The position numbers and the translations under genes were made by a program. The notes under the pieces are model-generated. The model worked only from the letters and a program-made list of their open reading frames with translations, was not told the DNA's origin and ran no database searches. A stretch of 64,000 bases of DNA, taken from the IMG/VR virus record IMGVR_UViG_3300031787_000063, positions 1-64,000 of that record; one strand, written 5' to 3'. This document shows, piece by piece, positions 1-64,000 of the stretch. Numbering within the stretch: the stretch's first letter is position 1; each line of letters starts with the position of its first letter. The DNA is from a virus.

Positions 1-33
1 CAGCCTTTAAATCCTTTTTAATAGGAGAAGATT

Positions 34-201
34 ATGAAAATTAACGCAAACGAAGCGACTGAACTAATAGCCGGAGTGCTAGAAGAACTCAGCAAAAGTG
101 TCTTCCAAGGTAATCACGAACAAGACTTTTTGTGGAGAGCTAGAGTCATCGTTGGTTCTCTTGAAAAGCTTGGTATAGAAGTGGAGTATGAAAATGACTG
201 A
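34..201 (+). CDS. small hypothetical protein (55 aa), possible distant member of the MKRS..LE..G family
   Basis: Manually translated ORF after AGGAG SD; ends ..VGSLEKLGIEVEYEND. Confidence 0.6.
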   Translation: MKINANEATELIAGVLEELSKSVFQGNHEQDFLWRARVIVGSLEKLGIEVEYEND

Positions 202-354
202 AATACTCTACTGTCCAAAGAACAACGAGCTACTTCTATTCACGGGATGCTACGAACTTGACGTACAGACAAAGACCATGATACTATACTTACAGACTAG
301 GCGTAAGCGAATGGTGACTGTAGCTGCTAGTGAACTTGTACATATAGGATGGTT

Positions 355-570
355 ATGACCTACCTTGAAGCTCGCAACTCCGGTTATCCATTCAACAGAC
401 GCAAGTACAAAGACGGATGGTATATACGAGACTTGAGAAGAAATGTAGACTATGCTATGCGAGACTTGTCTCAGAGATTCTGGAGCGAGAATGATCTTGC
501 GGCAGATGATTGGCATACGGTTAGAGGTACAGGATTAGATCTTGAAACACAGGAGAAAAAACATGAGTAA
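355..570 (+). CDS. DUF2829/Tad2-like small protein
   Basis: MTYLEA..G..FNR N-terminus and W-S-x-x-D-L-A-A-D-D-W C-terminal motif typical of DUF2829. Confidence 0.45.
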   Translation: MTYLEARNSGYPFNRRKYKDGWYIRDLRRNVDYAMRDLSQRFWSENDLAADDWHTVRGTGLDLETQEKKHE

Positions 571-808
571 CATAAACGGATATTGTCCTTTCTGTAGTGC
601 AAACTTAGACGGAGACTTAGTAATCAACTATCCCCTTAGTCAAGGCAAGTCCATGGAAGAAGCTCTTGAATATGCTAAGCACTACGCTGGATGGGACGAG
701 TATAAAGAGAAGAATAAATGGGGTAGAGCCATCTCTCTATATTGTAGAGATAGGGACCGCACTGTAGCATATCGTTGTCCTGAATGTAATAAGACTTGGG
801 ATAGATAA
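563..808 (+). CDS. zinc-ribbon protein
   Basis: CPFC ... CPEC; AGGAG SD upstream of ATG 563. Confidence 0.65.
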   Translation: MSNINGYCPFCSANLDGDLVINYPLSQGKSMEEALEYAKHYAGWDEYKEKNKWGRAISLYCRDRDRTVAYRCPECNKTWDR

Positions 809-814
809 TTTTTC

Positions 815-823
815 TGTTATAAT
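815..823 (+). promoter_or_regulatory. extended -10 sigma70-type promoter
   Basis: TGtTATAAT in the intergenic gap, followed by AGGAGG SD and GTG start at 849. Confidence 0.6.
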
Positions 824-848
824 AGTAGAAGATATCAAGGAGGCAACC

Positions 849-1310
849 GTGAATATCTTTGTAACTTCATCGTGTCCAATTAAATCAGCTCACTATCTAG
901 ATGACAAGCGTAAAGTAAAGATGGCTCTTGAGTCAACTCAAATGCTTTGCACCGCACTCAATGTCAATGGAGTCAAGACTCCTTACAAGACCGGACATCT
1001 CAATCATCCTTGTACTATTTGGGCTAGAGCTAGTCAACAGAACTGGCTATGGCTTTGGCAACATGCTATGGAACTATGTCACGAATACCGTAGAATTTAT
1101 GGTAAAGAACATGCATGTGTAAAAGTTCTCAATGAAATTAAAAATCAATACAAAGTGCTACCAGATGTAGGACAAACTCCTTTTGCTAACTGTGCAAGAT
1201 CAAAAGAACGTGGTATTGATTTCACTACTGAACAAGATGTAAGCATCGCTTACAAGTTATATCTAAACGAAAGATGGGATAATGATAAACGTGAACCAAC
1301 ATGGAGCTAA
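849..1310 (+). CDS. pyrimidine-dimer DNA glycosylase / endonuclease V (DenV-like)
   Basis: MNIF...DDKRKVKMALESTQML, YK.GH.NHPCT.W, L..EY.R.YGK.H motifs. Confidence 0.75.
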   Translation: MNIFVTSSCPIKSAHYLDDKRKVKMALESTQMLCTALNVNGVKTPYKTGHLNHPCTIWARASQQNWLWLWQHAMELCHEYRRIYGKEHACVKVLNEIKNQYKVLPDVGQTPFANCARSKERGIDFTTEQDVSIAYKLYLNERWDNDKREPTWS

Positions 1311-1311
1311 A

Positions 1312-1515
1312 ATGAAAAGCCTTCTTGAAGTAGAAGAACTATCTGTATCCGAAATTACCCTAAAACAGTTACAAGAATTGCACGATAACCTAGCAGAAGA
1401 ACTCTGTATGGATCAAGACGCACAAACAAACAACGAATTGTTTAAGCGATACGTTAAAGCTTATGATAAACTACAAGAGCTACTAGTAGAGTACCATGAG
1501 AGGAATAATGGATAA
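1312..1515 (+). CDS. hypothetical protein
   Basis: ORF tightly packed between neighbours. Confidence 0.55.
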   Translation: MKSLLEVEELSVSEITLKQLQELHDNLAEELCMDQDAQTNNELFKRYVKAYDKLQELLVEYHERNNG

Positions 1516-3793
1516 ACGATACGTACTTATTGATACCGATGAGAAGTTTCAAGAAGCAGTAGACCATCTCAATAGTGTAGAGTATGTGGCTTATGATACC
1601 GAGACTACTGGACTAAATGTTCGCAAAGAAGAAGTGATTGGGTTCTCTTTTACAGGATCAGTAAAACTAGGCTACTATCTTCCGCTGTATCAATGGAACA
1701 ATAAAACTCAAGAGCTTGAAGATCATCCAACCTTCAATACTATTAAGCAACGTCAGCTATTGGATATTTTAAAAACCAAGAAACTGATAATGCACAATGC
1801 TTCCTTTGATGTTAGGATTACTGCGAACTTTTTTAAAGTAAACCTACTGACTAGTCTCCATGCAGATACTCAATTGATGGAGCATACTCTCAATGAGGAA
1901 GGACCGTTTGCTTTGAAAGAAGTTTGTACTATCAAAGCAAAAGAACTAGGACTAGACTCGCAAGACTTTGCCAATCAGGAACAGCTTGAACTAAAAGAAT
2001 CTGTGATAGCTAATGGAGGTAAGTGGATCAACGCTCAGAAAGATATATATAAAGGCGACCTTGCTATTATATCCAAGTATGCTTGTGCTGACGTTGACTT
2101 AACTCTTCGTCTATTTCTCCACAACGAACAGAGATTGATTCAAGAAGGACTACATGATTTCTTCTATAATCAGGAAGTAATGCCGCTGCAGAAGTATGTT
2201 ACTATACGCATGGAGCATAGAGGGGTTCATATTGATCTAGCTCGACTCACAGAACTTTATAATAACATTACAGAAGATATTGTAAAGTATGAACAGGAAG
2301 TGGTAGAATCTTTATACACTCATCCGGCTTGGTCAGCATACATTGAATCTAAACTAAATGAGATCCCTGTATCTAATAAAGGTTCCTTTGCCCAAGAGCT
2401 TTGTCGTAGAGCTAATCTAGATCTTCCTATTTCAGATTCTGGAAAGTTCTCTATAAATAAAAAAACAGTGCAAGCTTTGCCGGAAACTAAATGGAAAGGT
2501 TTTCTCCTTAGTAATGATACAGTATGGTTATCTTCTTTTGACATTCATGATATTAGAGTTGCTCTTTATAAAAAAGAAAACGAAACAGAATATCTTATCA
2601 ACATTCAATCCAAGACACAGCTTGCCGATTTAGTATTCAACTTTATGGGAGTAGAGCCACTAACGAAGACAGCTAAAGGATCTCCTCAGTTCAATGAGGA
2701 TTTCGTTGAAAGCATTTCTAAGGATCATCCTTGGGCTGAGAAGTTACGAGTGTACAATAAGCTTAATAAGATTAGAAGCAGTTACTATGAGAGATTTCTT
2801 GAGAACCATGAAGACGGAGTTTACTATCCCACGTTCAAACAACATGGTACTACTTCTGGAAGATACTCAAGTGACTTCCAACAGTTGCCTCGACCTAAAG
2901 ATGAAGATAGTGTAGAGCATGAACTAGTAAAGAAATACAACGATTCGATTCGAGAACTTGTTATCCCACCTCCGGGCTATGTGTTTATTGATGACGACTA
3001 TGAGTCTCTAGAACCTCGTTGTTTTGCTGATGATGCTGGAGATGAAGCTCTTATTGACATCTTCACAAAGAACCTAGATATGTATTCAGTGGTTGCTATC
3101 ATGGCAGAAAATATCAAAGATGCATCTGCTGATAAGAAAGCTGATAACTTTCTTAAAAAGAAATATCCACAGAAAAGACAGAACGCCAAGGCTTATGCTC
3201 TTGGTATTCGGTATGGGATGAAAGAGTTTAAGTTAGCAAAGAGTTTGGACATCGACGAAGATAAAGCGGCAGAGATTATCAAAAACTATTTCAAAGCTTT
3301 CCCCGGATTGAAAGCTAAGATGGATAAGTATCTTCGAGAAGTCAAAACCACTGGTAAGGTTACTAGTAAGTTTGGAAGAGTGCGACACTTGCCTAGAGCT
3401 AAAGAAATTTACGAAAAATTTGGGGATGGTATTTTAGACTTTAGAAATCTAAAAAAGATTTCGATTAAGACTAATGTTCCAATGGATGAACTAAAGATGA
3501 TTCGTAAAGAATACAATAATCTATTGAACAATGCTTTGAACTTTCCCATCCAATCTGCCGCCACTTCTATTGTAAATAGAGCTGCAATAGCCATGACAAA
3601 GAAGTTTATGGATAATAAAATAGATGCTTGGGTTAGTTTACAGATTCACGATCAGCTAGTTACAACTTGTAGAAAAGAGCTTTGTGAGAATGGAAAAGTT
3701 ATTGTACAATATGCTATGGAGGAAACTAATAAATTAGCCATGCCTCTTATAGCTAAACCAGAAATAGCAAGAAATTTAAGGGAAGGTCATTAA
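1496..3793 (+). CDS. polA: DNA polymerase family A with 3'-5' exonuclease
   Basis: Exo motifs YDTETTG, HNASFD, YACAD; pol motifs TTSGRYSS, DYESLEPR, RQNAK..LGIRYG, NFPIQS, QIHDQL. Confidence 0.95.
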   Translation: MRGIMDKRYVLIDTDEKFQEAVDHLNSVEYVAYDTETTGLNVRKEEVIGFSFTGSVKLGYYLPLYQWNNKTQELEDHPTFNTIKQRQLLDILKTKKLIMHNASFDVRITANFFKVNLLTSLHADTQLMEHTLNEEGPFALKEVCTIKAKELGLDSQDFANQEQLELKESVIANGGKWINAQKDIYKGDLAIISKYACADVDLTLRLFLHNEQRLIQEGLHDFFYNQEVMPLQKYVTIRMEHRGVHIDLARLTELYNNITEDIVKYEQEVVESLYTHPAWSAYIESKLNEIPVSNKGSFAQELCRRANLDLPISDSGKFSINKKTVQALPETKWKGFLLSNDTVWLSSFDIHDIRVALYKKENETEYLINIQSKTQLADLVFNFMGVEPLTKTAKGSPQFNEDFVESISKDHPWAEKLRVYNKLNKIRSSYYERFLENHEDGVYYPTFKQHGTTSGRYSSDFQQLPRPKDEDSVEHELVKKYNDSIRELVIPPPGYVFIDDDYESLEPRCFADDAGDEALIDIFTKNLDMYSVVAIMAENIKDASADKKADNFLKKKYPQKRQNAKAYALGIRYGMKEFKLAKSLDIDEDKAAEIIKNYFKAFPGLKAKMDKYLREVKTTGKVTSKFGRVRHLPRAKEIYEKFGDGILDFRNLKKISIKTNVPMDELKMIRKEYNNLLNNALNFPIQSAATSIVNRAAIAMTKKFMDNKIDAWVSLQIHDQLVTTCRKELCENGKVIVQYAMEETNKLAMPLIAKPEIARNLREGH

Positions 3794-3971
3794 TGCTAGA
3801 AGCAATTTTACTATTAGCATCATCTGCGTGTATCATATTTTTAGTTAACAGTAATTTAAAATTACAGAAAAAAATTAGTAAATATGAATTTGACATCTTT
3901 ATGCAAAATGTGGATAAAGAACTTACATCATATACAAGAGAGGACTACACTGTGGTTGAAAGGATTTTACA

Positions 3972-4193
3972 ATGAAACGGAGCGAATTTATATCAATGCT
4001 ATCTGAAGTGGTTTCAAGAAGAAACACTGGACATTATTCTTATAATGAAAAAGCTCACGCAGAAGATGTTTTACGTTTTCTAGAAAGTCTTGGAATCATT
4101 GCACCTACTTATGAGAAAACAGTTATTAGGAGAGATATAGAAGCCATACCTTATGAAGATACTATTATTATAAAAGGATGGGAAGATGAGTGA
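3972..4193 (+). CDS. small protein, MKRS..LE..G..P..WEDE paralogue family
   Basis: Motif shared with 4420, 53312 and 54998 ORFs. Confidence 0.7.
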   Translation: MKRSEFISMLSEVVSRRNTGHYSYNEKAHAEDVLRFLESLGIIAPTYEKTVIRRDIEAIPYEDTIIIKGWEDE

Positions 4194-4419
4194 AAAAGAA
4201 GCAGAAGAAGTTTTAAGAAAGTTTCTAGAATATAAAATGATGTGGCATAGTCAAGATAACTATGCTAATAAATATGACGTACATCATGCCATGAACGTAT
4301 TAGGTCCAAAAAAAGTAGATGAAATTACTAAAGAATTTCATAAAATTTGGAATGAAGAATGAAACAAATTATTATACTAATAGTTATGATAATTCTTTTA
4401 AATTATATTAAGGCGTAAT

Positions 4420-4680
4420 ATGTTTGCAAAACGAAGTCAAATGATTAAAAATATAGAAGAAAAAATAAAAAGTTGTGGACCTAACACATCTCAAACAGCA
4501 GAAAAAATTCTTGAATTAGTAGAGATGTTTATGGAGCCAAAGTTAAGACCTCTTACTAAAAAAGAAGTTGATGACCATGTCTTAGTAAAGCAGGTTCATG
4601 CGTCAAGAAAAGATGAAGTCAGAGAATACGTAAGTAACCTCGATTATGAAAAAAAACGTGAATGGATTCCGGAGGAATAA
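4420..4680 (+). CDS. small protein, MKRS-family paralogue
   Basis: KRSQMI...AEKILELVE..M.P...WIPEE. Confidence 0.65.
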   Translation: MFAKRSQMIKNIEEKIKSCGPNTSQTAEKILELVEMFMEPKLRPLTKKEVDDHVLVKQVHASRKDEVREYVSNLDYEKKREWIPEE

Positions 4681-4813
4681 TGAACTTTAAAACTTTTATT
4701 ACTTTGTTTTTACTTGGCATTTCATGTTCTTGTTCTATTACTTATGAAAAAAATTTCGGAGAAGATGAAGAAGAAAAGCATCAAAGATATCCTGAAACAG
4801 GATCATTTAGACC

Positions 4814-5353
4814 ATGAAAAATGAATACTATCTTGGATCAGATATATTACTTATCTGTGAAGCATTTGCAGAAAAAGTAGTGCATACTAACAAAGATGAA
4901 TACTCAAGACGTAAACAATCAGATTTAGCTAAAATAAAAAGAGATATAGTTATAGGTAAACTCGCTGAATGGGGAGTCTATATGATATATCTTCAACGAG
5001 GTAAATCAGTACGCAATTGCCCTGACATGAGCATATATGAAAAAGAAGAAAAATCTTTTGATGCCGATCTTCGTTGGGGGTTATACAATCTACATATAAA
5101 ATCTCAGACATCAGAATCAGCATTTCGTTATGGAGATAGTTGGATATTCCAATCTAAAGATCCTTTATTTGAATTTAGTGGAGACTATGATATAGTAATA
5201 GGGTGTAGGGTTGGAGTAGATGATTTTGAAAGAGGTGCATTTGTAGAGATACTTTTAGAAAAACCTTTTAGAAATCTAATATTCGGAGACACTAAACTAA
5301 GTAAGTTTTCTGGAAATAAAAAAGCTGTTTACTTAAAGGATAATAATGGATAA
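4814..5353 (+). CDS. hypothetical, possible PD-(D/E)xK-like nuclease
   Basis: GKLAE...PD...DADL...HIKS spacing resembles restriction-like fold. Confidence 0.4.
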   Translation: MKNEYYLGSDILLICEAFAEKVVHTNKDEYSRRKQSDLAKIKRDIVIGKLAEWGVYMIYLQRGKSVRNCPDMSIYEKEEKSFDADLRWGLYNLHIKSQTSESAFRYGDSWIFQSKDPLFEFSGDYDIVIGCRVGVDDFERGAFVEILLEKPFRNLIFGDTKLSKFSGNKKAVYLKDNNG

Positions 5354-5560
5354 TAAAGGACGTTCTTTGGGTGTAATAAGTTTAGATGACGAATGGTTCG
5401 ATAGTACTGTAGATATGGTAAGAGAGGAATTACAGATTCCTTTTTTAGATTTAGAACAAAAAGAATCATTGGAACGAGTTGTTATGATGAGTATTGCTTT
5501 TTACTTTATGTTTGCAAGAGAGTCTACAAATAAAACTACCAAATTAACTCAGTAGGTGTT

Positions 5561-6352
5561 ATGAAAGAACTAAGTACAGGACAAATTACTTTTATTGTAT
5601 CTCATTATAAAAAAGGAAAGGGTAGGAAAGCTATAACTCGCTTATTCAACCGTAAGTATGGTACAAATATCACAGAATACTCTATGCGTAGGAAACTTGA
5701 AAAGCTAACAAAAGACGTAGAAAGAGATGTCCCAAAGGTTTTGTATGTAGATATTGAGACAAAACCTTTAAAGGCATGGGTATGGGGTACGTTTGACCAG
5801 AATATTCCACTAGAAATGTTGATTGAGGATTGGTCTGTACTTTCATGGTCGGCAAAATGGGCTGGAGCACCCGAATCGGAAGTCATTTACATGGACAATC
5901 GCAAAAAAAAGGGAAGTGCTTTGACAAATGACAAGGAATTGTTGAAGCCACTATGGAAACTTATGGACGAAGCTGATATAATCATCGGTCAAAACTCTGA
6001 TAGGTTTGATTTACCAAAGCTAAACGCTAGATTTATCGAACATAGCATGGGATGTCCAAGCCATTTTGAATCCATTGATACTTATAAGATGGCTAAGAAG
6101 TTCGGATTCACTTCACACAAACTAGCATACATGACAGCTAAGTTAAATAAGAAATATAAGAAGCAAGATCACTCAGATTTTAGGGGATTTAAGTTGTGGG
6201 ACGAATGTATTAAAGGTAATATAAAAGCATGGAAATCTATGGAAACATATAACAAATACGATGTATTATCTTTAGAAGAACTGTTCCTACAACTAGCAGA
6301 TTTTATTAAAAACGAAAAGGTAGCCTCGGCTTTACGTGTTTATAAAAAATGA
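5561..6352 (+). CDS. DEDD/RNase H-like 3'-5' exonuclease with N-terminal HTH-like region
   Basis: YVDIET, GQNSDRFD, SIDT, YNKYDV motifs. Confidence 0.85.
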   Translation: MKELSTGQITFIVSHYKKGKGRKAITRLFNRKYGTNITEYSMRRKLEKLTKDVERDVPKVLYVDIETKPLKAWVWGTFDQNIPLEMLIEDWSVLSWSAKWAGAPESEVIYMDNRKKKGSALTNDKELLKPLWKLMDEADIIIGQNSDRFDLPKLNARFIEHSMGCPSHFESIDTYKMAKKFGFTSHKLAYMTAKLNKKYKKQDHSDFRGFKLWDECIKGNIKAWKSMETYNKYDVLSLEELFLQLADFIKNEKVASALRVYKK

Positions 6353-6765
6353 TTATAGTAAAAAAACTAGAGTGGATGAGAGACTATGTTGATGCTGTTT
6401 CTCATTTGCTCCCAAAAATTAAACAACTCAAAAAGATTTCCTCAAAGACAGGAAACAAAGAACGCTTCCAACACTGTCACGGATTAATAACTTACTTTGA
6501 TAAAAAATCATTTCGCATTACTTTATATGTAACATACCATGAAACTCTTAGTGATAAAATCATAGACTATAGTACTATAGATCTTCTACAGTATTTAGCA
6601 CATGAGCTTGCTCATTTGGAACATTGGGATCACACTCCGGGACATAAACAATTAGAATGTATCTTAATGGGAATTTTTATGACAAGACTTGCTCAGGATG
6701 GCTATGTTTCAGAAGAAGAAGAGGAAAAAAACGGTTCATTTTATGAAAGGGAGGACGAAGAATGA
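6349..6765 (+). CDS. zincin-like metallopeptidase domain protein
   Basis: AHELAHL..WDH motif. Confidence 0.6.
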   Translation: MIIVKKLEWMRDYVDAVSHLLPKIKQLKKISSKTGNKERFQHCHGLITYFDKKSFRITLYVTYHETLSDKIIDYSTIDLLQYLAHELAHLEHWDHTPGHKQLECILMGIFMTRLAQDGYVSEEEEEKNGSFYEREDEE

Positions 6766-7430
6766 TTATTGCTTTCTCTGGTACTAAATTTGCTGGAAAA
6801 GATACTGCTGCAGAAATACTAATAAAAAGACATGGCTTTAAGAGAATTGGGTTGGCAGACAAATTAAAAGATATTTGTTCTGATGTTTTTCAAATTCCAA
6901 GAGCTGACATGGATGATCCTAGTAAAAAAGAATATCCTTTCAAAAAAGAAGTAACAATAAGTATAGAAAACATTGATGAGTTATTACGGAGGGTTCAAAG
7001 AGATGGATTTGAATTTGACTATGAAGAAATATACAGAGGAGTTTGTAAGAATTTTCATGGTAAAAATCTTACAAGTATTCGTGACATTCTTCAAACTATC
7101 GGCACTGATTTATTTCGCACTTATATTAAAGATGACATTTGGTTAGAGTATATTAAAAAAGAACTTTCGCCAGAAGATAACATTGTAATTACTGATGCTA
7201 GATTTCAGAATGAGAGAGATTTTCTAAAGAAAATGGGAGCTATATTAATTCTCGTTAATAGACCGGGATATGAATCAAAAAGTTCTCATATAAGCGAAAA
7301 CCAGTTAGGATCTCCTTCTGATTATGATGTAGTAGCAATGAATGATTCTAGTATAGGTCATCTGCAATCTAGCATATCTATGTGGTATGAAATGAGAAAA
7401 CATGAGCTTTTACGTTATTCTAGAAAATAA
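6762..7430 (+). CDS. deoxynucleoside monophosphate kinase
   Basis: G.KFAGKDT P-loop, R.ILQ.IGT..FR, ITDARF.NE, HISE. Confidence 0.9.
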   Translation: MIIAFSGTKFAGKDTAAEILIKRHGFKRIGLADKLKDICSDVFQIPRADMDDPSKKEYPFKKEVTISIENIDELLRRVQRDGFEFDYEEIYRGVCKNFHGKNLTSIRDILQTIGTDLFRTYIKDDIWLEYIKKELSPEDNIVITDARFQNERDFLKKMGAILILVNRPGYESKSSHISENQLGSPSDYDVVAMNDSSIGHLQSSISMWYEMRKHELLRYSRK

Positions 7431-7767
7431 CTACACTAAAAATGTAGATAATTTAGAAGTGGGGGATCTTGTACTGTGCGAAGATGGATACTACTATCCC
7501 GTCAAAAGTGTACTAGTAACTTCAGGATATCCTTTATTTTGTAGGTTATCTAATGGATTGACCTATTATATTCCAGAAAGAATGTTCATAAAAACAATCA
7601 AAGGGTTTAAAAAACCAGAGCTTTGGGACATTATACCAATTGACAAAACCTTAACTCCTCAAATAGTAAGCGTTACGAATATTGAAAAAATTATGTTTTT
7701 TCGTGATATACTTATAGATGGTAATATGATAACTCCAGAGGGCGTGATTTTTAAATACTCAAGCTAA
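7402..7767 (+). CDS. stand-alone degenerate Hint (intein-like) domain protein
   Basis: KNVDNLEVGDLVLCEDG..PVKSV, LSNG, IVSVTNIE...RDILIDGN..EG pattern; catalytic termini absent. Confidence 0.5.
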   Translation: MSFYVILENNYTKNVDNLEVGDLVLCEDGYYYPVKSVLVTSGYPLFCRLSNGLTYYIPERMFIKTIKGFKKPELWDIIPIDKTLTPQIVSVTNIEKIMFFRDILIDGNMITPEGVIFKYSS

Positions 7768-7776
7768 AGGCAAAAG

Positions 7777-8151
7777 ATGGGTAGAAAACGTGATAAAGAA
7801 GAAGATAACCATGAGCAAAATGAAGAAATTATCAAACAACTTAAGGCAGCAAATAGAAGGCTTAAAAGCGATAACCAAAGATTAAAATCAGAAATCGCTA
7901 CTTTGCAGGAAGCTTTTAAGAAAACCAGTATCTACATTAAAAATAATACAGATCAGGTTTCGGTTGAAAAAATTATAGAGGGAGTTAAAAAAGGATCTAA
8001 TCTTGAACAGATTAAAAAAAGTTCTAAATGTGAAAAATGTGGTTCTACTAATGTAAAAGATTTAGCAGTGCCTACAGTTGGTAGAATACTTCTTTGTGGA
8101 GATTGCAAACATCGTAAGGTATTAAAAAATGAGAAAGAAGAAAAAATCTGA
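7777..8151 (+). CDS. coiled-coil plus C-terminal Zn-ribbon protein
   Basis: Heptad stretch; CEKC...CGDC. Confidence 0.65.
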   Translation: MGRKRDKEEDNHEQNEEIIKQLKAANRRLKSDNQRLKSEIATLQEAFKKTSIYIKNNTDQVSVEKIIEGVKKGSNLEQIKKSSKCEKCGSTNVKDLAVPTVGRILLCGDCKHRKVLKNEKEEKI

Positions 8152-8536
8152 ACCCATACTATCCTCTACTGATAAAAGATTTAGAACTGTTCTAATTTCG
8201 GTATTACGTAGATTTTCTAGATTTTGGGAACCTTCTAATAGCGTATTAAAAAAGGCACGTATTGCTAGAGGCATGTATCAATGTTCTCTTTGTTCCAAAG
8301 TTGTAGGATCAAAAGAAATGAAAGTTGATCACATAGAACCTGTGGTTCCTGTTACAGGATTTACTACGTGGGATGATCTTATATCTAGGCTTTTTTGTGA
8401 AGAGTCGGGACTTCAAGCTATATGCAAACCTTGCCATGACGAAAAAACTAAAAAAGAAAATGAACAAAGAAGGCGTTGTATGAAAGAAAAAGCTGTGTTA
8501 AAATATTACAAGGATAAGATGGATAAAGATGAATAA
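8129..8536 (+). CDS. HNH endonuclease
   Basis: CSLC...VDHIEPV...LQAICKPCHDEKT. Confidence 0.85.
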   Translation: MRKKKKSEPILSSTDKRFRTVLISVLRRFSRFWEPSNSVLKKARIARGMYQCSLCSKVVGSKEMKVDHIEPVVPVTGFTTWDDLISRLFCEESGLQAICKPCHDEKTKKENEQRRRCMKEKAVLKYYKDKMDKDE

Positions 8537-9044
8537 TTTGTTCGGAAAAATAATTGATACCTTTATAATACTGGTTTTAACAGTATCCTCCATTGTTTGT
8601 TTTATTTTACAATTTAACATAAAAACTAATGAACCACTTTTGATGGATGATGAGTTTTTGCCATTTTTTGAAAATTTTAAAAAAGATGCCGATAAATATA
8701 AAGTAGTTCCTGATTTTAAAAATATGAGTACTACTTTCACTAATGAACTTCCAGAAGGAGTTTTAGCCTACTGTCTTCCTAAATTCAACACTATAAAAGT
8801 TTCCAGAGCAAAGTGGAATAGACTAGATCCACTATCTAGAAAACTACTCCTATACCATGAATGGGGGCATTGTGCTTTGAGAAGAGAGCATGTGGAATAT
8901 ACTTATAATTATTCCATCATAACATGCCCAGACAGTATCATGTATCCATATATAGACCCAACAGTAAGATGTTACGATTTATCCCCACAATGGTATGACA
9001 AAGAACTGTTTACCAATTTAAATAACAGGGAAACAATTCCCTAA
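8529..9044 (+). CDS. membrane-anchored metzincin-like metalloprotease
   Basis: N-terminal hydrophobic helix; HEWGHCAL..EH; SIMYP Met-turn. Confidence 0.75.
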   Translation: MNNLFGKIIDTFIILVLTVSSIVCFILQFNIKTNEPLLMDDEFLPFFENFKKDADKYKVVPDFKNMSTTFTNELPEGVLAYCLPKFNTIKVSRAKWNRLDPLSRKLLLYHEWGHCALRREHVEYTYNYSIITCPDSIMYPYIDPTVRCYDLSPQWYDKELFTNLNNRETIP

Positions 9045-9052
9045 GGAGATCT

Positions 9053-9796
9053 ATGAAGTTTTTAATTCTGTTACTACTAATGATTAATACTGCTTTTTCT
9101 AAAGAAATACTCCTAACAGAAGATAATACTGCTTCTCTATCCGGACCAGTTACAGCAAATTCCATAGGAGAATTAATGTTTGAACTATCAGAAGTTTCTC
9201 AAAAAGGAGATCCAAAAGATCCTATCTATCTAGTACTAAATACTCCGGGAGGTAGTGTAATGGCTGGATTAAAATTGATAGAGTATATGAATACCTTGAG
9301 ACGACCTGTGATTGTAGTGGCTAACCTAGCTGCTAGTATGGGGTTTCACATTCTACAACATAGTGAACGAAGACTAGTAACTCCTTTTGCTACAATAATG
9401 TCTCATAGAGCTAGTGGTGGATTTGAGGGAGATATTCCTCAACAAGTATCTAATAGGCTAAAGCACGTTATTGATTTAGTTAATAAAATGGATGCTCATG
9501 TAGTGTCTAGAACCAAAGGTAAGTACGATAAAAAATCTTACATGGAGTTGATTCGAGATGAGTATTATTCAGTAGGATCTGATGCAGTAGAGGATGGGTT
9601 TGCTGATGAAGTGGTTACTTTGAAATGTGATAATGCTTTGAATGCTTACGTACCTAAAATTGTAAATATGTTCATGTTTAGAATTAAAGTTAAAGTTTCT
9701 AAATGTCCATTAGCTAGTTTACCAATTCCAGATACTGATCAAGACAGTAGTAAAGTTTACGAATACTTTACAAACATCAGAGGAATGGAGCTATAG
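9053..9796 (+). CDS. ClpP/S14-like serine protease with signal peptide
   Basis: NTPGGSV, AASMG (Ser), MSHRAS (His), DAVEDGFADEV; MKFLILLLLMINTAFS signal. Confidence 0.8.
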   Translation: MKFLILLLLMINTAFSKEILLTEDNTASLSGPVTANSIGELMFELSEVSQKGDPKDPIYLVLNTPGGSVMAGLKLIEYMNTLRRPVIVVANLAASMGFHILQHSERRLVTPFATIMSHRASGGFEGDIPQQVSNRLKHVIDLVNKMDAHVVSRTKGKYDKKSYMELIRDEYYSVGSDAVEDGFADEVVTLKCDNALNAYVPKIVNMFMFRIKVKVSKCPLASLPIPDTDQDSSKVYEYFTNIRGMEL

Positions 9797-9797
9797 T

Positions 9798-10055
9798 ATG
9801 GAATATGTTTTAGGAATATTTATAGCTATGGGGGGAGTAATCTTTGCTCTCCTCAAAATAAATAATAATCTAAGATCTAAAAATAAAATTAAAGATATAG
9901 AAATTGCTGATGCTAAGCTTGAATCAGAGCAAAATCAGATTAAAAAAGAAAAGCAAAAACTTCAAAAAGAACTAGCATCACTTAATACAAAAAAAGAAAT
10001 TGTATCAGACGAAGATGTGGAAGAGTTTTGGAAAAACAGAAAGAGGGATAAATGA
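9798..10055 (+). CDS. membrane-anchored coiled-coil protein
   Basis: N-terminal TM followed by heptads. Confidence 0.6.
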   Translation: MEYVLGIFIAMGGVIFALLKINNNLRSKNKIKDIEIADAKLESEQNQIKKEKQKLQKELASLNTKKEIVSDEDVEEFWKNRKRDK

Positions 10056-10438
10056 AAAGATCCTTTATAATTTTATTAAGTATAGTTATTAGTTTTATGT
10101 TATTATATCCTCAGGCACATGCTCAGGATGTAAAAGTAGTTAAAAAGGGAGAGGTTGTGCCATTTGATGGAGTTCTATTCACAAAAGAACTTGAAAAAAC
10201 TATTAGAATGGATATACAATTAGCTGAAAAAAAGGTAGAAACTTTGAGTGAACTTAATGATCTTAATGAAAAAGAGATTGATATTTTAACTAAGCGTCTA
10301 AACCTATATCAAGAAAAAACTATAGAAATGGCAGATAGGGAAGTAAGTAATGAGAATAGTACATTTTGGAAGCATACTATTTACTTTTTGTCTGGAGCTA
10401 TAATAACAGGATTGATCTCCTATGGCGTTAACAGATGA
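10052..10438 (+). CDS. signal peptide + coiled coil + C-terminal TM protein (spanin-like candidate)
   Basis: AHA signal cleavage site, coiled coil, hydrophobic C-terminus. Confidence 0.45.
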   Translation: MKRSFIILLSIVISFMLLYPQAHAQDVKVVKKGEVVPFDGVLFTKELEKTIRMDIQLAEKKVETLSELNDLNEKEIDILTKRLNLYQEKTIEMADREVSNENSTFWKHTIYFLSGAIITGLISYGVNR

Positions 10439-10772
10439 CGAGCTTTTAGAGTTAGCTAAAAAAGATATAGAAGAAACAGAAGATCTTCACGATGTTTGGT
10501 ATTACCAACAGTCTCATTGTATATTCGATGGCAATTATGCCATACTAACAAACCATCTTTATTTCCACTATAAAAACTGGTCAATTAATCCCATAAGTCT
10601 TGATATTTTTATAGACTTCATAAAATTAAATACTAAAAATAAAAATTTCCTACTAATAGATAAAAATAAATGTAGTATAATAGTAGAGAAACTAATAGGA
10701 GATTATGTCAAAAACCAAAGGCAAATCCAAAAAGAAAAGAGATTTAGAAAAATATCCAGCTCTAAATCCTAG
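10422..10772 (+). CDS. hypothetical protein
   Basis: ORF overlapping both neighbours. Confidence 0.55.
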   Translation: MALTDDELLELAKKDIEETEDLHDVWYYQQSHCIFDGNYAILTNHLYFHYKNWSINPISLDIFIDFIKLNTKNKNFLLIDKNKCSIIVEKLIGDYVKNQRQIQKEKRFRKISSSKS

Positions 10773-11289
10773 ACTTAATGCCAAAACTAGATTTGAAGTT
10801 TTGGATATGGATTATTTAAAAAAACTAAGTGACGAAGAATTAAAATATATGAACCAGTTTATGGGTGAGTATGTTAGTGGAGCTTTTAAAAAAGATGAAA
10901 CAGGAGATTATAGTGAGCAAAATCTTCATAAAACAGCAGAAGAAAGAAGGGAGTGCTATACTAGAAACAATACTAGAAACAGATGTGGATTGACAATATC
11001 TAACGCTACAGGGCAAACATTACGAGCTGATAATATACAAGACTTTATGGATAGTATTACGGACGTAGATGAATTAACACAATCAATAAACAAATTAAGC
11101 GATATGGTACTAGATGATTACGATGGGGAGTATTCACTTCTTGAAGAAGATGTATTACGTGAAATGATAGAGGATTATAATAAGTGTATAGACCCCAAAA
11201 CTGAGGCAGATAAAAAACTTGCTGAATCTAACTATGGAAAATCTTTAATTTCAAAATTTAACAATTCCCAATTTAACAAGGAAAAGTAA
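10705..11289 (+). CDS. hypothetical protein
   Basis: AGGAG SD; last gene of the + block. Confidence 0.7.
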   Translation: MSKTKGKSKKKRDLEKYPALNPRLNAKTRFEVLDMDYLKKLSDEELKYMNQFMGEYVSGAFKKDETGDYSEQNLHKTAEERRECYTRNNTRNRCGLTISNATGQTLRADNIQDFMDSITDVDELTQSINKLSDMVLDDYDGEYSLLEEDVLREMIEDYNKCIDPKTEADKKLAESNYGKSLISKFNNSQFNKEK

Positions 11290-11574
11290 AGTTGCGGCTA
11301 ATGTTGGTATTACATATTTAAAAACAAGATTAACTAAATTTACATGATCTCGTATAGGATTCAGTTTTAATTCTAGTTCTGTCAAAAGATTATCTTCTTT
11401 TTCTTCAAATTTTTGCTGCATTAATTCTATTCTTTTTTCAGCTAAATCTGTTCTCTTTTCATGCAAAATTAAAGATTGAGTGTTTTCAGCTAGAATAATA
11501 TTAGTTTGATGCAATTTTTCAGTAATGGCATCTAATTTATCTTCTATTTTTGAAAGTCTATCTTTCTCGCTCAT
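11251..11574 (-). CDS. coiled-coil protein with C-terminal TM (XhlA/holin-like)
   Basis: RLSKIEDKLD coiled coil, hydrophobic C-terminus. Confidence 0.55.
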   Translation of the reverse strand: MSEKDRLSKIEDKLDAITEKLHQTNIILAENTQSLILHEKRTDLAEKRIELMQQKFEEKEDNLLTELELKLNPIRDHVNLVNLVFKYVIPTLAATLLFLVKLGIVKF

Positions 11575-11576
11575 AA

Positions 11577-13862
11577 CTACTCTTTTTGTTCAGATTTAGG
11601 TTGGTTTCCTGATAATTCTTCCATATATTTTCTAAAGGGAGCATACGACATTAGCGTATTTAAAATAGCCATCCTTCTCATTTCATCTTTTTGCTCAATG
11701 GCTTGAGAAAGATAATTACTCATATACTTCATAACTGGACTATTTCCTACGACTGGATCATTATCCATGGTATCTTTAATTGTTCTTAGTACTGAAGTAT
11801 CTGGGCTTACTAAAGTAGTAGTAGGTAGATATGGAATTGGACCTTTTACCCCTTTCTTTGCAGCCGCACCAATTTGTGCTATGACGTTTGGAATTTCAAC
11901 TGGAAGATCCGTAAGTTTTCTTGATATACCTTTCTCTCTTAAGTTAGGCTCGATTGTACCACCTTGCATATAACGAAATACTTCAATATCCCCTAGGATA
12001 GGTTTTAAATCTTTTTCTAATTGAGCTTTTACTTCTGGCAAAGCTTGTTCGAGATTCTGCATAGCCTGTACGTATTTTTCTCTAGCAATCTTACCAGCTA
12101 CAGTATCTTTTGGTTGATTGAGCAAAGTTCTATATAGGGTTTCAATGTCTTTTAAAGTATCCTCAGGTCTTCTGCCTTGGTGTATATTCCCCAATATTTC
12201 AGAAGCTGTCATAATTTTATTACTTTTGCTGTTTAATATTGACATAGGAGAAGAAGATTGAATTATTGTATCTAGATTTTGTTTCGCTTCTTTTTCTGCT
12301 TTTATCAAAGCTAACTGTAATTTTTCAGGATTTTGTACATCTATGTTTTTACTTTTTAGATTCTGAACACCTTTATTCACAGAGGCTACTAGTTTATTTA
12401 CATCCTTCTCGCTCACTCCTTCTCCTAAAAAAACTGCCATTTTCTTTTTTAGCATATTTTGTAGTTCATCTTGAGGAGTTTCTGCTACAAACTTTCTATA
12501 AATATTTAGCATCTTAGGATCATTAGCCACTACTCTTAGAGCTTGAGCATCATCAATGCTAGTATCTATCATGTTAGCTAGTAAATCTTTTGTTTGCTTA
12601 AGACTGTCTTGTATATCTACTGGAAGATTAGGATCGCTAAATCTAAGCTCATCTAATCTTTTCGCTACTTTATTAACTTCGGCTAGAGATACAATATTTT
12701 CTCCGGCTTCATTTTTTGTTTTATTTAAAATTCCGGAAACTACATTGATAATATCTTTTGCTTTATCTACTGGATATCCTTCTTGCATTAATGATTTTTT
12801 TAAACCATTTAGCGGATCTTTTAAATTAATTTCTCCGTCCGTATTGTCGATAATAAAATCTTTAACTCTTCTAAGGTCATCCAATGTGTTAACCATAGAA
12901 GTTCTAGTATTCTTGGCTATTTCATAAGGAACATCTAAAAGACGAGCTGTGTCTTTTTGAGCAACAAAACCTCTACCTTCCTTTCCAGCTTTAATTGCTT
13001 TTAGAACTATATCTCCAAATTGGCTAGTTTCTCCTCTTGCTATTGTTTCAGCTAAAGAAGATTTCGCAGCATCATACAAAGTACCAGCAGTTTTTCCAGC
13101 ACCAGACAGCGTTCCTCCAAGTAAAGCACCAGATTTAGCACCTCTAGCTAAATCCTCTGGAGTTATATCAGTTTTAACTCTACCTGCTTCATAGGCAGCT
13201 CCTTGTACAGCTCCAGCAGCAGCTCCTCTAGTAGCAGCTCCGGCTATTTTTGCTCCTCCTTTAGCTACTTTTGCTAAAGTAGGAACAGTTTTTCCTACTG
13301 CTTGGGCTCCTTTAATAATTTGTGCGGCTTTTGGTATTTTTGATGCTAATCTAGCAATAGATCCAGCAGTACCAACTCCTGCAGTTAGTGGAGCTAAAGC
13401 AGCACCTTGAGCTACCCCTCCAACAAGTCCTCCTGTAAGTGTCCAACCGGGATACTTTTTTTGCATTTCTTCGTATTCAGCTTGTATTTCTGGAAGCAAT
13501 TCTTCTACACTTCTCCCAGTAAGTCTGCTTCTAATCTGAGCTTCTGCTTCATCAGCTCCTTCAAAAGCAGCTTCTTGAATAGCTCCTCTTGTAGCAGCTT
13601 CTAGAGGTCCAGCTACACTCTCGTCAAAGAATTGTTCTGTTGCATTTATTCCGCTTTCCAGTAAGTCTGCTCCTTTTTCTAGGAGATTTTTTTCAGGCAT
13701 TTCAGCAACAAACTTTCTTTTAGGTGCACTTTTTGCAACTGGAGCTACTGTTTCTTGTAATAGATCTTCATCTCCAACTGCTTGAGTTAAATCCATTTCT
13801 TCAGGAGAAACTTCTGAGGGAGTTACCTCTAAAATATCTTCATCGTTAATTATTCTTGCCAT
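11577..13862 (-). CDS. internal virion / DNA ejection protein
   Basis: Ala/Gly-rich TM-like segments, helical; position after the nozzle gene. Confidence 0.6.
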   Translation of the reverse strand: MARIINDEDILEVTPSEVSPEEMDLTQAVGDEDLLQETVAPVAKSAPKRKFVAEMPEKNLLEKGADLLESGINATEQFFDESVAGPLEAATRGAIQEAAFEGADEAEAQIRSRLTGRSVEELLPEIQAEYEEMQKKYPGWTLTGGLVGGVAQGAALAPLTAGVGTAGSIARLASKIPKAAQIIKGAQAVGKTVPTLAKVAKGGAKIAGAATRGAAAGAVQGAAYEAGRVKTDITPEDLARGAKSGALLGGTLSGAGKTAGTLYDAAKSSLAETIARGETSQFGDIVLKAIKAGKEGRGFVAQKDTARLLDVPYEIAKNTRTSMVNTLDDLRRVKDFIIDNTDGEINLKDPLNGLKKSLMQEGYPVDKAKDIINVVSGILNKTKNEAGENIVSLAEVNKVAKRLDELRFSDPNLPVDIQDSLKQTKDLLANMIDTSIDDAQALRVVANDPKMLNIYRKFVAETPQDELQNMLKKKMAVFLGEGVSEKDVNKLVASVNKGVQNLKSKNIDVQNPEKLQLALIKAEKEAKQNLDTIIQSSSPMSILNSKSNKIMTASEILGNIHQGRRPEDTLKDIETLYRTLLNQPKDTVAGKIAREKYVQAMQNLEQALPEVKAQLEKDLKPILGDIEVFRYMQGGTIEPNLREKGISRKLTDLPVEIPNVIAQIGAAAKKGVKGPIPYLPTTTLVSPDTSVLRTIKDTMDNDPVVGNSPVMKYMSNYLSQAIEQKDEMRRMAILNTLMSYAPFRKYMEELSGNQPKSEQKE

Positions 13863-15478
13863 TATTTTTCAACTCCGGTTACTCCATCTTTTTGAATAAT
13901 ATACTGAGATCCGTCTTTTAAAGTTACTGTGTCTCCCGGATTCTTTTTAGTTTTTAAAGTTATTGTATTAGGTTGATTAAATTCGTCTAAAACATCCGAA
14001 TAAACTCCCAAGTCATAATTAAATTTTTCGGCAGTTTTTCTTATAGGAGAAGCATAACTTTTTGTTATATCTGATTTTTTGATTTCTTGAACTTTTCGCA
14101 TAACTCTTTGCATTGCTTGGAGTTCTGCTGGGGTTAAATCACTACCTTTCGATTTAGATTCAATTTTTCCAAGAATATCTCTAATATTCATTCCTCCAGC
14201 TAAAACTTTCATATCTTCATTTCTAACAACTGATTGATCTCCTTGAGCAGTTTTAGCATATCTCATAAATGCTGCTGCAGCCATAGTTTTATAATCGTCC
14301 GCTCCAGATTGTAAAGCCGCTTCTAAAAGAGCATCAGCTTCTTTAGATCCCTTATAAAGAGTATATGCATCGCTTTTTTTCAACTTCTCAACTGCAGAAT
14401 CTACTACTTTGTGAGTTTGAACTTCTCTGTCAAATTGTTTTTTGTCTTGATTAATACCAGACATTTCTCTTTTCAAATCTCTAGTTAACTGATTTTCTTC
14501 TTGTTTTAACTTTCTATTAAGTTCATTCTCTGTTTTTCGTTGATCAAGCTCTTGCTGTTTAAGTTCTCTATCTAGTTTTTCTTTCTGAGTTTTTTGAATA
14601 ATTTCTTGCTTTTTAGCTTCAGACTGTATTCTAGCTTCTGCAACTTTTGCTTTAGCAGATAATTTTGTATATAACGCTTGAGCTAATGTTGGATATAATT
14701 TCTGTACTTGGGCAAAAGTTAAATTTTTAAAATTAGGAAGGTTTTTTACATCTAGATTCAAATCTATTAAAGATTGTCTTGTCATCTCAGACAAAGCACT
14801 ATTTGGATCATTCTTTGCTTGTTCTTGTTCAAGCTCATTTCTAAGTTGAAGATCTTTTATAGGTCTATCTATTCTTTCTTCTAATCCCTTATAAACACTC
14901 AAATCAGCTTTAACAGGTCTTCCTAGTCCCAATCCTCCAAAAGCTGAAGCAACTTTTTTTACAGACTTACTTAAACTTAAACGATCTTTCTCTTGATTTC
15001 GTTTTTTTATTAAATCAGCCATATCAGACTGAGGACTTCTTTGAATTTGTTCTTGTATATCATCAACTTCAGGTTGAGCATCTTCTGTAATTTGAGGTTC
15101 AGGAATATTGGCTTGAACTGCTTGCTCTCTAACTGCTTGCTCTCTAACTGCTTGTTCTTTAGCTGCTTGTTCTTCTGCTTGTTTGAACATAGATTCGTAA
15201 TCTGGAAGCTCTTGTTGAAGAATAGCTTCCTCTTCTTCATCTACTGGAATGTTTAATGGTGGACTTTTTATATCTTGCATATTAACGGGAATATTCTCAT
15301 CATCTACCAATGGTATTTCTCCATCTAGTTTTGGATCGTACATTTCCGAATCACTTGTGTCAATTTCTGACAAATTCGGAACCTCTGGAGTAGTAGCATA
15401 CTGTAAATCTGGGTACAGCTTCGCAGCATGGTCCATTAACTCCGGAGGTAACATTGGTTTTTTTACGTTAATAGCCAT
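13862..15478 (-). CDS. internal virion / ejection protein
   Basis: Acidic N-terminus, coiled coil, EQAVR 15-bp tandem repeats near 15120-15150. Confidence 0.55.
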   Translation of the reverse strand: MAINVKKPMLPPELMDHAAKLYPDLQYATTPEVPNLSEIDTSDSEMYDPKLDGEIPLVDDENIPVNMQDIKSPPLNIPVDEEEEAILQQELPDYESMFKQAEEQAAKEQAVREQAVREQAVQANIPEPQITEDAQPEVDDIQEQIQRSPQSDMADLIKKRNQEKDRLSLSKSVKKVASAFGGLGLGRPVKADLSVYKGLEERIDRPIKDLQLRNELEQEQAKNDPNSALSEMTRQSLIDLNLDVKNLPNFKNLTFAQVQKLYPTLAQALYTKLSAKAKVAEARIQSEAKKQEIIQKTQKEKLDRELKQQELDQRKTENELNRKLKQEENQLTRDLKREMSGINQDKKQFDREVQTHKVVDSAVEKLKKSDAYTLYKGSKEADALLEAALQSGADDYKTMAAAAFMRYAKTAQGDQSVVRNEDMKVLAGGMNIRDILGKIESKSKGSDLTPAELQAMQRVMRKVQEIKKSDITKSYASPIRKTAEKFNYDLGVYSDVLDEFNQPNTITLKTKKNPGDTVTLKDGSQYIIQKDGVTGVEK

Positions 15479-15486
15479 AAATCATC

Positions 15487-15669
15487 CTACATTCTATCAA
15501 TTAAAATTCCATTATCTTTTATAATTCTACTTTCTAACTCAGAAATTACAGATTCTGAAACTTCACTAGAAGGAGAATCAGAAGATGGTGCTGATGGAGC
15601 TGGCGTAGGAGCAACTGGTGATGTATCTTCTGTTTTAATTTCTACTGAGTTTTCTTCATTATTTGACAT
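15487..15669 (-). CDS. small acidic protein
   Basis: AGGAG SD, 60 aa. Confidence 0.55.
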   Translation of the reverse strand: MSNNEENSVEIKTEDTSPVAPTPAPSAPSSDSPSSEVSESVISELESRIIKDNGILIDRM

Positions 15670-15686
15670 AAATTACTCCTTTTATA

Positions 15687-16721
15687 TTATATTGCACTAG
15701 CAGAGGTTCCTGCAAGTCTACGTTTCTTTTCTTCATCAGTTTCTTGTTTAGCAGGTGCTTCCATTTGAGGTTTAGGTGGTTGTTGCGGCTGCTGTTGTTG
15801 AACTGGAGGTTGTTGCTGTTGAGGCTGTTTCGGCTGCTGTGATTGTTGAGGTTGCTGTTGAGGTTGTTGCGGTGGTTGTTGCCCCATTTGTGGCATAGCA
15901 GGATTACTAGCCTGTTGTTGCATTTGATCTCTTGTTGGAGTTGGCGGTTGATTTAACATACCTCTTAATTGATTAAATGGTTGTTGCATCATTTGTTGTT
16001 GACCTCCTGCCATAACCTGATCTAATGTCGTTTGTAAGCTACCTAGAGAATTTCCGGCTGCTCCCATTTGTTGTGAAGGATTGATCCCTCCTGCAGACAT
16101 AGACGGATCACGATCTTTTGATCCACTAGGAACAAGTCGCCAATCTGCAGCACCTCTTCTACCATGCATTGGACCCGTAACCCATTTCATTCCCGGAGGT
16201 GCTGGGCGAGGAGGATTTCTTCTATCATTTTGTAATCTTTCTTGCAAAGATCCCGGAGGCGGTCTATTAATAGGGTTTTTTCCTCTAGGAGGTTTTGCTC
16301 CTCCTATCATCCTTTCTCCCAAACTCGCCATTCCACCAGAACCCGGACCTAAAGTTTGAAGTCTAGGCTTGTCAGTAGTAGATCTACCGTAAGGATTTAA
16401 GCCTTTGGCAGATTCCATTTCAGCTCGTCTTTCTTCTGGGGAAAGAGCCGCACGTCTTTCTTGTTGTGCTATTTGTTCTGGAGTCCTAGGGCTTAGTTTT
16501 TCCATTTCAACTTCTCTATCAAATAACTGTGCTGGAGGTTTTCCTCCTTCAACTGGTCTGTTATTGCTTGGAGGTCGCTGTACAGGTCTTTTTCCTCTTC
16601 TTGGACCGCTTAAACGAAACGCTTCTGATGCTCGTCTAGCATTTTCAGGTGTGGTTCTACTACGGGATCTTGAAGAAGATCCTGAAAATCCGCTTAATGA
16701 ATTAGCTAAATTACCAAACAT
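15687..16721 (-). CDS. disordered Pro/Gln/Arg-rich virion-associated protein
   Basis: Low-complexity PQ tract; GGAG SD. Confidence 0.6.
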   Translation of the reverse strand: MFGNLANSLSGFSGSSSRSRSRTTPENARRASEAFRLSGPRRGKRPVQRPPSNNRPVEGGKPPAQLFDREVEMEKLSPRTPEQIAQQERRAALSPEERRAEMESAKGLNPYGRSTTDKPRLQTLGPGSGGMASLGERMIGGAKPPRGKNPINRPPPGSLQERLQNDRRNPPRPAPPGMKWVTGPMHGRRGAADWRLVPSGSKDRDPSMSAGGINPSQQMGAAGNSLGSLQTTLDQVMAGGQQQMMQQPFNQLRGMLNQPPTPTRDQMQQQASNPAMPQMGQQPPQQPQQQPQQSQQPKQPQQQQPPVQQQQPQQPPKPQMEAPAKQETDEEKKRRLAGTSASAI

Positions 16722-16736
16722 GACTACTCTCCTATA

Positions 16737-19106
16737 TTATTTTTTTGTATTTGCGTTATTAAAACTTTGAGCCGTTGTTGGTTTATTCAAATCTTTTTTT
16801 TGTCTTAAAGTTTGTCCAGTTTTTATTAAATTGGGATTGTCACCTATTAAATCTTTGTTGGCTTCATAAGCTTCTTTCCAATTAGAATATCCTAAATCTT
16901 TATATCTAGTACCTAAAGTATCGCCTTTTTGAATAGTATACGATCCTCTATTTATAGCTTGATTTACCTGACCTTGCGTTGGCATATTAGGATTTGGTAA
17001 CGCTGGTCTAGGAGCTGGTTTAGGTTGAACCGCAGGTTTAGGTTGATTCATTTTATCTACTTGACCTTGGATGTCAGCAGGTAAGGTGTATGTTTGTGGT
17101 TTTGCAGGAGGTTGGTTTGCAGGGGGTTGGTTTGCAGGGGGTTGGTTTGCAGGGGGTTGTTCAGCAGCAGGTTTTCTTCCTGCTTGTTGAGCTTGTAGTT
17201 TTTCCTGAGCCCGTCTTTTATCTCTTTCTAGTGGTGATTCATATATATTTAAGCCTGTTCGAGCTAAATCTGCACCAGATGATATTAAATTTTGTTTTGC
17301 AACAGCTTCATTCATAGCCATATTTGCAAGATCTCCACGAACTCCTCCAACTTGTTTTAGAGTTTCTAATCTAGTACCAGATTGAGCTTTTGCTAAATCT
17401 GCTTCTTCTTGAGTTTGTTGTCTAGATAAATTAGTTCCTCTTTGTATATCTTGTTCTAGTCTTTGACTAGCAGAGGCTTCTCTTGCTAAGTTAGTTTCAG
17501 ATTGAGTTCCCATTACAGATTGTCCACCAGCCAATGCAGAAGCCAAAGCAGAACCTGCTCCAGTAGCTCCTTGTCCCATTCTAGCCATTTGCTCTAAAGC
17601 AGCAGCTCTAGCTCCTGCAGCAGCTCTACCAGCTCGAATATCTCCTTCTTGCTGCATTTTCTTTTCTTCAGCAGTTATTCCTCCGCCAGCAATTCTGTCT
17701 GCTATAAACTTTCTTTCCTGTTTATATCTTTCAGGATCATAAGTCATTTCTGCAAACTTTTTATCAGATGCTTGTAATTCTTCTAATTGTTCTTTTGAGT
17801 ATCCTTTAGCTTTGCCAAATCCTTCTTGTCCAGCCTCATAAGCTAATGCTGCTTCTGCTGCACCTATTCCAGTATCTACTAATCCCCTATTTCTACCCAC
17901 AAAGTTACCGATACCAGTAGTAATGTCATTAAAACCATCTCCTATACTATCAAAAAATCCACCTTGATCTGCTTGTCCGGCTGGACCTCTACCTGCTTGA
18001 AAACCATCTCCAAATCCAAAAAGATCTTTTAACATTGCAGTATTTTCTGATCCTTTTCCTCCTGCTCCTAAATCTGGAAGTTTAATGCCGGGAATGTTTG
18101 GAAGTTTCATACCTGACATTCCTAAACTTGGCAATAATCCGCTAGTGCTAAATCCAGCACCTAAATTTTGTATTGACTTTAACCAATCAGATCCTCCACC
18201 TCCAGCTCCCGACGATCCTCCTCCCATTCCCATATCTGGAAGTAGTCCCTGAGTAGCTCTTTGAAGACGATCCATTGAAAACTTACCGCCAGCAAGTTCA
18301 TCAATCGCTTTAAATCTGGTTGGGTCCATATATCCACTAGCTCCTATTAACCCCATTGCAAGATCTCTATTATTGCCTGTTACGGCTCCGCCTAAGGCTC
18401 TAGAAAAATCTTCTCCAAATCCTAAAGCTCCTCCTAGACTTTGACCTATTCCCTTTTTATCTCCTGTAGCTAAGGAACCTATCAAATTTGAAGTATTTCC
18501 TCCAAATCCTAGTCCTCCGGCTAAACCTGATATTAAGCCTTTTTTATCTCCTGTTAATGCAGAACTTGCCATTCTCATAGCATTAGGGTTTGCTAAGGCA
18601 CTCATAAAAGGATTACTGCTACCTGCAAAACTGCTCATAGCCCCAGATGATCCCAAACTACCCAATCCAGCTAACGCAGCTCCTTTTAAATCTCCCCTAG
18701 CTAATGCAGAGCCTCCTTGTAAAGCTTGCATCATTGTAGGACTAAAACCAGCTAAAGAACCTACTGCCCCAGCAGCTTGACCTAAATCAAATTTACCACT
18801 AGAAGCCATATTTCCTAAAGAGCTAACTGCTCCATAGGCTCCTCCAGTTAAAGCATTCCCTGCTAATTGTGTCAATAGAGGAGCGTATTGTTCCATTCCT
18901 TTTTTAGATTCTCTTGTTATATTAGAACCAGCTTTTACGATATCTTTACTACCAACAGTTCTTCCCACTTGGGATACAGTATCCCCAACACCTTTTGAAA
19001 CACCAGTTCCAACATCTTTTACGGCTTTAGTAACTGTTTTTCCAACGTCTCCGATGGCTTTTCCAACAGATCCTAAAAACCCACCTTTCTTTTTTTTCCC
19101 ACCCAT
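16737..19106 (-). CDS. Gly-rich ejection protein with C-terminal LysM domain
   Basis: YTIQKGDTL...WKEAYEANKDLIGDNPNLIKTGQTL LysM; QPPAN tandem repeats; MGG start. Confidence 0.7.
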   Translation of the reverse strand: MGGKKKKGGFLGSVGKAIGDVGKTVTKAVKDVGTGVSKGVGDTVSQVGRTVGSKDIVKAGSNITRESKKGMEQYAPLLTQLAGNALTGGAYGAVSSLGNMASSGKFDLGQAAGAVGSLAGFSPTMMQALQGGSALARGDLKGAALAGLGSLGSSGAMSSFAGSSNPFMSALANPNAMRMASSALTGDKKGLISGLAGGLGFGGNTSNLIGSLATGDKKGIGQSLGGALGFGEDFSRALGGAVTGNNRDLAMGLIGASGYMDPTRFKAIDELAGGKFSMDRLQRATQGLLPDMGMGGGSSGAGGGGSDWLKSIQNLGAGFSTSGLLPSLGMSGMKLPNIPGIKLPDLGAGGKGSENTAMLKDLFGFGDGFQAGRGPAGQADQGGFFDSIGDGFNDITTGIGNFVGRNRGLVDTGIGAAEAALAYEAGQEGFGKAKGYSKEQLEELQASDKKFAEMTYDPERYKQERKFIADRIAGGGITAEEKKMQQEGDIRAGRAAAGARAAALEQMARMGQGATGAGSALASALAGGQSVMGTQSETNLAREASASQRLEQDIQRGTNLSRQQTQEEADLAKAQSGTRLETLKQVGGVRGDLANMAMNEAVAKQNLISSGADLARTGLNIYESPLERDKRRAQEKLQAQQAGRKPAAEQPPANQPPANQPPANQPPAKPQTYTLPADIQGQVDKMNQPKPAVQPKPAPRPALPNPNMPTQGQVNQAINRGSYTIQKGDTLGTRYKDLGYSNWKEAYEANKDLIGDNPNLIKTGQTLRQKKDLNKPTTAQSFNNANTKK

Positions 19107-19108
19107 AT

Positions 19109-19462
19109 CTATATTTCCTTAAAATAAAATTCCATTTCTTCGGATTCGTTAAATAAGACCATCCCGTAACTTGATAATGCTAACCTAGATAATTCTTTAT
19201 TATTAGCATCTTTGTGGATTGATCCAGTTATTCTAGTTATTCCATTTTCTTTTGCAATAGAACAAACCTTATCTGCTAAACTTCTAGCAGCAAATCCTTT
19301 ATTTCTCATTTCTGGAATAACATATAAATCTTCAATATAACACTCATTATCTTCTTTATTTAAGTGGAATGTTATAAATCCTAAATTAGTGTAATGAATT
19401 CTAGGTCCAAATCCTTTTTCTTCTGAGTAATGCTTAAACATTTTTTCTAAAATATTGTCCAT
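19109..19462 (-). CDS. GNAT acetyltransferase-like protein
   Basis: YIEDLYVIPEMRNKGFA acetyl-CoA motif A. Confidence 0.8.
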   Translation of the reverse strand: MDNILEKMFKHYSEEKGFGPRIHYTNLGFITFHLNKEDNECYIEDLYVIPEMRNKGFAARSLADKVCSIAKENGITRITGSIHKDANNKELSRLALSSYGMVLFNESEEMEFYFKEI

Positions 19463-19466
19463 ACAA

Positions 19467-19790
19467 TTACTCTATTTCCTTATAATAAAAAATCATAGCA
19501 CCCTCTTCAGTATAAGGAATAAAACCTAAGGCTAACATAAACTTATGAGATGACTCCCAATTAAGAGCTTCTCTATCAGTACATCCGTATGTTACTTTTG
19601 GTTTAGTTTTTTCGATTAGTTCATCCCATAGTTTTTTTGTAGCTCCAGATTTTCTATGCTCTTTCTCTACAAAAACATCTATGATCATAATTTCGGTTTC
19701 GTTTAATTGTCGATATGTTACGAAACTAAAATCGTTATATATGATTTTAGCTCCCTCTCTTTCTTCTATGTATTTTTCCCAGAGTTTCAT
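19467..19790 (-). CDS. GNAT acetyltransferase-like protein (paralogue)
   Basis: IIDVFVEKEHRKSGAT, LGF motif; same FYxKEI C-terminus as neighbour. Confidence 0.75.
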   Translation of the reverse strand: MKLWEKYIEEREGAKIIYNDFSFVTYRQLNETEIMIIDVFVEKEHRKSGATKKLWDELIEKTKPKVTYGCTDREALNWESSHKFMLALGFIPYTEEGAMIFYYKEIE

Positions 19791-19816
19791 ACTATCTCCA
19801 ACATATCTCTATTAAA

Positions 19817-19826
19817 TATTTGTTAT
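19817..19826 (-). promoter_or_regulatory. putative late promoter ATAACAAATA
   Basis: Exact motif in intergenic gap; recurs ahead of late genes. Confidence 0.65.
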
Positions 19827-19828
19827 TA

Positions 19829-20320
19829 TTAACTAATAGCTAATAAAATTAATCTATAGTTTACGCCCGGTTTTAACCCTGCGATATGACGTATGTACGA
19901 AGTAGAACCAATGGTTTCAGTAGTTAGAAATGGTGCTGCTATAGGAAATAATCCAGAGCTGTCTAGTCCTATGTTATCTCCATTTTCAGTAATTAAGGTG
20001 TCACCGTCCTCCGCAGCTAGAAATTCTCCTAATCCTGACTGACCAGCATCTAATAGAACTATATTAATACAAATATAACCTTTTAAATTTTTTAAATTAG
20101 TGAGAAGTCTTTGATTTATCTGAGGTACTCCTGATTCATCTACTTTAGTGTCTAAGATCTTAAATTCAAAAGGTAAGTTATCGTCTACAGTAAAATTTTT
20201 ATTAAATCCAATTACAAGTTTATCAATAAAAGGATTCAATATTCCACCTAGAGTATCAGCTAATTGCTTCTGCTCCTCTGGGAAATCATTGGTTTTTATC
20301 CTAACTGATTGTAATTTCAT
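19829..20320 (-). CDS. virion structural protein
   Basis: Follows nozzle gene; carries an LAAEDG..LITENG motif. Confidence 0.55.
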   Translation of the reverse strand: MKLQSVRIKTNDFPEEQKQLADTLGGILNPFIDKLVIGFNKNFTVDDNLPFEFKILDTKVDESGVPQINQRLLTNLKNLKGYICINIVLLDAGQSGLGEFLAAEDGDTLITENGDNIGLDSSGLFPIAAPFLTTETIGSTSYIRHIAGLKPGVNYRLILLAIS

Positions 20321-23148
20321 TACTTATAATCTCTATCTGGTATCATATATCTTCTTAAAGATAATGTCAATCCATATAGTTGAAAAGATTCTAATGCAAC
20401 TTTATGTATTAATTTACATCCTAAAAATCTACATCTCTGCTTTCTTAAAGGAACGTAAGTACGAACTTGGGATTGATCTCCTTGACCTCCCCAAATAGTT
20501 CCGTCTCCCCATGACATTCCTCCAAAAGTTCCAGCAGATGTATTTTTTATAGTGATTTCTTCAAAGTTATCACTGATATCACTATTATACCCTACATCCA
20601 CGGTAGAAAAAGATCTTCTTTCAAACATAAAAGTGGCTGTTGAAAATTGTTTATAAGACGCTGGATCTCCATCGTGTTGAGGAGCGTACTCTATTTCTGT
20701 AACGATTCCTTTATAAATTAACAATTTACCCTGAACAAAAGCAGGTGGTACGTGTAAAGTTATTTCAAAATTTATGTTATTTAAATTAGTTATGTAAGAT
20801 TCATACTTCTTAACACCTTCAGAACGATTATAATTTCTTAAAAAACTATTAGGGGATTCATTTAATCTATCAATCATTTTGTTATACTGAACTTGAATAT
20901 TTTGAAAATCGGAAGACGTAGTATATTCGTAATCAGTATTTCCATGACTGTCCGGACCAGACCAATCAGAAGAAGGGTCTGCCTGTCTTAATCTATCTCG
21001 TAATCCTATTAGAGTTGAATTTAAATTATCTCCAATAGAAATCTTAAGAGCATCGTAAAATCCTCTAACTTTCAACTTTCCATCCAAATCTAAATGTTTT
21101 AAAGTAGAGTTAATTTCTGTAATTGTTAGATACTGCTCTTGCAATACAACATCTCCAACTTTTAAAGATTGGAAAATTGGTAAAATTATGATATTTCCAT
21201 TTAATTTATTTTGAGATAGTTCTGTTATTAATTCTCGATCAGCGAAATCAAATCTATCAAAGTTTTTTCTTTCAGCTTCTACATAATTATCAGAAGATCC
21301 AAAATATAACCTATCTTGATGTTGATTTAAAGCTCCGCATGTTTTAGAAATTTTCCACTCAGTCCATGCTTGAGTCATTGTATTATATCTGTAACATACT
21401 GTTGCTATGGTGTCTGATTTTTTAGCCACTGTCCAAAATAATAATGCTTTATCTGACTCATAAGCTACGCAAAAAGAAACTGTAGAAATTGCTGGAGAAG
21501 TAGCTAAAAATGGCAGTAATTTATCTTGAATTGGTTGAGATACTGATTCTATAGAAGATTCGTTTAACTTCATTACTCCTTGGTTTCCAAAGTAATAACA
21601 CTGATTTCCTAAAGTCACTGCAGTATCTGGAGATTTTATGATAGAAGTATTATCAAAAACTCCAACATCCCATGTAGGATTTGCTCCCGGATCTCCAGCT
21701 AATCTAAATACTCCATCATTTTTTAAAATAAATAGAGATTCCCTTAGTGCAATTATTCTTTCTATTTGTTGATCTCTACTGCCGATATCAATGTAGTTAA
21801 GCAATGGAACAGCTTCTAATTCTTGGTATTTTGAATAGTATAATCTGTTTCCAAATTTTTCAGTGGTGCTGGTTAATTTTGTTGTTATAGTCGATCCGGT
21901 TCCAAGTTCAGGACTGAAATTTAAAACAATAGAAGCATCTGTAGTTCCTATGTAAAAATCATCATCTTCTAAGGTTTTCTTTTCCAATAAAATTTTACCC
22001 GGAGCTTCTCCATACACGGATAGGTAGTAAGCAGATACTGTTTCATTTGCATCAGCGTTTACAATTCTTACAAAAGATTTTGCAGTTTCTTCTATAGTTC
22101 CTATTTTTATTTTTTTGGAAACAGCATCTTCTATTGTATCAAAAGTATAAGTAATTCCGTTAACAACAAGAGTGCTTGTTCCTGCTGTAATTCCGTCCAT
22201 GTCGAGTAAAGTAAATATAGCTCTGTGCCTAGTTCTAGTATTACCATAGAACATGTGCCCTTTAAACAAAGCAATGTCTTTAGCCGCAGGAGGTGGCTCA
22301 TTTGCTTTAAGAGCACCTTCTCCGCTATATTGATTCGTATATAATGGAATTCCTGCTAATCTCAAATCTTCTGACAAAGAATCTACCACTATAACTTCTT
22401 TAGTTAAAAGTTGAGCTGCAGTAACAGATGATTCATATACTTGATATACTTCATCAGATGGAGTTCCAAAAGTAGACATTTCAGATCTATAAATTCTGTA
22501 CTTGTATTCTGTAGTATCTACTGTGTATGGAATTTGAAACTTTAATTGTACATTCCTATCTCCATCAGAATTATTAGAAATTACCATTGGAGTAGATGGA
22601 GCACCTAATATTAAATTTTGATTTCTGTCTGTATATAACCATAAAATTCTATAAGCAACGGTATTTCCTTTTTTAAAAAACCCAGAAGTACCAACTAATT
22701 CTAAAGTTCCGGCAATAGCTTTTGGACCTCCTGCATCTTGAATAACATTTGCAATTGAAAAATCAGAAGCCGAGGTTGCGGATATTTTTTTAACTCCATT
22801 TAAAGTAGTAATGTATAAATTGCTTTTAGCTTCTGCATGTTTTAATCTATATCCAGAAGATGCTTCATAATAATTTCCTGCAAAATTTGCAAAAGTTCCA
22901 AATCCATTATCATAAGATAAAGTAGAATTAACGTGACGTATAATTCTTCCTTTATATTCTAGTAATTGTTTTATTGGAGAGCTTGTAGCAGGAGTGCTGT
23001 AAATAGCTATTCCTCTTCTAGGAGAAATAACGCCTTGTCTATCTATAACAGTATTATTTGCTTTTAGAAGTGCTCCGGGAGATATTTCTGTTAAGCTTTG
23101 ATAGAATGTTTGTAAACCTACGGCTTTTAGATTAATGGATTGTGCCAC
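20320..23148 (-). CDS. tail nozzle / tail tubular protein B-like
   Basis: 942 aa beta-rich propeller-like (RLYYS..E.VP, LFILK..GVFRL); position after adaptor. Confidence 0.7.
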   Translation of the reverse strand: MAQSINLKAVGLQTFYQSLTEISPGALLKANNTVIDRQGVISPRRGIAIYSTPATSSPIKQLLEYKGRIIRHVNSTLSYDNGFGTFANFAGNYYEASSGYRLKHAEAKSNLYITTLNGVKKISATSASDFSIANVIQDAGGPKAIAGTLELVGTSGFFKKGNTVAYRILWLYTDRNQNLILGAPSTPMVISNNSDGDRNVQLKFQIPYTVDTTEYKYRIYRSEMSTFGTPSDEVYQVYESSVTAAQLLTKEVIVVDSLSEDLRLAGIPLYTNQYSGEGALKANEPPPAAKDIALFKGHMFYGNTRTRHRAIFTLLDMDGITAGTSTLVVNGITYTFDTIEDAVSKKIKIGTIEETAKSFVRIVNADANETVSAYYLSVYGEAPGKILLEKKTLEDDDFYIGTTDASIVLNFSPELGTGSTITTKLTSTTEKFGNRLYYSKYQELEAVPLLNYIDIGSRDQQIERIIALRESLFILKNDGVFRLAGDPGANPTWDVGVFDNTSIIKSPDTAVTLGNQCYYFGNQGVMKLNESSIESVSQPIQDKLLPFLATSPAISTVSFCVAYESDKALLFWTVAKKSDTIATVCYRYNTMTQAWTEWKISKTCGALNQHQDRLYFGSSDNYVEAERKNFDRFDFADRELITELSQNKLNGNIIILPIFQSLKVGDVVLQEQYLTITEINSTLKHLDLDGKLKVRGFYDALKISIGDNLNSTLIGLRDRLRQADPSSDWSGPDSHGNTDYEYTTSSDFQNIQVQYNKMIDRLNESPNSFLRNYNRSEGVKKYESYITNLNNINFEITLHVPPAFVQGKLLIYKGIVTEIEYAPQHDGDPASYKQFSTATFMFERRSFSTVDVGYNSDISDNFEEITIKNTSAGTFGGMSWGDGTIWGGQGDQSQVRTYVPLRKQRCRFLGCKLIHKVALESFQLYGLTLSLRRYMIPDRDYK

Positions 23149-23150
23149 GG

Positions 23151-24146
23151 CTACCTCCTTCTATTTCTAGCAACTCCAGTCATCAATGCTCTATTAACTA
23201 CTTTTCTTGGAGCACCCTCTACTCTATTATCGAGCATAGAGGACATCTTAGCTTCCATTTCGTTAATTTTATTAGTGGCATTATTTAATCCCTCAGTGTC
23301 TCCCATTGCTTCCAAAATTCTTTGAGCTACTCTTTGAGCTAATACGGAGTGCAATTCTGTTGGAACATTAGGGATACAACTTTGTCCTGCTAAAGCAAAA
23401 TAGTCACCTATTTCTAAATCAACAGGTATATCAGAAGGATTAACATTAACTACTTTTGCACTAGAATTCAATGAAGTTATTGTTATGTTAATTTTTAGTA
23501 CATTGTGAGGAGATTTTGATTTTATAAAATCATACTTTACAGATTCATTGTTAGTGCCGGGGATTGCAATTGCATAACCTGTAGGTATTGAATGTAGCGT
23601 GATATCTCCAGTTATTCTGTTTATATTAGAAATAATAGCTACCGCAGAGTCTTTAACTAAAGTATTGGGACGAAGATAATAATAAAAAGCAAGTCCTCCA
23701 TAAGCTGCAGGACCAACAGTAGGGTGAAGTACTATATCACTTCCCATCAGATAGAATCTTCTAAATCCCGTAAAATCATTAGAGCCAGTTCCACTATATA
23801 GACCTGTATAGCGATCATCAATTGCAATCTGAGTCATTTCATACTCATTTTGAATAGGACCAGTTATAGTGTCTATGAAACAAATTTCTCTAAGTTTATT
23901 AGCTAAAGCTCTTTCAGGTATTGGATAATGAGATTTATTTGGAATAATAGGAGTCATTTCTCTGTAAATAAAATACTCCTCTTTTGTTTGCAAAACAGAG
24001 GGTACAAGACCAATCATCATCTCTTCATTCATTAAGTCAATGAAGTCTTGATCTGTAAATGTATTTTGGTTATCAGGAACCAATGCTCTACGCTTAATTG
24101 ATTTAAGCATTTCGCTAGTGGTTAACCCTACTTTTATGCCACTCAT
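23151..24146 (-). CDS. head-tail adaptor / tail tubular protein A-like
   Basis: Helical N- and C-termini (P..LHSVL), typical position. Confidence 0.6.
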   Translation of the reverse strand: MSGIKVGLTTSEMLKSIKRRALVPDNQNTFTDQDFIDLMNEEMMIGLVPSVLQTKEEYFIYREMTPIIPNKSHYPIPERALANKLREICFIDTITGPIQNEYEMTQIAIDDRYTGLYSGTGSNDFTGFRRFYLMGSDIVLHPTVGPAAYGGLAFYYYLRPNTLVKDSAVAIISNINRITGDITLHSIPTGYAIAIPGTNNESVKYDFIKSKSPHNVLKINITITSLNSSAKVVNVNPSDIPVDLEIGDYFALAGQSCIPNVPTELHSVLAQRVAQRILEAMGDTEGLNNATNKINEMEAKMSSMLDNRVEGAPRKVVNRALMTGVARNRRR

Positions 24147-24508
24147 TATTTTTTCTTACTTTTTAATTCTTTAATTTGAGCTTCTAATTTAGCGATCTCA
24201 TCCTCAACGTCAGACATTTCACTAGAATCTTCCATTTCATCTTCAGATTCTTCGTCTTCCATCTCATCTTCACATTCTTCGCCCATTTTACCTTCTAGAA
24301 CTTCTTCTGCTTTTTCAAGACCTTTTTTAAGTCCTTCTTTAGAATCAGATGCTACAGTTACTTTTTTCAAGCCATCTGCCAAATCTTCTCCCAAAATATC
24401 AGATAATTCTTTTGCCATAGCAGCCTTAGCTTCCATGTGACGGTTCATTTTAGGACCGCCTTGTTCTTCGGCTTTTTTAGCCAATAGTTTCAAAAATTCT
24501 TCCATCAT
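24146..24508 (-). CDS. acidic hypothetical protein
   Basis: 120 aa, E/D-rich C-terminus. Confidence 0.6.
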   Translation of the reverse strand: MMEEFLKLLAKKAEEQGGPKMNRHMEAKAAMAKELSDILGEDLADGLKKVTVASDSKEGLKKGLEKAEEVLEGKMGEECEDEMEDEESEDEMEDSSEMSDVEDEIAKLEAQIKELKSKKK

Positions 24509-24541
24509 ATATTCCCCTTTGTAATGGAATCACACTTATTT

Positions 24542-24643
24542 TTATTTTTTTGTTTCGACAGCTACCAAATCAACAACAGCAAGAACATCGTTCTGTCCTG
24601 CTGCTATTAATTCTGTTAGTTCCGTTATTTTTTTATTAACCAT
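24542..24643 (-). pseudogene. truncated copy of the tail-fibre N-terminus (33 aa)
   Basis: MVNKKITELTELIAAGQNDVLAVVDLVAVETKK* vs MANKKITELIELTTATENDVLPIVDLAVPETKKIK at 27312. Confidence 0.7.
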
Positions 24644-24645
24644 AA

Positions 24646-27312
24646 TTAATATTCTGTTTCTAAATAAACTGAAGAAATATCAATACCTACAGCCGCTGCA
24701 GTACTACCAGTATTTCTCCATAATTGCCATGTCAACAATTGGTTCACTGCTGGTATGTTTGTATTAATTGATCCAGAAGAAGCTACTCCCAGTCGTATAT
24801 TTCTAACTTCGTAAAAAACTGTTGTGGAGTTAGGAGCTGCATACAAAATAAGATGATACATATCAGTTGCTACGGTTGGTGATTTTGTGAAATCTGTCCC
24901 TAGATCAATTTTTGTTGCTACCCCAGCCCCGTCATTAAACATTATTTGAAAGTTAGCATCAGTAGAATCATGACCCATGCCGATAATATTTGTAAGTATA
25001 CTAGGCTCACCAGCGGAGGGAAGAGTTAATGTTGAAGAAGTCAAACCTACAAAAGTACGAGCAGTGGGAACTAAAGCCGCATCACTAATTCCAAACCTTG
25101 TTTGAAAAAAGAATCCGCCAGCATTTGAAATATTGCTAAGACCTACCTGTAAAACTGCTGATCTTAGACCAGAGGATGAGCTTATTGCAGCAGCAGAAAC
25201 AAATCCTATTCTTTTTTGCCAAGTAAACGAGTTTGTTGTTGCTATAGTTCTTGCTGTAGCTGTTCCAGTAGCAGTTGGAGCTATTTGTCCAATAACAGTA
25301 GAAGTGTTAGCGTTAGCGTTTGGAAGCCATAAAGATATGTTAGATTGACCGATGTGTGGTTGGAAAGGATATGCTCTTCCATCTTTGTTAATTTGTCCCA
25401 TCATCTGTCTACCGCCAAAAGACTCAGAGTAAAGTGTTGCACCGGAAGCAGGAGCAGACGGTTGGGAAATTTCATCAAAAGTTAAACTAGATTCATTCCC
25501 TGTATGAGTAGAACGAGTTCTAAGATCGGCAGCACTAACATTATCCACGTCAGATAACCCAACTGCAGTCTTATCTAATGTTTGAAAAGTTTTATCGCCT
25601 CTGTAATATTGAGAAGCTGTACCTGCAGTGATTGTAGGTTCTTTTTCATTTAGTTGAGTTTGAATAGATGAAGTGGCATCAAGATAACCCAAAGTAGTTG
25701 TTGTAACGCTTGAGTTAGTAATTTTTCCACTTGAATCAGATGTTACGACGCTAGAAGGAGTTAAATCAATAGATACAACAGAAGATGCCGCCCCCGTAAT
25801 TGTATCTTGTTTTTCATTAATTTGTTGCTGAATTGTTGTTGCAGTATTAATTCCCTCAAGCGTAGCAAACTCTGCATTAGATACAACTCCGCCATCAATT
25901 TTAGCAGCATCAATAGTTACTGATTGAACTGCAGTTGTAAAGTCTGAAATTGTAGAAGCAAGCTGTGTACCAGTATGAGTTGAACGATCTCTAAGACTAG
26001 CTGCGGATATATTATCTACATCCCCTAAACCAACTTGAGCTTTTGTAACGCTGTGGGGATTATTAGTTAAATTTGCATGTGCATCTACTTTAGCCTGAAC
26101 TTCAGTAGAAGTTTCATATTGAGGATGCGGATCTAAAGCTTCAACGTGATTTGTCATTGTTGAAGATACAGAAGTGTAAATATTTTCTAATGCACTCTGT
26201 ACGTTTGTTGCAGAAGCCACAGATGAAGTTAGAGATATGTCTTCAGAAGTGAGAACTATGTCTCCTTGGAATCCATTTACGGAAACAACTAAGCTTCCAC
26301 CCGGAGATCTCTGCCATTCAAGAGATTCAGATAGAATAACATCATCTCCAGCATAGAATACAATATCTCCAGCTCCAAAATTTACCGTACCTGCTGCAGA
26401 AACACGATAAATATGTCCAGCATCTGTAGTAGGATTTGATGGTCCATTTTGTAAGGTTGGAGTGTTAGTAGACGCATCCCAAGTTCCTTTATATTCAAGA
26501 ACATTTCCGGGTAACATACTATTAGGAATTTTTCCAGAAATATCTAAAGTAGCCAGACCTCCTGCGACTCCATAATCATTTTCTATATCTGTAACTCTGT
26601 TTCCAATAGATATTCTAGCCGCTTCTTCAGAAGCTAAAGCATCATGAACTGCATCAACGCTTGGAGCATGAGTTGTGTCGTTATTTACAATAGATTGAGA
26701 AATTACTGCAGATTGAGCCGCAGACTCAAAATCGCTAATGGTAGAAGCTAATTGAGTTCCAGTATGATTAGAACGTAATGTAGCATCTACATTTGGAACT
26801 GAAGATAATCCTACTTGAGCTTTAGTAACACTGTGAGGATTTGAAGTGTCGCTAATATGCGATTGAATATTTGAATTTTTTGGCTCAAAATTAAGATCTG
26901 ACTCTCCTTTAGTGTATACGTCTGCAGAGTTGGCTTTTAAGTTTAAAGCATCTTGAGTTGCTATACTAATGGGTTTATTGGCATCGCTAGTATTATCTAC
27001 TTCAGATAAACCTACTTGTGATTTTGTAACTTGGTGTGGATTTGCTAAATCTGTTATGTGAGATTGTAAATCAGCATCGTCTGCTTTTAGATCTAGAGCA
27101 GTTTGAGTTGCATTTGAAATAGGTTTATTTACATCAGATGTATTATCTACATTAGATAAACCGACATCTGATCTGGTAAGATTTAACGAATTTTTTAATC
27201 CACTGACTTTTATTTTTTTAGTTTCAGGAACTGCTAAATCAACTATAGGAAGAACATCATTTTCTGTAGCTGTTGTTAATTCAATAAGTTCTGTAATTTT
27301 TTTATTTGCCAT
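24646..27312 (-). CDS. tail fibre protein
   Basis: Repeated NPHxVTKxQVGLxxVDN(TS) shaft motifs, YKGTWDASTNTP, HTGTQ repeats. Confidence 0.8.
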   Translation of the reverse strand: MANKKITELIELTTATENDVLPIVDLAVPETKKIKVSGLKNSLNLTRSDVGLSNVDNTSDVNKPISNATQTALDLKADDADLQSHITDLANPHQVTKSQVGLSEVDNTSDANKPISIATQDALNLKANSADVYTKGESDLNFEPKNSNIQSHISDTSNPHSVTKAQVGLSSVPNVDATLRSNHTGTQLASTISDFESAAQSAVISQSIVNNDTTHAPSVDAVHDALASEEAARISIGNRVTDIENDYGVAGGLATLDISGKIPNSMLPGNVLEYKGTWDASTNTPTLQNGPSNPTTDAGHIYRVSAAGTVNFGAGDIVFYAGDDVILSESLEWQRSPGGSLVVSVNGFQGDIVLTSEDISLTSSVASATNVQSALENIYTSVSSTMTNHVEALDPHPQYETSTEVQAKVDAHANLTNNPHSVTKAQVGLGDVDNISAASLRDRSTHTGTQLASTISDFTTAVQSVTIDAAKIDGGVVSNAEFATLEGINTATTIQQQINEKQDTITGAASSVVSIDLTPSSVVTSDSSGKITNSSVTTTTLGYLDATSSIQTQLNEKEPTITAGTASQYYRGDKTFQTLDKTAVGLSDVDNVSAADLRTRSTHTGNESSLTFDEISQPSAPASGATLYSESFGGRQMMGQINKDGRAYPFQPHIGQSNISLWLPNANANTSTVIGQIAPTATGTATARTIATTNSFTWQKRIGFVSAAAISSSSGLRSAVLQVGLSNISNAGGFFFQTRFGISDAALVPTARTFVGLTSSTLTLPSAGEPSILTNIIGMGHDSTDANFQIMFNDGAGVATKIDLGTDFTKSPTVATDMYHLILYAAPNSTTVFYEVRNIRLGVASSGSINTNIPAVNQLLTWQLWRNTGSTAAAVGIDISSVYLETEY

Positions 27313-27322
27313 ATTTCTCTCT

Positions 27323-27538
27323 TTATTCGGGTTCTAGAATGTTGTTATCTTCCGTAATAAGTGCATGTCCATTTTCAGTTAGAATTAGAGTTGGAGTAAA
27401 AAATTCAATTCCTCCTAGTGTAACTCCATCTCCTCCGAAAAACTTTTTTAAATCAGTGTCAAAAACTATTTCCGCTTCTTCTAATAATAAGTTTTCTCGC
27501 AATGCTGTTGCTATACGGGGTACTTTTAAAATTGCCAC
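27323..27538 (-). CDS. small fibre-associated protein
   Basis: EIVFDTD.KKFFGGDGVT.GG fibre N-terminal-type motif plus LTENG..LITED tail. Confidence 0.6.
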   Translation of the reverse strand: MAILKVPRIATALRENLLLEEAEIVFDTDLKKFFGGDGVTLGGIEFFTPTLILTENGHALITEDNNILEPE

Positions 27539-27744
27539 TAAGCCACCTCAAAAACTACAAGTCTGTCACCCCAATCTAATAAAGATCCAGTGTTTTCTCT
27601 TAATCCCGCATCAATATCAAGGTCGTTTACTTGAGATTGATTAAAATCTATTATAGCAGATCCATAAGCTTGTGGTGTTACTTTTACAAATTGAAATTCT
27701 CCAGTTAAAGGATTAAAAACCAATTTTATATTTGCACAACACAT
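27538..27744 (-). CDS. small structural protein
   Basis: FNPLTG.F motif; in late operon. Confidence 0.5.
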   Translation of the reverse strand: MCCANIKLVFNPLTGEFQFVKVTPQAYGSAIIDFNQSQVNDLDIDAGLRENTGSLLDWGDRLVVFEVA

Positions 27745-27745
27745 A

Positions 27746-28732
27746 CTAAACCTTTTCTACTGAAACTATAGTGTTATTGGAATCGTAACCTATAACTACA
27801 GTAGCTAAGTGCTCTCTGTCTAATCCCTCGTTCTCTACTAATATAAAAACATCAGAGGTTCCGGAGGAAGCAGACGTTGTAACCCCTATAGTCTTATTAC
27901 GAACATACAAGGAGTCTCCATTTATATTTGTTATAAATTTATTAGTGGCATCTAAAACTACTTTTGTCGCCTGTGCTATAGAATTCCCACTAGAACCTGT
28001 TGAAATTGCTACCATTAGTCCAACTTTCCCAGCTACTAAAGGATCAACTCCTGCACCATTTACATTATACCACACATAATATTTATCTACGTCATTTGCT
28101 GAATTTATTAAAAAATACTTACTATTTAAATTATTAGAGTCTTTTCCGCTAGTATTTTTAGTGTATATTCCTGAATTAAAATCGTAGGAATTAGTTTTTA
28201 TTCCTACTGTAGAGCTTGAAATTATAACATAAGTCATTGAATATACTGCTAAAAAATTAGAATCCATAGATATAGCTAGGGCTATTTTTTGAGCCATCAA
28301 AGACGTACTGTGACTTGATAGTAAGTTTATTGCGATATCTCTGTAAACCCCCGGTACAGAAGGTGGAGTATTATTAAAATCAACATTAAACCATACTAAA
28401 ACAGCTCCAATTTCATCGTATACTACAAAACCTTTTCCAGCCAAAGAAGCTGGGGTTTTATTATTTAAATTTATAGTTGTTTTATGAGCTGTACCAACTG
28501 AATCGGCATTAAATATAAACCGTGTTTTTTCATAGCATCCTTTAGAGTAGTAGTCAACTTGACTTATTAATTTGCAACCATTTGGTCCATCAATGTAGGA
28601 CATTTCGAATTTACCAAAGTTAGCAGGAAGAAAGCTGTTAACATTAATAACATTAAAAGCCTGCTCTGCTTCATCGTGAGCAGAGGTAATTGCATTTGTA
28701 TAGTCTAGTGAAGTTTTGCTTTTATCGGACAC
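27746..28732 (-). CDS. structural protein with internal duplication
   Basis: Two VW(F/Y)NV..P..I.I...(M/I)AQ repeats. Confidence 0.6.
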   Translation of the reverse strand: MSDKSKTSLDYTNAITSAHDEAEQAFNVINVNSFLPANFGKFEMSYIDGPNGCKLISQVDYYSKGCYEKTRFIFNADSVGTAHKTTINLNNKTPASLAGKGFVVYDEIGAVLVWFNVDFNNTPPSVPGVYRDIAINLLSSHSTSLMAQKIALAISMDSNFLAVYSMTYVIISSSTVGIKTNSYDFNSGIYTKNTSGKDSNNLNSKYFLINSANDVDKYYVWYNVNGAGVDPLVAGKVGLMVAISTGSSGNSIAQATKVVLDATNKFITNINGDSLYVRNKTIGVTTSASSGTSDVFILVENEGLDREHLATVVIGYDSNNTIVSVEKV

Positions 28733-28989
28733 TACTTCCTCATTTTGCTAGATAGCGATCTCCCAAAATACAAAGAAGCACAAATAATCAATAATTCCAA
28801 GCTATTGTCAACATCCACACCTTCTACTATTTTAGCAAATTTATTTATTAAAGAAAATAAACTTACTATAAATGAAATTAATAGTAAAGTAAGAGAAACG
28901 CTAGGAAGTTTGCGAATTGGATCTCTGACGAATATCAGAGGAATTCCTTCTTTTTGTAGTTTAGAAATCAATATTTTAATTTTATCCAT
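28732..28989 (-). CDS. putative holin
   Basis: 85 aa, two TM helices, YFGR plus basic C-terminus. Confidence 0.5.
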   Translation of the reverse strand: MDKIKILISKLQKEGIPLIFVRDPIRKLPSVSLTLLLISFIVSLFSLINKFAKIVEGVDVDNSLELLIICASLYFGRSLSSKMRK

Positions 28990-28990
28990 C

Positions 28991-29263
28991 TTATTTTTCG
29001 CCTATTTTTTTACTTCTACCCCAAAGATCTCGACATGCCCAATATTGAGCACTTAATTTACTTTTCTTTTCATCACAAGAATGTCTTGCTCGAAATGATT
29101 TTTTAGCTTCCTTAGAGTAGTTGTGCTTATATCCATCAGCTCCGTAGTGTACAATTTTTTCTTGACCATTTTCACAAGCTTTCACCATCTTTTTTTTACC
29201 GGGACGAGTGGAAGATCTTGGAGAATTGCAGGATAATGTATCTCTTAATTTTTTAAATTTCAC
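28991..29263 (-). CDS. small basic virion-associated protein
   Basis: KKKMVKAC..G.EKIVHYG...SFRARHSC...YWAC. Confidence 0.65.
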   Translation of the reverse strand: MKFKKLRDTLSCNSPRSSTRPGKKKMVKACENGQEKIVHYGADGYKHNYSKEAKKSFRARHSCDEKKSKLSAQYWACRDLWGRSKKIGEK

Positions 29264-29511
29264 GTTAGCCTACTTCTTAATTTTTTAAATCTAAGTTTTC
29301 CGTATTGTCTGCCTTCTCTAGTAGCTTTGTTTTTATCAGCCACGGCTCTTTTTTTTTGAGAAGGACTCAGTTCTTTCCAAGTTTTAGGAGTGTCTGCTGT
29401 AATTTTTTTAGAAGGTCTACATTTTGGAACGGTTTTTAACTTACCAGAACCGCACTCGTTTCCTTTTTGATCAGTCCATTTTTCAGCAAACCATCTTTTA
29501 AGCCCTTTCAT
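29260..29511 (-). CDS. small basic protein (GLKRWF.EKW...KCRPSK...TPKT family)
   Basis: ATGA overlap with upstream ORF places the start at 29511. Confidence 0.65.
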   Translation of the reverse strand: MKGLKRWFAEKWTDQKGNECGSGKLKTVPKCRPSKKITADTPKTWKELSPSQKKRAVADKNKATREGRQYGKLRFKKLRSRLT

Positions 29512-29645
29512 CTGTATTTGCCGCCACGCTTTTTGTATTCTTTTACTATCCAAGCAGAAGCGTAAGCAGAAGGAAATACTCGAAACTTTTTTTTAGCCTC
29601 GACTTTCACTCTTGCATATAACTTAGAATCAGAAGGAGTATTCAT
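29508..29645 (-). CDS. small basic protein (FPSAYAS..VKEYKKRGG family), 45 aa
   Basis: Manually translated; below ORF-track cutoff; fills the operon gap. Confidence 0.7.
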   Translation of the reverse strand: MNTPSDSKLYARVKVEAKKKFRVFPSAYASAWIVKEYKKRGGKYR

Positions 29646-29647
29646 AT

Positions 29648-29878
29648 TTATTTAATAATTCCTCTTTTTCTTCTAGCCTCTTCTTCCTTCTTTCTAAGTT
29701 CCTCGGAAGTTCTCTGTGCTCCTCTCATAGCAGGATCTTGTGGTCCACTAGAAGAAAGAGTGCTTCTTAATCTAGAAAAAAAACCGGGTTGATTTTTTTC
29801 TAATTCTTTCCGCTTTTTTTCTTCTTCCATTTTTCTTTTTAATTCTAGTCCTCTTTGTATAACATCTGCCATAATCAC
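29648..29878 (-). CDS. small basic protein
   Basis: AGGAG SD; K/R/E-rich. Confidence 0.6.
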   Translation of the reverse strand: MIMADVIQRGLELKRKMEEEKKRKELEKNQPGFFSRLRSTLSSSGPQDPAMRGAQRTSEELRKKEEEARRKRGIIK

Positions 29879-30051
29879 TCCTTACAATTACATCCTAATT
29901 TTTCTTTAAGTTTAGCATATCTTTTTTTACCTTTATTAGATTTCGTGTATTCAGCCGCTACTTTTGGTTCAATCCCTACTTTTTTAGCAAATTCTGGATT
30001 TGTCTCGGCTGCTTTCATAAATCTAAACTGTGCTTTACTTTTTGCTGGCAT
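29875..30051 (-). CDS. small basic protein (MPAKSKAQFRFM family), 58 aa
   Basis: Manually translated; fills the gap after the 1525-aa gene. Confidence 0.7.
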   Translation of the reverse strand: MPAKSKAQFRFMKAAETNPEFAKKVGIEPKVAAEYTKSNKGKKRYAKLKEKLGCNCKE

Positions 30052-30060
30052 TGGTTATCC

Positions 30061-33000
30061 TTACGGAGTTATTGTTTGTTTAACTACCCAAATCCCACTT
30101 TCTCTTCTTTCTGTAACTAAATTAGATCCACTAGGACGAATTCTGTAAGTTCCATCTGTATTAGGATCTCCAAAATAAAATTCAGATGTTCTAGTGATTT
30201 TATTATTATCCATATTAAGTTCTGGAGCTTGTATAGTTACTGATCCTCTTGTTCCAGTTCCTGCTGCGTTTCCAGTTTGGATAAAAATATTACCACTATT
30301 AGCCGCAGTTCCTGTTCCTTTTATAAATGCGTCTCTTGTTTTGACAAAAACACTCCCAGAACTTATTTGTAAGTTACTTGCCGGATCATTATAGTTTGAA
30401 TTTGATTGTGATTCTAAAAAAACATCTCCTGCTGTAAAAGTTCCATCCACTGTACCTTCAACTGCCGATCCTTGAAATCCAATTCCCCCAGAACTAGCAC
30501 CTTTAGAAGTACCAGCTTTTACCATTGCAAAATTCCCAAGATTATTGGTTACGTTTACAACTATTTCAGGATATCCAGATCCTAAAGTAGACAGAAAGAT
30601 CTGTTCGGTGCTGGAACTATTTCTGATATTAATACCTCTAATACAATTTAATCCGAAATCATTAACAGTTAGCATTCCAAAATTACTTGTAGTGCTTATG
30701 TACGTATTATTTGCTCTTAGTCTAATATCTCCTCTAGTTCCACTTGTTACTGTTCCTGTCTCAATATCAATTGAACCAGAATTTCCAGAACCCGGTACGT
30801 TACCCGTTTGTAGTCTGGTGCTACCAGTAGAGCCAGAAGAACTTGCATTTAAAATTCTACCAGATCCAAAGATTGTACCTCCAGTATTCCCTCCAGTTGT
30901 GGAATCATTACGTCCTGATAAAACAATAACTTGTCCAGTGGTGGCGGCTGTTGAAGTAGATATGGCAATACCAGATGCAACAAATATCCCACCTGTCCCG
31001 TTTAGTGCCGTACCTGAAATGATATCAATATATCCAGAGGAGCCACCATTTGCGTTTCCACTATACACCCTAGTTGGACCACTATTTCCAGAAGTATTTG
31101 GTGTTCCAGTTGTAATAACTATTTGTCCAGTATTTGCTTGAGATGTAAACCCTGTTTGAATAGCTACAGCTTTAGAAGCAACTGTTGGAGTTGATACTTT
31201 ATCTGCAGATGCTACATATAAATCTTCTGAATTTGTAACTGGAGGTTGGACAAATATAAATCCAGCTCCGTATGGATGTCCTATTTGTAAACCATCAATA
31301 AGGGTTGTTCCATTTAATGTTGCGGCATTTCCTGAACTTGGAGTTATTTCCAGAGTTCCTGTCATGGTATCGCCAGATTTACTGACTTTATTAGACAATG
31401 CAGTAGAAGTAGCTGTCGAAATAGGTTTATCTGCATCGCTCGTATTATCTACATTAGAAAGTCCTAAATCTGTTTTACTTAATACAACAGTCCCTGTTTG
31501 ATCATTTACAGAAGTAACTCCAGCAGCTAGATTTAATACAACAGTCCCTGTTTGACCATTTACGGAAGTAACTCCCACTCCAGCAGCTACAGTAGCATCT
31601 ACATAAGTTTTAACAGCTTTTTGAGTAGGATATAGAGTATCTGATGTACCTAAACCAGTGTCAGTACTTTTGTTAGAAATATTCTCAGCAGTAAATCCTA
31701 AAGAATTTTGCTTAGCGTCTAAAGCTGATTGAAGATCTGTTTGGAGTGCTAGAGTTCCGCCAATATCTCCCCAAGATGTGGATAGTATTACGTCTCCAAC
31801 TTGACCATTTACAGATGAAACAGCTCCTCCAGCCCCTCCTTGAATATCAACAGTTACATTTCCATTAACATCAGAACTAGCAGTTACACTACTTCCTGTG
31901 AAGTTAATAGAAGCTACTGCTGCCGTTATTTGAGTTCCTTCATCTTTTATAATTAAAGAAGATCCACCTCCTCCAATTACTAAGTCTCCAGATCCTAAGA
32001 CAGAATTCCCATTAATAGTTTTAATGTTTGTTCCAGATACAAGAGTATCCTGTTTTCCAGAAAGTGCAGTAGAAGTGGCTGTAGATATTGGTTTATTTAA
32101 ATCAGAAGTGTTATCTACATTAGAAAGACCAACATCTGATTTTGTTAAAGTTTTATTTTTCCAAAGTGATGTGGAATTTTCATAAGCAATAACTTGAGCA
32201 TCCGCAATGCCATTTATTGACACATTGTGTAGTTCTTGTAATTCGTATCCATTTTGTATACTTACTTGAATTACCCCCACATTTTGATGCTTTCTAATTA
32301 AGTATCCAATAAACACTGCATGATTTGGAGCGGAAGGTTTTACATTTGTAATTCCCCCAGCGACTGTAGGACTAAGCCATAAAGGATCTCCTTCTGCCCA
32401 TCCAACAATATCTGTATTTAAATTTTCTAATCTTCCTTGTTCTACAATAATACCATCGGTCATGTTTGCAATATCTGTTTGCACAAGACCGTATGTTTTA
32501 CTAGAAGTCATTTCTGAATTTGCTTGAGCTAATGCAATTCTTGGTCTGTCTCCTTGTACTCCGCTCAAGTATATAGCAGTCATTTTTGGAACAACAGATC
32601 CAGTAGCATTAAATGCAGTTGTGATCAATCTCTCTGCAGATGTTGAAGCAGGGGCTCCTGCCGCATCAATTGTTAAAGTATTAGCTAAATCATTATAAGT
32701 TAATGTAATGTTTGAACCAGCTACTAAAAGAGAATTAACTCTATCATCAACGGCTTCGCTAAAATCAGTTACATCAGTTGCAACATGTGTGTGAACAGTG
32801 TTAGCTTTTCCAGATAAAGCAGTGGCTGTAGCAGTGGATATAGGTTTATCAGCATCGCTAGTATTGTCTACATTAGAAAGACCAATATCTGTTTTATCAA
32901 GTACAACGTCTCCAACTTTTGTGTTTACCGAAGTAACTGGAGCCGTTCCTCCTCCTGTAGAATTAATGGTTATAGTATTTGCATCAGATGACAAACTAAC

Positions 33001-34638
33001 ATTTGATCCAGCTACTAGGGATTTAAATTGTAAAGTTTGTTGGTCTTTACTATCATAAATACCTTGTCCAGAACCTAAGTTTAATGCACTTTCTACTTTA
33101 TTTGACAAAGATGGAACTGTAGGAGAATCTGCTGTACCTCCTAAATCTCCAGCTAGTTTAACTAATCCTTTTACAGTAGTACTAGCATCTGGAGCACCTG
33201 CAGAAACTGTAGCATCGACGTATGTTTTCACAGCTTTTTGTGTTGGATAAAGAACGTCTGACACACCTAACAAAACATCTGTACTTTTATTAACAACATC
33301 TTCTGGAGTAAATCCTAAAGAGTCCTGTTTTCCAGAAAGAGCAGAGGATGTTGCAGTGCTTATAGGCTTATCAGCATCACTAGTATTGTCTACATTTGAC
33401 AATCCAATGTCTGATTTATCTAGTACCACATCTCCGACTTTTGTGTTTACCGAAGTAACGGCAGATGTGGGAACTTCTGCTAGAGTGATGTATCCGGCAG
33501 GATTTGAAGCATCATATTTCAAATCAAGTTGTGATTTATTTACTGCATCTTTAGGATCATTTCCATTTTCAACAAATTTTATAGAGTTAAGACTTAATCC
33601 CCCAGATATTGTTTGAGGTATCTCGTTTATTTTAAAATCAACAGAAGTTGTACTTGAATCAAAAGTTATAATTCCAGCAATAGAGTCGTATGTGTATATT
33701 GTTCCTAAATAATCTAACCCTCCAGTTAAAACTAGAGCTTGCATTTGTTTTGATACTACTCCCGTAAAAAGATCACTTGAAACACCTCCTCCTACATTTT
33801 CGCTTCCATTAACAGAAAGAAAAATAGGGACGAATGTTCCGGGAACTAAAGGGTCTGGATAAAAATCTTGAAGTACAATTGAAAGAGGAGCGTTTTGCCC
33901 CATATTCAATGTACCTGACATTGTATCTCCAGATTTATTAACCTTATTTATTAAAGCTGGTACGGTTGGAGAATCTGCTGTACCTGACAAGTCTCCTATT
34001 AATTTAACTATTCCTTTAGTAGACGCAGTAGCATCATTTACTGAAGGGACTTCTGCTAGAGTAATATACCCAGCAGGGTTACTAGCGTCATATTTAGAGG
34101 CTAATCCCGGAACTGTAGGAGAATCTGCTGTTCCTCCTAAATCTCCCGTAAGTTTTAGTATGCCCTTTGTAGATGAGCTTGCATCTGGAATAGATCCAGC
34201 TCCAGTTGATTGCAAATTAATTGTTTTTGTAGCGTTGTCTCCAGTAATTGTAATGGAGTTATCGCTAGAAATAAGAGATAAAGTTTCAATGTCAGTCAGT
34301 TGATCGCCAGCAGGAACATCTATCTGAATAGCAGACCCACTGGCTTCATTAAAAGACGAAGCAATTACCTTTATGGCTACATCAAGTGCATCTAATACAG
34401 TGCATTCTAATTTAACTTCTTCGTAAGAAGAAATGTTAATTTTTTCATTAGCAAGTCCAGTTATTTCTTTTAAAAGAACAAAGTCATCTTGTCCTATTAA
34501 TCTGGCACTAACTTGTAATATATTTGATGGACCAGCATCTTCTACGACTACTCGAAGAATATTTTCTCCATCAATATTAATGACGCTTACAACTCCTGTT
34601 TGAGCTACGAGTTGATTAACTTTGGCTTTTGTATCCAC
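30061..34638 (-). CDS. large tail fibre/spike protein
   Basis: Repeats GLSNVDNTSD.DKPISTAT, KG.xKL.GDLxGTADSPTVP, VTSVN; Gly/Ser/Thr beta-repeat C-terminus. Confidence 0.8.
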   Translation of the reverse strand: MDTKAKVNQLVAQTGVVSVINIDGENILRVVVEDAGPSNILQVSARLIGQDDFVLLKEITGLANEKINISSYEEVKLECTVLDALDVAIKVIASSFNEASGSAIQIDVPAGDQLTDIETLSLISSDNSITITGDNATKTINLQSTGAGSIPDASSSTKGILKLTGDLGGTADSPTVPGLASKYDASNPAGYITLAEVPSVNDATASTKGIVKLIGDLSGTADSPTVPALINKVNKSGDTMSGTLNMGQNAPLSIVLQDFYPDPLVPGTFVPIFLSVNGSENVGGGVSSDLFTGVVSKQMQALVLTGGLDYLGTIYTYDSIAGIITFDSSTTSVDFKINEIPQTISGGLSLNSIKFVENGNDPKDAVNKSQLDLKYDASNPAGYITLAEVPTSAVTSVNTKVGDVVLDKSDIGLSNVDNTSDADKPISTATSSALSGKQDSLGFTPEDVVNKSTDVLLGVSDVLYPTQKAVKTYVDATVSAGAPDASTTVKGLVKLAGDLGGTADSPTVPSLSNKVESALNLGSGQGIYDSKDQQTLQFKSLVAGSNVSLSSDANTITINSTGGGTAPVTSVNTKVGDVVLDKTDIGLSNVDNTSDADKPISTATATALSGKANTVHTHVATDVTDFSEAVDDRVNSLLVAGSNITLTYNDLANTLTIDAAGAPASTSAERLITTAFNATGSVVPKMTAIYLSGVQGDRPRIALAQANSEMTSSKTYGLVQTDIANMTDGIIVEQGRLENLNTDIVGWAEGDPLWLSPTVAGGITNVKPSAPNHAVFIGYLIRKHQNVGVIQVSIQNGYELQELHNVSINGIADAQVIAYENSTSLWKNKTLTKSDVGLSNVDNTSDLNKPISTATSTALSGKQDTLVSGTNIKTINGNSVLGSGDLVIGGGGSSLIIKDEGTQITAAVASINFTGSSVTASSDVNGNVTVDIQGGAGGAVSSVNGQVGDVILSTSWGDIGGTLALQTDLQSALDAKQNSLGFTAENISNKSTDTGLGTSDTLYPTQKAVKTYVDATVAAGVGVTSVNGQTGTVVLNLAAGVTSVNDQTGTVVLSKTDLGLSNVDNTSDADKPISTATSTALSNKVSKSGDTMTGTLEITPSSGNAATLNGTTLIDGLQIGHPYGAGFIFVQPPVTNSEDLYVASADKVSTPTVASKAVAIQTGFTSQANTGQIVITTGTPNTSGNSGPTRVYSGNANGGSSGYIDIISGTALNGTGGIFVASGIAISTSTAATTGQVIVLSGRNDSTTGGNTGGTIFGSGRILNASSSGSTGSTRLQTGNVPGSGNSGSIDIETGTVTSGTRGDIRLRANNTYISTTSNFGMLTVNDFGLNCIRGINIRNSSSTEQIFLSTLGSGYPEIVVNVTNNLGNFAMVKAGTSKGASSGGIGFQGSAVEGTVDGTFTAGDVFLESQSNSNYNDPASNLQISSGSVFVKTRDAFIKGTGTAANSGNIFIQTGNAAGTGTRGSVTIQAPELNMDNNKITRTSEFYFGDPNTDGTYRIRPSGSNLVTERRESGIWVVKQTITP

Positions 34639-34656
34639 GATACTCTCCTTATACTA

Positions 34657-36552
34657 TTATACTATATCGGTTATGCAGTTTATAAGATAAAATTGATTGC
34701 TACTATTTACAAATTCATATATATTAGCTCTATTAGCATTGACAGTAGTTACCATCATTCCAGCTTTTTGTCTTACACTTGCTGGAAAAGTAATACTTAA
34801 TGCTCCTCCAGTGGTATTGTTTGCTACTACTGTAAACCTTTTTCCCGGAATTCCATTAGAAAAAGTAATGCTAGTAGATGAAGTTAACGGTACATGGAAA
34901 ACTGTTCCAGTTCTAGCTAGTAGGTCTATATCAGATATTCCTGCTGGAACAATGCCATTTAGAGTTGTTGGAATTACAGAGTTACCACCATCTGCATAAA
35001 TATTTTTAGCATCAATATATAAAGAACCTCTATTTACAAAAGAACCTGCAGATCCCGTGGTGAGATAAATATTTCCGCTAATTCCAGTTCCTGCTGCTGC
35101 TCCAGTATTTATAGTTACATTTCCAGAATTTGCAGATGTTCCAGTTCCTTTAATCCAAGCAGGTCCACTTTTTACAAAAAGATTTCCAGAATTTACTTGA
35201 AGATTTGCTGCAGTAGAAGATCCAACATCTAAAGACATGGTTTCTAAGTACACTTCTCCAGCAGTATAAGTGCCATCAATCGTGGCTTTTACTCTAGATC
35301 CAGTAAAGGACATTCCTCCACCAGATGCATCAAGAATGTGAAATTGTCCACATGCAGCATAAGCATTAGCTGGATTATTTACTCCAATCCAAAGACTTGG
35401 ATATTGCTCACTTTGCATATCTGCCATCATAAAATTTTGAGTAGCAGAGTAAGGTGTTTCAGGTCTAACTTTTAAATTATTTCGAGTATCTACTCCATAC
35501 TGATTTGCAATAATTCTTGGTTGATTATTAACGGTGTCGTAAATGTAAACTTCTCTTCCTTGTATGTTTACATTACCTCTAAATCCAGTACCAAAAACTG
35601 AACCAGTTGCAATATTTACATTACCAGAATTACCACTAGAACCTGCAGCTACTTGACCAGAATTTATATATACTGGACCAGAACTACCTTGAGTAGAACC
35701 CGTTACAACATCTCCTGATTTAAGAGCAGCTTGTCCTGATCCTGCAAGAGTATCGGATGTTCCCGTTGCAAGATATAATTCTCCTGTGCGACTAGGGCTT
35801 ACTGTATTTCTAATACGACCTGAATTTATTTGAATAGCACCAGTTGCTGATACGTTTGTTTGATTATCATAGCCTTGAATTACATTGTCAATTGGTCCAG
35901 TGTTAATAAATAAAAGTCCAGAGGTTCCTTCTTTAGATTTTCCACTATATATATTTACTCCTCCGCTAGGTCCGAGTACTGGAGGTAAAGCTGATCCTCT
36001 ATTCTGACCGCTAAAAATATTAACATTTCCAGTTATTCCATCAGTAAAGGTGTATCCTGAATATAAATTAATATCCCCAGTATTTCCAGTTCCAAAATTT
36101 TGACCGGAAAATGCTTGGAATCCACCAGTGTTTCCAGTATTACCTGCTAATATAGCTCCAGTAGCAATTATGGTTCCTAATAATGAATTATTTCTAGTTC
36201 CTATGGTCCAATAATTTAAATTAGTGCCAGACGTTATGGTTGCCGCACTTACTAAATCTCTATTGACAGAAGTAGCAGTTAAGTTATCTAATCCAGTATT
36301 AGCTCCTCCACCACCTCCGCCTCCACCGGGAAGGTTTAATATCGTATTTAAATTGTAATCAATTGTTTTATTTGTAAGTGTTTGTGATTGAGAGCTTGTG
36401 ATTATCTCTCTAATTGAAGAATCTATGAATGTTTTTAATTTTTTATCAATGCTATTATGAAATAAAGCACCTTCTAAAAATAGATCATTGTCCACATCAT
36501 CGGTTACTCCACGTAAAAGAATGCCTTTTACAAATTCTTTTAAAATAAACAT
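34657..36552 (-). CDS. tail fibre/spike protein
   Basis: SQTLTNKTI motif, G.SG.I.I.TG repeats; shares a module with the 1525-aa protein. Confidence 0.7.
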   Translation of the reverse strand: MFILKEFVKGILLRGVTDDVDNDLFLEGALFHNSIDKKLKTFIDSSIREIITSSQSQTLTNKTIDYNLNTILNLPGGGGGGGGANTGLDNLTATSVNRDLVSAATITSGTNLNYWTIGTRNNSLLGTIIATGAILAGNTGNTGGFQAFSGQNFGTGNTGDINLYSGYTFTDGITGNVNIFSGQNRGSALPPVLGPSGGVNIYSGKSKEGTSGLLFINTGPIDNVIQGYDNQTNVSATGAIQINSGRIRNTVSPSRTGELYLATGTSDTLAGSGQAALKSGDVVTGSTQGSSGPVYINSGQVAAGSSGNSGNVNIATGSVFGTGFRGNVNIQGREVYIYDTVNNQPRIIANQYGVDTRNNLKVRPETPYSATQNFMMADMQSEQYPSLWIGVNNPANAYAACGQFHILDASGGGMSFTGSRVKATIDGTYTAGEVYLETMSLDVGSSTAANLQVNSGNLFVKSGPAWIKGTGTSANSGNVTINTGAAAGTGISGNIYLTTGSAGSFVNRGSLYIDAKNIYADGGNSVIPTTLNGIVPAGISDIDLLARTGTVFHVPLTSSTSITFSNGIPGKRFTVVANNTTGGALSITFPASVRQKAGMMVTTVNANRANIYEFVNSSNQFYLINCITDIV

Positions 36553-36564
36553 TCATCCCACCAA

Positions 36565-37044
36565 TTATGTTTGAGCTATCCCAATACCTCTAAATTTAAT
36601 AATACCAGAGTATGTGGCTTGATTCCCACTAAGAGCTGTTGCAGTATATTGAATTTGCCCACTGGGAGTTATGCTAAAAGTAACTTTTGAATTACCAAAT
36701 CCCTCTTGTTGCAATCTCCATCCTACAGTAGTTCCTTGATATAATCCTGTAAGTTGGAATTCTTCATATCTTTGTTCAGTGTCCGTAGTTCTTGTAATGT
36801 TTCCACTAACTATAAAAGATCTAACATTTACAGAATCAAAAAACATACCTTGAATACTTTCTTGAGAAAGCTGTTCTGCATTTATTAATGCAGCAGTTTC
36901 AAGTAAATCGTAAGGACCTCTGATTGAAGCAAGAACTTTGGTGACTTCTGCTGCCCAATTGGTTGCAGATTCCCCCCAAGGCTGTTGTTCTCCTTGTTCT
37001 GGATATTCAAAAGGAACATTGTTCACTATTAAAGTTACAGCCAT
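36565..37044 (-). CDS. virion structural protein
   Basis: GGAG SD; directly follows capsid terminator and late motif. Confidence 0.6.
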   Translation of the reverse strand: MAVTLIVNNVPFEYPEQGEQQPWGESATNWAAEVTKVLASIRGPYDLLETAALINAEQLSQESIQGMFFDSVNVRSFIVSGNITRTTDTEQRYEEFQLTGLYQGTTVGWRLQQEGFGNSKVTFSITPSGQIQYTATALSGNQATYSGIIKFRGIGIAQT

Positions 37045-37060
37045 ACACCACTCCTAGATA

Positions 37061-37070
37061 TATTTGTTAT
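37061..37070 (-). promoter_or_regulatory. putative late promoter ATAACAAATA
   Basis: Exact motif just after terminator, upstream of 37044. Confidence 0.65.
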
Positions 37071-37080
37071 TTAAGTGTAG

Positions 37081-37116
37081 AAAAAAAAAGGAGAAGCCGT
37101 AGCTTCTCCTTTTTTT
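37081..37116 (-). terminator. intrinsic (bidirectional) terminator after major capsid gene
   Basis: A9-GGAGAAGC-cgta-GCTTCTCC-T7 perfect hairpin. Confidence 0.9.
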
Positions 37117-37140
37117 GTTACATTGCATAACTCATTGAAT

Positions 37141-38355
37141 TTAAGCTGTGATTCCAGTGAAAACAAGCTGATGACCGATCTTTGTACAGAACAAAGCTTG
37201 GTTGGTATAACAACGGATACCGATACCAGCATTATTTTCAAGATGATGGAAGAAATCCTCATTATTGAATGGGTTCTTGAAAGTAAGATCTGTAGAACCT
37301 ACACGTAGCATTTGCTCATGGTTAATAGCGTAAGCAAAACCTTCTTTTACGAAGATAGATGAAACAATAGTCATCTTACCATTCTGAGAGAAGAATTCAA
37401 GAGCTTCCGAACCATTTTGAGCAGTAGCTGACTTGTAGCTAACATCAAAACGTCTAGAACCTGCTTGCTCAGTCATTAGATCAGCCCAAGCTGCTGGGTT
37501 AACATAAACAGTCACATCGGACTGAAGACCCTTGGCTACTGGCTTTGCAAGACCTTTAGCAAGTTTATTGAAACTAAGAGTACCGCCTACAGCGTGAGTG
37601 TTACCTCTCCAAAGAGAATATTGAGAAGCAGAAATACCAAATAGAGATCCAGTATTTGTGATGATCTTATGAAGACCAGCCATCTCTTTACCTTTAGAAC
37701 CATACTCAAAAATTACATCTGTAGCAACTACGCCAGCAGGAAGTGCGTCAACTGTAACCGTTTTAAGGTCAAAATCAACTGCAGTTACTTTACAGTCACC
37801 ACGAAGGTTTCCTACTGAATCGAAGATCTCAAGACGCATATTTTCTGCACCGCCCCAAATTCCCGGAGCCCATTGACCAACAGCAATTGAGATTACGTTA
37901 CCAGCTACTGAACCAACTTCAGCAAGACCAACTTGACCGTAAAGAAGACGAATTTCAAGCTTTTTAGAAATAGAATCCATCATAGCTTGGAAGATATACT
38001 TTGTAGCTTCTTCAAATGCTCTTTCACCAGCAGAATCAGCAGCATACATAGTATCTAGTGCCATCGCAGAACGAAGCACCATTTGATAACCACGGATAGA
38101 CGCTTGCTTAATTACACCTGAAATAGGTGGATTAAGAGCAAAAGCACCTTCATCTGGCTCAGCAAAGCTTACGCCATGCTCCATACCAAGAATAACTGAT
38201 TGGTTATAATCAGCACCCGGACGCTTTTCTTTGCGAACGAATTTGATAGCATTAAGAAGCTTAGTGCCATCTGGGATAAGATTTTCTAGTTTACCATCGT
38301 AAACTTTTTTGTACAACCCGTTTAGATTGTCTAATGTGTTAACTGGACCGCTCAT
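37141..38355 (-). CDS. major capsid protein
   Basis: 404 aa after scaffold; highly-expressed-type codon bias; followed by strong terminator. Confidence 0.8.
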   Translation of the reverse strand: MSGPVNTLDNLNGLYKKVYDGKLENLIPDGTKLLNAIKFVRKEKRPGADYNQSVILGMEHGVSFAEPDEGAFALNPPISGVIKQASIRGYQMVLRSAMALDTMYAADSAGERAFEEATKYIFQAMMDSISKKLEIRLLYGQVGLAEVGSVAGNVISIAVGQWAPGIWGGAENMRLEIFDSVGNLRGDCKVTAVDFDLKTVTVDALPAGVVATDVIFEYGSKGKEMAGLHKIITNTGSLFGISASQYSLWRGNTHAVGGTLSFNKLAKGLAKPVAKGLQSDVTVYVNPAAWADLMTEQAGSRRFDVSYKSATAQNGSEALEFFSQNGKMTIVSSIFVKEGFAYAINHEQMLRVGSTDLTFKNPFNNEDFFHHLENNAGIGIRCYTNQALFCTKIGHQLVFTGITA

Positions 38356-38484
38356 ACTTTTCCTTTTTTATAAAATCAATTTTTTGTTTTTTATTTTTAA
38401 GCAATAAGTTTGTTTTACTTCGATATTTTTGGGGCTATTGCTTGCCAAAAAGTCTGGTAAATCTTATTTACTCAACTATATTTG

Positions 38485-39411
38485 TTAACCTCTTAGAGAA
38501 TTAAAGAAATCTTTTGCTCTAATTTTTTTAGGTTCGTCATCTTTTTTAGAAGAAACGCCTACATCTTCAGTTTTTAAAGCTGGTTTTGGAGTACCATTTT
38601 TAGGCTTAACTGATTGAATTTGCTTATTTCTTATATTTCTAATTCTTTCTTTAGATACTAGATTTTCTACTTCGTCATCAGATAAAACACCTAGCATTTC
38701 AGAAATATCTCGTTTGTATTGTTGTTTTACAAAAGGAATGAGATCTTGCATAGTTAGATCAATTCCATTTGCATAAGCAATATAAGCTAAGTCTGCTAAT
38801 TTTTTAGAAATATACGTAGATTTAGGCAGTTGTCCAACTTCAATTGCTTGCACAATTTCATTTTCTAATTGCATTGCTGCTTCTTGTTGCAATCTAGCCT
38901 GTTCTTCGTGTCGTCTTTGTTCTTCTAGAGCTTCTTTTTCAGCCAGTAATTCTTCATATCTTCTTTTAGTTTCTTCAAGTGCAAGTTGCTCGGGAGTTTT
39001 TTGACTATCTTCTAAGTCTTCTCTTAGAATAGCTTCTGCAATTTGTCTTTTTTGTTCTTTACTTAAATTAAATTCTGGATTCATTATGACAGACATTGGA
39101 TTTGAAGTAAATTGTTCCAAAAATTCGTCAACATCGGCTTGAATTTCTTGTAGTTGTTTTGCAGTAATTGATCTTTCTTGGAAAGCTTGCTGTGCAGCTT
39201 TTTCCATTTGGAGTGCTTTTGTAATTCTATCACGATCTCTTAGATTTACCCGTTCCTTAATCTCTTTGCCATTAACTTTGAGATTAAATTCTTCCCACTC
39301 TTCTTGACTCATTTGATCTGGTTTTTCCGAAGCTTCTAAACCTTCAAAAGATTCTTCTGCTTCTGCAGATTCTAGAGATTCTGTGGATTCTGTTGAATTT
39401 TCGTCTGACAT
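38485..39411 (-). CDS. capsid scaffolding protein
   Basis: Acidic N-terminus, LKVNGKE motif, coiled coil; between portal and capsid. Confidence 0.75.
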   Translation of the reverse strand: MSDENSTESTESLESAEAEESFEGLEASEKPDQMSQEEWEEFNLKVNGKEIKERVNLRDRDRITKALQMEKAAQQAFQERSITAKQLQEIQADVDEFLEQFTSNPMSVIMNPEFNLSKEQKRQIAEAILREDLEDSQKTPEQLALEETKRRYEELLAEKEALEEQRRHEEQARLQQEAAMQLENEIVQAIEVGQLPKSTYISKKLADLAYIAYANGIDLTMQDLIPFVKQQYKRDISEMLGVLSDDEVENLVSKERIRNIRNKQIQSVKPKNGTPKPALKTEDVGVSSKKDDEPKKIRAKDFFNSLRG

Positions 39412-39485
39412 ACATTTCCTTTTTACGCCCCAATGGGGTAGTGTAAAGTTAACACATCACATTATTGTGGTAGTGTCTATGTACT

Positions 39486-39495
39486 TATTTGTTAT
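39486..39495 (-). promoter_or_regulatory. putative late promoter ATAACAAATA
   Basis: Exact motif 75 nt upstream of scaffold start. Confidence 0.65.
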
Positions 39496-40341
39496 TTATT
39501 TATAACCTAATTGTTGTTTTTTTCTTTTTAAATAATCAGCATAATTTAAATCTTCTTCTTCTGGTTCAGATGCTAATTCTCTAAATGCAGGACCAATTGG
39601 TTCTGGAATTTCTTCTTTTGGCTCAACATCTAATAATTCCACTGGATGAATTCTTCTATTTAAAGTATCCTGTTCTTGTTTTTTTATTAAATCTAATATT
39701 TCAGGATCTCCATCTGCTTTTTCTTTAAAAAATTGTTCTTTTCGCTTCTCGGCTTCAATTTGTTTTAATTGTTCAGATTCTCCGGTATTTAAATCACTAG
39801 AAGATAAAGCCTGTTCAGCTATAGCTAAAGGAACTGCTGCTCTTTTGCCAAGCTTAGAAACTTTTCCAACACCTTCCGCTGCAGATCTTAGTAATCTTGA
39901 TTTTAATTGCTGTCTTGCTATATATTTAGCTGCTGGAGATGATGGTGGATGTATATTTATTTCGTCTGCCATATTCACAGGAATACTATAAGGTCCAGAT
40001 TTTGTGCGTTTCATCATTGCTTGAAATTTTTTTGTACCCGGTTTTAATTTTCCAGCTTTACCTTGACCTCTATATTCCTTTACTGCCTCTAATCTAGCTT
40101 GTTCCTTTATTTTAGCTTCTTTTATAGCTTGTCTTTCAGCTTTTCTATCTAAAGCTCTTTGTCGTTTAGAAGCTCTATTATGTTCTTCTATAAATTTTTC
40201 ACTATCAACTAAATCATTTGGATCTATTTTAGTTGTTTCTTGTTTAGAAGGGGTGGAAATAATTTGGTTTTCTTTTTCCATTTCTTCTATTTCTTTTAAA
40301 TAATCTGCAAAAGTTTTTTCTTTTTTCGACATATTACTCAT
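39496..40341 (-). CDS. hypothetical head-associated protein
   Basis: Charged; ends KRKKQQLGYK. Confidence 0.6.
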   Translation of the reverse strand: MSNMSKKEKTFADYLKEIEEMEKENQIISTPSKQETTKIDPNDLVDSEKFIEEHNRASKRQRALDRKAERQAIKEAKIKEQARLEAVKEYRGQGKAGKLKPGTKKFQAMMKRTKSGPYSIPVNMADEINIHPPSSPAAKYIARQQLKSRLLRSAAEGVGKVSKLGKRAAVPLAIAEQALSSSDLNTGESEQLKQIEAEKRKEQFFKEKADGDPEILDLIKKQEQDTLNRRIHPVELLDVEPKEEIPEPIGPAFRELASEPEEEDLNYADYLKRKKQQLGYK

Positions 40342-41308
40342 AGCCTAACCTCTTCTTACGTTTATCTATTTCTTTTTGAACTTCGAGTTCTTGTATATCT
40401 TCTAATTGATCTAGCATGATATCTGCTGGAGAAGGACCTCCCGGAATTGCAGAATATTTATCTTCTCTCATCGTTTGTTTTATTTCTTCTGGATCTTTTA
40501 ATTTAGATCGTCTATAAACTTCTGCCGCAGCATCTGATACTCCAGTTGGATCTACCAAAGCGGTCCCTTCTAGTGCGGCTCCTAAAGTATCACCGGATTT
40601 TAAAGATGTATACAACCCAGCCCCTGCCGCCATAGGTCCTAAAATTGATCTCAATCTACCCCATAACGAAGGTTTTACATTTAATTTTTCAGATTGCTTT
40701 AATATTTCTTTTATAGTTTTTTCATCTTGCGGTAATTCTCTAACTTCTCGTATTAATTCCTTAGGTTCATATATATCATCATAATGATGTCCTTTAACAT
40801 AGGATTCTTCGGTAGTTGATTTAAAATCAGGTCTGATTAAATACTCAGATCCATGTTCTAATTCATGTCCAGCATCCGTTATAGCTTTTAATTTTTCAGA
40901 TTCTGTATATGGTTTTTTAATTACCATAAAATCAGGAGCCCGTCGTGATCCTTTTTGATCTGGAAGAGAAGAATAAAATCCAGCATTATTTTTTAATGCT
41001 TCTTTTACTTCTATTCCTCTTTTTGTATAAGCTTCTTTTGGTTCTAATATATATCTTTTTCCCGGTGTTGGATTTTTTTCATATATAGAATTTAAAATAT
41101 CTTCTATGGGACTATCTAGGGATACGCTTGACATTTTTTCATAACGTATAGCTCCTAAAGCTTGATCAATTAGATTAGCCGGATCATATCCCATCTCTCT
41201 TGCTTTTCTGATTAATTCTTCTGATTCCATCAAGGGGTTACTTGTGATGATATTTATCATCTTATTTATTCCAGCCGTATCTGCTTTTTTTAATCTTTTC
41301 TTCGTCAT
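40334..41308 (-). CDS. head-associated protein with HExxH motif
   Basis: GHELEH; ends KRKKRLGYE; ATG at 41308 follows portal stop. Confidence 0.6.
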   Translation of the reverse strand: MTKKRLKKADTAGINKMINIITSNPLMESEELIRKAREMGYDPANLIDQALGAIRYEKMSSVSLDSPIEDILNSIYEKNPTPGKRYILEPKEAYTKRGIEVKEALKNNAGFYSSLPDQKGSRRAPDFMVIKKPYTESEKLKAITDAGHELEHGSEYLIRPDFKSTTEESYVKGHHYDDIYEPKELIREVRELPQDEKTIKEILKQSEKLNVKPSLWGRLRSILGPMAAGAGLYTSLKSGDTLGAALEGTALVDPTGVSDAAAEVYRRSKLKDPEEIKQTMREDKYSAIPGGPSPADIMLDQLEDIQELEVQKEIDKRKKRLGYE

Positions 41309-41309
41309 A

Positions 41310-43334
41310 TTACTCTTGAGGCTCTGCTGGAATTGTGCTTGTTGGTAAATTTTCAAAAGGAGCTGGAGGAGTTGCTGGACTTGGAGTTCCCGGCATTTCT
41401 TGGTTCATAGTTTGTTCTGAACCTTCCATTACTTGCCCTATGGATGATTGATCTTCTGCGTTTTGTGGAGGATTGTTAGCTAAATCTTGACCAGTAGGAG
41501 CTTGTTGTGGAGCTGGAGGAAGTTGCTGTTGATTTGTCATAGTAAGAACAGCAGGATCTGCACTTCGAGCAAGTTCTATGTGTTCTTGAATATGTTGTAA
41601 AATTACAGCAGATTTTTCTTCGTCCATTCTTACATCAATATCATTTAAAATAATTCTATGCCTAAGAATATGTTCTTTATGATCATCAATAATTAATGCA
41701 GGAACTTCTAATCCTTGTAATAGTTTTTCGTTTTCCTGCTGAATTAAATTACTCTGATCTACCGGACTTTCTAACATCCCATCTAGTCTACCAGTATTAA
41801 TTACTTGAGCATATTGCTGAATAGAAAACTCTTCTGGTTTCATTTGCATTAATTGTTCTGCCATCTGAACACGACCAGCGGTTGTTTTTGCAAGAGGATT
41901 TCCTACATCAACAAGAATTCTATTAATATCTGGAATATCCGTACTTTTAAAAGATACTAAGTACTGTTTGTTGTTTACCCCAACAATAGATGCTACTCTT
42001 GGAGCCAATGCATAATCTTGAAGAATTTCTAGAATTGCAACCCCTAAATCTTCAATTAATTGTACATATTGATTTTGAAGACCAGATTGAAACTGAATTG
42101 CCATTGATTGAATTAGAGCTAAAGAGTTTCCTGATCGTAAATTTTGAGCAGGATCTGGAGTACCTCTTGTAACAGAATTTATTCCAGATAACTGTTCCAT
42201 TTTACTTTCTAATGTACTAAGAAAGCTAAATGTTTCTTGGGAAGTTCCTAAAAGATTCAATACCTCTGGTTTTTCTGTACCTTGAATTACATTCAGTCCA
42301 CCGCCAAGATTTGTAATGTCGATGTTTGATCCTGATTTTACAAATAAGTTTTGAGTAGCAAATGCAATATTGTTGGACATTATTGCTGAATAAAGATGAT
42401 TGATACCTTCTTGTAAAGGTAGTAAGTCAAATAAATTAGAATAACCAAAAGCTGTTCCAAGTATTTCATTTGGACTCATTTTAAATACTGGTATTCTCCT
42501 ATATGGTAACATCGAATCATGAATTATGATATCGTGATCTAAAAAAATTAACTCTCTGCCTTTTGGCATAGCATCTGTTTTTTTATGATACATTGTCCAT
42601 ACTTCAACTTCATCAGAATCGTTCTTTTTAAATATTTGCAAAGAATATCTATCTCTAGAATTTTTAGTATCTAAAGCTAGAATTTTATCTTGAAGTTCTG
42701 GATATTTTGCAGCTAAATCAAATTTATTTTTATAGGTACGTACTAAGATCCAATCATGGTTGTTATCTTCTCTATTTACATCAAATACTACATCAAATGG
42801 AGAAATATTGGTAAATCTCAAGTCTCCTTCAAATATCTTTTCTCCAGTTTCCTCATCCTCTTCAATTATTTTACCAGAAGTAGCATCCCATTCTACTTTT
42901 ACATATCCAGATCCTAAAACCACACTCAATTCAACGGCTTTATTGATATATCTTTCTAATCTTTTTTCTCTCATGTAGTAATCTAAAAGACCATTAGCAA
43001 GAGTAACTTGAGCACTTGATTTGTAATCCGCATTAGCAGCCCTAGCTTCCATCGAAGGTCTACTAGAAGTTGTCATAACATACATGTGCTGAGCTAAGTT
43101 TCTAATATGGTTAACTGGAAGTTGGGCAAGTTCTCCTTGCTCTCCTCCAAAAGTAATGGCATGTCCTGATGTCATATCTGTAAAATATGCACCATGATAT
43201 GCTGCCCAGCATGTTTTTAATTTTTCTAAATATCCATTTACAGTGAGAGTATTTTTCCAATCTGTAGCTTTTTCTAGCAAAACAGATGCGGTTTCCTTAC
43301 CTTCTCTAGCTGCAAAATATGTTTGTTTAGTCAT
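41310..43334 (-). CDS. portal protein (P22-like)
   Basis: 674 aa after terminase; G.GYVKVEWD, ISPFDV.FD, SGIN.V.RG, long disordered C-tail. Confidence 0.85.
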   Translation of the reverse strand: MTKQTYFAAREGKETASVLLEKATDWKNTLTVNGYLEKLKTCWAAYHGAYFTDMTSGHAITFGGEQGELAQLPVNHIRNLAQHMYVMTTSSRPSMEARAANADYKSSAQVTLANGLLDYYMREKRLERYINKAVELSVVLGSGYVKVEWDATSGKIIEEDEETGEKIFEGDLRFTNISPFDVVFDVNREDNNHDWILVRTYKNKFDLAAKYPELQDKILALDTKNSRDRYSLQIFKKNDSDEVEVWTMYHKKTDAMPKGRELIFLDHDIIIHDSMLPYRRIPVFKMSPNEILGTAFGYSNLFDLLPLQEGINHLYSAIMSNNIAFATQNLFVKSGSNIDITNLGGGLNVIQGTEKPEVLNLLGTSQETFSFLSTLESKMEQLSGINSVTRGTPDPAQNLRSGNSLALIQSMAIQFQSGLQNQYVQLIEDLGVAILEILQDYALAPRVASIVGVNNKQYLVSFKSTDIPDINRILVDVGNPLAKTTAGRVQMAEQLMQMKPEEFSIQQYAQVINTGRLDGMLESPVDQSNLIQQENEKLLQGLEVPALIIDDHKEHILRHRIILNDIDVRMDEEKSAVILQHIQEHIELARSADPAVLTMTNQQQLPPAPQQAPTGQDLANNPPQNAEDQSSIGQVMEGSEQTMNQEMPGTPSPATPPAPFENLPTSTIPAEPQE

Positions 43335-43356
43335 TAAAACCTCTAATATTATTTGT

Positions 43357-44793
43357 TTAATTCTTTTTAAAGCTGAACATTTTAATTAAGTGTTCCTCAA
43401 ATCTTGTTTTTTCGGTATCATGCAATCTAAAACTGCCATCTCCGTATGTCATTCCATATCCTTTAGGGTATGGATTACGTGTATACGATATGTTACGCAC
43501 TAAATATGCTAAGGCATCAATCAAATCGTAATGTCCTCCATCTAAGGATCTCTCGTACTCTGTCTTAGTTTTATTCCAAGTTGCGTTTTTTAAATGAAAA
43601 ATCAATTGTTTACACTTTGGATTAATTATAATTCTTTCTTCTGCTATTAAAATTCGTATTTGGTTAATCCATGCATGTTTGTTATCCTTAGCAGTTGGAA
43701 TAAAAGTTATACCATAGTCAATTCCAAGGTCATTCAATAAAATCAAGTTGTTATTATCAGACACCCTTAAGAATGGTCTTTTAAGACCCCACAACTCCTC
43801 TTCCGTTTTTTTTACAGAGGCGGCTAAGTTAGCAGTAGTAAAAGATTTTCCTCTGAAAGTAGCCTCATCTTCTATTACTATTTTCCCCGTAAGGAAATCA
43901 TAATAAGCATATAATACACCAGTTAAGTCCTTAACTCCAATATCCATAGAAACATAAGAATCGTAATAGGGAGGTCTTTGGTAGTTTTTTACTATTCGTG
44001 CTAATGACTCATCGTTAGCTTCTGGAATTACTGCATGATCTTCATCAGTGATCATTATATTTAAATATTCTCTTTTGAAGTCTACTGAATCATACCCTCC
44101 AACTTCTTCAGCAAATCCATCAATATCTTCTTTTGTGTATCTTGGACATTGATAAATATCTCTTTTAATTAAGGTTTCTTTATATTCAGATTGTTTTACA
44201 ATATCCCAAAACTCATGACCCTGTGATCTTGGAAGAGTTGAGATAAGTATCATCGGTCCTCTAGTAGTGTTTAGTTTAGGATAAAGAACCGATCTAAGAC
44301 CGTATTTTAAATTAGTCATAAAGCCGCACTCATCCACTATGATCATGTGAGCTTTTGGACCCCTTGCTGACTCTATTTCTTCAGCATTAAATCCGTAAAG
44401 TTCTAACTTACTTTTTGTTGTAGGAAATACGTAAGATGATGAATCTCTATCGAATTTAGGTCTTATGTCTTGAGGAGCTGATTTAAATATTTCGTCAAAA
44501 GTAGCCTTAACAATTTTTTTACCTTGTTTTAATCTAGGTGCTACATAGCATATTGTTATATTTTTACGTGTTAACAGTTCTTCCACAGCCATGCCTAAAG
44601 CACCGTAGCTTTTACCAGACTGTCGAGAAAACACCGCAACGTGGGTTTTTCTTTTTATAGTTCGTACTTGATCTCTTAATACTTTTTGATTTGCATCCAA
44701 AAGAAAATCGGTGATCTTACCTTTTCTCCAGAGGATTTCTCTTGCTTGTTGAGGAGTTATATCTAGTGGAAGATTATTGTTCGCTTGTGTCAT
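43357..44793 (-). CDS. terL: terminase large subunit
   Basis: SRQSGKS Walker A, IIVDECG Walker B, LIST coupling motif, SMDIG and HYDLIDAL nuclease motifs. Confidence 0.92.
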   Translation of the reverse strand: MTQANNNLPLDITPQQAREILWRKGKITDFLLDANQKVLRDQVRTIKRKTHVAVFSRQSGKSYGALGMAVEELLTRKNITICYVAPRLKQGKKIVKATFDEIFKSAPQDIRPKFDRDSSSYVFPTTKSKLELYGFNAEEIESARGPKAHMIIVDECGFMTNLKYGLRSVLYPKLNTTRGPMILISTLPRSQGHEFWDIVKQSEYKETLIKRDIYQCPRYTKEDIDGFAEEVGGYDSVDFKREYLNIMITDEDHAVIPEANDESLARIVKNYQRPPYYDSYVSMDIGVKDLTGVLYAYYDFLTGKIVIEDEATFRGKSFTTANLAASVKKTEEELWGLKRPFLRVSDNNNLILLNDLGIDYGITFIPTAKDNKHAWINQIRILIAEERIIINPKCKQLIFHLKNATWNKTKTEYERSLDGGHYDLIDALAYLVRNISYTRNPYPKGYGMTYGDGSFRLHDTEKTRFEEHLIKMFSFKKN

Positions 44794-45193
44794 CTACAAC
44801 CTGCATGGCGAGTTGCAGCAATTGCTCATTATCCAGCGTAACTTTTGAAGATTTTTTAGACTTAGATTCCTCTAATGTCTTTCCTCGGATAAGCATTAAA
44901 GATTTAACATAAATTTCAAATGCTTTTACTTGGTTAAATTCTAGAGGCGAGACTTTTGCTGCTTGATATAATCTGCTAATCTCTAACTTACAAAGTTCTT
45001 CTTCATTAGAACCAACCGCTATTGTGCTGCTAGAAAATTTAGCTAACTCTTCTAAGTGACGCAGTTTATCTTTAGTAGCGTCTAACTCTTTTTGAAGTTT
45101 TAAATTAGTTTGAGTGAGCTTTTCTCCATATTTTTTAAGTTCTTCATTTTGAGTTAATAGATCCCTTACTTCCTCTGCTGGTATTATCTTCAT
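44774..45193 (-). CDS. putative terminase small subunit
   Basis: Size and position immediately upstream of terL. Confidence 0.45.
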   Translation of the reverse strand: MKIIPAEEVRDLLTQNEELKKYGEKLTQTNLKLQKELDATKDKLRHLEELAKFSSSTIAVGSNEEELCKLEISRLYQAAKVSPLEFNQVKAFEIYVKSLMLIRGKTLEESKSKKSSKVTLDNEQLLQLAMQVVDDTSEQ

Positions 45194-45196
45194 TTA

Positions 45197-45472
45197 CTAC
45201 CTCTTAGCAGTTAGATTCATGGCGGCTTTCAATCCATCCGAAGATACCTTAACTCTGTTAAGTTCATCTATGATATGTTGAACTTTAACATCCTGAGCCT
45301 CTATTCTTACAAGTGCTTGAGCTTCTAACTTCTTGGAATCAATATATTGCTTTGCAAGTATAAATCCAAGAACTCCTACTAAACATATAGCGTCAGCATA
45401 ACCTGCTGAAAATGCTATAATTCTAAGCACAAAAAGAGATACTAAAATGAGCATAAAATCTATTTTTCTCAT
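45197..45472 (-). CDS. membrane protein
   Basis: Two N-terminal TM segments. Confidence 0.6.
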   Translation of the reverse strand: MRKIDFMLILVSLFVLRIIAFSAGYADAICLVGVLGFILAKQYIDSKKLEAQALVRIEAQDVKVQHIIDELNRVKVSSDGLKAAMNLTAKR

Positions 45473-45567
45473 TAAACTTTCCTATGTTAAAAAAAGAGAC
45501 TTTGTGTTAATCGCTTGTAAAATATTTTATTCCAGAAGGAACAATCGAACTTACATTGTCTCAGTTA

Positions 45568-45577
45568 TATTTGTTAT
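45568..45577 (-). promoter_or_regulatory. putative late promoter heading the virion operon
   Basis: Exact ATAACAAATA on the minus strand. Confidence 0.65.
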
Positions 45578-45803
45578 TATGCATAACCAAAAAATAATTT
45601 GGAGATCTTTTAAAATCGAGGTATATAATATTACTATACCGTACACGCAATTTTCGCAGTGAGTTTTAAACGAACTGCGATACGAATACTAGTATAACTC
45701 AATAGTATACTAATTAGGCTATAATTTTATGTAATTATTTTGACTTGGCAGATTACTAAGTATTTAAAAACATTGGTGACGCATTGCATTTTCTATGTAA
45801 CTA

Positions 45804-45813
45804 ATAACAAATG
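45804..45813 (+). promoter_or_regulatory. putative late promoter for endolysin
   Basis: ATAACAAATG upstream of GGAGG SD and ATG 45833. Confidence 0.6.
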
Positions 45814-45832
45814 TATGCATGGAGGTTACTTT

Positions 45833-46234
45833 ATGATAACATTTAAAAAATCAGAAAAAAAGAAGTTTGGTAAATATTTTTCATCAAAAGAATTTGTTTG
45901 CTCTTGCGGTAAATGCAAGGATCAGTTTATTTCTCCTAAATTAATAGAGAAATTAGATCAAGTAAGAGAACAATTTGGAAAGCCTATAAAAGTAACGTCT
46001 GGGTACAGATGTCCACAGCATAATATTGCTATAGGTGGAAAAAATAATAGTTCCCATGTATCTGGATTAGCGGCAGACATTCAGCCAGCAGTTCTTAACC
46101 TAGATGATTTGGATCTTTTGTATGAGATATGCTATCATATATTTGATAATATAGGTGATGGTAGAGTTAAAAACTTTGTTCACGTAGATGTTAGGGAAGC
46201 TAAAAAAACTGGAAAAAGGCATTGGCTCTATTGA
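45833..46234 (+). CDS. endolysin, peptidase M15A family
   Basis: KYFSSKEFVCSCG, SGYRC..HN..IGG...SSH..GLAADI, FVHVD. Confidence 0.9.
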   Translation: MITFKKSEKKKFGKYFSSKEFVCSCGKCKDQFISPKLIEKLDQVREQFGKPIKVTSGYRCPQHNIAIGGKNNSSHVSGLAADIQPAVLNLDDLDLLYEICYHIFDNIGDGRVKNFVHVDVREAKKTGKRHWLY

Positions 46235-46512
46235 TGGATAAAAAAATAGGAAAAATAAACAGACTTTCTAAAAAAGTATCCAAAAAAGTTGGTTTGAATT
46301 ATTATGACGTAGATGCTATACTAAAGGTAGCAACTTATGAAATAATTGAGACTCTTAAAAATTCTCAAAAATTTTATTGGGAAGGATTGGGAGTTTTTTA
46401 TTTGTCGATAAATGACAAAGGATTATCCGTAAGAATAAAGTTAAGCGAAGAACCTTATAACAGACTAAACGAAAAATCAGAGGAGAAGTCTGATGAAATT
46501 ATTTTTGAATAA
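46222..46512 (+). CDS. HU/IHF-like DNA-binding protein
   Basis: GL....VDAIL.....IIETLK.......GLGVF pattern. Confidence 0.55.
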   Translation: MALLMDKKIGKINRLSKKVSKKVGLNYYDVDAILKVATYEIIETLKNSQKFYWEGLGVFYLSINDKGLSVRIKLSEEPYNRLNEKSEEKSDEIIFE

Positions 46513-46864
46513 TTCCCAAAGATCGTATCTTTTGGAAGTTTTTAAAGCATCTGAAAATAACGCTATAAATGGAAAAGACGCTGAATTAGCTGCTGCTTTT
46601 AGTGAGCTTTATGAAAAAATAAAGCCAACAAATGTAGCTTATTATAATTTAAATAGAAATGAAGCTGATATTATTGTAGAGTTTTGCGACATAGTATCCC
46701 ATTCCTTAACTAAGGCTATAAATTTCTTAAATAAAGACACTGAAAGACCTAGAGATGAAGTTGAAGATCTTTTAGATAAAGCAGAAAAAGCGAAAAAAGA
46801 AATAGAAGACGTATCTCAAGATTTAAGAAATAAAATCAAAGCTAATCCAGTAAAGGAAGAATAA
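46493..46864 (+). CDS. hypothetical protein
   Basis: GAGGAG SD. Confidence 0.65.
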   Translation: MKLFLNNSQRSYLLEVFKASENNAINGKDAELAAAFSELYEKIKPTNVAYYNLNRNEADIIVEFCDIVSHSLTKAINFLNKDTERPRDEVEDLLDKAEKAKKEIEDVSQDLRNKIKANPVKEE

Positions 46865-47886
46865 TGAATTTTGAAAAATTGCTTGGAATGGTAGATGAGC
46901 AAGTTGGAGAAGAGATAGAAAAAGACTGTAAGGAACAGATATGGTTTAAATTTGAAACACCCTCTGGAGTTTTTTATAGTCCATTTACTAAAAGTAAAAG
47001 TACTTTGACATATTTTAGCGGTCCTGAAGTTATGTCTAGTGAATTAAAAAATGCAGATCACTACGATGTTTTAACTGAAAATCTCGCAGAAGTTTACAAA
47101 CCAAATCAACCTAGTAGCCAAGCTCAAGAAATTCCAAATGGCATATATTCTCACGAATATGGAAACTCTGGATCTCCAGAACGTCTAGTACCTTTTGACA
47201 TACGGGAAGATAACTATATAGAACTCATGGAAAGTCTCAAAGAATTAGATTCTTCTATTGAAGACTTTGTAAATAATAGATCTTTATATGAAGATTCTTG
47301 TACTTCTTATAAATTGGGAGTTTTGCTGTTCGGTCCTCCGGGAACAGGTAAAACTAGCTACATGAGAAAACTTATAAGAAAAAAAGAAGCAATAGTTATA
47401 TTTATGGATGGAGTTCCAACTAGAAAGTTTCTAGAAAAATTAGAACAATCTACAAAAAATAGACTTAAGATTATAGTGTTTGAAGAGGCAGTATCTCTTT
47501 TAGAATCCTCAGAAGATATTAGAGAAATGCTAGATTTTCTGGACGGAGCTAGATCAGTATCAAATGCAATCTATTTTCTTTCAACCAACTATCCAGATTC
47601 TATTCCAGAAAATGTAATCAGAAATGGAAGAATAGATGTTTTTGTTAAAGTAGATTACCCTAATATATCAGCTAGAAAAAAATTAATTAATCTTTATCTA
47701 AAAAGAGAAGCCTCTGCTGAAGAACTAAAGTCTACAGAAAATATGCCAATTGTAGATATTCGAGAAATTTGTTTTATTCATAAAAAAACAGATAAATCCT
47801 TCGAAGATTGTGTTAAAATAGTAGAAGAAAAAAACAAAATGATAAAAAAACATTTTGGTCGTGCTAAAGAAATTAGACTAGCCTAA
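46864..47886 (+). CDS. AAA+ ATPase
   Basis: GVLLFGPPGTGKT, IVFEE, LDFLDG, STNYP, RNGRID. Confidence 0.9.
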   Translation: MNFEKLLGMVDEQVGEEIEKDCKEQIWFKFETPSGVFYSPFTKSKSTLTYFSGPEVMSSELKNADHYDVLTENLAEVYKPNQPSSQAQEIPNGIYSHEYGNSGSPERLVPFDIREDNYIELMESLKELDSSIEDFVNNRSLYEDSCTSYKLGVLLFGPPGTGKTSYMRKLIRKKEAIVIFMDGVPTRKFLEKLEQSTKNRLKIIVFEEAVSLLESSEDIREMLDFLDGARSVSNAIYFLSTNYPDSIPENVIRNGRIDVFVKVDYPNISARKKLINLYLKREASAEELKSTENMPIVDIREICFIHKKTDKSFEDCVKIVEEKNKMIKKHFGRAKEIRLA

Positions 47887-47899
47887 ATATCGGAGGAAA

Positions 47900-49756
47900 T
47901 TGATGAACAAATCAAATCGTTTGTTAAGCGAAATCGTTGCCTACAGAACTTATGCGAAACATTTGAACGCTTTCAATCGAAGAGAAAGTTTAGAGGAAAC
48001 TCTAAATAGAAACTTAACTATGTATTTGGAAAAATATCCAAAACTTAGTAGAGATATTATTAAAGCATTTAAGCAAGTTCATGATTTTAATGTAATGCCA
48101 TCTATGCGTTCTCTGCAATTTGGCGGAGAAGCTATTTTTAGAAACAATGTACGATTATTTAACTGTTCTTTTGCTAACATAACTTATCCAAGAATTTTTG
48201 CAGAAGCATTGTTTCTTCTTTTATCTGGAACTGGATTTGGTTATTCTGTCCAAAAACATCATATTGAACAATTGCCTCTTCTCAGAAAGCCTAAAGAAGA
48301 GGGAATTTATGTAGTGCATGATTCTATTGAAGGATGGGCGGAAGCTCTCAATCAGCTTATGTCTGCTTATTTTTATGGAGCAATACGTCCTATTTTTGAT
48401 TTTAGTAAAGTAAGACAGAAAGGATCTTATTTAGTTACTACAGGTGCAAAAGCACCGGGACCAGAACCTCTGAAAAAAATGTTGGAAAAAGTAGAGGAAC
48501 TTCTTGTAAAGTCTTTAGGTAGAAGATTAAATTCTCTAGAAGTTCATGATATCGTGTGCATGATAGCAGATTGTGTACTATCTGGAGGTATTCGTAGAGC
48601 TGCTCTAATTTCTCTATTTGATAGAACTGATACTGCAATGTTAACGTGTAAACACGGATCTTGGTGGGAAAAGCATCCTCACAGAGCAAGAGCAAACAAC
48701 TCCGCAGTTCTTCCTCGACACGAAACAACTTTTGAGGAGTTTAAAAATGTATACGATATGTGTATTGCTTCTAATGCTGGAGAACCCGGATTTTTTTGGA
48801 CAAATGATTTGGAATGGGGAACTAATCCGTGTGCTGAGATTGGTCTTCAATCAAACCAGTTTTGCAACCTCACAACAACTAATCTTACTGGAATAAAAAA
48901 TGAAAAGGACTTTAACAATCGTGTATATGCAGCCGCATTGCTTGGAACTCTCCAAGCTGGCTTCACTGATTTTCCTTATCTTTCTCAGAAATGGAAAGAT
49001 GTCACGGATAAAGAGGCACTTATTGGCTGCTCTTTCACCGGGATTGCCGACTCATCGAATCTCACTGGAGAACAACTTCAAGCTGCAGCTAGAACAGTAC
49101 TCGAAGTCAACGAAAAATACGCAAAAAAAATTGGAATCAATGTCGCTTCCAGAACTACTGCTATCAAGCCTGAAGGCACGGCTTCCTGCGTTCTTGGGTC
49201 TAGTTCGGGAATCCACGCTCGTCACAATGACTATTACTTACGTAGAGTAAGAATGAATAAAGACGATGAACTTGCTAGGTATCTCAGTAGAGTAGTGCCA
49301 GAATTAGTAGAAGATGATATATTCTCTCCATCCGGAGTTGTAGTTACTATTCCACAAGAGTCTCCAGAAGGAGCTATTACTAGACATCAAGAAAGTGCAG
49401 ACGCTTTGTTTGAACGAGTAAAGCACTACTACAATAATTGGGTAGTGCCGGGACACAGATCTGGAGCTAATACTCACAATATTAGTTGTACTATTAATTA
49501 TAAACCAGAAGAAGTCCCATTTCTTTTTAATAAGCTATGGGAAGACAGATTTCAATATGCAGCAGTAAGTCTACTTCCTTTTTCTGATGCCATTTATCAA
49601 CAAGCTCCATTTGAAGATTGTACAAAAGAAACTTTTCAAAAATATAATGAAATGGTAAAAGAAATTGATTTGATGAAAGTTTTAGAATTGGAAGACAATA
49701 CTAATAGGGCTGAGCAACTAGCTTGTTCTGGCGGTGTTTGTGAATTAACTTTTTAA
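47900..49756 (+). CDS. nrdJ: class II (B12-dependent) ribonucleotide reductase
   Basis: FNCSF, GGIRRAALI, EPG, TNPCAEI, KPEGT, C-terminal ACSGGVCE; no nrdB nearby. Confidence 0.9.
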   Translation: MMNKSNRLLSEIVAYRTYAKHLNAFNRRESLEETLNRNLTMYLEKYPKLSRDIIKAFKQVHDFNVMPSMRSLQFGGEAIFRNNVRLFNCSFANITYPRIFAEALFLLLSGTGFGYSVQKHHIEQLPLLRKPKEEGIYVVHDSIEGWAEALNQLMSAYFYGAIRPIFDFSKVRQKGSYLVTTGAKAPGPEPLKKMLEKVEELLVKSLGRRLNSLEVHDIVCMIADCVLSGGIRRAALISLFDRTDTAMLTCKHGSWWEKHPHRARANNSAVLPRHETTFEEFKNVYDMCIASNAGEPGFFWTNDLEWGTNPCAEIGLQSNQFCNLTTTNLTGIKNEKDFNNRVYAAALLGTLQAGFTDFPYLSQKWKDVTDKEALIGCSFTGIADSSNLTGEQLQAAARTVLEVNEKYAKKIGINVASRTTAIKPEGTASCVLGSSSGIHARHNDYYLRRVRMNKDDELARYLSRVVPELVEDDIFSPSGVVVTIPQESPEGAITRHQESADALFERVKHYYNNWVVPGHRSGANTHNISCTINYKPEEVPFLFNKLWEDRFQYAAVSLLPFSDAIYQQAPFEDCTKETFQKYNEMVKEIDLMKVLELEDNTNRAEQLACSGGVCELTF

Positions 49757-49772
49757 ACTAAAAAGAGGATTT

Positions 49773-50030
49773 ATGATTACTAAAAAATCTGCAATAAAAA
49801 TGACAAGATACGCAGAACAAGTAGTTCATAAGTCCTCTTCTGCTATAAACGAGCAAATTCAACTGCATGCTATGATTGGAATGTCAGAAATGGAAATTTT
49901 TGTAGATAAAAAAACTGCCAAAAAAATCATAAACTCTCTGGAAAAAAAAGGCTATTATACTAGAATTACAGAGTTTTCAGCATTGGAAAATGATTGCAGA
50001 CTTTATGTATCTTGGATGTCCAGTATCTGA
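49773..50030 (+). CDS. hypothetical protein
   Basis: LEKKGY...LYVSW. Confidence 0.6.
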   Translation: MITKKSAIKMTRYAEQVVHKSSSAINEQIQLHAMIGMSEMEIFVDKKTAKKIINSLEKKGYYTRITEFSALENDCRLYVSWMSSI

Positions 50031-50203
50031 TCTTTTTTCTTTTTCTCCCTACTGAGTTTCATTCTTTCTCTATTATAAATCCTGTAACAATCTGGACAAA
50101 CTTTACCATTCCAAAGTTGACCTGATTCATCTACAAATCTTGTAACACTTCCTCTAGATTCTGGAATTTTAGGTTTATCTTCATTGCAAATTTTACATTT
50201 CAT
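50003..50203 (-). CDS. small Zn-finger protein on the antisense strand
   Basis: CKIC...CPDC; AGGAG SD; late motif at 50222-50231. Confidence 0.7.
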   Translation of the reverse strand: MKCKICNEDKPKIPESRGSVTRFVDESGQLWNGKVCPDCYRIYNRERMKLSREKKKKDQILDIQDT

Positions 50204-50249
50204 ATTTGTAACTCCTATGTACATTTGTTATACTAGGATTGGAGGACTT

Positions 50250-50594
50250 ATGAATTCGATAATACGATTTCCACAAAGATTAAAATATTCTAAAATCAAT
50301 CCCTTAGAAGATTTTTATAGTAAGTGTTTAATTTCTATAAATAAAGATCCTAATTTATCTGGGGTTCAAGTTTGGGCTTTTAGCGTCAATAAAAAAGATT
50401 ACAAAAAACTTACAAATTTAGTAAAAAAACATGTCAAAAAACAATATCCATTCCTTTCTTATAAAGAAGTTAAATTTAATGTTGGGTTTATAATGCTAGA
50501 CATAGGACCAAGAGTGGCTGAAATTCCTGAGGGATTTGTGGAAATTAATAAGGAGGAACTGTATGAAACTAGAAACAATGAAAGTAAGAAGTAA
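50250..50594 (+). CDS. hypothetical protein
   Basis: GGAGG SD; TGtTATACT upstream. Confidence 0.65.
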   Translation: MNSIIRFPQRLKYSKINPLEDFYSKCLISINKDPNLSGVQVWAFSVNKKDYKKLTNLVKKHVKKQYPFLSYKEVKFNVGFIMLDIGPRVAEIPEGFVEINKEELYETRNNESKK

Positions 50595-50860
50595 GGCATC
50601 TAGAAAATTTGGAATTAATATTATTTTTTCAAAAGGAAATATTTATTTAGAATTAGGATTGGGAAAACTAACTTATATTATAGGCTTAATGAAATGAAAT
50701 GTCCATTCTGTACCGATCCATGTGGAAATGATCATTGTCCTTATTACGAAAAAAAAGAAGAGGATAAAGAATTAATAGGTCTTAAAGAGGAAAACAAAAG
50801 ACTTAAAGAAACCATAAAGCTATTACAAGAGTGGATTATAAAAAGAACAATAAATACACC

Positions 50861-51076
50861 ATGAAATATTTGATTTTGTTTTTATTCATATCTTGCAAAC
50901 CTAGAATAGTAGATAAGTATGACTATATAATAGTTCACAGTGGAGGTAAACAGATTTTGTGTGATTATAGAGATGATGATGGGGCATTCTCAAGATGCAA
51001 AGATTCTGAAGGAATTTCCTATCCTCATATATTCATACACGGAAATGGAGTTATTTTAATAAAGGATGAAAAATGA
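50861..51076 (+). CDS. putative lipoprotein
   Basis: MKYLILFLFISC lipobox-like start. Confidence 0.5.
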   Translation: MKYLILFLFISCKPRIVDKYDYIIVHSGGKQILCDYRDDDGAFSRCKDSEGISYPHIFIHGNGVILIKDEK

Positions 51077-51435
51077 TTTATTTAACTATAGCACTTTTAT
51101 CAAGTCTTTATGGGGTTGATTCTGATTTAGCTATTAAATTAGCAAAAATAGAAAGTAATTTTAATCCAAAAGCTATGTCAAAAACAAAAGATGGAGGTCT
51201 GTTTCAATTGAATACAAGATATCACAAATTTCATAATCCTAATTGGATTTTTGATATTGAAATAAACAGTCATAGAGCAATGAAAACATTGGCAAATCTT
51301 AAGACTAAATGTAATTTAAAATTTAAAAATCATTTTGTGTTGTGTTATAATATGGGAACTAGAGGGGCTTCAAAATTAAAAAATCCCAACAATCAAACAT
51401 ATATTAAAAAATTAACCTCAGTTTGGAAAAATTAG
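51073..51435 (+). CDS. lytic transglycosylase (SLT domain)
   Basis: IESNFNPKA, DGGLFQL, YNMG motifs. Confidence 0.85.
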   Translation: MIYLTIALLSSLYGVDSDLAIKLAKIESNFNPKAMSKTKDGGLFQLNTRYHKFHNPNWIFDIEINSHRAMKTLANLKTKCNLKFKNHFVLCYNMGTRGASKLKNPNNQTYIKKLTSVWKN

Positions 51436-51442
51436 GAGAAAT

Positions 51443-51703
51443 ATGAAACTAGTAAAATATCCAGCAAGAACTATTATTATGAAAATGTTTTGCGATTGCG
51501 GAAAAGGTGAATTTGTAGTGCATGCGTCTACAAAAGAAGGATTTATTCACCGATGTACAAATAAAGAATGCGGAGCCGAAGTTGTGCTGGCTCAACAATT
51601 CCCAACTACTGCTGCCGAAATTGTAAACATCGTGGTGGAAGATTTAAATGAAAAAAAGGAAGAGTCTAATACACTAGAGATTGCAGAAGGTAAAGAAGAA
51701 TGA
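51443..51703 (+). CDS. Zn-binding hypothetical protein
   Basis: CDCG...HRC...CG. Confidence 0.6.
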   Translation: MKLVKYPARTIIMKMFCDCGKGEFVVHASTKEGFIHRCTNKECGAEVVLAQQFPTTAAEIVNIVVEDLNEKKEESNTLEIAEGKEE

Positions 51704-52359
51704 GAGTAGAGTTAATATCCATAACAAAGCCAGTGAAAGAAGCTCTAACCGAGTTTTCATCTGAAGAACTTATGGCGTATGTAGCAAGGGTTTCCAATCC
51801 TAATAATCAAATGAATACAGCTACATCAAGTAAACTACTTGGATATTGCATAAAAAACGCACACTGGTCGGTATTTGAGCATGTAAACATGACAGTTCAA
51901 ATTACTACCAGTAGAGCAATTACTGCTCAGATTTTAAGACATAGAAGTTTTGTGTTCCAAGAATTTTCACAGAGGTATGCAGAAGCTACAAATTTCGAAA
52001 TATATGAAGCCAGAAGACAAGATGTTAAAAATAGACAAAATTCTGTAGACGATATGCTGGCAGATGATAAGGAATTTTTTAAAAATGCTCAGAATTATAT
52101 AAATGAAGAAGCTATGTTGCTATATAATGAAGCGTTAGCTAGGGGTATAGCTAAAGAACAGGCTAGATTTCTTTTGCCGTTGTCTACTGAAACTACTTTA
52201 TACATGACAGGAAATGTTAGAAATTGGATTCATTACATTCAACTCAGAAGTGAAAATGGAACACAAAAAGAACATGCAGATATTGCACTAGAAATAAAAA
52301 ATATATTTAAAGAACAATTTCCAGCAATATCGACAGCATTGGAGTGGGTAAATGAATAA
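51700..52359 (+). CDS. thyX: flavin-dependent thymidylate synthase
   Basis: HWSVFEH, RHRSFVFQEFSQRY, EQARFLLP, TQKEH. Confidence 0.95.
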   Translation: MRVELISITKPVKEALTEFSSEELMAYVARVSNPNNQMNTATSSKLLGYCIKNAHWSVFEHVNMTVQITTSRAITAQILRHRSFVFQEFSQRYAEATNFEIYEARRQDVKNRQNSVDDMLADDKEFFKNAQNYINEEAMLLYNEALARGIAKEQARFLLPLSTETTLYMTGNVRNWIHYIQLRSENGTQKEHADIALEIKNIFKEQFPAISTALEWVNE

Positions 52360-52900
52360 TTCCAATCTTCCGCCAATTAGAGTTTTTATTTGGAATAGAT
52401 TTTTATTCAATGATAATTCTAATTATTCTGGGAAAATCGGAGCACATTTAGTTTCTGTTAGAGCTAGGCAAAATCAAGCATTGCAGTTTACGGTGCTATT
52501 AGATAATGGTGCTTTGTTTACAGGTCTTCCAGCCCATTCTATATCATTCAGGGAGGATGAATTTGATTCTATATTAAATTTGCAAGATGCTCAAATGTGG
52601 GACTGTATCAGTGACGATATTGAAGTATTTACTATGGAAACTTTAAGATATGCAGAATGTGAGGTGTTCGGTAATCAAATTGCCGCATCTGGAAAATATC
52701 TGTTTACAATAGATTTTGTAGGAGAAGGGTATAGTAGACATCCTACTCACTGGAAACAGCTCCACGCAGTTCAAACTATGGCAGGACATTTTTTACTTTA
52801 TCCACAATATAGAATTAGATTTACTGATAAGGCACTTTGCTCTGGAGAAGATCTTCCGAAATATCAAGCCAACGAAAAACATTGGATAGTAGGGAGTTAA
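52352..52900 (+). CDS. hypothetical protein
   Basis: 182-aa ORF coupled to thyX. Confidence 0.65.
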   Translation: MNNSNLPPIRVFIWNRFLFNDNSNYSGKIGAHLVSVRARQNQALQFTVLLDNGALFTGLPAHSISFREDEFDSILNLQDAQMWDCISDDIEVFTMETLRYAECEVFGNQIAASGKYLFTIDFVGEGYSRHPTHWKQLHAVQTMAGHFLLYPQYRIRFTDKALCSGEDLPKYQANEKHWIVGS

Positions 52901-52901
52901 A

Positions 52902-53315
52902 ATGCTTACTTTGATTTATGGAGGGATAACTCATCACTATCTTGCTTCAAATTTACCCTATTGTAATAGAATAAATAATGTTGGAACAATTCATAATGAG
53001 TACGTTATAATGATGATAGGGAATAAAAACAAAATTGGAGTTCTTAAGGGAAAAGATTCTGCTTGCGGAGATATTGTAGGACCTATATCTTCTTTCCAAA
53101 TATCTGAAAATGTTGATTTTATGCTAGGGGGATACAATACTAATTTTGATAAGTTTAGAAAAATTGGCATAGAACCTCCATCGTATAATGGTATAACTCC
53201 AGTTATTGGATTTGACTTTAAAATACCAGTGTACAAAAAAGATAATTTTAAGGTTTCATTAGATAATTTAGTCTCAATAGGAATAATAACCCATGCAATA
53301 AGTGTGAGTTTTTGA
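52902..53315 (+). CDS. possible small beta-barrel membrane protein
   Basis: Alternating beta pattern, terminal Phe (AISVSF). Confidence 0.4.
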   Translation: MLTLIYGGITHHYLASNLPYCNRINNVGTIHNEYVIMMIGNKNKIGVLKGKDSACGDIVGPISSFQISENVDFMLGGYNTNFDKFRKIGIEPPSYNGITPVIGFDFKIPVYKKDNFKVSLDNLVSIGIITHAISVSF

Positions 53316-53569
53316 TGAAAAGAAGTAAAGCTTTAGAAATTATAGAACAACAATATGGAAAGTTTATTGACGATTGGCTTAAACTTGACATTACCGATGA
53401 AGAATCGTGTAAAAATTTTATACGGTTAGAAGAAAGAATTTTAACTGCTCTAGAAAAAGAAGGAATGTTACCACCTTTTACTTATCTAAAAAAAATAGGT
53501 ACTCTAGATACTGCTTGGGAGCCAGAAGATGAAGAAGATAGTAATAAAGATAAAAGCTCCAAAAATTAG
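53312..53569 (+). CDS. MKRS-family paralogue
   Basis: MKRSKAL...ILTALEKEGMLPP...WEPED. Confidence 0.7.
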   Translation: MMKRSKALEIIEQQYGKFIDDWLKLDITDEESCKNFIRLEERILTALEKEGMLPPFTYLKKIGTLDTAWEPEDEEDSNKDKSSKN

Positions 53570-53697
53570 GAAACCAGTGGCGAAAAAGCCTAATACTGTT
53601 ATGAAATCTAAAAAAGACTACACAAGAAAAATAAAACATAAAAAAAGTTGTTCACCAGAAGAATAATGTTATTATATACGTAAGAAAAGGAGCAAAT

Positions 53698-53904
53698 ATG
53701 GCTAACACTTTTAAAACTCGGTATTCAAATGTAAATGGAAAAGCAACTAAATTTAACAAAAAACTAACAACAGGAACTCTTGATTTTATTGTACGTAAAG
53801 CTGGAGTAATTCCTGCGAAAAGTATTGCTGCAATTATTCATCGACCTCTTAAAACGGTCCAAAGCGTAGCCTCCCGATTTGGAGTTTCTTTAAGAGTTGG
53901 ATAA
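53698..53904 (+). CDS. small HTH DNA-binding protein
   Basis: AKSIAAIIHRPLKTVQSVASRFGVSL; AAGGAG SD. Confidence 0.6.
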   Translation: MANTFKTRYSNVNGKATKFNKKLTTGTLDFIVRKAGVIPAKSIAAIIHRPLKTVQSVASRFGVSLRVG

Positions 53905-54997
53905 AAAAATGGTGTCACATACCTCATGAATCTTGATACTGCTAGACAGTATAGGGATTTTGTCAAGAAAGTTGTGAGGTTGGCGAGCTATCGCCTATCA
54001 AGGAATTTATGCAACAAAAATTAGAATTAACAGCTATTGGATATGTTTTTACACTAGCAAATATATACCTTACAGTGAGTGGTAAACCTTTGGCTGGAAT
54101 TGCTTTTGGATTAATTTCTTGTTATTTTTTTATAAAAGCTTTAATGATTAGAAAAAAAGATGATGAAGAAGATCGTTAATTTTTTAAAAACAGATTTAAT
54201 GAGAATGTCCCCTTACGAAAGATGGAGACTGTGTTTCCAAGTTGTTCAAGTTATGATAACTCTTGGAGTACCTTTTATTGCGGTATGGTTAAGCAAAAAT
54301 TGGAATTGAGTTTTTGGAATGGAGTTTTGGCTGGGGCAATAGTAACTTTTTTCGTATGCTCCGGAATTGTTGGGGAATTTTTCGTAAGTAAAGAGGTTTT
54401 CAAATTAAAAAGAATATATATTGATGGAAAAATATATAGATTATGTGAGGATAGATGAATTACTTTTTAATATTAATCGTACTTTCTGGATCTGGGGTAT
54501 CAACCCAATCTATCCCTTTTGAATCAAGTGCTGGATGTCTTAAAGCATTATCATCAGTTTTAGAAATGGAAAAAGGAACTCACCTAACAATAAAATCAAG
54601 GTGTGTAAAAAATGATTAGTTTAATTATTGTGTGTGTTTACAACCTTTCTCTATTAGCTGGAACCGCATACTTAGTTCATAATGGGTGGAGTATATTTAC
54701 ATTTATCCCAGCATTTTTTCTTTTATTAGGAATAAAGTACAGGGAATGAATTTTATAAGTCAAACTTTAAGCAACTTAACTTCTGGAGGAAAACTATATG
54801 TTTTCTTTCAGATTATCTATTTGGCAGGTGCTCTATTTTTTACTTATGTGCAGATTCAAATCTTAAAAGAACTAAAAAAGCCAAATAATTGCTGTTGTGA
54901 AAAAAATGAAAGACCCAGAAATTAATCCTTATGCTATAATAGCTATGATGGTTCGAGTTGCTCTCTTGCCGTTCTTGTTACTACTTATATTGAGAGG

Positions 54998-55255
54998 TTG
55001 TCAATGAAAAGAGATGAAATGATTGGGGCAATTGCCATGAGATTAAAAATTCTACATTTACAAGAATTTAATCAGTTTACAGACGGAGAAATGCCATTGC
55101 CATATCTATTGGATAGATTAGCATCAACCGCTCTAGAAACTGTAGAATTAGAAGGAATGTTACCTCCTCCAGATTACTCAGAAACTTATTATAGTAGTGA
55201 TGAGCCGGGAGGATATCATCCAAATAGATGGGAGGACGAAGATGAACAGGCGTAA
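54998..55255 (+). CDS. MKRS-family paralogue
   Basis: MKRDEMI...ALETVELEGMLPP...WEDED. Confidence 0.7.
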   Translation: MSMKRDEMIGAIAMRLKILHLQEFNQFTDGEMPLPYLLDRLASTALETVELEGMLPPPDYSETYYSSDEPGGYHPNRWEDEDEQA

Positions 55256-55514
55256 TTTTTTATTTCTAGCTTTTACAAGTGTCCTTGCTTGTACAATCAT
55301 TAAAGCGGCTGCTTCTGTAAAAGTTTACGTTACGGAAGGTAAACTGGGGTATAAAATTCCGGGAAATGTTGGAAGACAGTGCAAAAACTGCAAACATTTT
55401 GAGACGAAAGCCGAAGATGGAATTTGTAAACTTCAGGCTATGAAAAGCGTGATGAAATCACCAGAAGTACATGTCATTCCAGAAGCAACTTGTAACATGT
55501 GGGTACAAAAATAA
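55242..55514 (+). CDS. Tat-exported high-potential iron-sulfur protein (HiPIP-like)
   Basis: MNRRNFL twin-arginine signal; Y...CKNC..F...GIC...V....TCNMW pattern; GGAGG SD. Confidence 0.75.
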   Translation: MNRRNFLFLAFTSVLACTIIKAAASVKVYVTEGKLGYKIPGNVGRQCKNCKHFETKAEDGICKLQAMKSVMKSPEVHVIPEATCNMWVQK

Positions 55515-55738
55515 TGGTAAATCGTTGGACTTCTGGATGTATGTATCGGCACTTGACATCTAAAGACTTAGACATCTTTGTAGTTAAAGTTAGATACCAA
55601 GATGAAAAAAGAGTTAAATTGTTAATTCGCTGGGTTTATAAAACAAATGGAAACTTTGCAGATCTGCCCGGATTAAGAGATGGTAAAGATAATATAGTAG
55701 TCTCAGCAGATCAGTATAAATATTGGAGTAGAATATGA
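55499..55738 (+). CDS. hypothetical protein
   Basis: Packed ORF. Confidence 0.55.
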   Translation: MGTKIMVNRWTSGCMYRHLTSKDLDIFVVKVRYQDEKRVKLLIRWVYKTNGNFADLPGLRDGKDNIVVSADQYKYWSRI

Positions 55739-55941
55739 TTTTAGATTTTGAAAAATTTATTAAAGAAAAAGTAGGAGAAGCCATCGAGGGCAGCTTTATG
55801 GACGCAAGTATTTTTGGAACAGGCTATATTAAAGTAACTTTCGTAAATAATGATTTAAATGTGGAACATATTCCATTTGATAAAGTAGAAGAGGAGCTTG
55901 AGGCTTTCAAAGAATTTAAAAAAGAAGTTGGTAAGATGTGA
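55735..55941 (+). CDS. hypothetical protein
   Basis: DASIFGTGYIKV; packed ORF. Confidence 0.55.
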   Translation: MILDFEKFIKEKVGEAIEGSFMDASIFGTGYIKVTFVNNDLNVEHIPFDKVEEELEAFKEFKKEVGKM

Positions 55942-56041
55942 ATGTCGAAAGAGTAGTTTCTATATTTTTTGTTGCATTATACAATATAGGACTACTCTGG
56001 ATTATTGGGCTAGTTCTTAAAGCTCTATTAGAGCATAAAGA

Positions 56042-56947
56042 TTAACTTGGAGTATTTGAGTACGAATTGACGAGTCTTATAGTTCCGCTGAAATTAAAAA
56101 TTCCCGGATATAAGTTTGAAATGCCTTCTGAAACTGTATCCATAACTAATACATAAGGGGTTACTGAATTGTTTAGATATACTTTGAACTCGTTAGTATT
56201 TTCTTGCACCATTCTTATGGTTATATCAGACCCAGATGGAAGAATATTATCTAAATAAAAAAATTGGGATTTACTACCAACTCCAGAACTTCTTCTTAAA
56301 GTTATTCCACTTGGTCGTAATGAAATATCTACGCTATTTGAAGAAGCATCTACAAAAGTATCAAATAACCCTATTGTAACATCACCAAATTCTGATCCAT
56401 CAGGAAGAATTCCTCCCCAATTTAAAACTTTTATCATATAAGTAACATCATAAGTAGCGACATTGTCTACACTTAAAGATCCTCCAATGGGAATTAAAGC
56501 TGATCCATGTTGATATTGATTCATACTAAAAGAATATGCGGCTCCTGTTGCTGGAACTTTATCAAATCCAGTGACAGGATCATATCCAAAACTATCAAAT
56601 ATCGTAAAATCAAAATCAGAAGCTACTAAAAATTGTCTAGGAATTTGTAAAACTCCACCATCTTCATCAATTATGGAAACTTTTACTACTTGAAAAACAT
56701 TTCTAGCTTTTAAGGATAATAAAATAGAAGCGGTTGGAGTGAGATTTGTTCCTGTTACGTCAAATTCTAAAGTTTTAGTTTGATTTCCCGGATTAGAGGT
56801 GTATAGAACGTCTACTTTTTTCCATCTAGTAGAATTAGAAAAATAACCATTACCAGATACTAAAGGATGTGCCTCCAATTCCACTTTATTAAGCGTAAAA
56901 ATTGCAGGATTTCCTTTCGTAATAGTTGGTTTAGTTATTATTGCCAC
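56042..56947 (-). CDS. shared-N-domain protein C (beta-rich, lectin-like C-terminus)
   Basis: First ~115 aa homologous to the next two ORFs. Confidence 0.7.
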   Translation of the reverse strand: MAIITKPTITKGNPAIFTLNKVELEAHPLVSGNGYFSNSTRWKKVDVLYTSNPGNQTKTLEFDVTGTNLTPTASILLSLKARNVFQVVKVSIIDEDGGVLQIPRQFLVASDFDFTIFDSFGYDPVTGFDKVPATGAAYSFSMNQYQHGSALIPIGGSLSVDNVATYDVTYMIKVLNWGGILPDGSEFGDVTIGLFDTFVDASSNSVDISLRPSGITLRRSSGVGSKSQFFYLDNILPSGSDITIRMVQENTNEFKVYLNNSVTPYVLVMDTVSEGISNLYPGIFNFSGTIRLVNSYSNTPS

Positions 56948-56949
56948 AA

Positions 56950-57759
56950 TTATTCCTTGTAGTAAGCTGATGTAATGTTTCCAAAGTATGGTCTACCAAG
57001 AGGATAAAGCATACTCGAACTAGAATAACTGTGAACACTTACTCCATTTAAGTAAACTGTTACAGTTGAACCAATTCTTGAAAATTTAATTGTATTAGTT
57101 CCAGCAGCATTAAATGAATACTGACCGGGAAGCCAAGTGTCACCGTTGGTATTAATTTCAAAATATGTGCCGCTTCTATTGATCATGGCAACACTTCCAG
57201 TGAAAACGCCAAGTGTAGTGTTATCTGCCATGCCGACACCGATTTCTAAACAATCAGCACCCTCAAATAAATAGTTCACTTCAAAATCACTAGAATAACC
57301 TGTTGATGATTTCATCATATAAAACCAGTTTTGAGATGATGGATTAGTTAATACAGCCCCAACAGAGTTTGTAGTAGGTCCATTGGTTAAGTTCCAATTA
57401 ATATACTCTATTAAGGATATATCAAAATCTGCAGAGTTTAAAGATTCTCTTGGAATCTGCAGAATCCCATTGTCATAATCTACTATCAATAAACTTTCTA
57501 CTTGGAATTCATCCCTTGCTTTTAAAGAAAATAGGATTGAACCAGTGGGAGTTGGGTTAACTCCACTAACATCAAACTTTACATCTTTAGACTGATTTCC
57601 CGGACTAGAAATATAAATAATCTCCACTCTTCTCCATCTGGTAGAATCGGAGAAATAAGGATTTGATGTCACTAAAGGATGAGCTTCTAACTCTACTTTA
57701 TTTAGAGTTATTAAAGCCGGAGTTCCTTTTTCAATAGTTGGTTTAGTTATTATTGCCAC
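56950..57759 (-). CDS. shared-N-domain protein B (ConA/laminin-G-like C-terminus)
   Basis: R.GSTVTVYLNG motif. Confidence 0.7.
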   Translation of the reverse strand: MAIITKPTIEKGTPALITLNKVELEAHPLVTSNPYFSDSTRWRRVEIIYISSPGNQSKDVKFDVSGVNPTPTGSILFSLKARDEFQVESLLIVDYDNGILQIPRESLNSADFDISLIEYINWNLTNGPTTNSVGAVLTNPSSQNWFYMMKSSTGYSSDFEVNYLFEGADCLEIGVGMADNTTLGVFTGSVAMINRSGTYFEINTNGDTWLPGQYSFNAAGTNTIKFSRIGSTVTVYLNGVSVHSYSSSSMLYPLGRPYFGNITSAYYKE

Positions 57760-57769
57760 TTATAAATCC

Positions 57770-60715
57770 TTATGGAGTTGGTTTTAAAGATGCATTGAGT
57801 GTGATAATTCCTTCTATGTCATCATTAGTGTATTGAAGTTGTCCAGAAGGTGTAGCACTTAGAGAAACTCCCGTAGGTCCCAATTCGGTACTAGGCAATC
57901 CATCTACGCTAAGATATGTAATGGCATTAGAATAGTTCGAATCCCCCATTTCTACTCCTATTACTCCAGAATAAAATCTACCTTCGGAAATATAAGCAGT
58001 GGGTATTAAAGCTAATTGTTCATTTGATCCTGCATTCATTAAGGTATCTAGATAAATGTAATTAAATGCAGCATCAGGAATTCCTGTTAAAGCTGTAGTT
58101 CCATCTTGATTTAAAAATCTTAGATTACCATTATAATAACTAGATTGATATCCTAAGTTAATTATGATGTAATTTTTAAATAAAACTATTGTAGTTGCTG
58201 CTGCCGGAATTTTTCCTCCATTAGAAGCATTTGCACAGAATGCTGTGTCCAGTGTTCCATCGGAATTTAATCTGATAAGATGATTTCTACCAGATCCCTT
58301 ATATCCACTAAAAACTCCTCCGATTAATATTTTACCATTAGATTGAACTTTAACATTTCTAGTTTCGCTATTAAATGTGTACGAATCTACTGCATTAGTA
58401 CAAAAAGCCTCATCTGTTGTTCCGTCAGAATTTAATCTAAGAAAATAACCTCTTCCGCCAATGTTATTATAATTATAGAATTGTCCTGCAACTAAAATTT
58501 TTCCGTCATTTTGAATTTCTACACAATATATTTGTCCAGAAAATTTATTACCATCAGAAGCGTTTATACAAAAAGATTCGTCCAATGTACCATCAAAATT
58601 CAATCTTACCAATCTGTTTCTATTAGAAAAATTATTATAACTAGTAAAATTTCCTGCAATTAAAATTTTTCCATCCGATTGAATCGCTATAGAATTTATC
58701 CTATCTATAAACTTATTTCCATCAGATGCATTGGAACAAAAAAAATCATCAAGAGTTCCGTCAATATTTAGCCTTACCAATCTGTTTCTATTAGGAACTC
58801 CTCCATAATCTGTATAATCTCCAGCAACTAATATTTGACCATTAGGTTGAATTTTAATATCTCGAATTGTTGAAAATTTACTTTTTATAGTTTCACAAAA
58901 ATCTATATCCAAAGTAGAATCGGAGTTAAATCTGACCAATCCATTATATCCAGAAATTGTATCATAACCAGTGAAAGTTCCTCCAATTAAAAATTTTCCA
59001 TCCGACTGTATTGCTGTAGTCAGTACCGTGCTATTTATTTTAGCAGATTTACTAGAAACACTATCTGATAAAGTAGCATCTCTTGTTCCATTTGAATTTA
59101 AAACAGTTACAAAATTTCTATATTTAAAATTAGAGTAATTGGTAAAATTCCCCATTACCATAACTTTCCCACTACTTAACTCCAAAGCACATCTAGTTTC
59201 CGAATTAAATTTTAGACCGTCAGTGGAATTTATTGTATAAGGAGCGTCTAAAGTTCCATCGGAGTTCAACGCTACAAAGTAAGTTCTAGTAGAGGCTCCT
59301 CCATAATTACTAAAACCACCACATAACAAAATCTTACCATTTGATAACAATACAATTCTTCTTATGAAATCATAAGGACTCAGTTTATTAAATGTATTAT
59401 CATAAAAAGTACTATCCATAGTACCATCTGAGTTTATTCTTCTAAATCCAGCCGTGTTGTACGAACCATATACTTGTCCACCATAAAGTATTTTACCGTC
59501 AGGTTGCACTACTATAGAAAACACTGCAGGGTTAAGATTTTTATTATCCGAAGCATTTACGCAAAAATCATTATCTACTGTTCCGTCAGAATTTAATCGA
59601 ATCATCCCACTTCTACCAGAAGTTCCAGCGTAGCTTGTAAAACCTCCTCCTACTAAAATTTTATTATCAGTCTGTAATGCTATTGTAATTACATTACCAG
59701 TAAACTTACCTCCGTTAGAAGCGTTAGCTATAAAGTCTGCGTCCGAAGTACCATCTGAATTTAAGCGGACCAAATATCCAGTAAAATCGCCACCCACAAG
59801 TATTTTACCATCTGACTGCTGAGCTACTGAAATTACGGTGCTACTAAATTTATTATTATCAGAAGCATTTACACAAAATGCGTTATCTACTGTACCGTCT
59901 GAATTTAATCGAACTAATCTACTTCTACCAGAAATTCCACCATAAGTTTGAAAACTTCCGCCTACTAATATTTTTCCATCAGATTGGATTTCTATAGCAT
60001 GAATTTCAGAATTAAATTTATCATTAGAAGAAGCATTATTGCAAAATTCTACATCTAAACTACCATCTGAATTTAATCTAATTAGCCTATTAAAATTAGC
60101 AAATCCTTTTGAATTAGTGAAGGTTCCGCCAAGTAATATCTTTCCATCAGATTGTTTTTTAGCAAAGTTTATTACAGCATTAAAATCTGTAAAATCAGAA
60201 ATAATTCTCAAATCGCTATCTACTACGGGCATTTTTTTAGTAATAGAGTAATTGATATCAAAGCCGTATGAATTAGGGTTAAGTCGTGCGTTTTCAATAT
60301 TTTGAGGGGAGCTTACATTTGCAGAATATGCTTTTATAAAAGTAGCTGGGAGAGCTGGGTAATTGCCTGTACCTAGTGCTAAATCGAATTCTCCTGTAAC
60401 TAAACTAGACCTTGGAATTTGTAGGCTTCCTCCATCAAAGTCCGTAATTACCAATTTCTCAACAATAAAATCATCTCTAGAATCTGCTGTAACTAAAAAT
60501 GTAGCAGTTGGAGAAGATAAGGTTGCATTGAAATCCAAAAGCTCAGATTGACTACCAATCGTTGAAATGTATACAAGCCTAACACGATTCCAATTTGTAA
60601 GGTTTGAAAAATAAGGATCTGCAAGTACTAGAGGATGTGCAGCAAGTTCTGTTTTATCTAATGTAAAAACTGCCGGGACACCTTTAGAAACAACTGGTTT
60701 TATGATTATTGACAT
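57770..60715 (-). CDS. shared-N-domain protein A with ~12 delta-60 beta-propeller repeats
   Basis: Repeated QSDGKILVGG.F...RLNSDGTLD..F. Confidence 0.85.
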   Translation of the reverse strand: MSIIIKPVVSKGVPAVFTLDKTELAAHPLVLADPYFSNLTNWNRVRLVYISTIGSQSELLDFNATLSSPTATFLVTADSRDDFIVEKLVITDFDGGSLQIPRSSLVTGEFDLALGTGNYPALPATFIKAYSANVSSPQNIENARLNPNSYGFDINYSITKKMPVVDSDLRIISDFTDFNAVINFAKKQSDGKILLGGTFTNSKGFANFNRLIRLNSDGSLDVEFCNNASSNDKFNSEIHAIEIQSDGKILVGGSFQTYGGISGRSRLVRLNSDGTVDNAFCVNASDNNKFSSTVISVAQQSDGKILVGGDFTGYLVRLNSDGTSDADFIANASNGGKFTGNVITIALQTDNKILVGGGFTSYAGTSGRSGMIRLNSDGTVDNDFCVNASDNKNLNPAVFSIVVQPDGKILYGGQVYGSYNTAGFRRINSDGTMDSTFYDNTFNKLSPYDFIRRIVLLSNGKILLCGGFSNYGGASTRTYFVALNSDGTLDAPYTINSTDGLKFNSETRCALELSSGKVMVMGNFTNYSNFKYRNFVTVLNSNGTRDATLSDSVSSKSAKINSTVLTTAIQSDGKFLIGGTFTGYDTISGYNGLVRFNSDSTLDIDFCETIKSKFSTIRDIKIQPNGQILVAGDYTDYGGVPNRNRLVRLNIDGTLDDFFCSNASDGNKFIDRINSIAIQSDGKILIAGNFTSYNNFSNRNRLVRLNFDGTLDESFCINASDGNKFSGQIYCVEIQNDGKILVAGQFYNYNNIGGRGYFLRLNSDGTTDEAFCTNAVDSYTFNSETRNVKVQSNGKILIGGVFSGYKGSGRNHLIRLNSDGTLDTAFCANASNGGKIPAAATTIVLFKNYIIINLGYQSSYYNGNLRFLNQDGTTALTGIPDAAFNYIYLDTLMNAGSNEQLALIPTAYISEGRFYSGVIGVEMGDSNYSNAITYLSVDGLPSTELGPTGVSLSATPSGQLQYTNDDIEGIITLNASLKPTP

Positions 60716-60743
60716 TCTTCTTCCTTAGAAAAGGTTCTTATTA

Positions 60744-60753
60744 TATTTGTTAT
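60744..60753 (-). promoter_or_regulatory. putative late promoter ATAACAAATA
   Basis: Exact motif about 29 nt upstream of the 60715 start. Confidence 0.65.
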
Positions 60754-60961
60754 ATTATTTCAGTAAATATTGATATATAAGTCATTACTATTTCGTACTC
60801 TTTATCAATAGCAGCATCGTTCCGACCCGATTTTTTTTCGGCTGCTGTGACGCAGCGTAAGCTGCGGTATGCACTAAGTTGACAACGAGGTTGACAACCG
60901 TTTCTCAGTATATTTGTTTACATTGTAGATATATACTGTGCATAGATTATTATTCACCTAT

Positions 60962-60991
60962 TCGACTTTTCCTAATAACTCATGCTATAAT
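60962..60991 (+). promoter_or_regulatory. sigma70-type promoter
   Basis: TCGACT-18-TATAAT with extended TG; AAGGAG SD before 61009. Confidence 0.65.
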
Positions 60992-61008
60992 GTTCATAAG
61001 GAGTACTT

Positions 61009-61212
61009 ATGAAAACACCACTTAATATTGGCGATACTTACGAAGCTACTAGGCTGCTAAATCCAAAGAGATTCCCCAAGCAGGAAGATCCTCCTCGTTT
61101 TAAATTACTAGATATTTTTACAAAAGATAATACAGTATTGATAGAATTGGAAGATGGTACAAAGCAAGTAGAATCTGCTTGGTTTATAGAGTTCTATTGT
61201 AAGAAAGTATAA
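61009..61212 (+). CDS. hypothetical protein
   Basis: SD and promoter upstream. Confidence 0.65.
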   Translation: MKTPLNIGDTYEATRLLNPKRFPKQEDPPRFKLLDIFTKDNTVLIELEDGTKQVESAWFIEFYCKKV

Positions 61213-61331
61213 CAAAGTTAATACGGTTTATTCTGCGGAGACAACATGGAGACAACATTTATTCTCATCGGAACACATCTTTTGTTTGCCGCATCCGTGT
61301 GCATAGTTTATACTATCTTTGAGGAGTCTAT

Positions 61332-61652
61332 ATGAACGATAAAGACAAAGAACCTTTTAAGTCTTGGTTTGAACAAGACAGAAAAGAATTTGAAGCAAGA
61401 GAGCCAGCAACATATACAGACTCAGATGAGTGGTGTATGAGAAAAGGCTGGATAGCTGCTTGTAAATACAAAGATAAAGAATACTCTAACTTAATGGATG
61501 CTATGAGTAAGACAAGCCAGTACAATTTCAAACTCCAAGCTGAAAACAAAAAGCTACGTGAAGCTTTGCAATCAATCGGGTATTTTCATCTCAGACCAGA
61601 ACAAGTAATCAGAACGGCTAGAGAAGCACTAAAAAAAGTGAACAAAGAATGA
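61332..61652 (+). CDS. hypothetical protein
   Basis: GAGGAG SD; FKSWF...GWIAA, ENKKLREAL. Confidence 0.65.
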   Translation: MNDKDKEPFKSWFEQDRKEFEAREPATYTDSDEWCMRKGWIAACKYKDKEYSNLMDAMSKTSQYNFKLQAENKKLREALQSIGYFHLRPEQVIRTAREALKKVNKE

Positions 61653-61817
61653 TTTACATGCATAAGAAAAGCGGAGAACTTATCCTAATTAACTGGAGCA
61701 ACGATATGGCTATACACATACAAAAAGAAGATAATCATGGAGTAATCTTCTATTCAGCATGGGTAGCTTTGGAAGATGAATATGAGTTCATTGGCGAACT
61801 GTAAAGGTGGTGCATAG

Positions 61818-62048
61818 ATGAAATACTTATCAATAATTTTTTTGGCTATAGCCTGTTCCCCTTATCACAAACCTCAAGTAGAGTATAGCGTACCTCCGGA
61901 GCTTTCAGATTGTAAGATATTTACTATTTCTGATGGCTGGAAAGAATTGTATGTAGTCAAGTGTCCCAACGCTGATACGACCACTTCTTGGACCAGATCC
62001 TGTGGTAAGAATTGTACCACTACAGAACATGTGACGGTGACTGAATGA
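61818..62048 (+). CDS. Cys-rich lipoprotein
   Basis: FLAIAC lipobox; PPELSDCK...VVKCP. Confidence 0.65.
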   Translation: MKYLSIIFLAIACSPYHKPQVEYSVPPELSDCKIFTISDGWKELYVVKCPNADTTTSWTRSCGKNCTTTEHVTVTE

Positions 62049-62365
62049 GCCAGAAACCACAAAATAAAGTTAAACAAACTTCAGGTGGTATTGGAGTAGA
62101 ACAGTATAATAAAGCTTTGGTTAGAGCTGCAATAGAAGCTACAAAGCTAACCTTTATAAAATCACCCTCTGACCGTCCTCTCGAAATAAATATTGTTGAC
62201 TCTGTATATGCCGTTCCCGGAAAGGTTATGCTTGTCCCAAATGGCACAGAAGTCGATGATCCATCAACTCCATACAAAGATCGCATAAAGCAATTAGAGT
62301 ACGAACTGGCTAAAGCTAAGAGAGCAAAGAAACATATTCTTAGTAATGTACGTACAGGTGCATAG
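62045..62365 (+). CDS. hypothetical protein
   Basis: Last ORF before the non-coding region. Confidence 0.55.
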   Translation: MSQKPQNKVKQTSGGIGVEQYNKALVRAAIEATKLTFIKSPSDRPLEINIVDSVYAVPGKVMLVPNGTEVDDPSTPYKDRIKQLEYELAKAKRAKKHILSNVRTGA

Positions 62366-62477
62366 ATATATAAACACCAATTCTGGCGTATGTATACTGC
62401 CCAAATCAAATTCAAAGTCAAACCCACCTACCCCCCTTGGGGTGGGGAGGGGGGGGGATACTTGACCAAAGCATTTC

Positions 62478-62630
62478 GCTCAGGATTAATACCTGACTGA
62501 TTAACTCGGTCGGATATAATACCTGACTAAACTAATAAGCTCGGATACTAATACCCGACAAAACCATTTTGCTCAACTAATATAATACCTGACTAAATCA
62601 CTTCACTCAGTTATAGGGTATACCCGACCA
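62478..62630. repeat. five-unit repeat array (core ATACCYGAC, 30-35 bp period)
   Basis: Units begin at 62487, 62517, 62549, 62583, 62618. Confidence 0.85.
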
Positions 62631-62639
62631 ATCTAATCG

Positions 62640-62689
62640 GATAGGCAAAGTTTACCTATCTTGTGCTTTTTTTTAAACCATGAGACAAT
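62640..62689 (+). promoter_or_regulatory. promoter P1 with upstream palindromic operator
   Basis: GATAGG-N9-CCTATC then TTGTGC-17-GACAAT (extended TG). Confidence 0.55.
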
Positions 62690-62750
62690 GATTGTATCAG
62701 AAGGAATAAACCTTCTAAAAAGAAAAGGAAAAAAGAGATAACATTAAGAC

Positions 62751-62800
62751 GATAGGCAAAAAGTACCTAGCTTGAGTTATCAGAAAAAAAGAGATACAAT
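62751..62800 (+). promoter_or_regulatory. promoter P2 driving the large ncRNA, with the same operator
   Basis: GATAGG-N9-CCTAGC then TTGAGT-17-TACAAT. Confidence 0.75.
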
Positions 62801-62806
62801 AGATAA

Positions 62807-63385
62807 GAGACAAGGAAACGAGTCTCGATAATCAAACGAACGATTGACGCATAGCGGTAACACTATGATAAGATCGGGGTAGCAGTAAGGTCTGACCTGT
62901 AACGTGACCTGAGTGAGTACCATATCGGTACGGCTATGCAAAGTAGGAGTAATGCCCTACGATAGGTTTTGCGGTGGTGCATTTAGACTCGTCGAGTCAA
63001 TCTATCAGTGAAGTCCAGCTTAAGCAACTGACTCGCTTTGACAAGCATAGGTACAGCGTTTGTCCCTTGTGGTGAGGGACTAAGTGAACAAAGTCACGAA
63101 CTAACGCTTCGCAGTATGTCGATAAGTACAGTAATCGAGTGTAGCAATGCGTCAACTATCAGGTTATAGATGATGCATCTCGTCTGGAAAGTATTACTGG
63201 AGATAAAGGGTATACTGTTTAGTGATTGAATGAGTACTGTATTGAGATTGTAGGGTACAAAAAGTATAGTTTTCCCTATCCTTTAGTAATGCAGTTTTAT
63301 AGTTCGGTATTGCATAGGTAATCTTTACCTACGCTTTACTTGGTGTAAAGCTACATGGTACGATAGTCTCAGTACAGTATTCTTT
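62807..63385 (+). ncRNA. large ornate structured RNA (~575 nt; ROOL/GOLLD-class candidate or new class)
   Basis: No ORF >=60 aa, GC-elevated, more than 10 hairpins, 20-bp closing helix with only G-U deviations, promoter and U-tract at ends. Confidence 0.75.
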
Positions 63386-63429
63386 TTCTTACTGTATTAA
63401 AGAACGATTATTTTTACGATATATCTATA

Positions 63430-63501
63430 CTGGTTAAATTTTTAGGGTAATCGAGTCATGTTTTTTAAAACATTATTCAATTATCCCACAAATTCAACTA
63501 G
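63430..63501 (+). other. long imperfect hairpin (possible RNase III site)
   Basis: About 30-bp symmetric stem. Confidence 0.5.
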
Positions 63502-63543
63502 TTACATTTTTGGGTACAATGCCCAAAATGCATAGGAGGCATT

Positions 63544-63762
63544 ATGATTACAGTTTTTGTCAAGTTTAATAAACACTATGGGGTAGAGCGTATCTATCCT
63601 GATTGCCCGATTACGGAAATCTTTGCCGATATTGCCAAAACGAAAACTTTGAGCGAGAATGATTTAGTGAACATTGAGAAGCTCGGTTATAAAATCGAAG
63701 TCCGTCCCACTGTTTACTATAAGTCCCCATGCGGTAGAGTTACTATTAACTTAGGAGAATAG
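63544..63762 (+). CDS. early hypothetical protein
   Basis: AGGAGG SD. Confidence 0.7.
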   Translation: MITVFVKFNKHYGVERIYPDCPITEIFADIAKTKTLSENDLVNIEKLGYKIEVRPTVYYKSPCGRVTINLGE

Positions 63763-64000
63763 TATGTTTAAAGTAGGTGCAGTATATCCCGATGGCAGTA
63801 AAGAAATAACTTACATCTCTAGTAGGTCTTTAGGTTGGATTCTTGCCATCATCAAGTCAAACAATAGAGAAGGCATCAGAACGCTTGTTCTAATAAAGGA
63901 GTAATATGAAATGTAAAGTGTATTGCTATGCAACATGGTCAGAATACTCAAGACTATTGTTCAAGTATAGAGGCATTAGAATCAGAGTACATAACTCAGG

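Follow-up and report, generated by a model that had tools for sequence, protein, structure and literature searches.

There are few large folded RNAs of bacteria and phages whose function is unknown (OLE, GOLLD, ROOL and raiA), and the structure of each has come as a surprise. ROOL and GOLLD form homo-oligomeric RNA-only nanocages, and ROOL has been proposed to act as an RNA-only assembly (PMC12286853). GOLLD was first seen partly in lake metagenomes, and its expression goes up in lytic growth (PMC12286853). The RNA that we describe resembles ROOL (RF03087) in being carried by a phage or prophage, in its size (ROOL is ~500-600 nt), in its many covarying helices and in having no known partner or function. 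It differs in its secondary-structure plan, in its origin (freshwater phages, against Firmicutes or rumen phages for ROOL), in lying away from the tRNA islands that ROOL is often found beside, and in its predicted tandem, operator-linked promoters at the head of the early genes. With GOLLD (RF01998) it shares the character of a large ornate phage or prophage RNA that has a conserved and a variable part. GOLLD, however, is larger (often >800 nt), usually lies next to or around tRNA genes, and is conserved in its 3' region and less so in its 5' region, whereas in the present RNA the middle core is best conserved and both the 5' domain and an insert inside a core helix are variable. Large structured phage RNAs are a known phenomenon, to which we regard it as adding a new family; it is an analogue of ROOL and GOLLD and a member of neither.

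The source is an uncultured ~80-kb freshwater phage of ordinary-looking lytic type, represented by a 79.7-kb IMG/VR contig (~95% complete) whose first 64 kb constitute the window, that is, the whole stretch of 64,000 nt analysed. It encodes a family A DNA polymerase, a T4-type large terminase, a DnaB-like helicase, an ERF recombinase, a PD-(D/E)XK nuclease, a class II ribonucleotide reductase, ThyX and a dNMP kinase, and a capsid-like gene is present alongside the terminase and RIIA/B. On a simple ORF map the biggest non-coding gap in the 79.7-kb genome is 62428-63543, and the RNA region (62697-63418, + strand) lies inside it, free of ORFs. Downstream of the gap come small proteins of unknown function (L5 gp82-like, gp88-like and DUF932), followed by genes that match the RIIA family (67060-68925) and the RIIB family (69080-69925). 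Because rIIA and rIIB are immediate-early in T4, we call the gap the head of the early region; it is reasonable to take the region 3' of the gap as early, and the position of the RNA, with host-type promoters upstream of the rIIA/rIIB-like genes, suggests that it too would be expressed early. The same genome has tRNA genes at 66365-66438, which is the closest to the RNA (2.9 kb downstream), and at 76665-76746; ARAGORN found neither tRNA nor tmRNA in the 64-kb window. A second large gap in the genome (76509-77090) contains one tRNA gene or more and shows no unusual degree of structure (z 0.84).

An earlier inspection of the letters alone (the sequence-only reading) had proposed an ornate non-coding RNA at 62807-63385, with raised GC and no ORF of 60 aa or more. 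Both properties are borne out: no ORF in this interval exceeds 53 aa, the two longest (53 and 52 aa) being minus-strand ORFs, and GC is 0.418 against 0.35 for the genome, at the 96th percentile of 580-nt windows. All of the local helices that it had listed are present at their positions (Table 1). The fold is also better than that of shuffled controls, with -181 kcal/mol for 62807-63400 on the + strand (z -4.24, none of 100 shuffles as good) and a z of -4.86 for the longer interval 62697-63418.

Table 1. Features of the RNA locus and RNA-library contigs that cover it (positions in the window)
Feature	Position	Strand	Remarks
Operator 1, GATAGG-N9-CCTATC	62640-62660	+	read from sequence; abuts P1
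P1 (predicted)	-35 TTGTGC 62661-66, 17-nt spacer, -10 GACAAT 62684-89	+	predicted start ~62696
Hairpin H0, AGAAGG-AATAAA-CCTTCT	62699-62716	+	5' hairpin of P1 transcript; A-rich spacer next
Operator 2, GATAGG-N9-CCTAGC	within 62751-62800	+	abuts P2
P2 (predicted)	-35 TTGAGT 62772-77, -10 TACAAT 62795-800	+	predicted start ~62807
Hairpin H1, GAGAC...GTCTC	62807-62826	+	at predicted P2 start
Variable 5' domain	62827-62998	+	hairpins plus word TTGACGCAT at 62844-52
5'-domain hairpin CATAG/CTATG	62850-67	+	loop CGGTAACA
5'-domain hairpin GTACC/GGTAC	62917-31	+	
5'-domain hairpin GTAGG/CCTAC	62943-60	+	
5'-domain hairpin GACTC/GAGTC	62986-98	+	
Conserved core	62999-63205	+	covariance model R1: 147 bits
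Px, nested helix of core	63000-05/63047-52	+	
Py, nested helix of core	63007-11/63033-37	+	hairpin Pz also in core, Px, Py and Pz together spanning 63000-63052
Three-way junction of core, closing helix AGCGTT/AACGCT	63055-60/63103-08	+	
Junction hairpins of core, GTCCCT/AGGGAC and GTGA/TCAC	63062-80 and 63084-97	+	
Long-range helix PL, CAGTAAT/ATTACTG	63129-35/63193-99	+	encloses variable insert
3' domain	63206-63390	+	20-bp closing helix 63232-51/63363-82
Hairpin inside closing helix, TAGGG/CCCTA	63251-78	+	
Hairpins inside closing helix, TAGGTAA/TTACCTA and GCTTTAC/GTAAAGC	63315-31 and 63333-51	+	
U-rich tract	63380-90	+	follows closing helix
Conserved 3' tail TACTGTATTAAAGAACGATTATTTTTACG	63391-63418	+	longest RNA-library contig stops here
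P3 promoter-like element GGGTACAATGCCC, 5' UTR, Shine-Dalgarno	63512-63546	+	first early ORF ATG 63544
Contig of RNA run X10	62729-63418		depth 17.7
Contig of RNA run X12	62750-63250		depth 7.7
Contig of RNA run X13	62766-63246		depth 7.8
Contig of RNA run X15	62708-63094		depth 6.3

Relatives were sought via the RIIA-like protein, which gave IMG/VR contig L003 and metagenome contigs L005-L012, and an alignment-based RIIA search added three IMG/VR contigs, L106-L108. An ORF-free homologous region was found by nhmmer and blastn upstream of the same early genes in L003, L005, L006, L009 and L107, members measuring ~540 to ~720 nt when counted from the upstream promoter. Conservation is patchy: the promoters, the central core and the 3' part can be aligned while whole hairpin domains come and go between members, as is usual for structured RNAs. 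Much of the 5' domain is missing from L003, L006 and L005; its hairpin with a CGGUAA loop covaries, with CUAAG/CUUAG in L009 and GCAUC/GGUGC in L107. Hairpin H1 is kept in L003 and L006 without covariation and is absent from L009 and L107. The core extends past PL into a purine-rich GAGATAA tail, and a closing helix of 17-21 bp followed by a U-rich tract is found in the window, L003, L006, L009 and L005.

RNAalifold on five sequences returned 60 pairs with compensatory changes in 29 of them, the long 3' helix included, and from this result together with a reading of the sequences we defined a core of 46 pairs. In the five-sequence MAFFT alignment 91.9% of cells pair and 27 of the 46 pairs change on both sides; none of 500 shuffles reaches any of these measures, and sliding the partners by 1-3 columns leaves 29-50% paired. 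The covariation among homologues that the sequence-only reading had called for is likewise present with six sequences, where 93.2% of cells are paired, 30 of the 46 pairs have changed on both sides, again 0 of 500 shuffles reach any measure, the slid controls are 28-49% paired, and the covariation score is 0.61 against 0.07-0.12 in those controls; with six members from one phage clade the statistics for any single pair are weak, and for the peripheral domains there are one to three sequences. Among the six phages both partners have changed in all six pairs of junction hairpin A and in six of the seven pairs of PL. A covariance model built on a five-sequence seed (R1) scores 147-200 bits on the seed sequences and 135 bits on L107, which is outside the seed; R1 left the Px and Pz of the window out of register, and the pairings 63000-05/63047-52 and CAG/CTG were read by eye. 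The region is thus a structured non-coding RNA, its pairs maintained by compensatory changes beyond controls.

The strand of this RNA can be read from its wobble pairs. Five of the six members have G-U at one position of the junction helix, and five of the six have U-G at one position of Py; read from the opposite strand, both would be A-C mismatches, which places the RNA on the + strand. For the 3' domain the folding energy in every member examined is -54 to -70 kcal/mol on the + strand and -33 to -50 on the minus strand, each member having 7-11 G-U pairs and a + strand more stable by 10-21 kcal/mol. The 20-bp helix from which the sequence-only reading had argued for RNA-level pairing does contain four G-U pairs, is part of the MFE fold and has a counterpart in all relatives examined. 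The assignment to the + strand stands on both the conserved wobbles and the energy gap between strands. A pseudoknot between 63191-63220 and 63259-63292, which had been suggested to cross this helix, is unsupported, since its ATTACTG is already paired in PL and the alternative partner, AGTAAT, is not kept in relatives.

We looked for a conserved reading frame among the members and found none. Stop-free frames in the region reach at most 59-71 codons (five members), and cross-species peptide matches span 11-42 residues in several frames and on both strands. One longer open frame occurs in L005 and is unshared; the longest ORF with a start codon there is 88 aa, begins with TTG and is on the minus strand. 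What is shown, then, taking all lines together, is a non-coding stretch in which a + strand fold is conserved under selection in six freshwater phages, and which is covered by contigs of RNA libraries (below).

Profile searches assign this RNA to no described family. Rfam 15 at gathering thresholds gave no match in the whole window, and with permissive filters on 62300-63600 the 4227 families gave only chance-level matches (E>=2). Candidates tried and rejected by Rfam include OLE, HEARO/omega RNA, raiA, RNase P, tmRNA, 6S, SRP and group I/II introns, as well as self-cleaving ribozymes (hammerhead, twister, pistol, hatchet and HDV-like), which had no match in 62300-63600 at E<=10. At the level of profiles, then, ROOL, GOLLD, OLE, HEARO, RNase P, introns and self-cleaving ribozymes are excluded. 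Of the two possibilities that the sequence-only reading had raised, a divergent member of a known family or a new class of large ornate RNA, it is the second that is upheld, by the covariation in six phages, the strand-specific G-U pairs, the lack of a conserved ORF and the presence in RNA libraries.

Beyond the six members the family was looked for by several routes. Distant blastn against INPHARED phages gave no match, and exact-motif scans of IMG/VR returned only one relative, already known. A degenerate core motif hit two new IMG/VR loci and 11 GTDB loci (185,579 species genomes), all of them chance by R1. There was no R1 match better than E=1.7 among 79 distant IMG/VR loci with gp82-like genes, and none in five phages whose RIIA is 32-41% identical. 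Further copies of the RNA probably lie beside closely similar gp82-like proteins in Logan and ENA assemblies, of which there are about 20 clusters. No early-region protein was found to co-occur strictly with the RNA. Among the papers searched by motif or topic none describes this RNA, the 10,006 candidate viral RNAs of PMC10690425 not being part of the comparison.

The transcription unit is more elaborate than the sequence-only reading had it. The promoter words TTGAGT-17-TACAAT that it reported are where it placed them, at 62772-62800, with the hairpin GAGAC 62807-11/GTCTC 62822-26 next. A scan for promoter words is not above chance (7 sites against 6.2 expected), and P2 is instead backed by conservation in relatives, which makes it a plausible promoter: its region is 81-91% identical in L003 and L006, and L107 has TTGACA-17-TAAGCT in the same place. 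P1 and P2 are near-identical units in which a palindrome abuts the -35 word and the -10 word takes the form GA(C/T)ACAAT, and each predicted start is directly followed by a hairpin. The relatives too have two or three such operator-promoter units each, that of operator 1 and P1 being found in L006, L003, L009, L005 and L107. At the other end, the 3' tail is conserved in L003, L006 and L009. P3 is nearly invariant in L003 and L006 and has a variant form in L009, L005 and L107; it marks the downstream boundary of the RNA gene, and it probably functions as a promoter.

Twenty public runs contain the stretch, mostly freshwater metagenomes, with six metatranscriptomes among them. The contigs of four freshwater RNA runs from four studies were mapped on 60001-69000, and in all four the contig on the RNA region (387-690 nt) is both the longest and the deepest on these 9 kb, other contigs having depths of 2.4-4.4 in X10 and 2.1-4.2 in the other runs; the runs were chosen for containing the stretch, which biases depth in favour of this result, and DNA carry-over in RNA libraries is possible. 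These data are contigs, which have no strand, no true ends and a single depth each. They nonetheless revise both boundaries. A single start at 62807 is too simple, as the RNA-library contigs begin at 62708-62766, past P1, and bridge P2, and therefore at least some of the RNA starts at P1 (~62697). Likewise an end at 63385 is too early: one contig reaches 63418, so that the transcript is longer than 62807-63385 and ends near 63418, with the caution that contig ends are not true ends. The body of the RNA would accordingly be ~600 nt from P2 and ~720 nt from P1. None of the four runs covers 60901-62700, and the depth arithmetic in X10 leaves almost nothing on 63419-63600; a discrete unit would agree with this, but such holes prove nothing.

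We consider it moderately probable that the locus encodes a stand-alone, strongly expressed and structured non-coding RNA of a new family, which accumulates early and acts in trans through its shape. Host sigma-70-type RNA polymerase would transcribe it from the two tandem promoters, each overlapped by the common palindromic operator, and would stop at the long 3' helix with its U-tract and the conserved tail, before 63418, while the early genes downstream, the rIIA-/rIIB-like ones included, would use their own promoter P3. The folded RNA might then build up in stable form as soon as infection begins and act in trans via its three-dimensional shape. As has been proposed for ROOL and GOLLD, it could be a scaffold, a cage or a decoy, and during takeover it would bind some factor of the host or of the phage; its mode would be neither base-pairing to one mRNA nor that of a leader. 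A trans-acting RNA is favoured because of the size, the conserved helices and unpaired words, the modular periphery and the apparent abundance, and by analogy we would give such a shape-based mechanism about half of our credence among functional readings.

A bolder form of this proposal is speculative and on balance somewhat unlikely. In it the first product of the phage on entry would be a self-folding, protein-independent RNA machine, a multimeric cage of RNA only as in ROOL and GOLLD or a decoy directed against a host defence or takeover target, driven by tandem promoters in the style of rRNA genes and later shut off by a phage repressor, with related phages filling the same niche by unrelated RNAs. 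Were this so, it would suggest a rapidly evolving class of early effectors made of RNA. By eye, no loop palindrome was seen to covary between palindromes among the members.

That the region is instead a cis-acting leader of the early operon, in which the RNA, or the P1 hairpin with its A-rich tract (nut/put-like), modifies RNA polymerase or governs read-through at its own terminator and so sets the level or timing of rIIA/rIIB and other early genes, is in our estimation unlikely. The RNA does sit between tandem early promoters and the first early ORF, and all members have a covarying hairpin just after the P1 start, a placing like that of the boxB and put elements of lambda and HK022. At the position of H0, RNAfold gives other stems in the relatives (GGCA/UGCC in L003, UCGAAGC/GCUUCGA in L009, CGGC/GCCG in L107); the stem after P1 differs in almost every member, and the hairpin is therefore selected as RNA. 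Against a leader, every member has P3 and a separate 5' UTR ahead of the first ORF, no boxA-like word is common to the leaders of P1 and P2, and ~600 nt with a dozen conserved helices far exceed the needs of known antitermination RNAs. The longest RNA contig ends at 63418 and, among the listed contigs, none joins the RNA to the early ORFs, but the contig data are compatible with read-through.

A second functional alternative, distinctly improbable, is a replication-origin transcript, by which the RNA, transcribed from strong promoters beside an array of iteron-like repeats, would prime or activate synthesis in an AT-rich stretch downstream. ColE1 RNA II is a structured transcript of ~550 nt that needs its fold, and promoter-dependent phage origins (T7 phi1.1A/B, T4 oriF/oriG) have tandem promoters near an AT-rich stretch and repeats. 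The present RNA shares with them a structured transcript, tandem promoters and proximity to an AT-rich stretch and repeats, and in size ColE1 RNA II is similar, but there is no homology to any of these. Immediately 5' of the RNA (62428-62630), here as in every relative, there is a poly-C/G tract with a repeat array peculiar to the phage in question; on the 3' side the next 125 nt are AT-rich (GC 0.296) and contain a conserved word, TATACTGGTTAAWTTTTTAG. The arrays are, however, wholly different among relatives while the RNA is conserved, no replication initiator was identified beside the RNA, and GC skew tracks gene orientation and marks no origin here. Primer RNAs are moreover processed and scarce, whereas this RNA is found, as contigs, near full length in RNA libraries.

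That the RNA processes itself or is mobile, for instance as a ribozyme or an intron-like RNA that has gone unrecognised, is highly doubtful. This idea draws on the gain and loss of whole hairpin domains between members, on the contigs of two RNA runs whose ends at 63246 and 63250 hint weakly at a break, and on the sister phage L106, whose RIIA is 72-73% identical and which is without the window RNA; phages of this type can therefore do without it. What L106 carries instead, after the first early ORF, is a structured stretch of 440 nt free of ORFs (z -4.04), with a type II hammerhead at its start (Hammerhead_II, 42.5 bits; gathering score 37) and a second hammerhead core at its end (25 bits, E 0.006). 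The two RNAs are alike in being several hundred nucleotides long, structured, ORF-free and situated in the early region of an uncultured freshwater phage, but no sequence or profile similarity between them was found, and that of L106 would be cut by ribozymes from a longer transcript whereas the window RNA has its own predicted promoters and terminator. Nor does any ribozyme or intron model score in the region at E<=10, and the RNA interrupts no gene. That the sister phage has an unrelated, ribozyme-flanked RNA nearby suggests that these genomes may repeatedly include structured early RNAs and may exchange one for another.

That ROOL or GOLLD includes this RNA as a very divergent member, one of the two possibilities of the sequence-only reading, is barely credible. 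The RNA is phage-encoded, of similar length, rich in helices and without a known protein partner, and its genome does have tRNA genes; yet neither RF03087 nor RF01998 matches 62300-63600 even when filters are permissive and E<=10 is allowed, the closest tRNA gene lies 2.9 kb off and is not adjacent, and the architecture is another one, with a nested 5' core, a three-way junction and a 3' domain closed by the 20-bp helix. The notion that there is no RNA gene at all, and that the inverted repeats matter as DNA, in a region for regulation or packaging or in coding sequence that has decayed, is largely refuted and scarcely conceivable: the region adjoins operators, repeat arrays and a G/C tract, and its minus strand also beats shuffles (62807-63400, -148 kcal/mol, z -3.58), but the conserved G-U pairs on the + strand only, the large energy gap between strands, the compensatory changes in long-range helices 60-130 nt apart, the lack of a conserved frame and the RNA-library contigs all speak against it.

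If the RNA does have a trans-acting role in takeover, it would correspond, as an RNA, to early phage proteins like T7 Ocr. It adds an unrelated family to the few large folded RNAs, and one that should be easier to study, having a clear transcription unit with two operator-linked host-type promoters and a terminator (all predicted), a place in the infection programme ahead of the rIIA/rIIB-like genes, natural variants by gain and loss of domains, and a record of recovery in lake metatranscriptomes.

Some short words of the RNA deserve separate comment. The sequence-only reading had paired TTGACGCAT (62844) with ATGCGTCAA (63147), and their complementarity is indeed perfect, but the helix is only a candidate, the 3' partner being present only in the window, L003 and L006. 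At that spot L009 and L107 have a same-sense hairpin, UUGACGCAU, presenting UUGAC, and L005 has neither the 3' partner word nor the UUGAC hairpin. In L003 and L006 the 3' word ATGCGTCAA can pair with the conserved core word UUGACGCA; separately, UUGACGCA/UGCGUCAA is a candidate pairing. The word TTGACGCA may serve for recognition and not as one strand of a helix. It is over-represented in the window, with 4 copies against 0.78 expected, and more + strand copies lie within the early genes.

Directly upstream of the promoters, every relative carries a repeat array preceded by a poly-C or C/G tract, and the array's unit is wholly different from phage to phage. Arrays built of phage-specific units fit candidate rapidly co-evolving binding sites, for example iterons or packaging sites. 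The palindromic operator, which is present in two or three copies per phage and takes the form GGCA-N5-TGCC in some relatives, always adjoins a -35 word. All three predicted promoters have in common an unusual -10 context (GAGACAAT, GATACAAT, GGTACAAT).

Positions of features around and downstream of the RNA; genome positions are those of the whole phage genome, L002 being its later part, L003, L005, L006 and L107 related freshwater phages with an RNA homolog, and L106 a relative without one
Feature	Position	Detail
Tract and repeat array	window 62428-62630	ATACCYGAC
Repeat array, L006		ATACCYGAC
Tract and repeat array	L003:5600-5880	ACTTGAC
Tract and repeat array	L005:30-300	CTCTCACTCTTTGAGRGGA
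Tract and repeat array	L106:3200-3400	CAGTTGTTTGATA-like
Tract and repeat array	L107:6280-6400	CGCGCACACGCG-like
Palindromic operator (predicted)	window 62640-62660, 62751-62771	GATAGG-N9-CCTATC
TTGACGCA	window 62844; 63148 (-); 4599 (-); 37744 (-)	
TTGACGCA	genome 64314, 64679, 66819 (+)	early genes directly downstream
TATACTGGTTAAATTTTTAG	window 63427-63446	between end of RNA and promoter-like element before first early ORF
tRNA gene	L002:6365-6438 = genome 66365-66438	past window end; Rfam, 70 bits
RIIA-like gene	L002:7060-8925 = genome 67060-68925	Pfam: GHKL ATPase fold
RIIB-like gene	L002:9080-9925 = genome 69080-69925	
tRNA gene	L002:16665-16746 = genome 76665-76746	past window end; Rfam, 44 bits

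The word TTGACGCA is over-represented in the window, with 4 copies against 0.78 expected, a count of at least 4 being reached in none of 100 shuffles. TATACTGGTTAAATTTTTAG, enclosed in a stretch with a GC of 0.296, is kept in the window phage, L006, L009 (a further relative with the RNA), L005 and L107; its conservation in L003 is partial.

The window RNA is absent from L106 (IMGVR_UViG_3300042564_004185), a sister phage whose RIIA is 72-73% identical. This genome contains a 440-nt stretch without an ORF (L106:4019-4458) that folds well (z -4.04). A type II hammerhead (42.5 bits, against a gathering score of 37) stands at the start of the stretch and a second hammerhead core at its end (4391-4437; 25 bits, E 0.006). 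The L106 RNA would be excised at both its ends.

In the window RNA itself, contigs from two metatranscriptome runs of different studies end no more than 5 nt apart, at 63246-63250, within the 5' arm of the 20-bp helix. These ends hint, if weakly, at a processing site, or else at a point where reverse transcription or assembly is blocked.

The RIIA-like and RIIB-like genes lie 3.7 kb downstream of the window RNA. Farther along, the second tRNA gene sits within a 582-nt gap (76509-77090), the 3' end of which also looks tRNA-like.
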